Virus record (IMG/VR): IMGVR_UViG_2667527666_000008 | Direction: 5' to 3' (one strand) | Source of the DNA: a virus | Lineage: Duplodnaviria; Heunggongvirae; Uroviricota; Caudoviricetes | DNA: 33,255 bases | Shown here: one piece after another, positions 1 to 33,255 of the stretch | Position numbering within the stretch: the stretch's first letter is position 1 | How the letters are laid out: the number at the start of each line of letters is the position of its first letter | Made by a program: the position numbers and the translations under genes | The notes under the pieces: model-generated | What the model saw: the letters and a program-made list of their open reading frames with translations, nothing else | What the model was told of the DNA's origin: nothing | Database searches by the model: none

Positions 1-1131
1 TCAAATGACCAGTTTTTTCCACTCCTTACCGCGTACATCGTTGTAAATATCGGTCATTTTTTGATTCGAATGGCCTAGCAAAATTTTGGTATCAACCCCC
101 TGCTCTCTGAACAATCGCTCTGATAAAGATCTCTGCTCATGGAAAGAGGGTGGGGTGCCATTAGCACGCCAGTTGTAATCCACAGAATCCCGGGCTTTTT
201 TAAATGCAACGGTTAATGTTGCTGGCTTAACCATCCCGCCGCGCTTAGCTGTCCCTTTCGCGTGATGGTGGTGCAATAGCCACGGACTAAGAACGCAATC
301 GCGGCAGGATGACACTACATCATCCAGGGTGAGATTTAATTTATCGCAACGCAGAGCCAGAGGGATGGCAATCCGGGTTCCTGTTTTTTGCTGTTCGACA
401 TGAAGATAACCATCCCGGATATCCGAAAATTGCATTTTGCAAATATCTGAAAGGCGCTGGCCTGTCATCAGTGCCAGCAGCATACCGCGCTGTAAAAAGT
501 AACCATTCTTTTCCGCTGCGTTATAAATCATCATCCACTCATCAAAAGTCAGTCGCTGTCTTGATATCCGCACCTGCGGTTTTTTTGCCGATTCTGCAGG
601 GTTAAAGCCTGGCGGGACATCGCCCGTTTGCTGAGCTTCCCGGAAAACATCGATCAGTACTTTCCTGAAAATTTGTCCCATTCTGTTATGTCCTCTGGCC
701 TTGTACTCTTCCAGTACTGATACCACATCTTTTACGGTTATGGCATCTAACGGTCTGGTGCCAAAACGTTCATCAAATACCCTGAGAGGGGCCGCTTTCT
801 GTTTCAGCGTGTTGAGTTTGATCTCGCCGTTTTCATATCTTTCCTGTTGAATTTTTCTGTAATTATTCAGAAAAATGGTAACGGTTGATGAACCGCCGGT
901 ATCACTAATAATTTTCTCCTGCAGACTGAGCATTTGTTCCATTTGCTGCCGGGCAAGACGGCTGTTCGCTTCTGCTGCAATAGTTTCTGCCAGTTTCTGG
1001 TCAATACTGCCGAGACCGTGATTTTTGCCTGTTATGGGATGCCTGTAACGCCAGTAAACTTTGTTATTTCTTTTGTCAAAATACGGAGATAATCCCGGAA
1101 CATCGGTTTTATATTTTCGCGGGCGCGCCAT
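1..1131 (-). CDS. int: Phage integrase, tyrosine recombinase family
   Basis: 376-aa ORF with a typical lambda-family integrase C-terminal catalytic region (R...HxxR...Y context, 'LLGHSNQKMTDIYNDV'); stop codon at window positions 1-3; first gene of the leftward arm. Confidence 0.9.
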   Translation of the reverse strand: MARPRKYKTDVPGLSPYFDKRNNKVYWRYRHPITGKNHGLGSIDQKLAETIAAEANSRLARQQMEQMLSLQEKIISDTGGSSTVTIFLNNYRKIQQERYENGEIKLNTLKQKAAPLRVFDERFGTRPLDAITVKDVVSVLEEYKARGHNRMGQIFRKVLIDVFREAQQTGDVPPGFNPAESAKKPQVRISRQRLTFDEWMMIYNAAEKNGYFLQRGMLLALMTGQRLSDICKMQFSDIRDGYLHVEQQKTGTRIAIPLALRCDKLNLTLDDVVSSCRDCVLSPWLLHHHHAKGTAKRGGMVKPATLTVAFKKARDSVDYNWRANGTPPSFHEQRSLSERLFREQGVDTKILLGHSNQKMTDIYNDVRGKEWKKLVI

Positions 1132-1357
1132 CTTCCAGTATCCTCTTCAAAGCAGGGTGATCTGTGGCGATCACCTCCGGCTTGTTTACCATTCCGACAA
1201 AGCGAGCTTGCGGATCCACTCGCCAGCGTCTTCCAACTTTTTTGGGGAGAGGAAATATCATTCCGGCTTTAGCGTATTTACTTAACGTACTCGGAGTAGG
1301 GACCGGTTCACTGAATTCCTCTTTTGCCCACTCAGTGAGCAGAATAAGTCTTGCCAT
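1109..1357 (-). CDS. xis: Excisionase-like small DNA-binding protein
   Basis: 82-aa ORF immediately upstream of and overlapping the integrase start; basic, with the 'FPLPKKVGRRWRV' pattern seen in Xis/AlpA-type winged-helix proteins. Confidence 0.65.
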   Translation of the reverse strand: MARLILLTEWAKEEFSEPVPTPSTLSKYAKAGMIFPLPKKVGRRWRVDPQARFVGMVNKPEVIATDHPALKRILEDGAPAKI

Positions 1358-1421
1358 GAGCGTCGTTCGCTAATCATGGTCGCCGCCACTATAGCTGGTG
1401 GGCAACGACCGGGGTTGAACA

Positions 1422-3893
1422 TTAAAAATCAGCCTGATTTGGGATCAGTTTTTGCCAGATAGCTGAAACGTATTTTGCCTGGTAACGGGCGTCATCAAGT
1501 GCATTATGGCGCTCACCTTCGAATGGAATAGCCGTTCTGGCATCGAAGTCTATGGCTTTCCCCAGCTCAACGATTGTGCGTACATCGCGATCGTTGTAGT
1601 AACGCCACGGGCAGGGGATCCCCTGCCGTTCGTATGAACGGCGCAAAATCGTGTTGTCGAAGTTGGCTCCATTTCCCCAAACCTGAACAAAAAATTCACC
1701 GGAGTTTTCGTCGATAAATTCCCGCAATTGTAACAGTGCATCATCTAACGGGATTTCATCGGTCATAATGGCAGATTGCGCTTCGCGTGATTGCTTAAGC
1801 CACCATTTAATGGTGTCCCGATCAATGACTCCGCCAGCAGTTTCCAGATCGATAGTCTTACTAAATTCCGGTCCCATATCTCCGGTTTGCGGATCGAAAA
1901 ATATTGCACCTATTGAGATGATCGGGGCATCAGGATTTTTTCCCATGGTTTCAAGGTCGATCATTAGATGGTCACACGTCCTGCTGGTGGATGTGATTTC
2001 TTGATGACCGTTCACCTTAATTGAGTGATCTGCCGTCTCGCCAGTTTCATTATCGCTATCGTGATGCTGATTGCCGCCAGTGTTCTCCTTGTGTGGATGT
2101 TCAGCGCCTTCCATTTCCTCCGGATCATCTTCCTGAACTTCAGGCTGATACTCTTCATCGAATGTTTCCTGGTATGTTGCGTCGCCCATTACCGCGCCAC
2201 AATCAGGGCAGTTGCCGCCGCCGGTCTGACCGCAGGCGGTGCAGACTTTTTCCACTTCCTGTTGCGCCACTGATTCAGGCTGTTTCGTTTCTGGCTCGTT
2301 TTGTAACGCATTTGGGCTGTTTTGTTCCGCTTTCTGGTCGTTCTGTTCCGTTTCTTGCTGGTTCTGGTTCACAGAATCGCGGGTCTGGTTCCCCTTAACC
2401 CATTTCGGATCATTCGGGTCGCTAATCCCTTCAACAAATTCACCACGTGATACTGCAAGCAGTTCATCGGCGTCAGGCTGGCTGATATTGGCTGCCTGCA
2501 TAATTTTGTTTACTTCGTCAGCGGTAACTTTTACTGACCCTGGTTGTGCGGTCGTGTCAGATGCACCAGTATTTTGTTGTGAACCTGAGTATGTACCGTT
2601 TTTGCGGGCGAAATATTCTTCTTTCGTGATTTCAGTAGCCCCAGCAGACAGCGCCTTATCCAGACCAGAAAGTTTGTTTGCGCGACCGTATTTTTCGCCA
2701 TCCTTGTCGGTGAAGAGGAAGTAGAACGGCCCCTCACGTTCTACAGATGGTTCGACTTCCACTTTGCATTCGGTTTTTTCGTTGTCCGGAATTGCCGTTT
2801 CCACTGCATCAGTTTCTGGTACTGGCGACGAGAGAGTATCAGTTGCGCTCTGATTTGTTCCTTCATCTTCAAACACGCCCTTTGTAGTCAGGTATTCAGT
2901 AATGTATTTGTTCAGTGCCACAGGGTCTTTGTGAATGTCGATCGGACGTTCACGGACAAGGCCAAAAATAGTCTGGCGGTCGTAGCGAAGGGCATCAGGC
3001 TGTTTGCGCATTGATGCCGAGATACGCTTCCAGTCTTCGCGGTCGTTGTCGATAACTTCATTTTTTGCCCAGCGATGGATGCTGCCGTCAATGTTTCCGG
3101 CATCCACATCACCAGGCCAGAGAGCGTAGGCCAGTTCGTCATCCAGTGTTTTCCATGTCTGCTTGTATTCGCGATGAATGGCAGCAATGACCGGGTTGAT
3201 TTTTCCTGTTGAATTTTCAGTGTGCTGTTGATTGGCTCTGGCGCGGGCGAGATCAACAACAGACGTGTATTTTCCGGCTTCCTTGCGTTCACCTTCGCGA
3301 CGTTTTTTCCAGATGCGCATCTCTGCCTGAATTTCGGGCCATTTGGCACCAGGCTTACATTTATGCTTAACCCACCCGATGGCATGCAGCTTAAGCTCCG
3401 GATACATGGCGTTAACTTCTGGCATTTTCATCAACGCTTCAACGATATGTCCGTCGAATGTTGCCATGTCTTCCTGCAACAGTTCCTGCGCGCTAATCAC
3501 CATATCAACGGTGATGTTTTCACATGTGTCGAACTTAACCATGACAGCGTTCTGTACTTCAGGGGCCAGCTTGTCAAAAGTGACGTTCATCGGATCTGAT
3601 TCAGTCTCAACCGGGACAAAGGAAGCAGACGCCTCATCCCAGCGGTTTTCCTGCATATATTCAGCATCCCAGGAATCTAGGGCAGGGCGGGGTATACCGG
3701 GTTTATCCTCGCAGACAAGAAATTTATAAGCGCAGTCCTGAGCAGCCGGATAATGTTCCAGGAATTGCCAGTGAAATTTTGCGCGGGCGCGACGTTCATC
3801 ACCGGCTTCAATGGCAGTGGCTACAGCGACTGCACCTTCTTCCTTTATTGCCTGTTCGTCCGGAATGGCGGCGCAAATAAAGACTTTACTCAT
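1422..3893 (-). CDS. Large early protein with C-terminal DEDDh-type 3'-5' exonuclease domain
   Basis: 823-aa ORF; C-terminal ~180 aa carry the DnaQ-like motifs (DLETMG..., W.NG.NFD, H.ALDDARY); central Q/E-rich low-complexity linker and a CxxC-x14-CxxC zinc-ribbon-like motif. Occupies the position of the recombination exonuclease in lambdoid left arms. Confidence 0.6.
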   Translation of the reverse strand: MSKVFICAAIPDEQAIKEEGAVAVATAIEAGDERRARAKFHWQFLEHYPAAQDCAYKFLVCEDKPGIPRPALDSWDAEYMQENRWDEASASFVPVETESDPMNVTFDKLAPEVQNAVMVKFDTCENITVDMVISAQELLQEDMATFDGHIVEALMKMPEVNAMYPELKLHAIGWVKHKCKPGAKWPEIQAEMRIWKKRREGERKEAGKYTSVVDLARARANQQHTENSTGKINPVIAAIHREYKQTWKTLDDELAYALWPGDVDAGNIDGSIHRWAKNEVIDNDREDWKRISASMRKQPDALRYDRQTIFGLVRERPIDIHKDPVALNKYITEYLTTKGVFEDEGTNQSATDTLSSPVPETDAVETAIPDNEKTECKVEVEPSVEREGPFYFLFTDKDGEKYGRANKLSGLDKALSAGATEITKEEYFARKNGTYSGSQQNTGASDTTAQPGSVKVTADEVNKIMQAANISQPDADELLAVSRGEFVEGISDPNDPKWVKGNQTRDSVNQNQQETEQNDQKAEQNSPNALQNEPETKQPESVAQQEVEKVCTACGQTGGGNCPDCGAVMGDATYQETFDEEYQPEVQEDDPEEMEGAEHPHKENTGGNQHHDSDNETGETADHSIKVNGHQEITSTSRTCDHLMIDLETMGKNPDAPIISIGAIFFDPQTGDMGPEFSKTIDLETAGGVIDRDTIKWWLKQSREAQSAIMTDEIPLDDALLQLREFIDENSGEFFVQVWGNGANFDNTILRRSYERQGIPCPWRYYNDRDVRTIVELGKAIDFDARTAIPFEGERHNALDDARYQAKYVSAIWQKLIPNQADF

Positions 3894-3985
3894 TTTGTTT
3901 TACCTCATTACAGATTTAAGGGTGAACAAATCCCTGCCATTGCTGGCATATAAGAATGAAACCGGATATTTATTACGGAACTGTT

Positions 3986-4177
3986 TTAAAGACCTGCCGG
4001 GATTTCGTTATTATCCTGGTGAATAACTTTATCGACCGGGTAACAGTTACCGGGAATTTTCTGTTCGGTTGCTGCAGTCACACACTCCTGCATTGTCCTG
4101 TGAACACTGACTGCAATATCAACTGGCTCTCCGGAAACAAGAAAAACTGTCAGAACAAGTGCAAATGCTGTATTCAT
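3986..4177 (-). CDS. Hypothetical small protein with N-terminal hydrophobic segment
   Basis: 63-aa ORF from the internal ATG, which has an AAGGA Shine-Dalgarno 8 nt upstream; N-terminal hydrophobic stretch (MNTAFALVLTVFLVSG) suggests a signal peptide or membrane anchor. Confidence 0.35.
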   Translation of the reverse strand: MNTAFALVLTVFLVSGEPVDIAVSVHRTMQECVTAATEQKIPGNCYPVDKVIHQDNNEIPAGL

Positions 4178-4362
4178 TGTGCACATCCTTTTTGTATCGG
4201 ACGTAAACGGGCCAGCATTGAAAGAATGCATATTTTATTTAATAACTCCCGTTCGTGTTTTCTCTTGTTAATGGCATCTTCAGTAAATACAGGGTTACTG
4301 ATAGTGACACCAATTTCAAAACAACCTTCAGACGTATTAACGTTTGGTAATAACGTTTCCAT
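4174..4362 (-). CDS. Hypothetical protein (62 aa)
   Basis: Small ORF in the leftward early region; support is position and an open frame only. Confidence 0.2.
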   Translation of the reverse strand: METLLPNVNTSEGCFEIGVTISNPVFTEDAINKRKHERELLNKICILSMLARLRPIQKGCAQ

Positions 4363-4932
4363 TATCGCGTCCTCAACAATGAATTTTGTGATGCAGTGCC
4401 TGGTGCCTCCAGGTGACGTTAACCAGTTAACAATTAACGCCGGGTTAGTTGATGCTCGTTACGCCCGTAAAATACCGCCTTACTGCTTTAACTGTTCCGC
4501 GTGCGCATAGCCGCATTCACCGCATCACAAAATTCACTTTAAAAAGGGCGGCAGAGCAGTCACGGAGTAAAACTGATACCGCCAAATGTCACCAGAAAAT
4601 TGATAACAGAGGGCGTTGTAGCGGGGTTGTCACTTAAGCGTATGGTCAACCTGACAACCCGGTGCATTTTCTGGAGCAATGGAGGAAACCCCAGCCATAC
4701 TTACCGCCGCGCCATTTCGCGGAGTGCCACAACCGGAAGCGCACGGTCGAACTAAATTTAACGACACCGTACAGAGAGACCAATTTCGCCGTGCGCTTTC
4801 GCGTTATGCCCTGACTTTTCAGGGACATATCCTTTCAGTAAACTGTCAGTGCCGGATGCTCACCCGTGTCCGGCGCACGCACTCCACCTGACCAGTGGAG
4901 AACTCCTTAATTACCAACCCTCAGGAGGGTGA

Positions 4933-5212
4933 AATGGATAAAAAGCAAATTGAGGCCCTGCAATCTATTATTGAAGAACAAGATGAAGCTATCAGGATTC
5001 TTTCATATCGCACTGATATGATACTAAATATGCTTTCTGCATTAACGGCTGCGCTTGGTGGTACAAAAACAAACGTATACCGCGAAGTTGTTATTCAACA
5101 GATAGATAAATTTGAAAAAACCATACCAGGTATTAATGCTCATCTTGCAGAACAAGAGAAAGACCATGCTCTTATGGCAATTTCTTCAGTAGCTCTCCCG
5201 AAAGTTGAGTAG
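4933..5212 (+). CDS. Hypothetical protein (AT-rich cargo ORF)
   Basis: Strong AGGAGG Shine-Dalgarno 6 nt before the ATG at 4933; 93-aa product predicted helical; AT-rich relative to flanks. Confidence 0.45.
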
Positions 5213-5573
5213 TTTTAATTGTTGTTTTGAAATAATCACTGCTTTCACATTTGAGTGATTTCATGGCAATCCAAATGCGGGCCTCTGTGCCTGCATTTGG
5301 TTCCAGTTGCTGTAGACGTTTTGCGTCTTCCAAAAGTAAGGCGATAATGTGTTTCAGCTTCTCATCATTTGCTTGATTCTTGTTTTCAGGCGAATTCTGT
5401 CCGCCGAATAGGCGCTTCTCTTCATACAGACCTATAAAGGCACGACGCACGTTACCGGATATAGTATCGATGGTTTCCTTTTCTACAGTACTCAGGTCAA
5501 GAGTCGCCAGTTGAGAGCGAACCACATTCGCTGCCATTTCCTGGAATGGCATTGGTAAATCTTTAAATTCCAT
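5172..5573 (-). CDS. Hypothetical protein (133 aa)
   Basis: ORF convergent with, and overlapping the 3' end of, the 4933..5212 gene; AT-rich; no recognisable motif. Confidence 0.45.
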   Translation of the reverse strand: MEFKDLPMPFQEMAANVVRSQLATLDLSTVEKETIDTISGNVRRAFIGLYEEKRLFGGQNSPENKNQANDEKLKHIIALLLEDAKRLQQLEPNAGTEARIWIAMKSLKCESSDYFKTTIKTTQLSGELLKKLP

Positions 5574-5595
5574 TATTAGCCTCGTTGGTTAGCTA

Positions 5596-5814
5596 TTAAC
5601 GTGGGTATGTAACCATTCTGGCAATGCTTAATGCCGCTGCTTTTTCCAGCCTGGTGATATCCTGCTCCAGAGCGGACAGATTTTCAGCCTGCTTAGTCCT
5701 GGCTTCATTGGCCCATTTCAGATCCTGCACTGCATTAATTTTCTGGCGCATCCACTCATAAAGTTCATCATCGGTATAGTCTGGCGCGATGATGACGGGT
5801 TCTCGTTTCTGCAT
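5596..5814 (-). CDS. Hypothetical early protein (72 aa)
   Basis: Small ORF packed tightly in the leftward early operon. Confidence 0.4.
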   Translation of the reverse strand: MQKREPVIIAPDYTDDELYEWMRQKINAVQDLKWANEARTKQAENLSALEQDITRLEKAAALSIARMVTYPR

Positions 5815-5843
5815 ACTGATTCCTCGCGGTGCTGTTTCGCTTA

Positions 5844-5972
5844 TCAGCCGTTAGATTTTCCCGAACTGGAAAGCGCCTGTTTAAATTCACTGAAGCTGAG
5901 AGCTTCTTCGCCTTCGGCAAGACCATCGAAGTATTCTTCGTAAGCCTTTTCCATGATTGTGTCGAAATCCAT
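5844..5972 (-). CDS. Hypothetical small acidic protein (42 aa)
   Basis: Found by manual translation (below the ORF-track size cutoff): MDFDTIMEKAYEEYFDGLAEGEEALSFSEFKQALSSSGKSNG, with a GGTGAGTGA ribosome-binding site; overlaps the upstream gene stop. Confidence 0.3.
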   Translation of the reverse strand: MDFDTIMEKAYEEYFDGLAEGEEALSFSEFKQALSSSGKSNG

Positions 5973-5973
5973 A

Positions 5974-6129
5974 TCACTCACCTGAGTTTCTTTCCAGCCA
6001 GCGACGGGCACCATTTTCGGTTTTAAACGTTTTGCTTTTGGTATACGTCATCGCGGTGAATGTGCCGTCCTGGTTGGGAAACACGCCGTACACCAGAGAT
6101 TCGTTGTTGCCAAGCTCGATAGTATCCAT
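5974..6129 (-). CDS. Hypothetical small protein (51 aa)
   Basis: Found by manual translation: MDTIELGNNESLVYGVFPNQDGTFTAMTYTKSKTFKTENGARRWLERNSGE; first gene of the leftward early operon. Confidence 0.3.
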   Translation of the reverse strand: MDTIELGNNESLVYGVFPNQDGTFTAMTYTKSKTFKTENGARRWLERNSGE

Positions 6130-6325
6130 GCTGACCTCATTTCCCCTTAACGCCGGGTGGCGGAACTAAAACCTACAGCGCCGTGCTGTTCTTGATAGAA
6201 ATATTAGTAACGCGGATATTTTAAGTCAACAGTATGGCGTATGATATTTTTGATTTGGTAACTATGTAAATGTTTTTTCAAGGGAAAAATATTAGTTATA
6301 CAGCTGATTTGCAGAAGTTATGGCA

Positions 6326-6357
6326 CAAAAAAACCGACTAAGACGTCGGTTTTTTTG
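6326..6357. terminator. Bidirectional intrinsic terminator
   Basis: AAAAAAA-CCGAC-taagac-GTCGG-TTTTTTT: a 5-bp GC stem flanked by an A-run and a T-run, immediately downstream of the repressor gene. Confidence 0.6.
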
Positions 6358-6382
6358 TTGTGGATGGGGTAGTGAGCGGTGG

Positions 6383-6844
6383 CTACTGGTTACGTTTCTT
6401 TAGTGCCAGCATGTTCTCGAAGGCTTCCTCGTAGAGCTTGTTTAGTCCACGTAGCTGGTTAAGGAGTTTGGCTTTTTCTGACGCAGGTAGAATCTCGAAG
6501 AGGTTAAGTAACTCTGCCTGTTCTTCATTGACCAGCCTCCATCCTTTGCCTGAAAAGTTATCATCATAAGTATCTGATGATCTTACATAATTCATTAAGT
6601 CTTTAAGGTCTTCTCGAATGTCCTCTGGTTTTACCTTTAACAGAGCCGCAAATTTTAGCGCAGCGTCGGTATTTACCGGTATCTTGCCGTTCAGATACTG
6701 GCTAACGGTGCCTTGAGATTCGAATCCCAACAACTCAGCCGCCAGCTCTTGAGTCAGCTTCAGCTCTTTTTTTCTTGCATTCCATGCGGCTTTTAAATTC
6801 TTGCTCGCTTCTGGAGTTGCAATCACTTCGCGTGTTTTTTTCAT
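6383..6844 (-). CDS. Prophage repressor, XRE-family HTH (RacR/CI-like, no peptidase domain)
   Basis: 153-aa ORF with an N-terminal helix-turn-helix (QELAAELLGFESQGTVSQYLNG); divergent from a Cro-like gene; no Shine-Dalgarno before the ATG, as for leaderless lambda cI. Confidence 0.75.
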   Translation of the reverse strand: MKKTREVIATPEASKNLKAAWNARKKELKLTQELAAELLGFESQGTVSQYLNGKIPVNTDAALKFAALLKVKPEDIREDLKDLMNYVRSSDTYDDNFSGKGWRLVNEEQAELLNLFEILPASEKAKLLNQLRGLNKLYEEAFENMLALKKRNQ

Positions 6845-6945
6845 ACATAGAGTTTATTTGTTTTACCAATATTATCAAAGATAGTCTGGCTATTGATCTT
6901 TAAAATTAGCGGGGCTAATATTTGCTCGAGGCATAACGTAGAAGG
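6845..6945. promoter_or_regulatory. Divergent immunity promoter/operator region
   Basis: 101-bp AT-rich gap between divergent repressor and Cro-like genes; contains a perfect palindrome ATTAGC-ggg-GCTAAT (6905..6919) and an imperfect inverted repeat TCAAAGAT...ATCTTTAA. Confidence 0.45.
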
Positions 6946-7227
6946 TTGGCTATGAACTTAAGAGACTATTTAAAAGAGAAACATATCACCCAGCTACAGT
7001 TTGGGAAGCTAACGGGTTTATCTCAGGTGCATGTAAGTCGAGTGCTGGGGGGCTATGAAAGATTCAGCCCTGAAAAAGCATTACGTGTTGCTGAAGTAAC
7101 GAATTTCGAGGTTACACCTCATGAACTCCGGCCTGATATTTACCCGAATCCAACCGACGGCTTACCTGTTGGATTCAAGGCTAACACACCAAATGCATCG
7201 GAGTTGATTCATGAAAATCAGGCATGA
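6946..7227 (+). CDS. Cro-like HTH regulator (YdaS-like)
   Basis: 93-aa ORF with an HTH (ITQLQFGKLTGLSQVHVSRVL); first gene of the rightward operon, opposite the repressor. Confidence 0.65.
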   Translation: MAMNLRDYLKEKHITQLQFGKLTGLSQVHVSRVLGGYERFSPEKALRVAEVTNFEVTPHELRPDIYPNPTDGLPVGFKANTPNASELIHENQA

Positions 7228-7636
7228 GCACATCCGCATGGCGATGAATGCCTGGGCGCATCCGGACGGTGAAAAAGTTCCGGCAGCTGAAATAACCCGG
7301 GCTTATTTTGAGCTTGGTATGACGTTCCCGGAATTATATGACGACAGCCATCCGGAAGCCCTGGCTCGCAATACCCAGAAAATTTTCCGCTGGGTGGAGA
7401 AAGACACTCCTGATGCGGTTAAAAAAATTCAGGCGTTGTTACCAGCGATCGAAAAAGCAATGCCGCCTCTGCTGGTGGCCCGAATGCGCAGCCACAGTTC
7501 AGCTTATTTTCGGGAGCTGGTGGAGACGCGGGAACGACTGGTGAGAGACGCTGATGATTTTGTCGCAGTGGCGATCGCTGGTTTCAACCAGATGAATCGT
7601 GGTGGCCCTGCAGGAAATATTGTGGCTGTGCATTGA
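7211..7636 (+). CDS. YdaT-like protein (CII-position regulator)
   Basis: 141-aa ORF overlapping the Cro-like gene stop; size, position and N-terminal 'MKIRHEHI' resemble Rac-type YdaT family proteins as recalled. Confidence 0.5.
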   Translation: MKIRHEHIRMAMNAWAHPDGEKVPAAEITRAYFELGMTFPELYDDSHPEALARNTQKIFRWVEKDTPDAVKKIQALLPAIEKAMPPLLVARMRSHSSAYFRELVETRERLVRDADDFVAVAIAGFNQMNRGGPAGNIVAVH

Positions 7637-7707
7637 CTCGCAATATTCATACCGGATCACTTCCGGCAATTTGTGAGTAAAAAGATTCGGTATCAGAAGA
7701 GGTGAGT

Positions 7708-8748
7708 ATGGCTAACGCCTGGCTCAGATTATGGCATGACATGCCAAATGACCCTAAGTGGCGAACAATTGCCAGGGTGTCAGGGCAGCCAATTGCAACA
7801 GTGATGGCAGTGTATATCCACCTTCTGGTGAGCGCGTCACGAAATGTCACGACATGTCACGGCGTGTCACTACGTGGTCACATTGATGTCACGACGGAAG
7901 ATTTAGCAAGTGCGCTTGATGTGACGGAAGAAGTAATTGATTCAATTTTACAGGCAATGCAGGGGCGGGTACTTGATGGAGATTTAATCACCGGATGGGA
8001 AAAACGCCAGGTACTGAAAGAGGACAATGGCAACGTTTCACAAACCGCGAAATCCCCGGCAGAGCGCAAGAGAGCGCAGCGCGAGAGGGAAAAATTACGA
8101 AAACAGAATGAGGGGTGTCACGACGAGTCACGCATATGTCACGACATGTCACGACGAGTCACGACAGATAAAGATACAGATAAAGAATTAAACCCCACAC
8201 ATAACGCGCACGTGCGCGAGAGTGCTCCGACCAGTGAGTCGAGTGGTACGCCGTTGCAGGCAGCAGAACCTGCATCCCTGGATGGACTGAGCGAACCCAT
8301 CGGGAAATTTCCGATGGTCGATGACTGGCATCCGTCGCCGGATTTTCGACGACGGGCTGCGTTGTGGGGGATGGCTTTGCCGGAGCCGGAATTTACACCT
8401 GCTGAACTTGCCGCTTTCCGGGACTACTGGGCAGCGGAGGGGAAAGTTTTCACGCAGGTTCAGTGGGAGCAGAAATTCGCCCGTCACGTAAATCACGTCA
8501 GGGCGCAGGTTAAGCCAGTCAGCAAGGGGGTAAACCATGCAGCAGCACCAGGTGGCACCGCATCACGGGCAGTTCAGGAAATTCGGGCAGCACGTGAGCA
8601 GTGGGAACGTGAAAACGGATTTATCAGCGACGGAAACGGTCTGGAAGCTGTGGGAACTCATGGGGGAGGTTTATTCGAACCGCTGGACCCAGAAGAACGG
8701 GGCCGCACCTTCGAAGCTCTGGATTGCACAGATTGGCGCGATGACTGA
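7708..8748 (+). CDS. Replication initiator / replisome organizer (O-like, DnaT-like C-terminal region)
   Basis: ATG at 7708 with a GAGGTGA ribosome-binding site; conserved N-terminus 'ANAWLRLWHDMPNDPKWRTIA'; iteron arrays lie inside the coding sequence as in lambda O; the true 3' end is uncertain because the P-like gene overlaps. Confidence 0.6.
   Translation: MANAWLRLWHDMPNDPKWRTIARVSGQPIATVMAVYIHLLVSASRNVTTCHGVSLRGHIDVTTEDLASALDVTEEVIDSILQAMQGRVLDGDLITGWEKRQVLKEDNGNVSQTAKSPAERKRAQREREKLRKQNEGCHDESRICHDMSRRVTTDKDTDKELNPTHNAHVRESAPTSESSGTPLQAAEPASLDGLSEPIGKFPMVDDWHPSPDFRRRAALWGMALPEPEFTPAELAAFRDYWAAEGKVFTQVQWEQKFARHVNHVRAQVKPVSKGVNHAAAPGGTASRAVQEIRAAREQWERENGFISDGNGLEAVGTHGGGLFEPLDPEERGRTFEALDCTDWRDD
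7836..7892. repeat. Iteron array 1 (six GTCAC-core repeats at 10-11 bp spacing)
   Basis: GTCAC cores at 7836, 7846, 7856, 7866, 7877 and 7888, mostly as (A/G)TGTCACGAC; helical-turn periodicity. Confidence 0.6.
8117..8190. repeat. Iteron array 2 plus AT-rich direct repeat (putative origin)
   Basis: GTCAC cores at 8117, 8127, 8138, 8148 and 8158 (10-11 bp spacing), immediately followed by AGATAAAG-ATAC-AGATAAAG-AATTAAA. Confidence 0.6.
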
Positions 8749-9202
8749 GCAGCAAATCCGACAGGTCTGCCGCCAGTGCATGGACCGCTGCCGGGCGGGT
8801 GAAACATGGCCTCCGGACCTGGCTGAGTTTGTGGCGCTGATTTCAGAAAGCGGGGCCAATCCATTTGGCCTGACGGTGGATGCTGTGATGGAGGAGTACC
8901 GCCGCTGGCGTGATGAGTCCTGGCGATATGACGGAAGCGACAAATATCCGTGGCCTCAGCCTGTGCTGTACCACATCTGCCTCGAAATGCGTACCAGAGG
9001 GATTGAGCGCCAGATGACGCAGGGTGAGTTAAAACGACTTGCGGAACGGCAACTGACGAAATGGGCAAAGCATGTTGGTAACGGGATGAGTGTTCCGCCA
9101 GTGCGACGACAACTGGAAGGGGCGAAACACCCGCAAGGGCCAACGCCAATTGAACGGCTGAAACAGGAATACGAACGCCGGAAGGCAGCTGGTTTTATTT
9201 GA
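8537..9202 (+). CDS. Replication protein P-like (helicase loader)
   Basis: Resembles lambda P as recalled (WPPDLAEFVAL... ~ PSPGQFVAWCREE; MTQGELKRLAERQL ~ LTDAELRRKAADEL); AAGGGGG ribosome-binding site before the ATG at 8537; overlaps the last ~210 bp of the O-like ORF in another frame; alternative start at 8741. Confidence 0.7.
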   Translation: MQQHQVAPHHGQFRKFGQHVSSGNVKTDLSATETVWKLWELMGEVYSNRWTQKNGAAPSKLWIAQIGAMTEQQIRQVCRQCMDRCRAGETWPPDLAEFVALISESGANPFGLTVDAVMEEYRRWRDESWRYDGSDKYPWPQPVLYHICLEMRTRGIERQMTQGELKRLAERQLTKWAKHVGNGMSVPPVRRQLEGAKHPQGPTPIERLKQEYERRKAAGFI

Positions 9203-9235
9203 ATCTGAGAAACGATTTTGTCGGAGGAAATTTTA

Positions 9236-9562
9236 ATGGAAACCGTATTTGACGCACTGAAAGCAATGGGAAAAGCCACATCGGTAGAACTGGCCGCGCG
9301 ACTTGATATCAGTCGTGAAGAGGTTCTCAACGAGCTGTGGGAACTCAAAAGAAAAGGCGTCGTTGATAAAACTGGTCACACCTGGTTTCTGGCTGGCGAA
9401 GGTGAATCCCGGGTAACCGAAGAGCGGCCAGTAAAATCTGAAGCACAGGATATGCTGACCGGGGAGGTCGAACAAAAAGTTACCGCAGACATGATGATTG
9501 AGTTTATCGGTCAGGATGGGGCTAAAACGTGTGAGGAACTGGCGGGTAAGTTCGGTGTCTGA
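9236..9562 (+). CDS. Small winged-helix-like protein, 3' end replaced by the IS junction
   Basis: GGAGGA ribosome-binding site before the ATG at 9236; the stop codon TGA is formed by the first bases of the IS left inverted repeat (TGAACC...). Confidence 0.5.
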   Translation: METVFDALKAMGKATSVELAARLDISREEVLNELWELKRKGVVDKTGHTWFLAGEGESRVTEERPVKSEAQDMLTGEVEQKVTADMMIEFIGQDGAKTCEELAGKFGV

Positions 9563-9601
9563 ACCGCCCCGGGTTTCCTGGAGAGTGTTTTATCTGTGAA
9601 C

Positions 9602-10492
9602 TCAGGCTGCCAGATCATCGTTTCCGATGGAAGCATAATAAGCTTTTTCTGCTTCTGCCGGAGGAGTATGGCCCAGCCTTTCCAGCAATCGTCGATTGTT
9701 ATACCAGTCCACCCACGTGAGTGTGGCCAGTTCCACTTCTGCACGGTTTTTCCAGCTCTTACGGTGTATTACCTCCGCTTTGTAAAGACCATTGATGCTC
9801 TCCGCCATCGCGTTGTCATACGAGTCGCCTGTACTTCCTGTTGATGCCAGTAATCCGGCTTCCTTAAGCCGCTGTGTGTAGGCCAGCGATACATACTGAG
9901 AACCTTTATCACTGTGATGGACCGTGCCGGACGGTCGACGGGCCCATAACGCCTGCTCCAGTGCATCCAGCACGAATGTCGTTTCCATGGACGATGAGAC
10001 CCGCCACCCCACGATGTATCCGGCAAACACATCAATGATGAACGCCACATAGACGAAGCCCCGCCATGTGCTGACGTAAGTAAAATCAGCCACCCACAGC
10101 TGGTCAGGTCGTTCTGCCACGAACTGACGGTTTACGCGGTCGCCTGCGGCAACGGCTTTCCGGCTGATGGTCGTACGGACCTTTTTACCCCGGAGAACAC
10201 CGGCAAGTCCCATAACCGCCATGAGACGTGCCACAGTGCATCTGGCCACTCTGATACCTTCCCGTAACAACTGACGCCAGACTTTACGCACACCGTATAC
10301 CTTGTGATTTTCATCGTATACGCGCTGTATCTCTTTCTTCAGCCAGTCATCGCGCTGCGCACGGGCACTGCGTTTATCCGGATGATGTCGCTGTTGCTGA
10401 CAGTGGTAATACGTTGACGGGGCAATATGCAGTTCGCTGCATAGCGGTCCGACCCCGTACTGCTCACGCAGCTTATCCAGCAGTGGCATCAT
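9602..10492 (-). CDS. IS3-family transposase OrfB (DDE integrase core)
   Basis: 296-aa ORF with DDE catalytic signatures (WVADFTYV..., HSDKGSQY..., [15 protein letters not shown]); overlaps OrfA by 4 bp. Confidence 0.9.
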
Positions 10493-10815
10493 TTTTTCCA
10501 GAGGCGGTCGAACTCCGCCTTCGCAAAATAAGCGGAAGCCTGGCGAAGGATATCGTTACTGCGGCGCAGTTCACGATTTTCACGTTCCAGCTCTTTCAGA
10601 CGCTGACGTTCAGCGGTGGTGAGCCCGCCATCACCGCCCCCGGTATCCCGCTCATGCTGGCGAACCCAGACACGCAGAGTCTCCGGCGTACAGCCAATCT
10701 TTGGAGCAATGGAACAAATTGTCGCCCATTGTGAGTCATATTCGCTCTGACTTTCCAGAACCATACGGACTGCCCGTTGACGGACTTCGGGGGAAAAACG
10801 AGTATTTTTAGTCAT
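10489..10815 (-). CDS. IS3-family transposase OrfA (HTH)
   Basis: 108-aa ORF with an HTH and leucine-zipper-like C-terminus ([18 protein letters not shown]). Confidence 0.9.
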
Positions 10816-10958
10816 CCTGTTTACCTCTTTCTCAGGAAGTTTAGTCTCCAGGATTCCCGGGGCGGTTCAGTACTCGCAAGGTTGCTTCCACGCTGGCGGT
10901 GGTAACCGCAACGGGGCGGCTGGCACGCGTTAATCAGAACGGTAAATTTCGTTACTGC

Positions 10959-11315
10959 ATGCCGGGCGATAATTTACCAGCAGAGCCGAAAGCCGCGCTG
11001 GTAACGGAAAGTGATGGTAAGGCCTTTCCTCAGCCAGCAGGTGCTGCGTTACCAGTCCGGGAAGCCGCAACACAGGAAGAAATTAAAACAGAAACTGTGG
11101 CGGACATTGTGCAGCCGTTGCCATCGTTTACCGAAACGCAAGCAGATGAGCTGATTTTTCCGTCCCTTCGCAGGGCAAACCTGGCGCTGCGCAGGGCGAA
11201 AAGTGATGTTCAGAAGTGGGAGCGAGTCTGCGCCGCGCTGCGGGAGCTGAACAAGCACCGGGATATTGTTCGACAGATTACTGATTCTTCCCGCCGTGTT
11301 GTATCGGAAAAGTGA
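10959..11315 (+). CDS. Hypothetical protein
   Basis: Open frame extends upstream to the IS junction (GTG at 10899); the ATG at 10959 is taken as the start; no recognisable domain. Confidence 0.3.
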
Positions 11316-11330
11316 TTGCCGGAGGCGCTT

Positions 11331-11756
11331 ATGGCAAAAGTATTTACACAAGAAGAGCGGGAAAAAATTAAAGGGCAGGTTGTTGAACTTGTACGTCTGA
11401 GCGGTCGCGAGACGTTGCGGCAACTGGAAGCCAAGACAGGTGCGACAAGATATCTGATGAGTGTTCTCGCCAGAGAGCTGGTTGCCAGTGGCGATGTATA
11501 CAACTCTGGTTACGGGTTATTCCCGTCTGAACAGGCGCGTAAGGACTGGCAAAATGCTCGCAAAAAACTCTCAAGGGCAAAGGTGAAGAAACCTGCAGTG
11601 GTTGATCCGGACCTTATCTGGTCGTTACCAGACGGCGAAATACGCCGCTACGACAGGCGCCTGAATATAATCTGTCGCGAGTGCCGGAAGAGCGAAGCTA
11701 TGCAGCGTGTACTGGCATTTTATCAAGGAAATGTTAGGTATTTTAGACGTTACTAG
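11331..11756 (+). CDS. Hypothetical protein (141 aa)
   Basis: GGAGG ribosome-binding site before the ATG at 11331; C-terminal Cys/Arg-rich segment (ICRECRKSEAMQRV). Confidence 0.45.
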   Translation: MAKVFTQEEREKIKGQVVELVRLSGRETLRQLEAKTGATRYLMSVLARELVASGDVYNSGYGLFPSEQARKDWQNARKKLSRAKVKKPAVVDPDLIWSLPDGEIRRYDRRLNIICRECRKSEAMQRVLAFYQGNVRYFRRY

Positions 11757-11909
11757 ATTAAAGAGCATTAGTTCAGATGTGAATTGACATTTTCATGGCG
11801 CAGGGTAGAGCCAGCGTGGTTGTCCGCTTTGCGTCAAAACCAGATATTACCAGATTTAGACATATATTCCCGATAGCCCTGCTCTGATGCTACACTCTGT
11901 GCTATTTTC

Positions 11910-12596
11910 ATGACCCCAATAAAAATATTTATGACTATTGCTGATTTCAAACGGCCTAAATTGGAGCTCCCAAACGGGGCAAACAAACTACTACTGCACT
12001 CTTGCTGTGCTCCATGTTCCGGTGAAGTGATGGAGGCGCTTCAGGCCTCGGGAATCGACTACACCATCTTTTTCTACAACCCGAACATTCATCCTCAGAA
12101 AGAGTATTTAATTCGTAAGGATGAAAATATTCGCTTTGCTGAACAACACGGCGTGCCGTTTATCGATGCTGATTACGACACCGACAACTGGTTTGAACGT
12201 GCCAAAGGAATGGAATGGGAGCCTGAGAGGGGGATCCGTTGTACCATGTGTTTTGACATGCGTTTTGAGCGGACAGCGTTGTACGCTGCTGAAAATGGTT
12301 TCAGTGTGATCAGCAGTTCACTGGGCATTTCACGCTGGAAAAATATGCAGCAGGTTAACGAGTGTGGGCGGCGAGCTGTTGCGCATTATCCGGGTATGGT
12401 GTACTGGGATTATAACTGGCGCAAGCAGGGCGGCTCGTCCCGTATGATTGAAATCAGCAAGCGCGAAAAATTCTATCAGCAGGAATATTGTGGCTGTGTG
12501 TATTCTCTGCGCGATACCAATCTACACCGCAAATCTCAGGGACGCCCTCTTATCAAAATTGGCCAACTCCACTACGGAAAAGAAGAGAAGGAGTGA
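11910..12596 (+). CDS. QueH-like protein (DUF208, epoxyqueuosine reductase family)
   Basis: Family-diagnostic motifs '[11 protein letters not shown]' near the N-terminus and '[11 protein letters not shown]' near the C-terminus, plus internal '[10 protein letters not shown]'; alternative start at 11931; preceded by a promoter-like AT-rich region. Confidence 0.65.
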
Positions 12597-12833
12597 TTTT
12601 ATGGATCACCTTTCTGATTGATTTCATATTGGCGAGGTGACGTGAGTTAAGTAGAATGGCTGCGGGTGCTTGAGGCTATCTGTCTCAGGCATGAACACTG
12701 AAAGGCAGATAGAGAAAAGCCCCAGTTAACATTTCGCGTCCTGCAAGACGCTTAACATTAATCTGAGGCCCAATCTATGTCTCACAAATGTAGGTTAGCC
12801 TCTTACGTGCCGAAAGGCAAGGGGAAGCAGGCT

Positions 12834-12989
12834 ATGAAGCAGCAAAAGGCGATGTTAATCGCCCTGATCGTCATCTGTTTAACCGTCATTGTGACGGCAC
12901 TGGTAACGAGGAAAGACCTCTGCGAGGTACGAATCCGAACCGGCCAGACGGAGGTCGCTGTCTTCACAGCTTACGAACCTGAGGAGTAA
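12834..12989 (+). CDS. hok: Hok/Gef-family type I toxin (51 aa)
   Basis: MKQQKAMLIALIVICLTVIVTALVTRKDLCEVRIRTGQTEVAVFTAYEPEE: single transmembrane helix plus the conserved Hok C-terminal region; in-frame upstream extension from 12777; structured leader and 3' fold-back hairpins. Confidence 0.85.
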   Translation: MKQQKAMLIALIVICLTVIVTALVTRKDLCEVRIRTGQTEVAVFTAYEPEE

Positions 12990-13058
12990 GAGACCCGGCG
13001 GGGGAGTAATCTCCCGCCACCTCTGATGTGCCAGGCATCCTCAACGCACCCGCACTTA

Positions 13059-13078
13059 ACCCGCTTCGGCGGGTTTTT
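13059..13078 (+). terminator. Intrinsic terminator (CCCGC-ttcg-GCGGG-TTTTT)
   Basis: GC stem-loop plus T-run downstream of hok; the same hairpin recurs at 14894..14915. Confidence 0.65.
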
Positions 13079-13154
13079 GCATTAGTCTGGTTGACAAAAA
13101 TAGAAAAATGCGAAAATATGTGGTTTACGAATTCTAAAAAAAGCGAAACTTGAA

Positions 13155-13805
13155 ATGAATGAAAATCAGTTAGCTCCTTGTTGGGAATTTCAACCTTATC
13201 TTGCTGAAAACTATGTTCGCCACTTGTTGGCGGAGATCGCTAACGTACTTGAGCAGCTGTACTATCATAAGCACGCATTAGACAGCAACTGGTCTGAAGG
13301 TGTAAGGGCTTATGATTGGGTCAGAAATCATCTTATTCAAAATGAAGATGCAATTCCTGGCCTTGAGATGATTTCCAAGGGGTTGGACTATGTAGTTGCT
13401 TTAAATAAAGTTCCGCTACAATTTACCAAAGATTGCATTAATAACCCCAAAAAGAAACATCGTCTGCGTCGAAATAAAGTAGAGTATGAGCAGCTCTCAT
13501 TGTTTGGTGATGTTGAGGCTGAGCAAGATATTACATGGCGAGTCATAGCTGAGCCTTTTTTATCCGAAGAGGGCGATGGTGAATTAGAGTCCACACTGCC
13601 TCGTTGGGAGGTAGCTCTTGTTGGATTTAATACTTATGGTGCTCAGATTAGTATAGTTTCTCATCAATCTACAGCATCGATGCCGCTTATGCCTCTTGAT
13701 TATAACACACTCCCTGACGAAGCGGAGATTAATAAGGTGCCTCTTCGTCGGCGTACGAAGGATAAAGATTTGGATGTGAGCAGTGATGGAACATCAGGTG
13801 AATAA
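13155..13805 (+). CDS. Hypothetical protein (216 aa), first gene of a two-gene cassette
   Basis: AT-rich ORF with no recognisable motif; acidic C-terminal half; stop overlaps the start of the downstream HTH-peptidase gene by 23 bp (operon). Confidence 0.6.
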   Translation: MNENQLAPCWEFQPYLAENYVRHLLAEIANVLEQLYYHKHALDSNWSEGVRAYDWVRNHLIQNEDAIPGLEMISKGLDYVVALNKVPLQFTKDCINNPKKKHRLRRNKVEYEQLSLFGDVEAEQDITWRVIAEPFLSEEGDGELESTLPRWEVALVGFNTYGAQISIVSHQSTASMPLMPLDYNTLPDEAEINKVPLRRRTKDKDLDVSSDGTSGE

Positions 13806-14889
13806 CTTCACTGAGTATCGGGGTGATAAGCTCAAACTAGCGAGAATGGCTGTTGGGCTTTCTTGTGAAGAGTTAGCCGAAAAAATTGGCAAGACAAAGC
13901 AATTCGTTAGCAAACTGGAGAAGGGGTGCAGGCCATCGGAGCAATGTCTTGAGTTAATATCTTCAGCGCTTATGATTAAGTCCAGTTTTCTTTTTACTGA
14001 ACGAAAATACGCTCTGGAAAGTGATGTCTGCCATTTTCGGAGTAAGAAGTCCAGGACTCAAACGCTGACTAATAGTGTATTGGCCAGGGCTGAGATTCTT
14101 AATATTATAATTTCTGCTGTTGAAGGTGAAATCGAATTTCCTGACGTTAACATACCGGAGCACCCAGGGGCTGAATTACTTACTCCGAATGATATTGAGC
14201 GAGTGGCAGAAGATTGTCGCCGTGCCTGGAATTTAGGTCTTGGCCCTATATCATCAATGGTTAAATTGGCGGAGAGTTTAGGGGTAATCGTTGCGCATGT
14301 TACGGGAGTCGATGATCGTGTTGATGCTTTTACTGTTCACAATAACAGGCCTGTTATCATCAGGAACAATGTTAAAAAAAGCATATGTAGATTTCGCTCT
14401 GATTTAGGTCATGAATTAGGGCATTTAGTAATGCATGAGGGCATAACGACAGGTGATAAACTTACGGAATCACAAGCCGATCACTTTTCGAGCGCCTTAT
14501 TAGTTCCCAGGTTATCTTTCATTAAAGAATTTCCACGAATACGAGGTAAGCAATTCGACTGGAATGCTCTGGTTGAATTTAAACTTAGATGGAAAATCAG
14601 CCTTAAAATGTGTATTTATCGAGCCAGCGCATTAGGCTTATTGACCCAGGAACAGGCAAGAACTGGCTATATGCATCTTAATTCCAGAGGGTATACGAGA
14701 GTTGAACCTGGTGATGAACTTTTGCGCCCTGAAGAACCCGGCATGCTGGCCGAGGCGATTGAAATGCTGGATGATGCAACCTGGCTAAGAATTCTTATGA
14801 AAACTGGCTTGAGCCAAGATTTAATTCGTGAGTTGTTCTCCATCAACAGACCTATTACAAATCCAAGAAATATTTTCCAGATTGTTTGA
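13783..14889 (+). CDS. XRE-family HTH fused to ImmA/IrrE-type zinc metallopeptidase domain
   Basis: N-terminal HTH (LSCEELAEKIGKTKQFVSKLEKG) and central HExxH zinc-binding motif (GHELGHLVMHEG) in an ImmA/IrrE-like context; 368 aa; AT-rich. Confidence 0.75.
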   Translation: MMEHQVNNFTEYRGDKLKLARMAVGLSCEELAEKIGKTKQFVSKLEKGCRPSEQCLELISSALMIKSSFLFTERKYALESDVCHFRSKKSRTQTLTNSVLARAEILNIIISAVEGEIEFPDVNIPEHPGAELLTPNDIERVAEDCRRAWNLGLGPISSMVKLAESLGVIVAHVTGVDDRVDAFTVHNNRPVIIRNNVKKSICRFRSDLGHELGHLVMHEGITTGDKLTESQADHFSSALLVPRLSFIKEFPRIRGKQFDWNALVEFKLRWKISLKMCIYRASALGLLTQEQARTGYMHLNSRGYTRVEPGDELLRPEEPGMLAEAIEMLDDATWLRILMKTGLSQDLIRELFSINRPITNPRNIFQIV

Positions 14890-14893
14890 GTAT

Positions 14894-14915
14894 ACCCGCT
14901 TCGGCGGGTTTTTTG
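14894..14915 (+). terminator. Intrinsic terminator (second copy of ACCCGCTTCGGCGGGTTTTT)
   Basis: Same hairpin as 13059..13078, followed by a longer T-run; immediately after the HTH-peptidase gene. Confidence 0.65.
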
Positions 14916-14998
14916 TTTTTATTTTCAACGTGTTTGAAGTTTTGGACGGTGCCAGAATAGAATCAAAAATACTTAAGTAGCGCGCAGGGAGAAGAGGG

Positions 14999-15220
14999 AT
15001 GGACCCCGAACAGGGGGAGTGCTATTTATCTGGAAGGATTCTGTTGATGAAAATCGAAGAATTACGTGAAATTTTTAGTGAAGATGGCCTCTATGCTGTG
15101 CGCGTTGAGAATGGGGGTATTACCTACACAGCGTTAATTCCTGATGATCATGTAGTGTTATCTGTTGAGGCATTCATTGAATACTTGGAAAGACTCGGTT
15201 TCAAGGTAGTTCGGGAATAA
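14999..15220 (+). CDS. Hypothetical protein (73 aa)
   Basis: GAGGG ribosome-binding site before the ATG; small acidic product. Confidence 0.45.
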   Translation: MDPEQGECYLSGRILLMKIEELREIFSEDGLYAVRVENGGITYTALIPDDHVVLSVEAFIEYLERLGFKVVRE

Positions 15221-15279
15221 GTTATAATACGTGAGCCAGCCTGAACAACTGGCAACCTGCAGCGCCATTGGAGATGACA

Positions 15280-15552
15280 ATGGCGCATAATTTCAAATTT
15301 CGCAATTCTGATTCTGCCTTTGCCAGCAGGCACGGGTGGCGTTCTCACGCATTCAAATATGACTGGTATCAGCACGATCCCTGTACTGAAGAACAGGCCG
15401 AATGGCTGATTCATAACTACCGCAGACGTGGATATGAGTTTAGGAAAGCCCTCACCCTCGATTATCGTCACTGGATAATCTACGTCAGACTCCCTTATTC
15501 CGAACGCCCACCGCGTCCGTCCCGCACATTCCAGCAACGCATCTGGAGGTAA
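15280..15552 (+). CDS. Hypothetical protein (~90 aa)
   Basis: GGAG ribosome-binding site before the ATG at 15280 (ORF opens at 15268); basic, Trp/Tyr/His-rich. Confidence 0.4.
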   Translation: MAHNFKFRNSDSAFASRHGWRSHAFKYDWYQHDPCTEEQAEWLIHNYRRRGYEFRKALTLDYRHWIIYVRLPYSERPPRPSRTFQQRIWR

Positions 15553-15553
15553 C

Positions 15554-16600
15554 GTGCGGGTATTACTTCGACCTGTTCTGGTACCGGAACTCGGGCTGGT
15601 GATCGTTAAGCCGGGCCGTGAATCCATGCCGGTATTCCACAATACCCGGGTACTGGTGGAGCCGGAACCGAAAAGCATGCGTAATCTGCCGTCCGGGGTC
15701 GTTCCTGCCGTTCGCCAGCCGCTGGCGGAGGATAAATCATTACTGCCATTTTTCAGCGACGAACGAGTGATTCGTGCTGCTGGTGGCGCTGGCGCATTGT
15801 CTGATTGGTTACTGCGCCATGTTAAATCCTGCCAGTGGCCACACGGCGATTATCACCACAGTGAAACCGTCATTCACCGTTATGGTACCGGCGCAATGGT
15901 GTTGTGCTGGCACTGCGACAACCAGCTGCGCGACCAGACCTCCGAATCACTCGGGCAACTTGCTCACCAAAACCTGTCTGCATGGATGATTGACGTCATA
16001 CGCCATGCAATGAATGGCTCGCAGGAACGGGAATTATCGCTGGCTGAATTATCCTGGTGGGCGGTCCGCAATCAGGTGGCGGACGCGCTACCGGAAGCGG
16101 TATTACGTCGTTCGCTGGGGTTGCGTGCGGAAAAAATCCGCTCAATGTACCGTGAAAGCGACATCGTACCGGGAGAGCAGACCGCCACCAGCATACTGAA
16201 GCAGCGCACAAAAAATCTTGCGCCGCTGCCTCACGCCCACCAGCAAAACCCGCCACAGGAAGAGACGGTGGTCAGCATTGCCGTTGATCCTGAGTCTCCG
16301 GAATCTTTCATGAAACGACCTAAACGTCGCCGCTGGGTTAACGAGAAATACACACGCTGGGTGAAGACACAGCCGTGTGCGTGTTGTGGTAAGCCAGCCG
16401 ACGATCCCCATCACCTGATTGGTCATGGTCAGGGCGGAATGGGGACAAAATCTCACGATATTTTCACGCTACCGCTGTGTCGGGAGCATCACAACGAGCT
16501 TCATGCGGATCCTCTGGCGTTCGAAGAAAAGCATGGTTCTCAGGTTGATTTAATTTTTCGTTTTCTTGATCACGCCTTTGCAACTGGCGTGCTTGGGTAA
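15554..16600 (+). CDS. DUF968-like phage protein with C-terminal HNH-like motif (YdfU-like)
   Basis: GTG start with GGAGG ribosome-binding site; C-terminus 'CACCGKPADDPHHLIGHGQGGMGTKSHDIFTLPLCREHHNELH' is a His-Me/HNH-like metal-binding signature; position just upstream of rusA. Confidence 0.6.
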   Translation: MRVLLRPVLVPELGLVIVKPGRESMPVFHNTRVLVEPEPKSMRNLPSGVVPAVRQPLAEDKSLLPFFSDERVIRAAGGAGALSDWLLRHVKSCQWPHGDYHHSETVIHRYGTGAMVLCWHCDNQLRDQTSESLGQLAHQNLSAWMIDVIRHAMNGSQERELSLAELSWWAVRNQVADALPEAVLRRSLGLRAEKIRSMYRESDIVPGEQTATSILKQRTKNLAPLPHAHQQNPPQEETVVSIAVDPESPESFMKRPKRRRWVNEKYTRWVKTQPCACCGKPADDPHHLIGHGQGGMGTKSHDIFTLPLCREHHNELHADPLAFEEKHGSQVDLIFRFLDHAFATGVLG

Positions 16601-16612
16601 AAGAGGTGACTG

Positions 16613-16972
16613 ATGCTCATAGATTTGGTTTTACCTTACCCGCCGACGGTGAACACTTACTGGCGACGCCGTGGCAGCACATATTTTATCTCGGAGGAGG
16701 GAAAGCGTTATCGCCGGGCTGTGGCGCTTATTGTTCGCCAGCAGCGGCTGAAATTAAGCCTGTCCGGAAGGCTGGCGATAAAGGTGATTGCAGAGCCACC
16801 GGATAAGCGCCGCCGCGACCTGGACAATATCCTGAAGGCACCACTGGATGCGCTGACGCATGCCGGACTACTTATAGACGACGAGCAGTTTGATGAAATC
16901 AATATTGTGCGCGGTCAGCTCGTTCCTGGTGGGCGGCTGGGGATAAAAATCACAGAACTGGAGTGCGCATGA
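16613..16972 (+). CDS. rusA: Crossover junction endodeoxyribonuclease RusA (Holliday junction resolvase)
   Basis: 119-aa product with the RusA signature 'PDKRRRDLDNILKAPLDALTHAGLLIDDEQ'; AAGAGG ribosome-binding site. Confidence 0.85.
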   Translation: MLIDLVLPYPPTVNTYWRRRGSTYFISEEGKRYRRAVALIVRQQRLKLSLSGRLAIKVIAEPPDKRRRDLDNILKAPLDALTHAGLLIDDEQFDEINIVRGQLVPGGRLGIKITELECA

Positions 16973-17658
16973 ATAACCAGTATTTACAGTTTGTGCGTGA
17001 GCAGCTCATTATCGCCACCGCTGATTTGAGTGGGGCAACAAAAGGTCAGCTTGAAGCCTGGCAGGAGAATGCCATGTTCGATACAGGGCGTTACAGGCGT
17101 AAAAAAATCCGGTACCGCGATGAAGTGACCGGAAAAATGATAACGCGGGATAATCCACCAATCCCGGGAAAACAATCGCTGGCGAAGGGGACGTCAATTC
17201 CTCTGGTCAGTCAGGTTGCTTTTTCTACATCATCATGGCGGCGGGCTGTTTTGTCTCTTGAAGAACATCATAAAGCCTGGTTGTTGTGGTGTTACAGCGG
17301 AAATACTTGCTGGGAGTATCAGATCGCGATAACGCAGTGGGCATGGACAGAATTTAAGACTCACTCTGGTACCAGGAAAATTGCAGGGAAGACACAGGAA
17401 CGCCTGAAAAAATTAATCTGGCTGGCTGCACAGGATGTCAGGAGATGGGTTATAGGACATGATATCTACCAGCAACAGGAGCTTGCCCGTCTGTGTGGGA
17501 TTAAGCCTGACAACTGGAGCCACAATTATGTGAGCTACTGGCGTGAAATACTCGATATTTTTATGAACCTCGATACCGAATCTCTGATTTGCACTGTGAA
17601 AAGGAGATCTCAACAAAAAGCGGCATTTTTGCAGCGAGATATTGCAAAAGTCAATTAG
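16969..17658 (+). CDS. Putative late-gene antiterminator (Q-like)
   Basis: 229-aa ORF overlapping the rusA stop (ATGA), followed immediately by a promoter-like AT-rich stretch and a strong terminator; assignment rests on position and size, not on a recognised motif. Confidence 0.45.
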   Translation: MNNQYLQFVREQLIIATADLSGATKGQLEAWQENAMFDTGRYRRKKIRYRDEVTGKMITRDNPPIPGKQSLAKGTSIPLVSQVAFSTSSWRRAVLSLEEHHKAWLLWCYSGNTCWEYQIAITQWAWTEFKTHSGTRKIAGKTQERLKKLIWLAAQDVRRWVIGHDIYQQQELARLCGIKPDNWSHNYVSYWREILDIFMNLDTESLICTVKRRSQQKAAFLQRDIAKVN

Positions 17659-17703
17659 ATAGCATATATTTTATGTAAATGTGATATATTGCTGTAAAGT
17701 GTA

Positions 17704-33255: not shown

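Follow-up and report, generated by a model that had tools for sequence, protein, structure and literature searches.

The window analysed here is a 33,255-nucleotide stretch of DNA in which a replication initiator gene carries two arrays of short repeats. The gene (7708-8748) belongs to a lambdoid prophage of E. coli that sits at ompW; strains 042, NCTC86 and ABU 83972 carry the identical prophage. An immunity and early-control region lies upstream, and rightward early transcription would cross the initiator gene; a helicase-loader gene lies immediately downstream. The features, in window coordinates, are as follows.

6383-6844, minus strand: cI-like repressor gene, in the upstream immunity/early-control region
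6946-7227, plus strand: YdaS/cro-like gene, same region
7211-7636, plus strand: YdaT/cII-like gene, same region
7708-8748, plus strand: replication initiator gene (346 amino acids), containing both arrays and the A+T-rich tract
7836-7893, plus strand: array 1, six head-to-tail GTCAC(G) units, overlapping codons 43-62
7921-7925, minus strand: single inverted GTCAC unit (GTGAC on the plus strand), ~30 nt past array 1
8062-8082, plus strand: basic-helix heptad ERKRAQR, codons 119-125, proposed reader of the variable iteron triplet
8117-8163, plus strand: array 2, five head-to-tail GTCACG units, overlapping linker codons 137-152
8164-8200, plus strand: A+T-rich, purine-rich tract, candidate DNA-unwinding element, with ACAGATAAAGAT twice and then AATTAAA
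8308-8508, plus strand: DnaT-like domain, residues 201-267 (Pfam PF17948, 64.1 bits against a cut-off of 25)
8741-9202, plus strand: lambda-P-family helicase-loader gene, whose annotated start overlaps the initiator stop codon (ATGA)

The initiator begins with a predicted winged-helix domain; a basic helix and a disordered linker come next, and its C-terminal domain is DnaT-like. The basic helix corresponds to residues 117-135 of the AF2 model, with moderate confidence (pLDDT about 57-80), and pLDDT drops below 50 over linker residues 137-165. The codons of array 1 encode a hairpin or loop between helix 29-45 and the HTH of the same model. PGAP names the protein 'DnaT-like ssDNA-binding domain-containing protein' in E. 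coli 042. It is not a DnaT equivalog, as the NCBIfam DnaT model gave a partial match of 97 bits against a cut-off of 201. No match to the N-domain was detected in Pfam, NCBIfam or PDB sequence searches. Phage_rep_O (PF04492) matched neither the initiator nor its N-domain even at E ≤ 10, and Phage_rep_org_N (PF09681) gave no Pfam match to the initiator. We did observe weak PHROG matches to phrog_4880 ('replisome organizer', E = 4.5e-5) and phrog_10469 ('DnaD-like helicase loader', E = 4.8e-7). A distant kinship to replisome organizers is possible, and NCBI calls many members of the family 'phage replisome organizer'. The downstream gene is 'replication protein P' in PGAP and matches Pfam Phage_lambda_P and phrog_109 ('P-like helicase loader'); it is translationally coupled to the initiator gene. 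We also asked if O-P fusion proteins could arise by programmed frameshifting, but a ~52-nt deletion accounts for the one examined (P0021). An Rfam search of 6300-9300 at E ≤ 1 returned no RNA element.

The initial annotation had described six GTCAC-core copies at 7836-7892 and five at 8117-8162, recurring every 10-11 bp inside a replication initiator gene. These observations were borne out. Array 1 units start at 7836, 7846, 7856, 7866, 7877 and 7888 (spacing 10, 10, 10, 11 and 11) and array 2 units at 8117, 8127, 8138, 8148 and 8158 (10, 11, 10 and 10). Both arrays fall within the open reading frame 7708-8748, whose product matches phrog_1408 and phrog_3729, both 'replication initiation protein'. 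The separation, given as about 270 bp, is roughly right: the starts are 281 bp apart and 224 bp lie between the end of array 1 and the start of array 2. A motif search placed 9 of the 18 GTCACG copies in the window, and all five exact copies of TGTCACGAC, within the two arrays. GTCAC occurs six times within 60 nt, whereas the maximum in 200 dinucleotide-preserving simulations was three, so that the clustering is far beyond chance.

The array 1 units occupy codon phases 2, 0, 1, 2, 1 and 0, i.e. all three. We compared synonymous variation in a gap-free alignment of 23 GTCACG-class species, using 49 other conserved codons for comparison. Normalised synonymous entropy was 0.22 for the array-1 codons versus 0.81 for the others (p = 1.2e-5). 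V47 (GTC), T48 (ACG), G50 (GGT) and V54 (GTC) used a single codon in 23/23 species, H51 was CAC in 22/22 and T55 was ACG in 22/23; four codons were used for R49, whose third base lies in the spacer. The inverted unit behaved similarly, with V65 encoded by GTG in all 20 species that have Val there, and GCAACG-class relatives carry an equivalent inverted GTTGC. Because the units fall in three codon phases and their synonymous sites are frozen, the repeats are, as read from these alignments, signals at the DNA level and not a protein repeat.

Both arrays keep their position across Proteobacteria and their phages. They were present at the same places in the gene for 153 of 168 distinct N-domains, counting at least two units at the array-1 position plus array 2, in a family that spans Escherichia, Aeromonas, Pseudomonas and Ralstonia phages and about 60 bacterial species. 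Two arrays had initially been considered unusual; this holds in comparison with lambda and Stx phages, whose origins have one array (PMC7466680), but the arrangement is not peculiar to this prophage and is the norm across its family. About 9% of relatives, including the complete circular phage genome ctOK67, have no array 1, so array 1 is not universally essential. These relatives did not have more array-2 units than the others (p = 0.12). The number of array 1 units is 4-6 in close relatives and ranges from 2 to 10 across the family, with a longer encoded loop where there are more units, although up to four units fit into a 23-residue loop without lengthening it. Changes in iteron number preserve the reading frame (21 nt = 2 units = 7 codons). 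The cores are almost invariant, whereas spacers vary from unit to unit and from one array to the other. As a check on looping we looked at the helical phasing of the two arrays, which is not clearly conserved (R 0.3-0.4, a value that depends on the period assumed and is inflated by gain and loss of units).

We then compared the cores of the two arrays with one another and with the initiator. The core variants include GTCACG, GTAACG, GTGACG, GCAACG and RAACG, and both arrays change together. In the first 65 loci the array 1/array 2 pairs were GTC/GTC (27), CGA/CGA (11), GTA/GTA (5), GCA/GCA (4) and GTG/GTG (3), and the matching pairs in 174 distinct relatives numbered 59, 38, 13, 12 and 3; as the loci were selected by homology, independent events are fewer than such counts suggest. 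Where we inspected apparent mismatches, most proved to be counting artefacts of degenerate units. Across the 174 relatives, the core also co-varies with positions 3 and 6 of the basic-helix heptad (residues 121 and 124). K..Q accompanied a GTC core in 58/60 cases, A/S..W an RAACG core in 38/41, S..H/R a GCA core in 12/15, T..Y a GTG core in 13/15, V..F/Y a GTA core in 7/8 and S..Y a GCG core in 3/3. The GTA and GTG pairings reappear in unrelated N-domain backgrounds. A rough parsimony count on a poorly resolved tree gave about 14 class switches for array 1; the corresponding count of 21 for array 2 is unreliable, as GAACGx codons belonging to the basic helix found their way into the merged RAACG class. 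Part of the concerted change could come from gene conversion between the two arrays. Because the core co-varies across the arrays and with the basic-helix residues, the initiator most likely binds both arrays.

The A+T-rich direct repeat reported after the second array was also recovered, with ACAGATAAAGA present twice at 8164-8186. GC content reaches a local minimum of 0.35 at 8160-8199, with an AT skew of +0.6. Of 159 relatives, 142 had an A+T content in the 36 nt past array 2 that exceeded that of the gene by 0.1 or more (0.66 versus 0.44). At the end of this tract the N-module meets the C-module in a recombination joint, and megablast matches change from one phage set to a different one at 8166-8186. 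The N-domain moves with the two arrays and the A+T-rich tract as a single recombination module, and other N-domain types on the same C-module have repeats of their own, for example ACCCAAA in PPompW_14040.

Taken as a whole, the in silico tests support initiator-binding repeats that form a candidate origin embedded in the initiator gene. We consider it likely, on the covariation and conservation described above, that the arrays are binding sites of the prophage's own initiator and that together with the A+T-rich tract they constitute its origin, with array 1 as an auxiliary. The candidate origin core is likely array 2 plus the A+T-rich tract, in the linker-coding segment; array 1, over the loop of the winged-helix domain, is probably an auxiliary binding array. 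Judging from covariation, the winged helix and the basic helix (around 117-135) would recognise a word of roughly 7 bp, (T)GTCACG. As the units are head-to-tail with one per helical turn, the bound initiator molecules would be aligned on one face of the DNA. By analogy to lambda and in view of the family-wide conservation, the duplex would open at array 2 and the purine-rich A+T tract, and the DnaT-like C-terminal part would recruit the P-like loader with host DnaB. Array 1 would hold extra initiator about 230 bp upstream of array 2 and may join the array-2 complex by looping, thereby stabilising or enhancing origin assembly; this last is the least certain step.

The initial annotation had called the arrangement lambda-like. 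The layout agrees, in that array 2 lies in the linker-coding segment, an A+T-rich tract follows it and a P-family gene starts at 8741, but the initiator is not an O homologue; its gene is, on these sequence comparisons, a functional analogue of O. As in lambda and Stx phages, the candidate origin is within the initiator gene, in the segment linking a DNA-binding N-domain to a P-partner C-domain. The iterons precede an A+T-rich tract, the loader gene is next, and the N-domain and iterons exchange as one module with a joint just past the A+T tract, as in O. Lambda iterons are inverted repeats of about 19 bp bound by O dimers, whereas the units here are words of roughly 7 bp arranged head-to-tail every 10-11 bp. 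Lambda also has one array, whereas in the family described here a second lies about 230 bp upstream in the coding sequence of a folded domain. Iteron number varies in frame-preserving steps among lambda and Stx phages too, and in Stx phages with six iterons the two extra iterons add 13 residues (PMC7466680).

SPP1 gp38 similarly binds direct repeats in its own gene beside an A+T-rich unwinding element, with the loader and helicase genes next (PMC6316719). The likeness is in the repeats inside the gene of the origin-binding protein and the adjoining A+T-rich tract, although binding is predicted here. SPP1 also has a second binding region, oriR, with an unwinding element of its own, but on the circularised genome the two regions are ~13 kb apart (PMC6316719), whereas the second array here shares a gene with the first. 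The RepA_N initiators of plasmids and satellites (pSK41, pTZ2162 and PLE RepA) have no sequence match to the initiator described here. Dimers bind their iterons, which are for the most part semi-palindromes arranged around a poly-A tract (PMC7145576), and a second array in a domain-coding part has not been described for them.

Another explanation, which we regard as rather unlikely but the most serious of those considered, agrees that array 2 and the A+T-rich tract are the origin but makes array 1 a negative control element. Through handcuffing, initiator titration or blocking of early rightward transcription, it would restrain initiation or place the initiator and P under autoregulation. Both arrays are predicted targets of one protein, early transcription would pass through array 1 before it reaches the origin, and array 1 is dispensable in some lineages, as is usual for control arrays. 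Furthermore, no conserved A+T tract adjoins array 1; at 7920-7959, near array 1, the sequence is A+T-poor or A+T-rich depending on the variable protein segment that it encodes. There is also precedent in the P1 and F plasmids, where a second iteron array controls copy number (incA/incC). These resemble the present case in having two arrays for one initiator, placed within its gene or to either side, one at the origin and one auxiliary (incC/incA; incB/incC), but their arrays are non-coding and flank the gene, the units are about 19-22 bp long and negative control by the second array is proven. A lytic phage replicon, however, has less obvious need of copy-number restraint, and our promoter and terminator scan, which gave nothing above chance in or near the arrays, found no promoter-like or other regulatory signal in or near array 1. 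No sequence feature separates negative from positive action.

It is improbable that array 1 has no function of its own and is a by-product of array 2, generated by slippage and gene conversion in an insertion-tolerant loop and kept by repeated conversion. The variation from 2 to 10 units alongside loop length, and the lineages in which array 1 is missing, would be expected of such a by-product, and conversion would likewise shift both arrays together. Conversion would, however, homogenise the spacers along with the cores, whereas the spacers differ, and the synonymous positions of the cores are frozen in 23 species. Array 1 is also in the same place in about 91% of the 168 distinct relatives, in at least five specificity classes, and the units accommodated in an unlengthened 23-residue loop point to an overlay under dual constraint and not to insertion.

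We rejected binding by a host factor such as PhoB, for which the resemblance of TGTCAC at 10-11 bp spacing to a Pho box would speak, and a Cys/His-rich protein repeat or metal site, for which peptides rich in C, H, R, V and T would; both are very improbable because the core follows two residues in the initiator's own basic helix, also within enterobacterial hosts, and because the units are in three frames, the peptides are entirely different between classes and synonymous sites are constrained. OmpR/PhoB-type regulators bind TGTCA-like direct repeats at a spacing of 10-11 bp, and the likeness to our candidate origin is a mechanistic analogy, with winged-helix monomers on short head-to-tail repeats one helical turn apart, as predicted here. 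They differ in being transcription factors unrelated in sequence, and here recognition apparently also draws on a basic helix that follows the winged helix.

A more ambitious form of the initiator-binding origin, possible but somewhat doubtful, combines a bipartite origin with one array over the loop, a two-residue helix code, repeated joint re-specification and a distinct job for array 1. If so, the number of DNA sites would dictate how long a protein loop is, and the code would read K..Q = GTC, T..Y = GTG, V..Y/F = GTA, S..H/R = GCA and A..W = RA. The initiator and both arrays would have been re-specified together many times, resulting in mutually independent replicons, and array 1 would act in cis-loading, looping control or handcuffing, beyond adding sites.

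Origins embedded in initiator genes are already classic, as in lambda, SPP1 and the RepA_N plasmids. What the family adds is a second array written over the part of the gene that encodes a structured domain. It makes an unusually clear example of dual coding, as the need for DNA binding would freeze synonymous sites and drive protein loop length. The apparent two-residue recognition code, changing with both arrays, is a further addition; it could explain the separate replicons of related prophages in one cell and could yield orthogonal origin-initiator pairs for engineering. Our literature search, in a library with few subscription journals, found no description of the family or of GTCACG iterons, and an older description is possible. 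The family is widespread, and data on prophage induction and copy number would be easier to interpret with its origin known. Matches extended to at least 1273 protein clusters, and 2564 of 5426 complete E. coli genomes have a DNA match over at least part of the gene, including ompW prophages that neighbour Stx phages.

The prophage is lambdoid and adjoins ompW, and the region is 100% identical in E. coli 042, ABU 83972, NCTC86 and many others. The initiator gene lies between the YdaT/cII-like gene and a gene of the lambda P family, and contains both repeat arrays:

6383-6844, minus strand: cI-like repressor
6946-7227: YdaS/cro-like gene
7211-7636: YdaT/cII-like gene
7708-8748, plus strand: initiator gene
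7836, 7846, 7856, 7866, 7877 and 7888, plus strand: array 1, six GTCAC(G) units spaced 10, 10, 10, 11 and 11 nt
8062-8082: heptad ERKRAQR, initiator residues 119-125
8117, 8127, 8138, 8148 and 8158, plus strand: array 2, five GTCAC(G) units spaced 10, 11, 10 and 10 nt
8164-8200: A+T tract, ACAGATAAAGAT twice and then AATTAAA, directly abutting array 2
8741: annotated start of the lambda-P-family gene, overlapping the initiator stop as ATGA

The initial annotation of six and five GTCAC-core units at 10-11 bp was thus borne out in every particular of position and spacing, as was the A+T-rich direct repeat after array 2. The tract has a GC content of 0.35 and its top strand is strongly A-biased. 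Nine of the 18 GTCACG hexamers in the 33-kb window fall in the two arrays, which also hold all five exact copies of TGTCACGAC; six GTCAC per 60 nt were observed versus no more than three in any of 200 dinucleotide-preserving simulations. A lone inverted core (GTGAC on the plus strand, GTCAC on the minus) lies at 7921-7925, about 30 nt past array 1. The Val codon at this place reads GTG in 20 of 20 species, and an inverted GTTGC occupies the equivalent site in GCAACG-class relatives; the inverted core is mostly absent from RAACG- and GTGACG-class relatives.

The repeats are selected as DNA, judging by how their codons vary. The eleven units are spread over all three codon phases and therefore encode no peptide repeat. 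Among 49 distinct close relatives, with 4-6 units in array 1 and 3-6 in array 2, the GTCAC cores are near-invariant and the 5-6-nt spacers variable; the window and phage Tritos differ by 21 nt, that is, two units or seven codons. We compared synonymous codons in a gap-free alignment of the first 330 nt of 23 GTCACG-class members taken from various species and phages (including Shigella, Aeromonas, Pseudomonas, Bordetella, Chromobacterium and Acidovorax). Within array 1, V47 was always GTC, T48 ACG, G50 GGT and V54 GTC (23/23 each), H51 was CAC in 22/22, and T55 (ACG) and S44 (TCA) were each constant in 22/23, whereas R49, whose third base falls in a spacer, used four codons and conserved residues outside array 1 used every synonymous codon. 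Normalised synonymous entropy was 0.22 for array-1 codons versus 0.81 for other conserved codons (Mann-Whitney p=1.2e-5).

The initial annotation had presented the two arrays as unusual; the layout itself was confirmed, but it is a family trait and no peculiarity of one prophage. Homologues from annotated phages, one genome per species and IMG/VR gave 256 loci with 174 distinct N-domains, and 153 of the 168 scorable N-domains had array 2 and, where array 1 lies (gene nt ~125-190), two or more units. About 9% of relatives lack array 1 and keep array 2 and the A+T tract, among them several alphaproteobacterial prophages and phage ctOK67, whose genome is complete and circular. In 159 relatives, A+T in the 36 nt that follow the final unit of array 2 averaged 0.66 versus 0.44 for the gene, exceeding it by at least 0.1 in 142, and top-strand purines averaged 0.73 versus 0.57. 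This tract usually consists of 6-nt repeats (AGATAA, CAGATA, GAGAAG) independent of iteron class; its place and composition are those expected of an unwinding element, for which it is a candidate.

Besides GTCACG, relatives use GTAACG, GTGACG, GCAACG, GCGACG or (C/G/A)(G/A)AACG(C) cores; the units of Ralstonia phage Firinga, for example, are GCAACG, with 4-5 copies in array 1 and 5 in array 2. The class agrees between the two arrays, with same-class pairs numbering 27, 11, 5, 4 and 3 in the first 65 loci and 59, 38, 13, 12 and 3 over the 174 distinct N-domains. The discordant pairs that we inspected were mostly degenerate units of one class, such as CGAACGC beside CAAACGC. The variable core triplet is tracked by a heptad, x-R-x3-x-x-x6-R, in a basic helix that follows the winged-helix domain.

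Residues at heptad positions 3 and 6 and the core class found with them
K..Q: GTC, 58/60
A/S..W: RAACG, 38/41
S..H/R: GCA, 12/15
T..Y: GTG, 13/15
V..F/Y: GTA, 7/8
S..Y: GCG, 3/3
A..Y: mixed GTN units, loci L109 and L110

The pairing reflects more than shared ancestry, because it recurs across N-domain backgrounds: at least three for GTA (loci L110 and L112 near GTC-class L109; L121 among GTC-class and L124 among RAACG-class relatives) and two for GTG (L138; L145, L146 and L149). Crude parsimony on a neighbour-joining tree gives ~14 switches of array-1 class, a figure good to an order of magnitude only. Of the evidence at hand, this covariation argues most strongly that the protein encoded by the gene is what reads the two arrays, as we infer. 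L109, L110 and L112 (Erwinia, Pantoea, Enterobacter) combine A..Y-type heptads with a mixture of GTCACG, GTAACG and GTGACG units, some of which overlap at a spacing of 5 nt (CGTCACGTCACGTCACG); this suggests that the third base is read in a relaxed way.

PHROGs assigns the initiator to 'replication initiation protein' (phrog_1408, E 2e-116), and residues 201-267 match the Pfam DnaT domain. The first ~136 residues had no match in Pfam, NCBIfam or PDB sequences, and the N-domain matches neither Phage_rep_O (lambda O) nor Phage_rep_org_N. An AlphaFold2 model of residues 1-170, built from 126 sequences, had a mean pLDDT of 72.9 (>90 over residues 11-40 and 61-100) and predicted the following:

residues 16-25 and 29-45: helices
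residues 46-62: hairpin/loop
residues 63-70 and 74-84: helices of a helix-turn-helix with wing
residues 117-135: helix
residue 137 onward: disorder

Given this loop position, array 1 (codons 43-62) would encode the loop between helix 3 and the helix-turn-helix. The basal 23-residue loop segment holds up to four units without lengthening, and 8-10 units extend it to 47-50 residues. The predicted disordered linker takes in both array 2 (codons 137-152) and the tract that follows it (codons 153-165).

The initiator gene is a mosaic. By megablast against phages it falls into two parts with different matches, 7650-8186 to Tritos, Evi and vB_EcoS-689R5 (88%) and 8166-8800 to Rac-SA53 ydaU and PPompW phages (93%), and the joint is the end of the A+T tract. 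One C-terminal module, beginning at AAACCCCACACATA, is attached to three different N-modules: the window type, a DUF1376 type (Rac-SA53) and an HTH type (PPompW_14040) whose linker carries ACCCAAA repeats of its own. Inheritance is therefore by cassette, with the DNA-binding module, the two arrays and the A+T tract kept together, the expectation if protein and repeats must match. The joint sequence, AAACCCCACACATA(A/G)CGC...GAGAGTGCTCCGACCAGTGAG (window 8186-8240; L003, a relative's locus, 1520-1570; L004, 1505-1555), is common to initiators whose three N-domains are unrelated, and resembles a hot spot of recombination or a linker sequence serving module exchange. L004, from Stx2a phage Stx2_14040/PPompW_14040, joins a different HTH N-domain to the same DnaT-like C-module; its at least six ACCCAAA(A) repeats (1300-1510) form a single array confined to the linker-coding segment and are presumably that module's own iterons. 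Five database proteins (P0140, P0147, P0172, P0175, P0212) join the N-domain to Pfam Phg_2220_C (PF09524) rather than to a DnaT-like domain, and in phages of Aeromonas, Pseudomonas and Ralstonia the gene that follows encodes a DnaB-type helicase or primase-helicase, not P. The N-domain/origin cassette has thus been combined with several partner modules. In L130 (Serratia) and L139 (Pantoea) the N-domain has another C-terminal part fused to it, and the basic-helix heptad and array 1 are absent, with (A)CTACGTA-type repeats at gene nt ~320-470 instead; the N-domain may be put to a different use here.

From the covariation, initiator molecules would sit head-to-tail on both arrays, one per helical turn. 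The lambda analogy and the conserved layout suggest that the array-2 complex opens the neighbouring A+T tract and that the C-terminal part of the initiator brings in P with host DnaB; that the DnaT-like domain also holds the unwound strand is speculation. The weakest step is array 1, which we infer to be an auxiliary array contacting the array-2 complex over ~230 bp. We favour a positive action, through a higher local initiator concentration or stabilisation of the complex; the same has been suggested for Stx phages, whose two additional iterons are needed despite weak binding (PMC7466680). A serious rival is a negative element like P1 incA; phasing and compensation tests on the sequence do not separate the two roles. 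Array 1 is unlikely to be a neutral by-product left by gene conversion, because its cores are frozen beside free spacers and it persisted through several specificity changes.

The lambda-like origin proposed in the initial annotation is supported as a candidate within the initiator gene that would work like lambda ori in O, although the protein is an analogue of O and not a homologue. The tract after array 2 parallels the A+T-rich region flanking the lambda iterons in mid-O (PMC7466680), and SPP1 oriL inside gene 38 works alike (PMC6316719). The N-domain may share the fold class of DnaD and RepA_N initiators (PMC7145576); by sequence the initiator belongs to neither the O family nor Phage_rep_org_N. 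Instead of ~19-bp palindromes, its sites are short and directly repeated at intervals of one helical turn. Sequence comparison supports the two-array layout as a variant on the known origin-in-initiator theme. We found no described counterpart of a second array within the domain-coding part, and nothing on this initiator family or its iterons in the full-text literature searched, which includes few subscription journals, so that an older (review) description is possible. For work on replication origins and phage mosaicism, the interest lies mainly in a second array that is dual-coded and in what appears to be a recognition code.

Downstream, a +1-frame ORF open from 8537 overlaps the final 212 nt of the initiator gene (8537-8748). 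Lambda P homology starts within the overlap, at ORF residue 55 for Pfam and residue 19 for phrog_109, in both cases ahead of the P start annotated at 8741. Either the true start of P is further upstream, which would make for a long dual-coding overlap, or the C-terminal tail of the initiator overran a former P N-terminus. A 481-aa O-P 'fusion' (database protein P0021) is accounted for by a ~52-nt deletion. Beyond P, a DUF1627 gene, intact in E. coli 042, is split (N-terminal part 9218-9562, C-terminal part 10899-11315) by an IS3-family insertion sequence at 9559-10870, which presumably resembles IS629/IS1203; it has 26-nt terminal inverted repeats (9559-9584 and 10845-10870) and carries orfA (HTH_Tnp_1) and orfB (rve), both on the minus strand. 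A three-tRNA cluster (19796-20045) comprises Arg-TCG, Arg-TCT and a CAT-anticodon tRNA, which ARAGORN calls Met and PGAP annotates as tRNA-Ile at the matching site of E. coli 042; lambdoid and Stx-type prophages typically have such a cluster before their late region. Other tandem repeats found by TRF lie at 2280-2366 (21 nt x 4.1, within a large 'exonuclease' gene), 14402-14444 (20 nt x 2.1) and 27525-27578 (27 nt x 2.0).

Follow-up and report, generated by a model that had tools for sequence, protein, structure and literature searches.

The window analysed here, a 33,255 nt stretch of caudoviricete DNA (IMG/VR record IMGVR_UViG_2667527666_000008), contains two consecutive replication genes on the forward strand that share part of their sequence in different reading frames. 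The upstream gene (7708-8748) encodes a 348 aa 'O-like' initiator; its first possible start is a GTG at 7702, RefSeq uses the ATG at 7708, and the open reading frame terminates at the TGA at 8746-8748. Directly downstream of this gene, which carries iteron-like repeats, is a 'P-like' helicase loader gene, recognised through its open reading frame and through profile, homolog and fold matches. In its full-length reading it extends from an ATG at 8537 to position 9202, encoding 221 aa, and a TAA in the P frame lies at 8531-8533. The dual-coding overlap spans 8537-8748 (212 nt), in which the P frame lags the O frame by 1 nt. This confirms the approximately 210 bp of out-of-frame sharing, with the O-like frame open to 8748, described in a first-pass annotation of the sequence. 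Antisense open reading frames at 8188-8538 and 8658-9149 were treated as chance occurrences, because the longest antisense open stretch varies between 68 and 178 codons among lineages.

The initiator comprises an N-terminal replisome-organizer or origin-binding part, a C-terminal DnaT-like domain, a helix and an acidic tail. The DnaT-like ssDNA-binding domain (8308-8508, forward strand; Pfam PF17948, aa 203-269, 64 bits) lies outside the overlap and is confidently modelled by AF2 (pLDDT 86-90). A slightly longer segment, aa 192-278, matches PHROG 1408 and 3729, annotated as 'replication initiation protein', and the NCBIfam DnaT model, of which profile positions 80-166 are matched with a score under the equivalog cut-off. 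Pfam reported DnaT alone, with no lambda-O-type domain in the 348 aa, and the PHROG matches are to other initiator or replisome organizer families. Judged by its C-terminal domain, the protein can be classified as a 'replisome organizer' of the DnaT-domain type (YdaU/DopC-like), which works like O yet falls outside the lambda O family. A repeat search found two clusters of iteron-like GTCACG repeats with 10 nt phasing, neither assigned to a strand, inside the initiator gene: one at 7834-7883 (families D1/D2), and a second at 8116-8186, in which the phased repeats (8116-8175) are followed by two copies of ACAGATAAAGA. The 8116-8186 cluster is the likely origin core. Homology to prophages with another initiator N-terminal part begins at around 8166-8182, at this second cluster.

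The P protein matches Pfam Phage_lambda_P (PF06992) over aa 55-188, scoring 59.3 bits against a cut-off of 26, and PHROG 109, 'P-like helicase loader', over aa 19-221, equivalent to profile positions 22-236 (E = 2e-63); no NCBIfam model matched it. Homologs 42-70% identical align along all 221 aa, which bears out the earlier suggestion that lambda-P-like similarity begins upstream of the internal ATG at 8741 (residue M69), as do the Pfam and PHROG alignments. When phmmer was used to search the PDB, lambda P (8v9t_V) was recovered with E = 0.0035, residues 72-193 of the query aligning with residues 83-202 of the 233 aa lambda protein, and a Foldseek comparison of the AF2 model with 9oa1_Z gave E = 1.3e-5 and a probability of 1.00 across 223 aligned columns, nearly the full length of lambda P, with a TM-score of only 0.40. 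The model itself has a mean pLDDT of 70.6, with predicted helices at 29-46, 48-54, 60-67, 71-86 and 95-105 and a leader, aa 1-28, that is predicted to be disordered (pLDDT <50). These matches place the protein in the lambda P family of helicase loaders (PF06992/PHROG 109), with a predicted role in loading. Its residues W50, K53, N54, G55, P58 and W62 do not vary among homologs with as little as 42% identity, and W39, G55 and W62 remain nearly invariant in proteins of 20-40% identity that match only approximately aa 25-110.

The signals for initiation at 8537 are likewise conserved. The Shine-Dalgarno (SD) sequence of the P-like gene in the window is AAGGGGG (8524-8530, forward strand) rather than the canonical GGAGG, and it lies 6 nt before the ATG, where the initiator gene specifies a linker predicted to be disordered. 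Divergent loci have GGAGG, GAGGT or GGGGG 5-10 nt before the equivalent ATG, and in all of them the combination of SD and ATG is found 39-50 codons before W50. Of the 21 lineage representatives, 17 have an ATG accompanied by an SD match of at least four bases at the 8537 position, whereas chance alone would give 0.023. There was no evidence for masking of the SD with opening by upstream translation, because folding of 8480-8600 revealed no significant RNA structure at the P start (z = -0.05). The ribosome-binding site and ATG noted for the P-like gene in the first-pass annotation were therefore upheld by their conserved position in divergent loci, and the ATG at 8537 is probably the P start. 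Had the conserved initiator C-terminus extended to 8748 in homologs and P begun at 8741, the overlap would have been dismissed; the former holds, as the initiator C-terminus does reach the 8748 stop in homologs, but the latter does not, the conserved residues, the predicted helical domain and the SD and ATG all lying upstream of 8741.

The openness of both frames exceeds chance expectation. Within the O body, stops occur in the P frame at a background density of 0.042 per codon, and within the P body they occur in the O frame at 0.051 per codon. Using codon resampling, with the 21 lineage representatives taken as independent at synonymous sites, an assumption justified only by near-saturation at these sites, the P frame was found to be stop-free from the 8537-equivalent ATG in all 21 (joint probability 8e-4), and the O frame to be open through P codon 69 in 19 (tail probability 6e-10), for which the individual chance probabilities range from 0.08 to 0.41. 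In most loci a P-frame stop is located 0-16 codons before the 8537-equivalent ATG.

The arrangement is widespread. An overlap of 149-224 nt is retained in 29 loci from at least 15 genera of Enterobacterales, and one of 227 nt occurs in a metagenomic phage contig encoding a P protein 41% identical to that of the window. The DNA recurs with 100% identity in E. coli 118UI and NZ_OZ121072, and E. albertii NBRC 107761 and more than 30 IMG/VR contigs encode a P protein with 100% identity to the one here. Matches to the region were found in 2,564 of 5,426 complete E. coli genomes, 658 of them covering at least 80% of it. Across 51 relatives, all indels have lengths divisible by 3, except for two of one base, each confined to single sequences; one is carried by L089, in which the O frame is reduced to 112 codons. 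The O gene of another lineage, L004, is flagged as frameshifted by RefSeq. As identical DNA recurs in independent genomes, the overlap is not an assembly artefact, and the frameshift or indel once suspected near 8500-8750 is absent by comparison with these many genomes. A homolog search with the C-terminal half of the initiator returned mostly partial E. coli entries, and little beyond the loci already fetched. No description of an overlap between these two genes was found in the literature searched, the coverage of which was incomplete and so does not prove novelty.

Selection on the two frames was separated using 659 parsimony events among 51 close sequences, with rates expressed relative to non-overlap synonymous changes. 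In the first half of the overlap (8540-8650, forward strand), a linker and the conserved helix ASRAVQEIRAAREQWERE (8560-8613) are read in the O frame, and the variable, predicted-disordered leader (aa 2-38) in the P frame. Changes that were nonsynonymous in P and synonymous in O occurred here at a rate of 0.53 (25 events), those synonymous in P and nonsynonymous in O at 0.34 (14 events), and those nonsynonymous in both frames at 0.09. The constraint on O (0.34) resembles that on the O body. Amino acid changes in the P leader accumulate at approximately 0.5-0.8 of the neutral rate, with aa 1-35 weakly constrained, and no P-frame stops were created, against approximately four expected on a back-calculated estimate if the segment were non-coding in this frame. 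Hence the O sequence is selected in this half and the P leader is kept stop-free. In the second half (8651-8745, forward strand), where the predicted-disordered acidic tail of O lies opposite the conserved N-terminal helices of P, the first two of these rates were 0.026 (1 event) and 1.14 (36 events), such that P is under strong purifying selection and the O tail is near-neutral. The P residues conserved in this segment are W39, M42, Y46, R49, W50, K53, N54, G55, P58 and W62, the conserved block starting from W36 (8642). For comparison, omega is approximately 0.13 in the P body and approximately 0.56 in the O body. Both frames are conserved, with selection partitioned between them; alongside the open state of both frames in around 30 divergent loci, this supports the earlier proposal of a genuinely overprinted region.

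The O tail, predicted to be disordered (AF2 pLDDT <50), is nevertheless not free of selection. Where a T-ending synonymous P codon would create a stop in O, it is used at 2 of 78 sites, compared with 93 of 398 elsewhere in the segment (Fisher p = 2e-6) and 27% T in the equivalent context of the P body. This avoidance, along with the absence of any earlier stop, does not support the alternative raised in the first-pass annotation that the O-like gene really ends sooner. The tail carries a net charge of -2 to -8, more negative than expected from the P protein sequence at each of the 29 loci (mean z = -2.2), and G occupies 49% of P third positions in the overlap, compared with 33% for the P body. 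By contrast, parsimony rates detected no site-specific amino acid constraint on the last ~32 O residues: their amino-acid-changing rate is approximately 0.9 of the P-body synonymous rate, with an estimated 95% range of roughly 0.6-1.3. Fourfold-site identity at deep divergence is 0.38 in the overlap and 0.34 in the P body, both near saturation and uninformative on constraint in the O tail. Many tail residues are dictated by invariant P sequence, 'RW' in P entailing 'PL' in O and 'KNG' entailing 'EE[R/W]', and others alternate between R and W through silent P changes. On the last ~32 residues, selection was detected only for keeping the frame open and the composition acidic; this pattern suggests that the acidic tail does something. 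In many genera the O stop falls 65 nt beyond the W50 codon, but no claim is made from this conserved position; a stop soon after P codon 69 is expected because P is rich in GA-starting codons there.

Two later starts for P have been used in databases. It is scarcely credible that the gene begins at the ATG encoding M69 (8741-8743, forward strand), as annotated by RefSeq, which would yield a 153 aa protein and an 8 nt ATGACTGA overlap with the initiator stop, any P-frame opening upstream being due to chance. PGAP makes this choice in all six E. coli records examined, and ATGA-type junctions are typical of coupled phage genes, the lambda O/P overlap being 4 nt. Yet residue 69 is TTC, TGC, TGT, CTC, CTG or TTG in 9 of the 21 lineage representatives and has no SD, the Pfam, PHROG and lambda P alignments reach upstream of it, and the invariant P residues in that upstream segment are strongly selected, as the nonsynonymous rate of 0.026 indicates. 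M69 lies between the predicted helices 60-67 and 71-86, so the RefSeq start cuts what is predicted to be the conserved N-terminal helical domain; the 153 aa form would be left without a counterpart of lambda P 1-80, and lambda P loses its function when residues 9-86 are deleted (PMC3640518). The position at 8741 is most likely not the real P start. A shorter overlap of 89 nt, with P starting at M42 (8660-8662, forward strand; 180 aa) and 8537-8659 coding for the initiator alone, is less easily dismissed but still distinctly improbable. This codon is ATG in 20 of the 21 lineage representatives and is the RefSeq start, and thus a possible secondary start, of 180-181 aa 'replication protein P' homologs in Salmonella, Klebsiella and Citrobacter, and the residues it would remove include the disordered, rapidly changing leader. 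Its SD, however, is poor or only 2-3 nt away, it would cut the predicted helix 29-46, and W36 and W39, which lie upstream of it, are conserved, including in the 20-40% identical homologs and in orphan P genes of Erwinia, which lack an overlapping initiator and still start upstream of W36. Such a start also leaves unexplained the conserved SD and ATG at 8537, the stop-free P frame and the creation of no P-frame stops among the 659 events.

A different possibility is that the overlap is physical rather than functional, the last ~32-70 initiator residues being a meaningless run-on and P alone mattering in 8651-8745. The neutral rate of O-changing, P-silent substitutions is consistent with this, as are the near-saturation of synonymous sites in overlap and P body alike, the predicted disorder of the tail, its R/W flips and its termination approximately 12 codons earlier in two lineages (L026 and L040). 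It is nonetheless judged unlikely, given the open O frame in 19 of 21 representatives, the avoidance of T-ending codons solely where O would stop, and the acidic excess in every one of the 29 loci with its accompanying enrichment of third-position G. Very improbable is a sequencing or assembly frameshift, a pseudogene state, or programmed frameshifting producing an initiator-P fusion. In PHROG 15931, a profile of 482 positions, the initiator matches 1-347 and P matches 280-482, as would be seen if fused proteins were among its members, in-frame DnaT-domain-P open reading frames exist in a few contigs (P0119 and P0103), and a run of five to seven G residues lies just before the ATG at 8537. The fused contigs, however, look like decayed copies because they have further frame disruptions, and inspection by eye identified no X XXY YYZ slippery site in 8524-8560. 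The P-frame TAA at 8531-8533 in the window, the recurrence of the same sequence in many independent assemblies and the rarity of indels that are not multiples of 3 also tell against it.

The two genes are therefore very probably a genuine, conserved out-of-frame overlapping pair in the replication module of a Rac/Qin-type lambdoid prophage, a reading drawn from comparative sequence evidence, and both products are presumably made. Some ribosomes would translate the initiator through to the TGA at 8746-8748, and others would start independently at the internal SD and ATG at 8537, inside the stretch encoding the disordered linker of the initiator, to produce a 221 aa lambda-P-type helicase loader. 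The DNA appears to be shared through the pairing of order in one frame with disorder in the other: the conserved initiator helix would be read opposite the variable, disordered P leader, and the first three helices of the conserved P domain opposite the disordered initiator tail, in which nothing beyond an open frame and a net negative charge seems to be kept. Of the two readings, that of the P N-terminal domain is the older, with the initiator tail in 8651-8745 probably overprinted on P, and the P leader in turn probably overprinted on the initiator.

The C-terminal portion of O partners with the N-terminal portion of P in lambda, and on this basis it might be guessed that the O tail contacts P, DnaB or a DNA-binding surface. 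A more specific proposal, which is tentative and rather doubtful, is that the 212 nt segment encodes both sides of the initiator-loader contact, namely the O helix and acidic tail in one frame and, in the other, the N-terminal domain of P, which would bind the initiator. The mosaic junction at around 8166-8182 would fit such a contact, the N-terminal part of the initiator being exchanged freely and the C-terminal half travelling with P. If true, the determinants of partner specificity would reside in the same nucleotides, inseparable by recombination of lambdoid modules and forced to co-evolve base by base.

The locus can be compared with several known systems. Lambda O/P has the same order, an initiator with iterons in its own gene followed by the helicase loader P, and the P proteins belong to the same family, whereas the initiator here differs from lambda O in having a DnaT-like C-terminal domain and no Pfam match to the lambda O family. 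A lambda read-through product, O', was reported to have its end within the sequence coding for the P N-terminus, in another frame (Yates et al. 1977, cited in PMC3640518). The lambda genes overlap by 4 nt (ATGA) and O' needs UGA read-through, whereas the extension here is constitutive and spans approximately 70 codons. Homology between the O' extension and the O tail was rejected, as lambda O is 1 nt behind P and the initiator here 1 nt ahead of it, and the lambda extension is basic rather than acidic. The end of lambda O (...TNTDWIYGVDL) bears a weak resemblance to the ...LDCTDWRDD of the tail, in which W alternates with R through silent P changes.

The domesticated DopC/DopE genes of Cellvibrionales and Oceanospirillales (Brezellec et al. 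2017, PMC5509034) represent the same pairing, an adjacent O-like protein with a DnaT C-terminal motif and lambda-P-family protein. On the description given in that paper, in which the word 'overlap' is absent, they are resident chromosomal genes without iterons, in contrast to the prophage pair with its iteron-like repeats. The genes upstream of the initiator, encoding a YdaS-like HTH protein and a member of the YdaT family, are the same as in the ydaS-ydaT-ydaU-ydaV module of the E. coli K-12 Rac prophage, and the initiator itself belongs to the YdaU/'primosomal protein I' type. The loader of the K-12 module, YdaV, is presumably of the DnaC/IstB type rather than the P type. The variant module of phage Rac-SA53 does have a P-type gene, annotated from the 8741-equivalent start.

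Overprinted viral genes, in which one stretch of DNA encodes two proteins in different frames, include phiX174 D/E and A/B, the MS2 lysis gene and lambda Rz/Rz1, and it is usual for one of the readings to be disordered and compositionally biased. The same is true of each segment here, and the pair is a fresh example of already known overprinting. It is distinguished from these cases by the overlap being terminal, the tail of one gene over the head of another, between partner replication proteins, rather than nested, and by the dominant frame switching halfway along.

The late P start appears to be a systematic annotation error that hides the overlap. In RefSeq the loader lacks 68 residues in E. 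coli and ~41 in Salmonella, Klebsiella and Citrobacter, and one gene caller missed the initiator gene entirely. The shortened entries lose part of the conserved P domain, and cloning or modelling from the databases would use the wrong protein. Correctly read, the locus would be a clean natural case of two essential partner proteins sharing DNA, with order opposite disorder and dominance switching midway. It also leads to a testable idea, that the acidic tail of the initiator and the N-terminal domain of the loader may be functionally linked, as are the lambda O C-terminus and P N-terminus, and each of the two proteins can be probed on its own with single-base changes that leave the other unaltered.

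The window holds the early-right region of a Rac/Qin-type lambdoid prophage, comprising a minus-strand repressor-like HTH gene (6383..6844), a YdaS-type HTH gene (6946..7227), a YdaT family gene (7211..7636), a DnaT-domain initiator gene (7702/7708..8748; 348 or 346 aa), a lambda-P-like gene, here P (longest ORF 8537..9202; 221 aa), and a DUF1627 gene split by an insertion sequence. This last gene, of which a 114 aa ORF lies at 9218..9562, is interrupted by an IS3-family element of ~1.31 kb (9559-10870) with 26-nt terminal inverted repeats, 92% complementary, and minus-strand orfA (10489..10815, HTH_Tnp_1) and orfB (9602..10492, rve); the uninterrupted copy in E. coli 118UI encodes 256 aa (771 nt). 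Antisense ORFs opposite the initiator and P genes, at 8188..8538 (116 aa) and 8658..9149 (163 aa) on the minus strand, probably arose by chance through composition, as relatives differ in their longest antisense open stretch (68 to 178 codons).

The initiator ORF runs to a TGA (8746-8748) and the P-frame ORF opens with the ATG at 8537, just downstream of AAGGGGG (8524-8530) and of a TAA in the P frame (8531-8533), such that the two ORFs overlap by 212 nt with P codons offset 1 nt after initiator codons. The ORF coordinates and sequence thus agree exactly with the first-pass annotation, which had described this overlap, an ATG at 8537 with an upstream ribosome-binding sequence and an initiator frame open to 8748. 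It had proposed either that the initiator ends earlier, its tail being a chance open frame or the result of a frameshift, or that the region is genuinely overprinted. An assembly frameshift is excluded, because 7650-9250 is 100% identical to E. coli 118UI and NZ_OZ121072, a 100% identical P protein occurs in E. albertii NBRC 107761 and in over 30 IMG/VR contigs, and indels in 51 close relatives are all multiples of three except two one-base indels, each in a single sequence. One of these is borne by a locus (L089) in which the initiator frame is cut to 112 codons; in another locus (L004), RefSeq flags a frameshift in the initiator gene. Overprinting proved to be the right alternative, the overlap being conserved and both frames kept. 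Homologous loci were fetched from one-genome-per-species contigs (38) and viral contigs (80), and the initiator ORF extends in the same relative frame in 29 divergent loci from Escherichia, Citrobacter, Enterobacter, Klebsiella, Pluralibacter, Phytobacter, Kluyvera, Salmonella, Scandinavium, Pectobacterium, Buttiauxella, Erwinia, Serratia, Samsonia, Limnobaculum and Rouxiella, with overlaps of 149-224 nt. Measured from the codon for P residue W50, the initiator stop is usually 65-80 nt downstream, the exceptions being L026 and L040 (29-32 nt) and L025 (101 nt).

Reference annotation starts P at the ATG at 8741 (M69), and the earlier observation that lambda-P-like similarity begins well upstream of it was upheld: the Pfam Phage_lambda_P match covers aa 55-188 of the 221-aa form, and aa 19-221 match positions 22-236 of PHROG 109 ('P-like helicase loader'). 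End-to-end alignment is seen with homologs of 42-70% identity and 212-223 aa, which come from Klebsiella, Enterobacter, Salmonella, Raoultella and Symbiopectobacterium, among others, and share invariant W50, K53, N54, G55, P58 and W62, all upstream of M69. An exhaustive search also found many proteins of 20-40% identity, with matches confined to P aa ~25-110, sharing the motif LWxxMxExYGxxW..G..P...W....WPPxLPEF with nearly invariant W39, G55 and W62; P aa ~29-105 therefore constitute an old, widespread domain. P belongs to the lambda P family: residues 83-202 of lambda P (233 aa) align with 72-193 of the query, and the best Foldseek matches for the P model are the lambda P chains of DnaB-lambda P complexes (223 columns aligned). 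As aligned, the 221-aa form fits the lambda P architecture, and the 153-aa form starting at M69 has no counterpart of lambda P residues 1-80; deletion of lambda P residues 9-86 abolishes both replication function and P lethality (PMC3640518). Furthermore, in 9 of 21 lineages residue 69 is encoded by TTC, TGC, TGT, CTC, CTG or TTG, with no possible start there. In two Erwinia genomes, intact orphan P genes occur with no initiator gene, overlapping or otherwise, and neighbour host genes, namely a PTS transporter gene (L039, 2974..3543, 189 aa) and a ttcA-like gene (L032, 2992..3618, 208 aa); they start 11-27 codons upstream of the W36 equivalent, and may be prophage remnants or domesticated copies. 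It is almost certain that P coding extends upstream of 8741, and hence that two reading frames are in use over at least ~100 nt.

Every overlapping locus has an ATG 39-50 codons before W50, with GGAGG, GAGGT or GGGGG 5-10 nt upstream, and the codons between this ATG and W36 are almost unalignable across loci. Among the 21 lineage representatives (mutual P identity <85%), 17 combine the ATG with a Shine-Dalgarno (SD) match of at least four bases, against a chance expectation of 0.023 per 12-codon window. A P-frame stop lies 0-16 codons upstream of the ATG in 22 of the 29 loci, and the frame is open from the ATG onwards in all. These features suggest that 8537 is quite probably the start of P. 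The internal ATG at 8660 (M42), conserved in 20 of 21 representatives with a weak or too close SD, is a possible secondary start. No significant RNA folding was detected around the 8537 start (z = -0.05), and independent initiation is therefore favoured over coupling by unmasking.

Selection in each frame was assessed on a neighbour-joining tree of 51 sequences of at least 86% nucleotide identity (659 parsimony substitutions, kappa ~3.2), each substitution being classed by its effect in both frames and rates scaled to non-overlap synonymous changes. Outside the overlap, the initiator C-terminal half had 152 nonsynonymous and 105 synonymous events (rates 0.385 and 0.688, omega ~0.56) and the P body 76 and 239 (0.16 and 1.25, omega ~0.13). 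In 8540-8650, 25 events were initiator-silent and P-changing (rate 0.53), 14 P-silent and initiator-changing (0.34) and six changed both (0.09); in 8651-8745, 36 were P-silent and initiator-changing (1.14), one initiator-silent and P-changing (0.026) and two changed both (0.03). The initiator protein is therefore constrained in 8540-8650, where the motif ASRAVQ(E/Q)IRAAREQW is conserved, and the P protein in 8651-8745, an unusually clear partition of constraint. No P-frame stops have arisen in 8540-8650, where ~4 would be expected of non-coding sequence, as estimated from exposure weights.

Whether the initiator tail (8651-8745) is a chance open frame can be judged from several features. Site by site, no selection was seen on it: initiator-changing, P-silent substitutions accumulate at a roughly neutral rate, and identity at fourfold sites across lineages is 0.38 in the overlap versus 0.34 in the P body. 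Many tail residues are dictated by invariant P residues, P 'RW' yielding 'PL' and 'KNG' yielding 'EE[R/W]', and R and W interchange when Asn or Ile codons of P change silently. Two other tests, on the openness of the frame and on charge, do reveal selection. A stop arises in the frame when a T-ending P codon precedes one starting AA, AG or GA; resampling synonymous codons on each lineage's own P sequence gave a chance of 0.08-0.41 per lineage of remaining open through P codon 69, and 19 of 21 representatives keep it open (Poisson-binomial tail 6e-10). T-ending codons occupy 2 of 78 at-risk positions in the segment versus 93 of 398 elsewhere (Fisher p = 2e-6); in the same codon context in the P body, 27% are T-ending. 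In every one of the 29 loci the tail carries a net charge of -2 to -8, always below that predicted from the P sequence under random synonymous codon choice (mean z = -2.2), because G occupies 49% of P third positions here versus 33% in the P body. The converse test, of the P frame being open given the initiator amino-acid sequence, gave a joint probability of 8e-4. All these tests assume representatives to be independent at synonymous sites, an assumption that near-saturation makes reasonable. Maintenance of the tail by selection is fairly likely.

In the AlphaFold model of P (mean pLDDT 70.6), a disordered leader (aa 1-28) precedes helices at 29-46, 48-54, 60-67, 71-86 and 95-105, and M69 sits between two helices belonging to one domain. 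For the initiator, the C-terminal 154 residues are modelled as a DnaT domain of good confidence, then a disordered linker, a helix of low confidence (ASRAVQEIRAAREQWERE, 8560-8613) and a disordered tail, the SD and ATG of P being embedded exactly in the stretch for the linker. An ordered segment of either frame is thus predicted to lie over a disordered segment of the other.

Within the initiator gene, GTCACG repeats with an exact 10-nt spacing form two clusters ~270 nt apart (7834-7883 and 8116-8186), the second being followed by two copies of the direct repeat ACAGATAAAGA; this arrangement, which reads as ...CHDESRICHDMSRRVTTDKDTDK... in the protein, is probably the prophage origin. Just past the second cluster lies a mosaic junction (~8166-8182, initiator residues ~KDTDKELNPTHNA). 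For many phages and E. coli prophages the match is confined to its downstream side, from the initiator C-terminal half through P, and for others to its upstream side (query positions 1-537, the query starting at 7650). One relative (L007) joins a DUF1376-type initiator N-terminal part to the same C-terminal half, and in ETEC H10407 the same N-terminal part leads into a different C-terminus, with no P gene after it.

RefSeq (PGAP) names the initiator (7708..8748) 'DnaT-like ssDNA-binding domain-containing protein', and its 'replication protein P' is the equivalent of 8741..9202 (153 aa, ATGACTGA junction) in all six E. coli records opened. One phage record starts later still (140 aa), Salmonella, Citrobacter and Klebsiella RefSeq entries start at the M42 equivalent (180-181 aa), and the 221-aa form is present in other entries; the P start is therefore unsettled in databases. 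In L128, a metagenomic phage contig with a P of only 41% identity, a 348-aa DnaT-domain initiator ORF (1681..2727) is absent from the public gene call, which has a 724-nt gap instead, apparently because it overlaps P by 227 nt. Through the overlap, gene callers thus lose the start of P or else the initiator in full, and it exposes a systematic start-site error in reference annotation. Separately, phrog_15931 ('unknown function', 482 positions) matches the whole initiator at 1-347 and P at 280-482, and some members may be initiator-P fusions or mis-joined ORFs. Database ORFs P0119 and P0103 have a DnaT domain in frame with the P domain and further frame disruptions downstream, and P0084 is a deletion derivative joining a DUF1376-type initiator directly to P residue ~104; all three look like decayed prophage copies.

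The initiator works like lambda O, its gene bearing iteron-like repeats and directly preceding that of P; it failed a profile test for lambda O domains and groups instead with DnaT-domain initiators such as YdaU and DopC, a domesticated initiator whose partner DopE is P-like (PMC5509034). The lambda O/P overlap is only 4 nt, with the next O-frame stops 36 and 63 codons past the O stop, and a read-through product, O', is described as ending within the P N-terminal coding part (Yates et al. 1977, as cited in PMC3640518). The O' extension was rejected as a homolog of the initiator tail, being basic and in another relative frame, and is an analogy only. The C-termini of lambda O (L127, 927-986; ...KLDLTNTDWIYGVDL), this initiator (8719-8745; ...ALDCTDWRDD) and a Klebsiella relative (...VDCPDWIDE) share a faint LDxxxDW pattern of P-partnered initiators, in which W alternates with R or F elsewhere, and which may mean nothing.

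Out-of-frame overprinting is well known in phages, and a literature search of incomplete coverage found no description of this particular overlap, which is a real, well-supported new case. One early rightward transcript would be translated for both genes, initiator ribosomes running to 8748 and others starting at 8537 to give the full-length loader. The P N-terminal domain would be the ancestral reading in 8651-8745, because it also occurs where there is no overlap and in very remote relatives; lengthening of the initiator ORF would have overprinted the tail on it, and the leader of P would overprint the initiator's linker and helix. The acidic tail may have a low-specificity role, such as contact with P, DnaB or a DNA-binding surface. 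The arrangement may also hold the initiator C-terminal half and P together, with which the position of the mosaic junction is consistent.

Follow-up and report, generated by a model that had tools for sequence, protein, structure and literature searches.

The window analysed here, a stretch of 33,255 nucleotides from a tailed virus, carries an insertion sequence among the early genes of a lambdoid prophage, and the locus raises two questions: which gene the element has interrupted, and why the bases on its two sides do not form the expected target duplication. On the first question, we are highly confident that an intact IS629 was copied into the DUF1627 gene of an ompW-type lambdoid prophage and disrupted it, and that the insertion is recent and has been inherited. 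In the course of events that we propose, a full-length IS629, using copy-out/paste-in transposition, would have entered codon 109 of the DUF1627/YdaW gene of a lambdoid prophage at the ompW site. The 5' fragment would then end at the terminal TGA of the IS and give a protein of 108 aa in which the first winged-helix domain is retained, while the 147 codons on the 3' side would be left without start or promoter. The junctions produced would be non-canonical, with no 3-4-bp duplication and with one target base either missing or shared with the IS tip. On the second question, that of the junction, the possible answers are more evenly spread.

The element is a complete IS629 isoform of the IS3 family on the minus strand, at positions 9560-10869, assigned by its sequence identity to annotated copies. 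It starts with TGAACCGCCCCGGG at 9560 and the reverse complement finishes at 10869, which gives a length of exactly 1310 bp. These two ends form the longest inverted repeat that the repeat finder returned for the region, and the 14-nt tip occurs just twice in the 33-kb window, at the two IS ends and nowhere else. The right inverted repeat (IRR, orfB-distal; 9560-9584) opens with the TGA that is the stop of the truncated host gene, and the left inverted repeat (IRL, orfA-proximal; 10845-10869) was located by repeat search. The arms of these 25-nt repeats read TGAACCGCCCCGGG(TT/AA)TCCTGGAGA and agree at 23 of 25 positions when aligned in the element's orientation, and the outermost bases, TGAACC...GGTTCA, are ends of the 5'-TG...CA-3' type. 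Both transposase frames are intact and lie on the minus strand, overlapping at 10489-10492. The first, orfA (10489-10815; 108 aa), has the HTH_Tnp_1 domain (PF01527, E = 7e-13), and the second, orfB (9602-10492; 296 aa), in the -1 frame relative to orfA, has HTH_21 and the rve DDE integrase core (PF00665, E = 8e-28), its Pfam matches being PF13276, PF00665 and PF13683. A programmed -1 frameshift region, also on the minus strand (10418-10534), consists of an A6 slippery run followed by an ALIL pseudoknot, for which Rfam gives a full-length match (RF01497, 120.2 bits against a threshold of 50). In our reconstruction, a -1 shift on the A6 run fuses orfA and orfB into a 404-aa OrfAB, and identical copies carry a 'programmed frameshift' annotation in RefSeq. 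The ends, the Pfam and Rfam matches and the identity to known copies bear out the initial annotation in describing a 1310-bp IS3-family element with intact inverted repeats and both transposase ORFs; the span that it had given, 9557-10872, does contain the element and also takes in the flanking triplets, which lie outside the IS proper.

Several complete E. coli genomes contain the same 1310 bp at 100% identity, and the element was matched at some level in 4264 of 5426 E. coli genomes. Its identity is 99.2-99.5% to copies in phage records that depositors labelled 'insertion sequence: IS3 family IS629' (99.5% for LC567824.1), and 96.0-96.3% to O157:H7 copies annotated as IS629 or IS1203v. The name IS629 is thus taken from depositors' annotations of 99.5%- and 96%-identical copies rather than from the ISfinder reference. 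By the ISfinder rule, copies whose nucleotide identity to a named element is 95% or higher count as isoforms of it. Compared with these annotated copies as a check on its place in the IS3 family, the element fits IS629 in length, inverted repeats and sequence. It shares with IS629 (isoforms IS1203, IS1203v and IS3411; IS3 group) the 1310 bp, the TG...CA ends, the 25-nt imperfect repeats, the orfA/orfB overlap, the -1 frameshift on an A-run, the ALIL pseudoknot and a preference for prophage DNA. Of the traits that define the IS3 family and IS629, the length, the ends, the two overlapping frames, the frameshift signal and the identity of at least 95% are all present. The exception is the target duplication of 3-4 bp, which is absent at the window's site along with one target base, and this is a trait of the event and not of the element. 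Transposition through a circular copy-out/paste-in intermediate is putative here and is taken from family membership alone. The copy is probably still active, judging from its intact frames and its identity to many other copies. The closest match to the IS in the phage database (99.9%) is at 731-2040 of AF017626.1, the int region of phage 21, where the annotation covering it is that of the phage 21 integrase gene from strain EC38, so that the isoform again lies in prophage DNA.

What the element interrupted is best approached from the ORF upstream of it, which begins with ATG at 9236, codes as far as 9559 and stops, in frame, at the TGA of the IS (9560-9562). It had already been noticed that the first bases of the IS supply this stop, which proved correct, and it had been supposed from it that a small winged-helix gene ends naturally where the IS begins, with only the last residues of its product replaced. 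The stop at the IS and the winged-helix fold of the N-terminal domain do agree with such a reading. The comparison with related prophages that lack the insertion, from which the intact gene could be reconstructed as had been suggested, refutes it. In near-identical prophages of complete genomes, the uninterrupted homologue is a 771-nt gene encoding a 256-aa 'DUF1627 domain-containing protein' (WP_000450702.1), and every uninterrupted copy runs 148 codons beyond the point where the upstream ORF stops, so that homologues do not naturally end here. When one A is put between the two flanks, the intact 771-nt gene of strain 118UI is restored at 771 of 771 nt. In addition, the Pfam DUF1627 profile (PF07789) is split by the IS, its positions 1-18 matching the last 18 residues of the upstream frame and its positions 20-155 the downstream ORF, which shows that the end of the upstream frame at the IS is not a natural one. 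We therefore give the natural-end reading virtually no chance.

The gene disrupted by IS629 is accordingly present in two parts on the plus strand. The 5' fragment of this DUF1627/YdaW-family gene (9236-9562), recognised by its ORF, by Pfam and PHROG matches and by its structure model, comprises codons 1-108 and the stop supplied by the IS, and its product has 108 residues with no foreign tail added. The 3' remnant (10870-11315), recognised by Pfam and by the restoration of the intact gene from the two flanks and the A, begins with codon 109 (AGT) minus its first base and holds codons 110-256, in frame from 10872. It scores 292 bits on PF07789 (gathering cut-off 28.1), and its 147 codons at 10872-11315 have no start codon or promoter of their own. 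PHROG 630 is matched over 1-252 (of 253) by the intact protein and over residues 1-108 by the 5' fragment. By these comparisons, the insertion of IS629 inside codon 109 of a 256-codon gene is a simple gene disruption, and the 108-aa winged-helix fragment stays translatable. Of the earlier description of a small winged-helix gene hit at its 3' end, the N-terminal winged helix stands, whereas the gene has 256 codons and the IS follows codon 108. Nor has the C-terminus been replaced, since the product is truncated without added residues and the missing 147 codons survive on the other side of the IS; the downstream remnant, which had been read as a separate gene, turned out by Pfam and by the empty-site match to be the 3' part of the DUF1627 gene. 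Annotation should join the ORFs on either side of the IS into one disrupted DUF1627/YdaW gene, in place of a small regulator next to an independent early gene.

In its reconstructed form, the gene is a full-length member of the YdaW/DUF1627 family (PF07789) of Rac-like and lambdoid phages, the name YdaW being that used in Rac-like phage records, and it sits after the replication genes, as in phages Rac-SA53 and PhiR5_2. Members of the family are whole, whereas the gene in the window is split in two. Our literature search found no functional study of DUF1627. The gene is also broken in another prophage. In GCA_053208465.1 (locus L013, ~1430-1450), a 1-bp deletion that changes GCTTCCACGCTGG to GCTTCCAGCTGG splits it into ORFs of 119 and 118 aa, and in three draft assemblies (L014, L015 and L018) runs of N cross this DUF1627 region; the N run of L014 spans the window's insertion point and might hide an unresolved IS. 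The 118-aa downstream product is called also where there is no IS, after the 1-bp frameshift of L013 and at the N runs of the three drafts.

The part of the protein that remains in frame has a recognisable fold. In a single-sequence AF2 model of the 5' fragment, residues 1-52 adopt winged-helix topology, with pLDDT of 91-96 for residues 1-50 and the elements in the order H1-S1-H2-H3-S2-S3 (H4-11, E13-15, H16-23, H27-39, E43-46 and E49-52). Foldseek retrieved the winged helices of Zalpha, MarR, Csa3 and IclR, at an rmsd of 0.9-1.7 A over ~50 residues and with E-values of 0.005-0.04. At the level of sequence the Pfam HTH matches of the 5' fragment are below threshold, and the intact protein, searched against solved structures, had marginal matches only (MntR, E = 0.0095; ADAR1 Zalpha, E = 0.07). 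As modelled, the N-terminal domain of the interrupted protein is a winged helix by its fold. A second HTH-like stretch, at residues ~83-137, has weak MarR and Ren-like PHROG matches and a marginal Zalpha match, and it is this stretch that the IS cuts.

The junction itself is the unusual part of the locus. The triplets flanking the IS, GTC (9557-9559) and GTA (10870-10872), are not a duplication. The empty site, GGTGTC-A-GTACTC (GGTGTCAGTACTC), is found in five loci without an IS at this position, diverged prophages included, and the occupied site in the window reads GGTGTC|TGAACC...GGTTCA|GTACTC. The insertion added a net 1309 bp with no base duplicated, and the remark that the flanks are not a perfect target duplication holds when set against this empty site. 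Read against it, one target A is missing or, put differently, serves also as the terminal A of the IS. Such a junction could be an artefact of assembly or sequencing, or its flanks could have been brought together from separate locations by recombination between distant IS629 copies, given that IS copies often misassemble and that recombination between copies is a standard cause of unmatched flanks. The left junction is present in six further assemblies (L007-L012), two of which have single-base differences inside the IS, and the right junction in five (L017 and L019-L022), the sources being NCBI isolates together with ENA, JGI and Logan gut metagenomes. Identical junctions on both sides in independent assemblies and metagenomes show that the junction is not an assembly artefact. 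In every empty site the flanks are neighbours with a single A between them, and this adjacency excludes recombination between distant IS copies. Altogether, we judge an origin by artefact or distant recombination to be highly improbable. The absence of a duplication is, moreover, common for IS629: the element duplicates 3-4 bp, and of 47 sites in O157:H7 genomes just 21 have a matching duplication, while it is missing at the other 26 (PMC3271280).

The assemblies also bear on the history of the insertion. Neither flank differs at any base from uninterrupted copies, which shows the insertion by IS629 to be recent, as does the 99.97% identity of positions 1-20219 to the 118UI prophage apart from the IS. 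Positions 6236-12562 of the window are identical to scaffold KQ087962.1 of GCA_001030635.1, and the shared junctions indicate that the insertion is inherited in a lineage that has been sampled repeatedly, from isolates and from human gut metagenomes. The same junction was absent from all 5,426 complete E. coli genomes searched, none of which has an IS at this site. The top 'full-length' matches of a 4.5-kb query carry the IS at other positions and hence do not have the same junction.

Related prophages at the ompW site (MS 196-1, OkiPb01684, 25-06685 and 118UI) carry the same IS, 99.9-100% identical where compared, in the early region or elsewhere. These copies are at the 3' end of ydaS (L001, 502-1811; 3-bp duplication AAC), just upstream of queH (L003, 3178-4487; TAC), at codon ~46 of DUF1627 (L004, 1873-3182; CTG) and, in 118UI, between a tRNA-Arg and the esterase gene (L005, 30909-32218; AGG), so that one of them breaks the same DUF1627 gene. 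They differ from the window's copy in position and in having clean 3-bp duplications. On these sequences, IS629 has repeatedly hit the early region in this prophage family. The same tendency is known from O157:H7, where IS629 is mostly in prophages, with 62% of its sites there (PMC3271280).

Two routes to a junction without duplication deserve consideration. In the first, a canonical insertion with a 3-bp duplication was followed by a secondary event at the IRL end that removed the duplication. Either a GTC duplication was made and the 4 bp GTCA beside the IRL were then lost, or a second copy in the same orientation entered 4 bp away, giving one duplication of GTC and one of GTA, and recombination between the two IS then reduced the tandem pair to a single element. 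The two-insertion version yields the observed flanks exactly, GTC to the left and GTA to the right, with one A lost. The four copies elsewhere in related prophages, all with clean 3-bp duplications, suggest that the canonical reaction is the norm, and the absence of a matching duplication from more than half of the O157:H7 sites (PMC3271280) is also consistent with a two-step origin. On the other hand, the route requires two rare events within 4 bp, no tandem pair or GTC-duplication allele was seen in any locus examined, and no complete genome has the IS at this site. The primary papers on IS911, another member of the IS3 family, reportedly describe targeted insertion beside a resident IS end, and the junction expected from such insertion is said to be one without staggered-cut repair. 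An IS911-like insertion beside a resident end makes the two-insertion version less improbable. Overall, we put the chance of a two-step origin somewhat below even.

In the second route, a single step sufficed: the target CGGTGTCA, which resembles the IRL tip CGGTTCA, was used as a surrogate end in a targeted insertion of the IS911 type, resolved by host functions. The sequence CGGTGTCA (window 9552-9559 and the lost A) is one edit from CGGTTCA, in the same orientation and directly abutting the IRR, which is satisfied at just 1.0% of positions in the reconstructed prophage. The target TCA also coincides with the terminal TCA of the IS. In the sister prophage of 118UI, the IS629 site qualifies as well, with CGGATTCA followed by GG, 2 nt from the IRR, although the insertion at this tip-like target produced a normal AGG duplication; its empty site corresponds to window 20207-20219. 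Tip-likeness was also scanned in species-representative genomes, where 28 IRR ends were recovered and 19 unique flanks among them entered the count. Not one of these 19 further IRR flanks is tip-like, which brings the total to 2 of 24, in a test devised once the data were known. When the corresponding IRL ends were sought with a tolerant search, the lengths were inconsistent (1292-1356 bp), and duplication calls from those loci were set aside. The one-step route remains a possibility that we hold tentatively, as something short of probable. That IS911 undergoes targeted insertion is mentioned in a review of the IS6 family that cites the primary papers for it (PMC7986276), and this mention favours the two-step and the one-step route alike.

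A more specific claim would be that the junction without duplication is the natural footprint of IS911-type 'targeted' insertion by IS629, with CGGTGTCA as surrogate end. The window's site is like IS911 targeted insertion in its tip-like target, in abutting the opposite IS end and in lacking a duplication. It differs in that the likeness is one of resemblance alone, found at 2 of 24 sites and post hoc, and in that the mechanism is known from IS911 and not from IS629. We consider this claim unlikely. If it were true, the tip-like target in 118UI would point to a real and previously unnoticed preference of IS629 for tip-like sequences.

The consequences of the insertion depend on where the disrupted gene lies in the prophage. 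Positions 1-20219 of the window, leaving the IS aside, are 99.97% identical to the prophage beside ompW in E. coli strain 118UI. The gene order starts with integrase, excisionase, exonuclease, dicB, ydfC, ydfB, repressor, YdaS and YdaT, continues with a DnaT-like replication protein, P, DUF1627, DUF977, QueH, hokD, DUF968, RusA and Q, and ends with a Ser/Thr kinase, a PP2C phosphatase, three tRNAs and a SASA-family esterase, before the lysis and terminase genes. The IS is within the early rightward block, past the replication genes and ~6 kb before Q, with its transposase genes antisense to the block. Its placement between the replication module and the downstream early genes is as first described: it lies just 3' of the DnaT-like O analogue and P, the last replication-module gene before the IS being the replication protein P homologue (8741-9202, plus strand; PF06992; coordinates transferred from the 118UI annotation). 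The first intact gene downstream is DUF977 (11331-11756, plus strand), which has its own Shine-Dalgarno sequence, GGAGG, and matches PHROG 142, 'Ren-like exclusion protein', with E = 1.5e-46; residues 84-137 of DUF1627 match the same PHROG weakly. The neighbours DUF1627 (9236-11315) and DUF977 may have a winged-helix module in common and sit where lambda has ren.

Several genes further along the block are of interest in their own right. Among the early genes, window 11931-12596 encodes epoxyqueuosine reductase QueH, a tRNA-modification enzyme, and a hokD-type toxin gene follows it, by its position in the 118UI prophage. Window 16963-19309 holds antiterminator Q, with a Ser/Thr protein kinase gene (17730-18569) directly after it; the frame of the kinase overlaps by 4 bp that of a PP2C phosphatase (18566-19309). 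Three tRNAs follow at 19796-20045, one with a CAT anticodon (Met according to ARAGORN, Ile according to RefSeq), Arg-TCG and Arg-TCT, and a SASA-family esterase lies ~1 kb past them (21021-22874). Stx phages have tRNAs and a SASA-family esterase arranged in this way around stx. The gap of 20046-21020 is too short for stx genes, and none is annotated there in the 118UI prophage. Beyond ~20.2 kb, the near-identity of 99.97% to the 118UI prophage gives way to patches of 85-96% identity with unaligned gaps between them (window 20207-33255), and by this alignment the late region is mosaic relative to the near-identical early region.

A translation stop followed by long untranslated RNA classically favours Rho-dependent polarity. 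We infer it to be plausible that 1.3 kb of untranslated, antisense IS lowers expression of DUF977, QueH and ultimately Q, and that it could impair induction of the prophage; any polarity would hit DUF977 first, a gene that keeps its own ribosome-binding site. A consensus scan found no promoter-like sites in 9000-11900, so a hybrid outward promoter is not supported. In the same interval, three terminator-like sites were found against 3.0 expected from shuffled sequence, with none convincing in the IS on the plus strand, an outcome that speaks neither for nor against polarity.

Taken as a whole, both the element and the event are of a known kind, an ordinary IS629 with its documented habit of accumulating in prophages (PMC3271280), and the finding matters little beyond annotation. 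The only unusual detail, the absent duplication, is a small mechanistic curiosity with ample precedent. The insertion is also a convenient lineage marker, found in 0 of 5,426 complete E. coli genomes yet present in several draft assemblies and gut metagenomes. For the prophage family, it is another case of IS629 accumulating in early regions, where the element may add to prophage decay by coming between the replication genes and both Q and the early genes downstream.

Follow-up and report, generated by a model that had tools for sequence, protein, structure and literature searches.

A predicted epoxyqueuosine reductase gene of the QueH family as cargo of a lambdoid prophage

What does a prophage contribute by carrying a gene for the final reaction of a tRNA modification pathway when its host can already perform that reaction? 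This question is raised by a gene in a 33,255-nucleotide stretch of viral DNA (IMG/VR record IMGVR_UViG_2667527666_000008), the whole of which is called the window below. An initial annotation had assigned the product to QueH, the family that converts epoxyqueuosine (oQ) to queuosine (Q) in tRNA, and had suggested that the gene is prophage cargo with possible ties to the phage tRNAs and to phage 7-deazaguanine pathways. Here, we consider the identity of the gene, its surroundings, its origin and its probable role. We will argue that the prophage copy probably encodes a functional enzyme that was captured from an enterobacterial chromosome and that would provide lysogens with a cobalamin-independent conversion of oQ to Q. 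The enzyme as such is ordinary and correctly annotated; its location on a phage is mildly unusual and has been little noticed.

The gene and its product

The gene is a single long open reading frame on the + strand that ends with the TGA at 12594-12596, as seen in the list of open reading frames and in the sequence itself. An exact-sequence look-up identifies its product as WP_000150294.1, found on at least 1000 contigs, and where PGAP has annotated identical DNA, the coding sequence is that of Table 1. Since this exact sequence is named QueH in RefSeq, the feature was already known; the enzyme family, the reaction and the exact protein are all catalogued (WP_000150294.1, some 1000 complete E. 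coli genomes).

The extent of the gene has to be adjusted at one end. The initial annotation had placed it at 11757-12596, and its last position is indeed that of the queH stop codon. At position 11757, on the other hand, no start codon is present. The DUF977 gene on the 5' side ends with its stop codon at the preceding base, and the stretch from 11757 to 11930 is therefore an intergenic leader. In an alignment of five prophage alleles, the ATG at 11931, which is also the RefSeq and PGAP start, is invariant (5/5), and the chromosomal orthologues align from the same position. The in-frame ATG further upstream, which would give a 228-residue reading, is ATT in the allele TUM14759, and the extension is probably not translated. 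No Shine-Dalgarno sequence is evident by inspection before the ATG at 11931.

Table 1. Positions in the window of queH, its sequence elements and the neighbouring features discussed in the text.
Feature	Position	Strand	Remarks
Integrase gene	1-1131	minus	window annotation
IS3 element	9602-10815	opposite to queH	situated between early promoter and queH
DUF977 / Ren-like exclusion protein gene	11316..11756	+	upstream neighbour; Pfam DUF977, phrog_142
Intergenic leader, DUF977 gene to queH	11757..11930	+	from the open reading frame list, the sequence and the five-allele alignment
Candidate extended -10 element, TGcTACACT	11888..11896	+	~35 nt before the ATG at 11931; conserved in five alleles
In-frame upstream extension (alternative ATG, 228-aa reading)	11910..11930	+	ATT at 11910 in allele TUM14759
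queH coding sequence (221 aa and stop)	11931..12596	+	identical to RefSeq WP_000150294.1, 'epoxyqueuosine reductase QueH'; PF02677; PGAP on identical DNA
H-S-C-C-A-P-C codons, first metal-binding motif (Cys25, Cys26, Cys29)	11997..12017	+	T. maritima: H7-V-C9-C10-A-P-D13
C-T-M-C codons, second cysteine pair (Cys104, Cys107)	12240..12251	+	T. maritima: Cys87/Cys90
C-G-C codons, third cysteine pair (Cys187, Cys189)	12489..12497	+	T. maritima: Cys169/Cys171
hokD/sok type I toxin-antitoxin locus	12664..12989	+	downstream neighbour; Rfam sok 12664-12839; Pfam HOK_GEF
RosmerTA pair (RmrT/RmrA)	13155-14889		PADLOC match
Three phage tRNAs	19796-20045		anticodons CAU (Ile2/Met; Ile according to PGAP), UCG (Arg) and UCU (Arg)

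The product is a member of the QueH (PF02677 / DUF208 / COG1636) family, as had been proposed. The Pfam profile PF02677 matches it over model positions 1-174 of 175, with a score of 221.5 bits against a cutoff of 23.5 bits (E 1.1e-65), and the two motifs originally quoted for the family are found at 11988-12020 and 12474-12506. A scan of the protein against NCBIfam gave no match, which is uninformative, since PGAP names the protein QueH anyway. The QueH of T. maritima (PDB 7lc5) is matched with an E-value of 7.8e-22 and an identity of 31%.

An AlphaFold model based on 30 homologues (pLDDT 77.6, pTM 0.79) was compared with the PDB by means of Foldseek. The top five matches are the five QueH entries 7lc7, 7lc5, 9d86 (C9S), 9dco (D13N) and 9deu (with queuosine), with target-normalised TM-scores of 0.86-0.88 and rmsd values of 2.0-2.6 Å, the best being about 0.88 at 2.0 Å. 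The next matches, to the LarE/TtuA sulfurtransferases, have TM-scores of at most 0.44. The predicted model matches the QueH fold, with its adenine-nucleotide alpha-hydrolase-like core.

The cysteines, numbered here according to the 221-residue reading, are of special interest. T. maritima QueH has six of them, the ligands of a [4Fe-4S] cluster and an adjacent metal. All six are conserved in the prophage protein, Cys9, 10, 87, 90, 169 and 171 of the T. maritima enzyme corresponding to Cys25, 26, 104, 107, 187 and 189, and they are invariant in the alignment of 30 homologues. More than 100 positions that are invariant in the family according to the homologue alignment are also kept. Cys29, likewise invariant in that alignment, stands where T. 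maritima QueH has Asp13, the target of the D13N mutation in 9dco. The motif CCAPC is present in 120/120 close homologues and in 104 of the 114 motif-bearing representatives of clusters at 50% identity, while CCAPD is found in three; Cys29 is thus the norm of the family, and the crystallised T. maritima enzyme is the exception. Cys145, an eighth cysteine, lacks such conservation, one allele having a serine in its place.

The prophage surroundings

The window represents an E. coli prophage of the lambdoid (Rac/Qin-like) type, integrated beside ompW in related strains. Its left part holds the integrase, an excisionase, an exonuclease, dicB, the DicF RNA, cI/cro-like repressor genes, and DnaT-like and lambda-P-like (O/P-like) replication genes. 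These are followed by DUF1627, DUF977, queH, hokD/sok, the RosmerTA pair, DUF968, RusA and Q, and then by a kinase/phosphatase pair, the three tRNAs, an esterase, holin, lysozyme, terminase and capsid genes. Given this gene content and the variable presence of queH, its description as prophage cargo stands.

The position of queH within these prophages is quite fixed, and what surrounds it is not. The DUF977 gene precedes queH in 7/7 contexts examined; where the two are not immediate neighbours, a single short gene or gene remnant separates them. The replication genes on the 5' side differ among prophages. On the 3' side, hokD and RosmerTA, as found here, are replaced by a Kiwa KwaB-like gene in DA33137, by hokD-rem in two STEC/commensal strains and by a DUF1971 gene in TUM14759. 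queH heads the variable cargo and defence region of lambdoid prophages. As in a moron, its presence varies at a fixed prophage position, always after DUF977 and with downstream cargo that varies; a terminator of its own, another mark of a moron, was not found by a terminator scan between the stop at 12596 and 13058.

The edges of the cargo are defined to different degrees. In a search with the flanks only, homology to other hok loci sets in immediately past the queH stop (window ~12596-12600), and hokD loci without queH exist. This start of the hok-locus homology is the right edge of queH, and the left edge is given only by a conserved leader of about 45 nt. A query with the two flanks joined, representing an empty site, found no genome in which they are directly adjacent (0 places at 80% coverage or more), so that a precise insertion scar is not definable.

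We now consider the leader. Past the last ~45 nt, the five alleles share little upstream of queH; this last stretch holds CTCTGATGCTACAC, including the 9-mer TGcTACACT. The 9-mer lies inside a 14-nt block that is nearly the sole conserved upstream sequence of the five alleles and that is kept even in the one allele whose upstream gene is unrelated. All five have the same -10 hexamer; the one change, T to C in DA33137, is at the preceding base. The chromosomal queH of Erwinia is preceded by an identical 9-mer at an equal distance, and the corresponding place is occupied by TGcTAAAAT in queH of the Citrobacter/Klebsiella type and by TATACT or TATAAT in Providencia and Photorhabdus. The 9-mer shared with Erwinia suggests that the gene was captured together with its own promoter and that queH may be expressible independently of early phage transcription. 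Such a promoter would matter in this window, since queH is separated from the early promoter by an IS3 element that lies on the other strand. In the close relative MS 196-1, an IS3 copy is found at another place. The -35 region of the candidate element is poor, and a generic sigma-70 two-hexamer scan gave no + strand promoter upstream of queH.

Two further links had been considered in the initial annotation, and neither is borne out. One was a functional tie between queH and the phage tRNA cluster. Q is found only on tRNAs with GUN anticodons, namely those for Asp, Asn, His and Tyr (PMC10570037), and the anticodons of the phage tRNAs (Table 1) are not of this type, so that these tRNAs are not queuosine substrates; the cluster also lies ~7 kb from queH, behind the Q antiterminator gene and in a different module, the late-gene leader. 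The other was a link to the 7-deazaguanine DNA pathways of phages. In two closely related prophages with the gene order of the window, no DpdA/TGT, FolE, QueC, QueD or QueE is annotated, Pfam scans of the neighbours of queH gave families other than 7-deazaguanine genes, and QueH acts after QueA, on tRNA-bound oQ. We have also compared codon usage as a possible sign that the phage genes depend on Q-decoded codons, and there is no signal: the NAU fraction is 0.58 in the prophage and 0.58 in a sample of host genes.

Distribution, origin and selection

The queH coding sequence is present in 995/5426 complete E. coli genomes (~18%), usually in one copy, and in 985 of the 995 carriers it is full-length (at least 80% coverage) and annotated as intact. 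PGAP uses the name 'epoxyqueuosine reductase QueH' for every carrier among the matches listed. The carriers include ST131, O104:H4, APEC and some O157 strains, and the alleles of the natural lysogens 4/1-1 and ML35 are 100% identical to that of the window. The flanks of queH match in many more E. coli genomes, 2841 as compared to the 995 with the coding sequence. This partial presence fits a cargo gene. The B12-dependent host gene queG, on the other hand, is found in 5426/5426 genomes, which makes queH in every case a second, redundant reductase.

Among isolated phages, the gene is rare. A tblastn search of 50,697 phage records gave only one isolated phage that clearly encodes queH, the Escherichia phage HannyBb, where an intact gene with 96.8% identity is found at the same position and is annotated as 'hypothetical protein'. 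A match to 'Acinetobacter phage MD-2021a' was rejected, this record being a fragment of a bacterial chromosome that carries soxR, ycaQ and cynX, and the remaining matches are to unannotated faecal fragments or oversized unannotated records and give no evidence of phage carriage. The corresponding PHROGs family, phrog_3217, is classed as 'unknown function'. Its profile starts at Met41 of the 228-residue reading frame (Met34 in the 221-residue numbering) and is thus without the CCAPC motif. Our literature search found no paper that discusses a prophage- or phage-borne QueH.

The closest relatives outside prophages are chromosomal QueH proteins of Enterobacterales, of the same length and with 80-90% identity over the full length, which the source databases also call QueH. 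They come from Citrobacter koseri (CKO_01240), Klebsiella oxytoca, Escherichia albertii, Enterobacter, Erwinia and Gibbsiella, and further from Photorhabdus, Providencia, Proteus, Rahnella and others. Where the surrounding DNA was examined, their genes lie in ordinary chromosomal settings: with tmcA, purC, bamC and dapA as neighbours in Providencia, between purL and glrK-glrR-glnB in Erwinia, beside benE in Photorhabdus, and near moaA and a LysR regulator on a contig of the Citrobacter/Klebsiella type.

The prophage alleles are under strong purifying selection. By the Nei-Gojobori method, dN/dS among the five alleles is 0.04-0.09 at dS values of up to 0.45. Relative to the nearest chromosomal copy, dS exceeds 1.7 and is saturated, which leaves two options: a capture that is not recent, or a true donor that has yet to be sampled. 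It had been suggested initially that the copy could be divergent or inactive; the identity to chromosomal QueH, the low dN/dS and the 985 intact copies among 995 carriers speak against this.

Proposed role and comparison with known systems

In the mechanism that we propose, a lambdoid phage lineage would have taken queH from an enterobacterial chromosome, apparently along with a short native promoter, and the gene would now be carried as cargo directly after the replication and Ren-like (DUF977) module. Its product would be a cobalamin-independent iron-sulfur enzyme that converts oQ to Q at position 34 of tRNA-Asp, -Asn, -His and -Tyr, acting in a lysogen on the host tRNAs beside the host QueG. 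E. coli has no de novo synthesis of cobamides. Since QueG requires B12, which the cell does not make de novo, the prophage QueH would be able to finish Q when B12 is scarce. The different parts of this proposal deserve different degrees of confidence. Judging from the sequence, the prophage QueH is very likely an active oQ reductase. That B12-independent maturation of Q in lysogens is the selected benefit has, in our estimate, slightly below an even chance. The most far-reaching version, in which queH is a true lysogenic-conversion gene whose captured promoter uncouples Q maturation from the B12 supply in ~18% of E. coli, is put forward only tentatively.

Several observations from the literature bear on the proposal. 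The oQ-to-Q step is cobamide-dependent in E. coli and Salmonella, according to the account of Frey 1988 given in PMC4646009, and QueG is counted among the cobamide-dependent enzymes of E. coli (PMC11841063). The QueH family employs iron cofactors in place of cobalamin (PMC9508795; PMC13443448). Pairs of QueG and QueH, with their different cofactors, occur in S. aureus (PMC13443448) and in some streptococci (PMC12632869) and are read as a cofactor-dependent back-up. The distinction between oQ and Q carries some physiological weight, in that E. coli with a queG insertion behaves under Ni/Co stress like E. coli with an insertion in tgt or queA (PMC9508795). A difference in phenotype between oQ-tRNA and Q-tRNA is only weakly documented in E. 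coli.

If the role holds, a common E. coli prophage would give its host a way around the B12 requirement at the end of Q synthesis, Q being a tRNA modification with effects on codon decoding and on metal-stress and biofilm phenotypes. This would be a small example of a phage that changes the tRNA modification state of its host. In niches poor in B12 or in cells deficient in btuB, consequences could then be expected for NAU/NAC decoding and for the linked biofilm, stress and phage-response traits. It would also be, to our knowledge, the first enzyme of the tRNA-queuosine pathway shown to be supplied by a phage.

The same enzyme could instead serve the phage itself. As queH has the same direction as the early-right operon, it could also, or only, be transcribed in lytic growth, after induction, and a raised level of Q on host tRNAs would then tune phage translation. 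The gene lies between the replication genes and Q in the same orientation, with no terminator between it and the genes downstream, and there is a precedent in Shewanella, where Q rises through queG upon phage infection and the oQ-to-Q conversion is the regulated step (bioRxiv 10.64898/2026.03.05.709803). We consider this nevertheless to be unlikely: a promoter-like element is conserved and is present also upstream of chromosomal orthologues, the NAU fractions of prophage and host genes are equal, and the IS3 element interrupts the path from the early promoter, yet the allele of the window is identical to widespread intact ones. The lytic cycle is also short and would leave little time to remodel a stable tRNA pool. 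Another scenario is that of a chance capture that brings no benefit to phage or host and hitch-hikes with successful prophages, and with queG in every carrier, 82% of the E. coli genomes devoid of queH and a region of high gene turnover around it, this would be a natural thought. We regard it as distinctly improbable, because the low dN/dS at such dS values is unexpected without selection, nearly all copies are full-length and intact, and the gene is kept beside DUF977 though the replication genes and the downstream cargo differ.

Still less probable is that a QueH-like enzyme has been repurposed for a target other than oQ in tRNA, for example in 7-deazaguanine DNA modification or in defence or anti-defence. 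Such an idea draws on the neighbours, which are defence and addiction modules (hok/sok and RosmerTA in the window, the Kiwa KwaB-like gene in DA33137), and on the PHROGs class. Against it, the protein has no match among the PADLOC defence models, is close to the chromosomal orthologues over its full length, and in the alignment with these orthologues displays no phage-specific domain or extension; DpdA and the genes of preQ0 synthesis are not annotated in the closely related prophages, and epoxyqueuosine is no intermediate of the phage DNA modification pathways in PMC6884629. An inactive or decaying copy, finally, has hardly any probability. We found no support for it, the sole differences that could be cited being the cysteine in place of Asp13, which belongs to the majority form of the motif, and the NCBIfam result; the ligand cysteines and the more than 100 invariant positions are kept, the Pfam match is full-length, and the purifying selection is strong. 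We return to a QueH that is probably functional and would act on the tRNAs of the lysogen, and compare it with the systems already described.

The closest structural counterpart is T. maritima QueH (7lc5, 7lc7, 9deu), with which the prophage protein shares the full-length domain, the fold, the six cysteines, the size and the single-domain architecture. It differs from that enzyme in being ~19 residues longer at the N-terminus and 20 residues longer at the C-terminus, additions that are common to the enterobacterial orthologues, in having Cys29 for Asp13, and in being encoded by a prophage. The chromosomal QueH genes of Enterobacterales are placed among core metabolic genes, whereas the prophage copy is located between the DUF977/Ren-like gene and hok/sok. 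QueG (YjeS) of the host, which depends on cobalamin and a [4Fe-4S] cluster, carries out on these tRNAs the reaction that is predicted for the prophage QueH, but its fold and cofactor are unrelated to those of QueH, and queG is a core gene while queH is accessory. Phages with 7-deazaguanine clusters, such as 9g, CAjan and others, encode DpdA together with FolE/QueD/QueE/QueC, that is, the early preQ0 pathway and a DNA transglycosylase, and a 2019 survey of queuosine-related genes in phages states explicitly that none of the viruses that it covered had a homologue of QueA, QueG or QueH (PMC6884629). The prophage considered here, in contrast, has only the late, tRNA-specific enzyme QueH, and what it has in common with these phages is queuosine-related chemistry encoded on a phage genome.

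QueH in phage sequence resources

The identity of QueH is missed by phage resources, the corresponding PHROGs family, phrog_3217, being listed as 'unknown function'. The profile of this family starts at Met41 of the 228-aa open reading frame (the reading of queH from an alternative upstream ATG), and leaves out the CCAPC metal-binding motif, which suggests that the starts of its members have been mis-called. The phage HannyBb (PP925841) has an intact queH gene at 5095-5781, which is annotated as a hypothetical protein.

A 328-kb record in the phage collection, CAKLQH020000001.1, titled 'Acinetobacter phage MD-2021a', encodes a QueH that is 79% identical to that of the window. This record also contains soxR, ycaQ and cynX and was rejected as a phage, as it is a fragment of a bacterial chromosome. 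Its QueH match is therefore no evidence for phage carriage.

Gene neighborhood of queH

The features located around queH and elsewhere in the window are collected in the table.

Features of the window, with strand and basis of assignment
Feature	Position	Strand	Basis or detail
DicF antisense sRNA	4546-4597	-	Rfam, 77 bits
IS3-family element	9602-10815	-	orfA 10489-10815; orfB 9602-10492
ALIL frameshift pseudoknot of the IS3-family element	10418-10534		
hokD/sok type I toxin-antitoxin locus	12664-12989	+	Rfam sok, 120 bits; Pfam HOK_GEF
RosmerTA defence system, two overlapping genes	13155-14889	+	PADLOC match
Serine/threonine kinase and PP2C phosphatase gene pair	17730-19309	+	Names from PGAP annotation of related prophage
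First tRNA of cluster	19796-19871	+	ARAGORN: Met (CAT); PGAP: tRNA-Ile for identical gene
STnc100 sRNA family, two copies	20121-20311 and 20589-20798	+	Rfam, 136 and 165 bits

DicF is adjoined by dicB/ydfD, an arrangement typical of Qin/Rac-like prophages. Upstream of queH, the DUF1627 gene is interrupted by the IS3-family element into an N-terminal part (~9218-9562) and a C-terminal part (10899-11315), and it is unbroken in related prophages. The order in the window is early-right promoter, IS3-family element, queH.

The hokD/sok locus begins directly 3' of the queH stop codon, and thousands of chromosomes and plasmids of E. coli have the same flank on this side. Between hokD and DUF968 lies the RosmerTA pair, which has a low GC content (0.42) and consists of a 216-aa protein matching RmrT (E 5e-25) and a 368-aa protein with HTH and M78-peptidase domains matching RmrA (E 6e-105). 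The otherwise near-identical prophage of strain 4/1-1 lacks this pair.

Region downstream of the Q antiterminator gene

The kinase/phosphatase pair, located downstream of Q, has a very low GC content of 0.37. The two STnc100 copies follow close 3' of the tRNA cluster. No stx genes are present in the window prophage; in Stx phages, the toxin genes are found at the site matching the STnc100 pair. The PGAP call for the first tRNA means the lysidine-modified Ile2 type, and Stx-like phages likewise carry a tRNA of this type in their ileZ-argN-argO clusters.

Follow-up and report, generated by a model that had tools for sequence, protein, structure and literature searches.

A hok/mok/sok type I toxin-antitoxin module of the hokW-sokW lineage, very probably complete, in the early region of a lambdoid prophage

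The DNA analysed here, called the window below, is a stretch of 33,255 nucleotides from a virus of the Caudoviricetes (IMG/VR record IMGVR_UViG_2667527666_000008). Between queH (11910-12596; Pfam QueH, E = 1.1e-65) and nin-like genes, i.e., in the early region of a lambdoid prophage, the intergenic region that follows queH leads into a toxin gene with a structured leader, and the features which we assign to this locus are collected in Table 1. A first-pass annotation, made from the sequence of the window, had placed the element at 12600-13078. The module does lie within that span; positions 12600-12628, however, are merely intergenic sequence after queH, and the module begins at the hok promoter, position 12629.

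Table 1. Features assigned to the hok/mok/sok module, in window coordinates
Feature	Position	Strand	Basis or remark
hok promoter	12629-12657	+	-35 TTGGCG (12629-12634), 17-nt spacer, -10 TAGAAT (12652-12657)
Full-length hok mRNA, ~415 nt	12664-13078	+	5' end inferred; 3' end at terminator
tac (translational activator element), DNA GGGTGCTTGAGG, RNA GGGUGCUUGAGG	12664-12675	+	pairs with fbi
Metastable 5' hairpin of nascent transcript	12666-12692	+	tac strand 12666-12676 with 12682-12692
5' stem-loop with repeat named in the first-pass annotation	12676-12712	+	MFE fold, inverted repeat
Sok-like antisense RNA, ~71 nt	12715-12785	-	coordinates transferred from sokW of 933W
ucb / anti-SD box, AAGCCCCAG	12717-12725	+	partner of mok SD (closed form) and of tac (processed form)
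16-nt palindromic apex GCGUC-CUGCAA-GACGC	12736-12751	+	ucb/SD hairpin, also Sok terminator hairpin
mok Shine-Dalgarno (SD) GAGG	12765-12768	+	8 nt before mok ATG; invariant in 35 loci
mok reading frame, 70 codons, in frame with hok	12777-12989	+	ORF list
Sok promoter	12792-12820	-	-35 TTGCCT (12820-12815), 17-nt spacer, -10 TAACCT (12797-12792)
dcb (downstream complementary box) GCCUC	12798-12802	+	pairs with mok SD; MFE helix
hok toxin gene, 51 aa	12834-12989	+	Pfam HOK_GEF PF01848; SD GGGGA at 12821-12825
TACG motif at Tyr47	12972-12975	+	TadA A-to-I editing site (Tyr to Cys) described for hokD
GC-rich 3' hairpin, would end processed (truncated) mRNA	12997-13018	+	inverted repeat and conserved helix
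fbi (fold-back inhibitory element), CCUCAA-C-GCACCC	13039-13051	+	MFE, inverted repeat, covariation
Intrinsic terminator AACCCGC-TTCG-GCGGGTT, then T run	13058-13078	+	terminator scan

The toxin gene encodes, at the place where the first-pass annotation had put it, a 51-aa Hok/Gef-type membrane toxin, and the ORF covers the full PF01848 profile (E = 1.2e-23; score 82.9 bits, cut-off 22). The NCBIfam Hok models stayed below their cut-off on this ORF (48.5 bits vs 73), and the 216-aa ORF downstream had no NCBIfam match. The protein is identical in sequence to HokD of K-12, and the HokD peptide has been shown to be toxic (bioRxiv 10.1101/2025.08.07.668861), so the peptide encoded in the window is of the very sequence found toxic in that study. 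The in-frame upstream extension that had been noticed earlier is the mok reading frame, a 70-aa ORF starting at the ATG at 12777 and in frame with hok as in mokW; the in-frame spacing of 57 nt from the aligned mok start position to the hok ATG is the same in 24 of the 35 aligned relatives, mokW included. TACGAA at the editing motif is invariant across all 35 loci, and editing at the same Tyr has been reported for hokC, hokD, and hokE (PMC5630033). Two other readings of the locus were considered and rejected, i.e., the leader as some other cis-regulator and the 70-aa ORF as the sole product.

Window positions 12629-13078 very probably constitute a complete hok/mok/sok type I toxin-antitoxin module of the hokW-sokW lineage, whose toxin gene carries the PGAP name 'hokD'. 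The family assignment made at first sight, i.e., a hok-family type I toxin under hok/sok-type antisense control, agrees with the Pfam HOK_GEF match, with an Rfam match to RF01794, and with 93% identity to mokW/hokW/sokW of phage 933W. In an Rfam scan of the whole window, RF01794 (sok/hok-leader) was found at 12664-12839 with 120.5 bits against a gathering score of 59 (E = 3.4e-27, model positions 1-157), and because this match has the orientation of hok, it speaks for the leader and not for antisense transcription or an antisense gene. Membership in the hokW-sokW lineage is indicated by 93% identity over 12644-13061, identical promoter hexamers, and carriage by a lambdoid prophage.

For comparison, 53 related loci were gathered from a collection with one genome per species, and 33 complete ones were aligned together with 933W and the window; this alignment of 35 sequences is used throughout, the loci being 61-90% identical to the window and from Escherichia, Shigella, Kluyvera, Pseudocitrobacter, Citrobacter, Pantoea, and Photorhabdus. 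A blastn search for R1 hok/sok in a plasmid collection returned mostly 'hokD' copies of phage-plasmids and only short IncF-type leader fragments; the plasmid-type comparator is one IncF locus (L057), which is R1-type and not R1 itself.

The best matches among phage records were the temperate coliphages Tritos, HannyBb, and mEp460 (94-95%) and Stx phages in which the locus is annotated as mokW/hokW/sokW. Like the window, the 933W locus, whose 93%-identical sequence is also carried by the Sp5 (Enterobacteria phage VT2-Sakai) record, has an in-frame 70-codon mok, a 51-aa Hok, the same Sok promoter hexamers, and the same 16-nt apex of the Sok hairpin with one loop base different. The window toxin differs from HokW in four residues (T45V, A46D, P49S, and E51K), the Mok leader also differs in four, and the 5' tail of Sok, which also encodes mok codons 2-4, reads TCTCAC in the window vs CTGAAC in 933W. 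The two sites are different: the 933W module is near the right genome end after the tail genes, whereas that of the window is between queH and the nin-like region. Upstream, homology ends beyond 12644 within the hok promoter, between -35 and -10, the -35 region of 933W being different; downstream, it ends after 13061, just past fbi, and the window terminator is missing in 933W. Since the identity breaks inside the hok promoter and just after fbi, the shared cassette appears to be the transcription unit itself.

The comparison with K-12 is of another kind. K-12 hokD (relF) in the Qin cryptic prophage has the identical Hok protein and the same TACG editing site, and from ~12822 onward its coding region, 3' UTR, and fbi are nearly identical to those of the window, with an identical terminator. 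Everything upstream of the hok SD, however, is replaced there by the 3' end of relE, and the K-12 locus is without the hok promoter, tac, ucb, the mok start, the Sok gene, and a complete Sok promoter. Whereas the Qin hok follows directly after relBE and is leaderless, the window copy has a full leader and follows queH. Judged from this comparison, K-12 hokD is a leaderless remnant and the window has the complete form. As the window copy appears complete and self-regulated, the PGAP name 'hokD' reflects protein identity only, i.e., a gene of this name is here a complete self-regulated hok/mok/sok unit whose leader is lost in the K-12 reference. In the RefSeq record that we examined, the hokD CDS alone is annotated under the match, with no entry for mok, for the Sok RNA, or for the regulatory boxes.

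When the leader is aligned with the IncF-plasmid (R1-type) hok locus, a check that the first-pass annotation had proposed, every element lines up, in the same order in both: promoter -10, tac, 5' hairpin, ucb, mok SD, dcb, Sok promoter (with identical -35 TTGCCT), hok SD, TACG, 3' hairpin, and fbi. The fold-back elements are present in this alignment too. The IncF locus differs in that its mok (DUF5431) overlaps hok in a different reading frame, while the window mok is in frame, in that it is without the 16-nt apex, and in its tac, GGCGC vs GGGUGC in the window. HokW, four residues away from the window toxin, is 44% identical to R1 Hok (PMC8621323). The R1 hok/sok system (parB locus) is plasmid-borne, and its proven role is post-segregational killing.

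In several Escherichia species, hok loci on the chromosome (L015-L022; toxin 80-82% identical) have a related leader in which tac and fbi are kept, and we take these loci to be of the hokC (gef)/mokC/sokC type. These hokC-type loci share the in-frame 57-nt mok-to-hok spacing in four of six cases and differ from the window in lacking the apex, in the minus-strand -10 region (aligned as ACTCT), and in being chromosomal rather than prophage-borne.

The hok promoter is the single sigma-70-like site that the promoter scan returned, on the plus strand, and this is no more than chance would give (1 found, 1.0 expected). The Sok promoter was not listed by the consensus scan; its -35 matches the consensus at four of six positions and its -10 at only three of six, which explains why it was missed. 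With the lone hit at chance level and the Sok promoter missed, our promoter calls rest on homology and conservation. The -10 of hok lies 7 nt before the conserved 5' end, and the hexamer is within the part common to 933W and other prophage copies, the IncF locus having TATAAT at the aligned position. The RF01794 match begins at 12664, and GGG[U/C]GCUUG is conserved at the 5' end in the 35 loci.

The 417-nt RNA starting at 12664 has an MFE of -169.1 kcal/mol (z = -6.2 vs shuffles). Over the whole fold, 85.6% of the cells are paired in the 35 relatives vs ~43% with slid partners; both sides have changed in 28 pairs, and the observed values are not attained by any shuffle. Both the end-pairing and the hairpins are supported by compensatory changes across the 35 loci. 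Of the two leader repeats pointed out earlier, the first is real, GGCTATCTG (12674-12682) and CAGATAG (12706-12712) lying in an MFE helix that is 88.7% paired in the 35 loci with four pairs changed on both sides; the second we come to at the end. The GC-rich 3' hairpin is 97.2% paired across the 35 loci with two doubly changed pairs, and its R1 counterpart shields the truncated mRNA from exonucleases (PMC9841398).

The 3' fold-back element is likewise confirmed: CCTCAA-C-GCACCC pairs with GGGTGCTTGAGG, and this tac/fbi duplex is found in both the MFE and the centroid structures with a pair probability of 0.99 in the full-length RNA. A perfect 9-nt inverted repeat links 12661-12669 with 13046-13054, 376 nt apart. 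The end duplex is formed in all of the 35 loci, with compensatory U:A to C:G, G:C to A:U, and A:U to G:C exchanges, i.e., GGGUGC/GCACCC becomes GGGCGC/GCGCCC, GAGG/CCUC becomes GAGA/UCUC, and GAAG/CUUC occurs as well. Please note that the inner half of tac/fbi was scored by per-sequence duplex folding and not by column-wise counts, which under-count its pairing because Photorhabdus is without the bulged C. The metastable 5' hairpin is the MFE structure of the first 37 nt and is 96.4% paired in the 35 loci, with three doubly changed pairs. Position 4 of tac (U/C) covaries with its partner in fbi (UA 22, CG 11) and also with its partner in the metastable hairpin (UA 22, CG 12); coupled covariation of this position has reportedly been described before for the hok mRNA family. 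The module offers a clean natural case in which to show the conserved folding pathway of hok mRNA and, with it, this coupled covariation at tac position 4.

The mok SD pairs alternately with ucb or with dcb. AAGCCCC of ucb is invariant in the alignment, and the ucb/mok-SD pairing is 93.7% paired with two covarying pairs and has a probability of 0.61 in the full-length RNA. The pairings of the open form, tac/ucb (99.6% paired) and mok-SD/dcb (100%), can form in 99.8% of cells taken together, and as all columns are invariant, covariation neither supports nor contradicts either of them. Forcing tac/ucb in the full-length RNA costs 11 kcal/mol, with a probability of 0.00. When the 3' end is cut back to 13020-13030, tac/ucb becomes the MFE structure with a probability of 0.39-0.95; with the 3' end at 13036, the MFE structure retains the metastable hairpin and not the tac/ucb stem. 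The predicted open form depends on the position of the 3' end, and the processing site therefore cannot be set by computation. In the R1 model, tac/fbi closes the full-length RNA while ucb holds the mok SD, and 3' trimming leads to tac/ucb and mok-SD/dcb, permitting translation and Sok binding (PMC9841398); the switch behaviour predicted by our folding matches this model.

For the antisense RNA, folding of the minus strand from 12784 to 12712 gives an unpaired 5' tail of 8 nt, then a long hairpin and CUUUUC (-29.6 kcal/mol, z = -5.5), and the predicted Sok start, ~12785, is 7 nt past the -10. As a separate observation, the loop directly past the mok AUG (12780-12786) is hypervariable and doubles as the 5' tail of Sok. 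The hexamers and the spacer of the Sok promoter are base-for-base the same in 933W/Sp5. Across the alignment, a -35 of TTGCCT/TTGACC is present in 35/35 loci and a -10 of TAnnnT at 17-18 nt in 27/35, eight hokC-type loci having a gap at the Sok -10. In Sp5, the sokW RNA has been detected, it neutralises HokW when made from its own promoter, and promoter mutations abolish the protection (PMC8621323). The first-pass annotation had left it undecided whether the antisense promoter is intact. With hexamers identical to those of 933W and a functional sokW promoter in Sp5, the promoter in the window appears intact, as far as the sequence allows such a statement.

The molecular mechanism that we propose is well supported by homology. 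A constitutive promoter would give the ~415-nt hok mRNA, and tac would be trapped in the metastable hairpin while the RNA is nascent. In the full-length RNA, tac would pair with fbi and ucb would close the mok SD, allowing neither translation nor Sok binding. Slow 3' trimming back to the GC-rich 3' hairpin would strip fbi, upon which tac would pair with ucb, the mok SD would be freed for pairing with dcb or for reading, and translation of mok, in frame, would drive that of hok. The unstable ~71-nt Sok would pair with the mok start region of this form and the duplex would be destroyed, by RNase III in the case of R1 and in a partly RNase III- and Hfq-dependent manner in the case of hokW. Once the supply of Sok stops, Hok (51 aa) would be made, enter the inner membrane, and collapse it.

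The prophage around the module has to be considered before its role. Many complete E. coli chromosomes carry the 501-bp region with the module at 100% identity, the gene being named hokD there, and 3848 of 5426 complete E. coli genomes have a copy with a coverage of at least 80%. In strain 118UI, the region lies in a lambdoid prophage adjoining ompW with the order integrase, excisionase, exonuclease, dicB, repressor-like genes, O/P-like replication genes, DUF1627, DUF977, queH, and hok, followed by two unknown genes, DUF968, rusA, Q, a kinase/phosphatase pair, three tRNAs, holin, and lysozyme. The window is this 118UI prophage at 99% identity, save for an IS element. The window prophage carries an IS3 insertion ~1.1 kb upstream.

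Help in host lysis is, in our analysis, the most likely role of the window module, i.e., Sok would be lost on prophage induction, and Hok would then speed growth arrest and lysis and raise the phage yield; we hold this at an even balance of belief and doubt, the role being less certain than the molecular mechanism. The proposal is drawn from the Sp5 locus because of its 93% identity. HokW is toxic, and in the Sp5 lysogen, sokW is gone after mitomycin C in a RecA-dependent way, HokW becomes visible about an hour ahead of the endolysin, and once the locus is deleted, growth arrest comes ~40 min later and half as much phage is released (PMC8621323). The IS3 insertion, on the other hand, means that the window prophage may not be inducible, which would undercut a role as lysis helper.

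The same module may have another main role than the lysis of its own host, namely prophage stabilisation by the killing of cured cells, or abortive infection as a defence against superinfecting phages that shut off host transcription, and we consider these two, taken jointly, a possible reading to be held tentatively. Toxin-antitoxin systems, Hok especially, have established roles in keeping mobile elements in place and in defence against phages, and prophages are four-fold enriched in hok genes, but hok loci are not enriched beside defence systems (bioRxiv 10.1101/2025.08.07.668861). An unstable Sok combined with a stable hok mRNA fits any trigger that stops transcription (PMC9841398), whereas the only direct test of a near-identical prophage locus gave an effect on lysis and phage release, that locus having no growth effect under normal conditions (PMC8621323).

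It is highly improbable that the module is structurally intact but silent, a hitch-hiking relic such as the majority of hok loci on the K-12 chromosome are, its mRNA permanently closed or Sok in constant excess and host and phage unaffected. The chromosomal hokA, hokB, and hokC loci, cited in a preprint as showing neither post-segregational killing nor rifampicin activation (bioRxiv 10.1101/2025.08.07.668861), the reported inactivity of hokA, hokC, hokD, and hokE in K-12 (PMC5630033), the complete loss of the K-12 hokD leader, and the IS3 element in the window prophage would all fit such a relic, but no regulatory element of the window is damaged and all are under purifying selection, with changes that compensate each other, the ORF encodes the very peptide whose toxicity has been shown (bioRxiv 10.1101/2025.08.07.668861), the 93%-identical hokW-sokW has a measurable phenotype in a lysogen (PMC8621323), and the module is as frequent in complete E. 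coli genomes as given above.

A hok/mok/sok module of this kind is already known, the family, the RNA switch, and the hokW-sokW lineage all having been described and annotated. The points that go past routine annotation are minor: the contrast with K-12 hokD, the coincidence of the cassette boundaries with the transcription unit, and the hairpin apex present in 13/35 loci.

This apex is the second of the two leader repeats, GCGTC (12736-12740)-CTGCAA-GACGC (12747-12751), which is also real and lies in an MFE helix kept across relatives. It is the apex of one hairpin with two uses, i.e., in the terminator stem of Sok and in the ucb/mok-SD stem of the mRNA. Against the Rfam consensus it appears as an insertion, and it shows one G-C to A-U exchange. 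It occurs in the prophage copies, in two groups of the Kluyvera type, and in a single Enterobacteriaceae isolate; Photorhabdus, the IncF locus, and the hok loci on the chromosomes of several Escherichia species lack it. One may speculate, though we think it unlikely, that the apex and the loop at 12780-12786 act as specificity determinants insulating the Sok of each prophage from co-resident hok copies, which, if true, would be a built-in anti-cross-talk code for co-resident toxin-antitoxin paralogues. The apex and the loop might also be the reason why sokW has been reported to depend in part on Hfq and RNase III.

Alignment of the hok/mok/sok module with hokW/mokW/sokW of the Stx2 phage 933W placed the start of homology at position 12644, between the -35 and -10 elements of the hok promoter, and its end at position 13061, shortly past fbi, and these limits indicate that the cassette shared by the two phages is the transcription unit alone. 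The terminator is common to the window and the K-12 hokD locus, whereas 933W lacks it. The K-12 locus and the window copy agree in protein and in 3' UTR, but in K-12 the 3' end of relE stands in place of the leader, the mok start, and the Sok gene; relE-type upstream sequence of this kind is also present in two further related loci (L007 and L028).

The tip of the Sok/ucb-SD hairpin is a 16-nt palindromic apex, GCGUC-CUGCAA-GACGC, which is carried by only 13 of the 35 aligned loci, i.e., the copies in prophages, two groups of Kluyvera type, and a single isolate of the Enterobacteriaceae. It is missing from the hok loci on the chromosomes of several Escherichia species, from those of Photorhabdus and Pantoea, and from the R1-type plasmid (IncF) locus. 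Among close relatives, the stretch varying most is mok codons 2-4 (12780-12786), which forms the loop in the hairpin between mok SD and dcb and also supplies Sok with its 5' tail, reading TCTCAC in the window versus CTGAAC in 933W, and the loop presents a YUNR-type motif as either CUCA or CUGA. This variable loop could set the specificity of Sok between co-resident copies.

Within the hok reading frame, a TACG motif contains the Tyr47 codon, and TACGAA is found without variation in all 35 loci of the alignment. TadA A-to-I editing at a TACG site, converting Tyr to Cys, has been reported for hokC, hokD, and hokE mRNAs (PMC5630033), and the motif in the window corresponds to that editing site; a tRNA-like stem-loop was not seen there in a short local fold.

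Features of the hok module and its surroundings (window coordinates unless stated).
Feature	Position	Strand	Remark
IS3-family element	9602-10815	-	
IS3-family element ORFs	9602-10492 and 10489-10815		
ALIL frameshift pseudoknot of the IS3-family element	10418-10534		
QueH homologue (epoxyqueuosine reductase), prophage-borne	11910-12596	+	Pfam E = 1.1e-65
Apex of Sok/ucb-SD hairpin	12736-12751		16 nt, palindromic
TACG motif with hok Tyr47 codon	12972-12975		A12973
216-aa ORF immediately 3' of hok terminator	13155-13805	+	
K-12 hokD locus (L003)	MG1655 1645119-1645633		

On the upstream side the module is adjoined by queH, which is identically annotated in the near-identical prophage of E. coli strain 118UI. 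The 216-aa ORF on the other side had no match in Pfam or NCBIfam profile searches; its 118UI counterpart is labelled hypothetical and is followed by a gene for an HTH-domain protein. About 1.1 kb upstream of queH, the IS3-family element lies in the replication/DUF1627 region, whereas 118UI has its IS3 copy at another place in the same prophage.

Other RNAs and genes were observed elsewhere in the prophage. A DicF antisense sRNA (4546-4597, minus strand, 77 bits) is located in the early-left region close to dicB, an arrangement as in Qin-like prophages. Downstream of Q, a pair of ORFs lying side by side (17730-19309, plus strand) corresponds to the serine/threonine kinase and PP2C phosphatase of 118UI. 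Two tandem copies of the STnc100 sRNA family (20121-20311 and 20589-20798, plus strand; 136 and 165 bits) sit directly 3' of a three-tRNA gene cluster (19796-20042) and 5' of a 617-aa ORF (21021-22874), which is annotated in 118UI as a SASA family carbohydrate esterase.

Follow-up and report, generated by a model that had tools for sequence, protein, structure and literature searches.

A probable RosmerTA toxin-antitoxin moron in the nin region of an Escherichia coli lambdoid prophage, and a clamp-binding-like motif in its putative toxin

Introduction

What does a low-GC pair of genes lying between two copies of the same terminator encode, and how did it come to be placed there? The question is raised by positions 13059-14915 of a 33,255-nt viral DNA stretch (IMG/VR record IMGVR_UViG_2667527666_000008; this whole stretch is referred to here as the window). 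A previous sequence-only reading described this cassette as a 216-aa protein followed by a single polypeptide that combines a helix-turn-helix (HTH) with a peptidase, suggested that the latter controls the former as its effector, and regarded the flanking repeats as the footprint of cassette exchange.

In RosmerTA systems the gene for a variable toxin is followed directly by one whose product joins an XRE-type HTH to an M78 Zn-peptidase (Millman et al., 2022; Ernits et al., 2023). A defence function has been verified for the Rosmer system of E. coli OLC-716; deletion of its rmrA gene gave a construct that could not be transformed, possibly because of toxicity (Millman et al., 2022). Phage protection was also verified for the Rosmer system of Gordonia phage Kita, whose RmrT is at least one Rosmer toxin that acts on membranes (Ernits et al., 2023). 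The toxin-antitoxin (TA) pair of the E101 prophage makes clpP essential, a phenotype that can be transferred to K-12 (Rousset et al., 2021). RipA of Streptococcus pneumoniae is a toxin that RipB neutralises in trans; it is ClpX-dependent, and mutations in the DnaN pocket suppress it. In Pectobacteriaceae, rmrA and clpX were essential in strains with a Rosmer system and in no others.

This article describes the identity, setting and probable mode of spread of the cassette, and examines the mechanism by which its putative toxin may act.

Identity of the gene pair

The cassette is very probably a RosmerTA toxin-antitoxin moron, an identification made because both of its proteins match paired Rosmer profiles in PADLOC. 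The first gene, rmrT (13155-13805, + strand), encodes the 216-aa putative toxin and matches the RmrT profile PDLC03929 (E 4.6e-25) as well as phrog_5786 (E 8e-85). The second gene, rmrA (13783-14889, + strand), encodes the antitoxin/repressor and matches PDLC03943 over residues 12-351 (E 6e-105) as well as phrog_2439; its matches to capP (E 1.6e-14) and capH (E 1.5e-4) are far weaker. Judged by these profiles, the cassette is of the PADLOC subtype RmrT-PDLC03929/RmrA-PDLC03943, a predicted type II toxin-antitoxin/anti-phage module. Toxin and antitoxin profiles are paired in the same manner in RipA/RipB (PDLC03931/03945).

Two starts are available to rmrA, a GTG at 13783 (368 aa) and an ATG at 13786 (367 aa), the latter being preferred by RefSeq/PGAP, and the overlap with rmrT is therefore 23 or 20 nt; the 23-bp overlap proposed earlier holds for the GTG and not for the annotated start. 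The XRE HTH (Pfam HTH_3, residues 17-63, E 5e-7) occupies about nt 13831-13971 and the M78 Zn-peptidase (Pfam Peptidase_M78, residues 177-282, E 6e-11) about nt 14311-14628, both on the + strand. Within the latter, the HELGH motif (residues 210-214, nt 14410-14424, + strand) and E229 form a complete metal site (H210-E211-L-G-H214 plus E229) when aligned with the verified RmrA and with RipB, as the sequence-only reading had required of its peptidase. The remaining anatomy of that reading, including the open reading frames, the 20-mers, the low GC content and both domains, was recovered at the positions it gave.

One polypeptide thus carries an N-terminal XRE-type HTH and an M78 Zn-peptidase, and a co-oriented toxin gene adjoins it in a two-gene operon. 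The anticipated control of the upstream protein by the HTH-peptidase very probably holds; the novelty implied for the fusion did not stand, since RosmerTA, a kind of system already known, is defined by just such a fusion encoded behind a variable toxin. The verified OLC-716 system is likewise a toxin-first operon, its antitoxin of about 370 aa has the same N-terminal XRE HTH plus M78 arrangement, and both systems fall under one PADLOC definition, with RmrA proteins 29% identical over 300 residues. The OLC-716 toxin, in contrast, is unrelated in sequence (profile PDLC03935 vs. PDLC03929), and defence was verified for OLC-716 only. A search of the literature for the accessions of the cassette's own proteins found no mention of them.

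The same two domains occur in ImmR/ImmA, DdrO/IrrE and CapH/CapP, which also combine an XRE HTH with an M78/ImmA-type HExxH peptidase. RmrA could in principle be an anti-repressor of the ImmA/IrrE type that senses DNA damage and controls prophage induction, with the 216-aa protein as an accessory regulator, and its domain content, equal to ImmR plus ImmA or CapH plus CapP, as well as its location inside a prophage would suit such a role. This reading is nevertheless hardly credible. A switch of the ImmR/ImmA type has a separate repressor, cleaved by a separate anti-repressor protease, that governs excision or lytic genes of the element itself, and the regulator-protease pairs are partnered with an integrase operon, an SOS-like regulon or CBASS; RmrA fuses both domains and its partner is a putative toxin. 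The cassette lies outside the annotated immunity region, in the nin region, with the immunity and replication genes some 1.7 kb upstream of it; it is missing from otherwise similar prophages, the same gene pair is found outside prophages, and its relatives act as toxin-antitoxin pairs in which an essential antitoxin neutralises the toxin in trans, with ClpX/ClpP. The stress-sensing derepression switch put forward in the sequence-only reading thus differs from what experiments on these relatives show. No CBASS genes (CD-NTase plus effector) are annotated in a 34.6-kb stretch around the cassette, as would be expected next to CapH/CapP.

Genomic setting

The site is the nin region of an E. coli lambdoid (lambda-like) prophage integrated beside ompW. 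Immediately upstream, and outside the cassette, is the hokD/sok type I toxin-antitoxin locus (12664-12989, + strand), in which sok (Rfam RF01794, 120.5 bits) spans 12664-12839 and hokD (Pfam HOK_GEF, E 3e-23) is placed by PGAP at 12834-12989; the cassette follows directly behind the hokD terminator. GC content is 0.39-0.44 over 13150-14950 and 0.51-0.58 in the flanks.

A candidate promoter precedes rmrT at 13091-13119 (+ strand), with TTGACA at 13091-13096, a 17-nt spacer and AAATAT at 13114-13119. Its function is inferred from conservation, since the block TGGTTGACAAAA...ATGC...AATAT is kept upstream of rmrT in four cassettes. In a promoter scan of the locus it went uncalled, its -10 hexamer fitting at only three of six positions. 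The E101-type allele is among the four, and keeps the block despite a complete lack of DNA similarity in the coding part.

With its own (inferred) promoter, two translationally coupled genes and its own terminator, the cassette is a self-contained moron. It resembles the lambdoid-phage morons reportedly described by Juhala, Hendrix and colleagues in being an autonomous promoter-gene-terminator unit, with a GC content below that of the neighbouring DNA, lying between conserved genes of the nin region and missing from sibling phages. Nothing of substance sets it apart from them; it is a textbook moron with TA/defence cargo. The cassette was found solely in prophages and metagenomic viral contigs, and among the isolated phage genomes of INPHARED neither its DNA nor, by tblastn, RmrT had a match.

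Terminator repeats and cassette exchange

The cassette is bounded by two copies of the 20-mer ACCCGCTTCGGCGGGTTTTT, at 13059-13078 and 14894-14913, which are the only ones in the window and are both on the + strand. The left copy is the hokD terminator and the right copy ends the rmrTA operon. Each has a U run behind a GC-rich hairpin with a UUCG loop (-15.1 and -10.9 kcal/mol; z -3.4 and -2.9), and each is called by a terminator scan. A match to the 20-mer, even with two mismatches tolerated, was given by none of 100 dinucleotide-preserving shuffles.

In a survey of 5426 complete E. coli genomes, this allele was present in 237, a divergent allele in 23 and an empty site in 61; VR50, ML35 and BEN2908 are examples of natural lysogens with the cassette. 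Prophages with an empty site have a single copy of the 20-mer, and filled sites differ from them by the cassette and one further 20-mer, no more and no less, the homology being lost at the repeat. The divergent allele, whose toxin and antitoxin are 24% and 43% identical to those described here, is found at this position in the prophage too, with the hok terminator on one side and the DUF968 module on the other, and is flanked by the same two 20-mers 1835 nt apart. Exchange of cassettes is concluded from the empty sites and from this second allele bounded by the same 20-mers, as the sequence-only reading had foreseen. The cassette probably moves from prophage to prophage through recombination at or close to the terminator they share.

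A widely used terminator could have come to stand at both ends independently, in which case the twin 20-mers would carry no information on mobility, but this is improbable. The exact 20-mer is indeed very common (at least 120 IMG/VR stretches), in 110 of 121 instances neither of its flanks resembles the flanks in the window or the cassette ends, and a variant with 80% identity, which shares the promoter but lies elsewhere in a nin region, has its own related but different terminator and no upstream copy. Such independence would, however, leave aside both the precision with which filled and empty sites differ by the cassette and one repeat, and the presence there of an allele unrelated in DNA, enclosed by the identical pair of 20-mers.

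The divergent allele connects the locus with the E101 genes (E101_02645/E101_02644). The E101 antitoxin accession, WP_000481765.1, is annotated by RefSeq in this allele at the same prophage site, and the link rests on that annotation; the E101 accessions did not turn up in the supplementary material of Rousset et al. The E101-type allele is of the same PADLOC subtype as the cassette in the window, matching PDLC03929/03943 at E 7e-92 and 4e-201.

The putative toxin

RmrT is predicted to be a soluble, acidic protein (pI 4.9). Its maximum hydropathy over 19 residues (Kyte-Doolittle) is 0.84, and therefore no transmembrane segment is predicted; an action on membranes like that of phage Kita RmrT was rejected on this ground. 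No family of Pfam or NCBIfam was matched, in agreement with the earlier expectation that the protein falls outside known structural and metabolic families, and the profiles that it does match are RmrT and phrog_5786. Comparison with the PDB gave a chance match by sequence (E 0.83) and no match by Foldseek (best E 0.14). The profile and structure search advised earlier thus returned the PADLOC toxin match and no confident fold or domain. That RmrT is a divergent nuclease of the PD-(D/E)xK fold, degrading DNA once released, is considered highly improbable.

Relatives of RmrT number 69 among 1.84 billion representative proteins. In all three distant relatives for which the neighbourhood was read, a gene for an HTH plus M78 protein directly follows the rmrT homologue, and the gene pair is kept in unrelated, non-prophage contexts. 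In one E. coli genome rmrT is interrupted by IS5 while rmrA is intact, the one indirect sign from this cassette of a harmful RmrT held in check by RmrA.

Neither RipA nor the verified OLC-716 RmrT shows detectable similarity to RmrT. Profile-profile comparison (hhalign) of the three toxin families gave probabilities below 1% throughout, and homology among them is therefore not claimed. One of these non-significant alignments matched the Q[LM]xL motifs of two families, and another paired YDWVRNH with YAWTRPNH.

A clamp-binding-like motif

The most conserved linear element of RmrT is QLSLF (residues 113-117, codons at 13491-13505, + strand), in a linker between core strands that AF2 models with low confidence (low pLDDT). 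Q113 is the fourth most informative position in the family, whose consensus at this point is E-x-x-Q-[LM]-S-L-[FL]. A relaxed form of the motif, defined post hoc after the data had been seen, is kept at the aligned position in 41 of 65 non-redundant members and occurs elsewhere in the same proteins in 6 of 65. The strict consensus is matched by only 3 of the 65, and by 3 of 836 control open reading frames, a count that may include copies of RmrT.

Beta-clamp-binding proteins carry a QL[SD]LF or QLxLxL peptide, placed in an accessible and flexible region, that binds the hydrophobic pocket of DnaN, and the QLSLF of RmrT fits the first of these patterns. Comparable motifs are present in two sequence-unrelated Rosmer toxin families, as a conserved Q[ML]EL[VIF] in the middle of RipA and as QLKLDL or QLNFGF in the OLC-716 family. 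The RipA/RipB system (Spr1630/Spr1629) is a ClpX-dependent Rosmer-family TA whose antitoxin is 25% identical to RmrA over its full length and whose toxin has the DnaN hydrophobic pocket as its reported target; unlike the cassette it is chromosomal, with a reported role in competence induction. An analogy, of function only, is offered by SocAB of Caulobacter crescentus, in which the toxin acts on the sliding-clamp pocket and is kept harmless by ClpXP. According to the authors of the RipAB work, SocB and RipA, as well as their antitoxins, are related neither in sequence nor in structure.

From the conserved QLSLF and the report on RipA and DnaN, it is inferred that RmrT would block replication through DnaN. 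[quoted passage not shown] A broader version, in which sequence-unrelated RosmerTA toxins share poisoning of the DnaN pocket by mid-protein clamp-type motifs while RmrA and ClpXP restrain them, is more doubtful.

Several observations count against the clamp idea. The E101-type toxin is toxic despite a shortened linker that reads DRLFE at this position, which lacks the Q and four further residues. The only suppressor mapped in the subtype, T46S of E101_02645 (Rousset et al., 2021), aligns with S47 of RmrT, within another conserved motif, and this allele naturally has Ser there. Membranes, and not DnaN, are where at least one other Rosmer toxin acts. A helix at residues 108-115 would instead suit docking to RmrA.

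This last point leads to a different explanation of the linker, that E-x-x-Q-L-S-L-F is a docking helix or a cleavage site for RmrA (or ClpX) and that the toxin has another target. The conserved E110, three residues upstream of Q113, is outside the clamp-binding motif, and the spacing of E110, Q113 and L116 fits one face of a helix, which AF2 predicts at 108-115. The peptidase of RmrA must have some substrate, and cleavage of a specific partner is what peptidases of the ImmA type do (Ernits et al., 2023); the absence of the Q from the E101-type toxin is also in favour of this explanation. It is set against the identity of the motif with the presumed clamp-binding consensus, the recurrence of comparable motifs in two RmrT families whose RmrA partners are only distant relatives, and the reported binding of RipA to the DnaN pocket, and is judged to be on the unlikely side.

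Proposed mode of action

In a lysogen, the cassette promoter would express RmrT and RmrA together, as the architecture suggests. RmrA would neutralise RmrT and probably also repress the operon through its HTH, and ClpX/ClpP, which are needed in relatives to keep the toxin harmless, may be needed here too; dependence on ClpP is a feature of the E101 TA that is extended to this cassette by analogy. If control failed, for instance upon infection by another phage, free RmrT would arrest the cell, and its QLSLF may then dock in the DnaN pocket and stall replication, as reported for RipA.

The pair might alternatively stabilise the prophage as an addiction module (post-segregational killing) like hokD, giving no immunity to other phages. 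The cassette directly adjoins hok/sok, antitoxin essentiality is reported in several species, and the suppressors of clpP essentiality in E101, prophage excisions or toxin mutations, are addiction-like (Rousset et al., 2021). Protection against phages by another E. coli Rosmer subtype and by a phage-borne system (Millman et al., 2022; Ernits et al., 2023) argues for a role in defence, and the 61 genomes with an empty site show a presence/absence polymorphism from which it follows that the cassette is dispensable for the prophage. Addiction and defence are not mutually exclusive, and a role in addiction without defence is regarded as unlikely.

Implications

A defence-finder pipeline would label this locus RosmerTA, and roughly 4% of complete E. 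coli genomes contain identical copies. With an empty site, this allele and a sister allele of which the toxin is only 24% identical, the locus is a clean natural experiment in cassette exchange, and the sister allele is among the few Rosmer systems with genetics behind them, namely ClpP dependence. The clamp-like motif, taken together with the report on RipA and DnaN, offers a cheap and directly testable route to the mechanism. If the DnaN mechanism is indeed shared, it would provide a common mode of action for many Rosmer systems, would explain the recurrent essentiality of ClpX/ClpP, and would predict that the sensitive phages are those that depend on the host clamp.

Identity and Prophage Context of the Cassette

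The sequence-only reading had described a two-gene cassette between identical 20-bp repeats, and both ORFs and both repeats were found where it had placed them. The left copy of the repeat, which is the hokD terminator, lies at 13059-13078, followed on the + strand by rmrT (13155-13805, 216 aa) and rmrA (13783-14889, 368 aa; RefSeq start at ATG 13786), and then by the right copy (14894-14913). The two genes overlap by 20-23 nt, depending on the rmrA start, and the cassette has a GC content of 0.39-0.44 vs 0.51-0.58 in its flanks. The window contains exactly two copies of the 20-mer, ACCCGCTTCGGCGGGTTTTT, against none in any of 100 shuffled versions; both copies form a GC-rich UUCG-loop hairpin followed by a U run.

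The 368-aa protein combines an XRE HTH with a Peptidase_M78 domain (Pfam), has a complete metal site (HELGH 210-214 and E229, alignable with two other RmrA proteins) and matches the PADLOC profile RmrA PDLC03943 over nearly its full length (E 6e-105). The 216-aa protein matches RmrT PDLC03929 (E 4.6e-25) and had no match in Pfam and NCBIfam. The pairing of PADLOC indices (T index + 14 = A index) is constant in three systems, namely the cassette, RipA/RipB (03931/03945) and the E101-type allele (03929/03943). By these profile matches the pair is assigned as toxin and antitoxin of RosmerTA. Rosmer was first presented as a toxin of unassigned function under the control of a Zn-peptidase antitoxin, rmrA being impossible to delete (Millman et al.), and also as diverse toxins with an ImmA-protease antitoxin, often with an N-terminal HTH (Ernits et al.). 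Since such antitoxins define RosmerTA, the HTH/peptidase fusion, previously regarded as unusual, is instead a hallmark of the family. Judged by sequence, the cassette is a diverged RosmerTA member with putative toxin activity, which standard defence-system annotation would already label.

Many E. coli chromosomes match positions 12700-15300 with 100% identity. Strain VR50 carries the region as a lambdoid prophage next to ompW, with the order integrase, excisionase, exonuclease, dicB, HTH protein, YdaS/YdaT, replication genes, DUF977, QueH, hokD, cassette, DUF968, RusA, Q, lysis genes, terminase and portal. This annotated order places the cassette in the nin region, directly behind a hok/sok type I toxin-antitoxin locus (identified by Pfam HOK_GEF and Rfam sok). 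Just upstream of hokD, 11910-12596 encodes an epoxyqueuosine reductase, QueH (Pfam E 1e-65), metabolic cargo of a kind that is unusual in nin regions; other small genes take its place in the empty-site prophage L002. The segment after the right terminator (14914-15267) contains a 73-aa ORF (14999-15220; phrog_340, E 2e-18), annotated only as a pseudogene fragment in PGAP, and is itself an indel: the 94% variant and the E101-type loci lack it and have GCCAGCCTGAACAACTGG almost directly after the terminator. Just downstream of Q, a low-GC (0.36) Ser/Thr protein kinase and PP2C phosphatase pair (17730-19309; Pfam Pkinase E 2e-33, PADLOC mad6 and PD-T4-6 kinase profiles with E down to 1.7e-40) resembles a defence moron and would be the second such candidate in this prophage. 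Three tRNA genes, also downstream of Q, lie at 19796-20045 (anticodons CAT, TCG and TCT by ARAGORN; the first is tRNA-Ile according to RefSeq).

Allele Exchange at One Site

The cassette is carried by 237 of 5426 complete E. coli genomes, with 224 records at least 99% identical. When left flank, one terminator and right flank were joined as a query for the empty site, 61 genomes matched it as one contiguous piece (identity up to 96.5%), in the order hokD, single 20-mer, right flank. As the empty site holds a single 20-mer, the insertion is exactly 1835 nt, that is, the cassette plus one copy. A 94% variant occupies the same site with 1-2 mismatches per terminator. An 80% variant lies elsewhere in a nin region, not behind hokD, and lacks the upstream 20-mer; its own 3' terminator keeps the CCCGC/GCGGG stem around another loop.

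A scan of IMG/VR for the repeat recovered one contig, L094, with copies at 2145 and 3980, 1835 nt apart, around different DNA. Its two ORFs strongly match the same Rosmer subtype (PADLOC E 7e-92 and 4e-201). The proteins of this E101-type allele are only 24% (toxin) and 43% (antitoxin) identical to those of the window and measure 197-213/373 aa vs 216/368 aa. Of the E. coli genomes, 23 have this allele. The annotated accession of its antitoxin in strain 99-3165 is WP_000481765.1, which Rousset et al. give for E101_02644, antidote of a prophage toxin that renders clpP essential in E101 and, after transfer, in K-12. The E101 prophage TA is the closest characterised relative of the cassette. The site thus exists in empty, filled and alternatively filled states, which bear out the proposal that the repeats are a footprint of cassette exchange: the cassette behaves as a mobile moron, and the data favour the swapping of alternative cassettes at a module boundary that the terminator marks. 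The 20-mer is very common in viral contigs, in mostly unrelated contexts. It is a widely reused terminator and not a dedicated recombination site. The spacing of 1835 nt is shared by both alleles though they lack DNA similarity, which may be a coincidence. In another strain (L018), an IS3 element lies just past the right terminator and both cassette genes are intact.

An upstream block, TGGTTGACAAAA-N-ATGC-N-AATAT, is kept in all four cassette versions, including the E101-type allele, which has no coding DNA similarity. It is read as a candidate promoter (TTGACA, 17 nt, AAATAT), possibly overlapping an RmrA operator. One candidate operator is the motif TTGGTTG(ACAAAA), part of which coincides with the -35 hexamer; the E101-type allele in L094 has two copies ahead of rmrT, and so does the 80% variant (L003, 2990-3012).

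The Toxin Family and a Clamp-Binding-Like Motif

Close homologues of RmrT (53-100% identity) are confined to Enterobacterales, and only 69 relatives, nearly all of 190-225 aa, emerged when 1.84 billion representative proteins were searched with a profile. In three distant relatives, each on a long contig and in an unrelated setting outside prophages, the next gene always encodes a 371-377-aa HTH+M78 protein and overlaps or abuts the toxin gene. RmrT is soluble and acidic, and sequence analysis found no TM segment. AF2 modelled it with moderate confidence (13 sequences, pLDDT 62; 53 sequences, pLDDT 68 and pTM 0.60) as a beta-sheet core plus two long helices at the N-terminus.

Among characterised systems, the verified defence system OLC-716 Rosmer (sequences from the Millman supplement) has an RmrA 29% identical to that of the cassette and an unrelated toxin. 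For the RipAB system of S. pneumoniae, the locus was retrieved from S. mitis via a published ripA primer: RipB is 25% identical to RmrA over the full length, and homology between RipA and RmrT was not detectable. Y-x-W-x-R-x-N-H-[LI] is common to RmrT 53-60 (YDWVRNHL) and RipA 43-51 of locus L016 (YAWTRPNHI), and in each family it falls in the segment with the strongest conservation. It is paired in part by hhalign, at a probability of only 0.3%, and could be coincidental or a remnant of very remote shared ancestry.

The linker between the core strands of RmrT is modelled with low confidence, yet it holds the best-conserved linear element of the family, PKKxHRLxRNxxExxQLSLFG. In a set of 65 members, made non-redundant at 60% identity and sharing 17-54% identity with window RmrT, the consensus is E-x-x-Q-[LM]-S-L-[FL], with Q113 kept in 55, L/F/M/I at position 116 in 61 and F or L at 117 in 35. 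Residues 113-117, QLSLF, exactly match QL[SD]LF, which we take to be the consensus beta-clamp-binding pentapeptide, reportedly going back to Dalrymple and colleagues in 2001. The strict motif is rare in the family (3/65) and occurs three times in 836 control ORFs, perhaps including RmrT copies. A relaxed pattern, picked after seeing the data, stands at the aligned position in 41/65 members vs 6/65 anywhere else in the same proteins, and at about 0.056 per 220 aa in control ORFs. Similar elements are Q[ML]EL[VIF] in the RipA family (Q141, E143 and L144 invariant) and QLKLDL/QLNFGF, kept within an otherwise variable acidic stretch of the OLC-716 toxin family; the E101-type toxin has DRLFE at this position.

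Independent support for clamp targeting comes from the Rosmer toxin RipA, which is reported to interact with DnaN, with suppressors in the hydrophobic pocket of the clamp and a requirement of ClpX for restraint (Maziero et al. 2025); the word "motif" is absent from that paper. The same region of RmrT could equally well be a protein-docking helix, given the conservation of E110 and the helix prediction. T46S, the mapped suppressor in E101_02645, corresponds to S47 within another conserved motif (D43..G49), by a mapping inferred via a close variant of the E101 toxin. Taken together, that window RmrT targets the clamp is a tentative reading, held at somewhat below an even chance.

Proposed Mechanism

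Conservation and folding suggest that cassette transcription would be driven by its own promoter and ended by its own terminator. RmrT would be toxic and RmrA protective, as shown in relatives; for the window allele the only hint is one genome, E. coli FDAARGOS_1249 (L017, 834-1802), in which IS5 interrupts rmrT and rmrA is intact. ClpX/ClpP, needed in the same-subtype E101 allele, RipAB and Pectobacteriaceae, may likewise restrain the toxin here, and RmrT might act on DnaN via QLSLF. By analogy with two other Rosmer systems, for which abortive-infection defence was shown, the lysogen would gain such a defence; that the cassette is a pure addiction module is a live rival. The main value of the locus lies in its series of exchanged alleles at one site and in a testable hypothesis of clamp binding.
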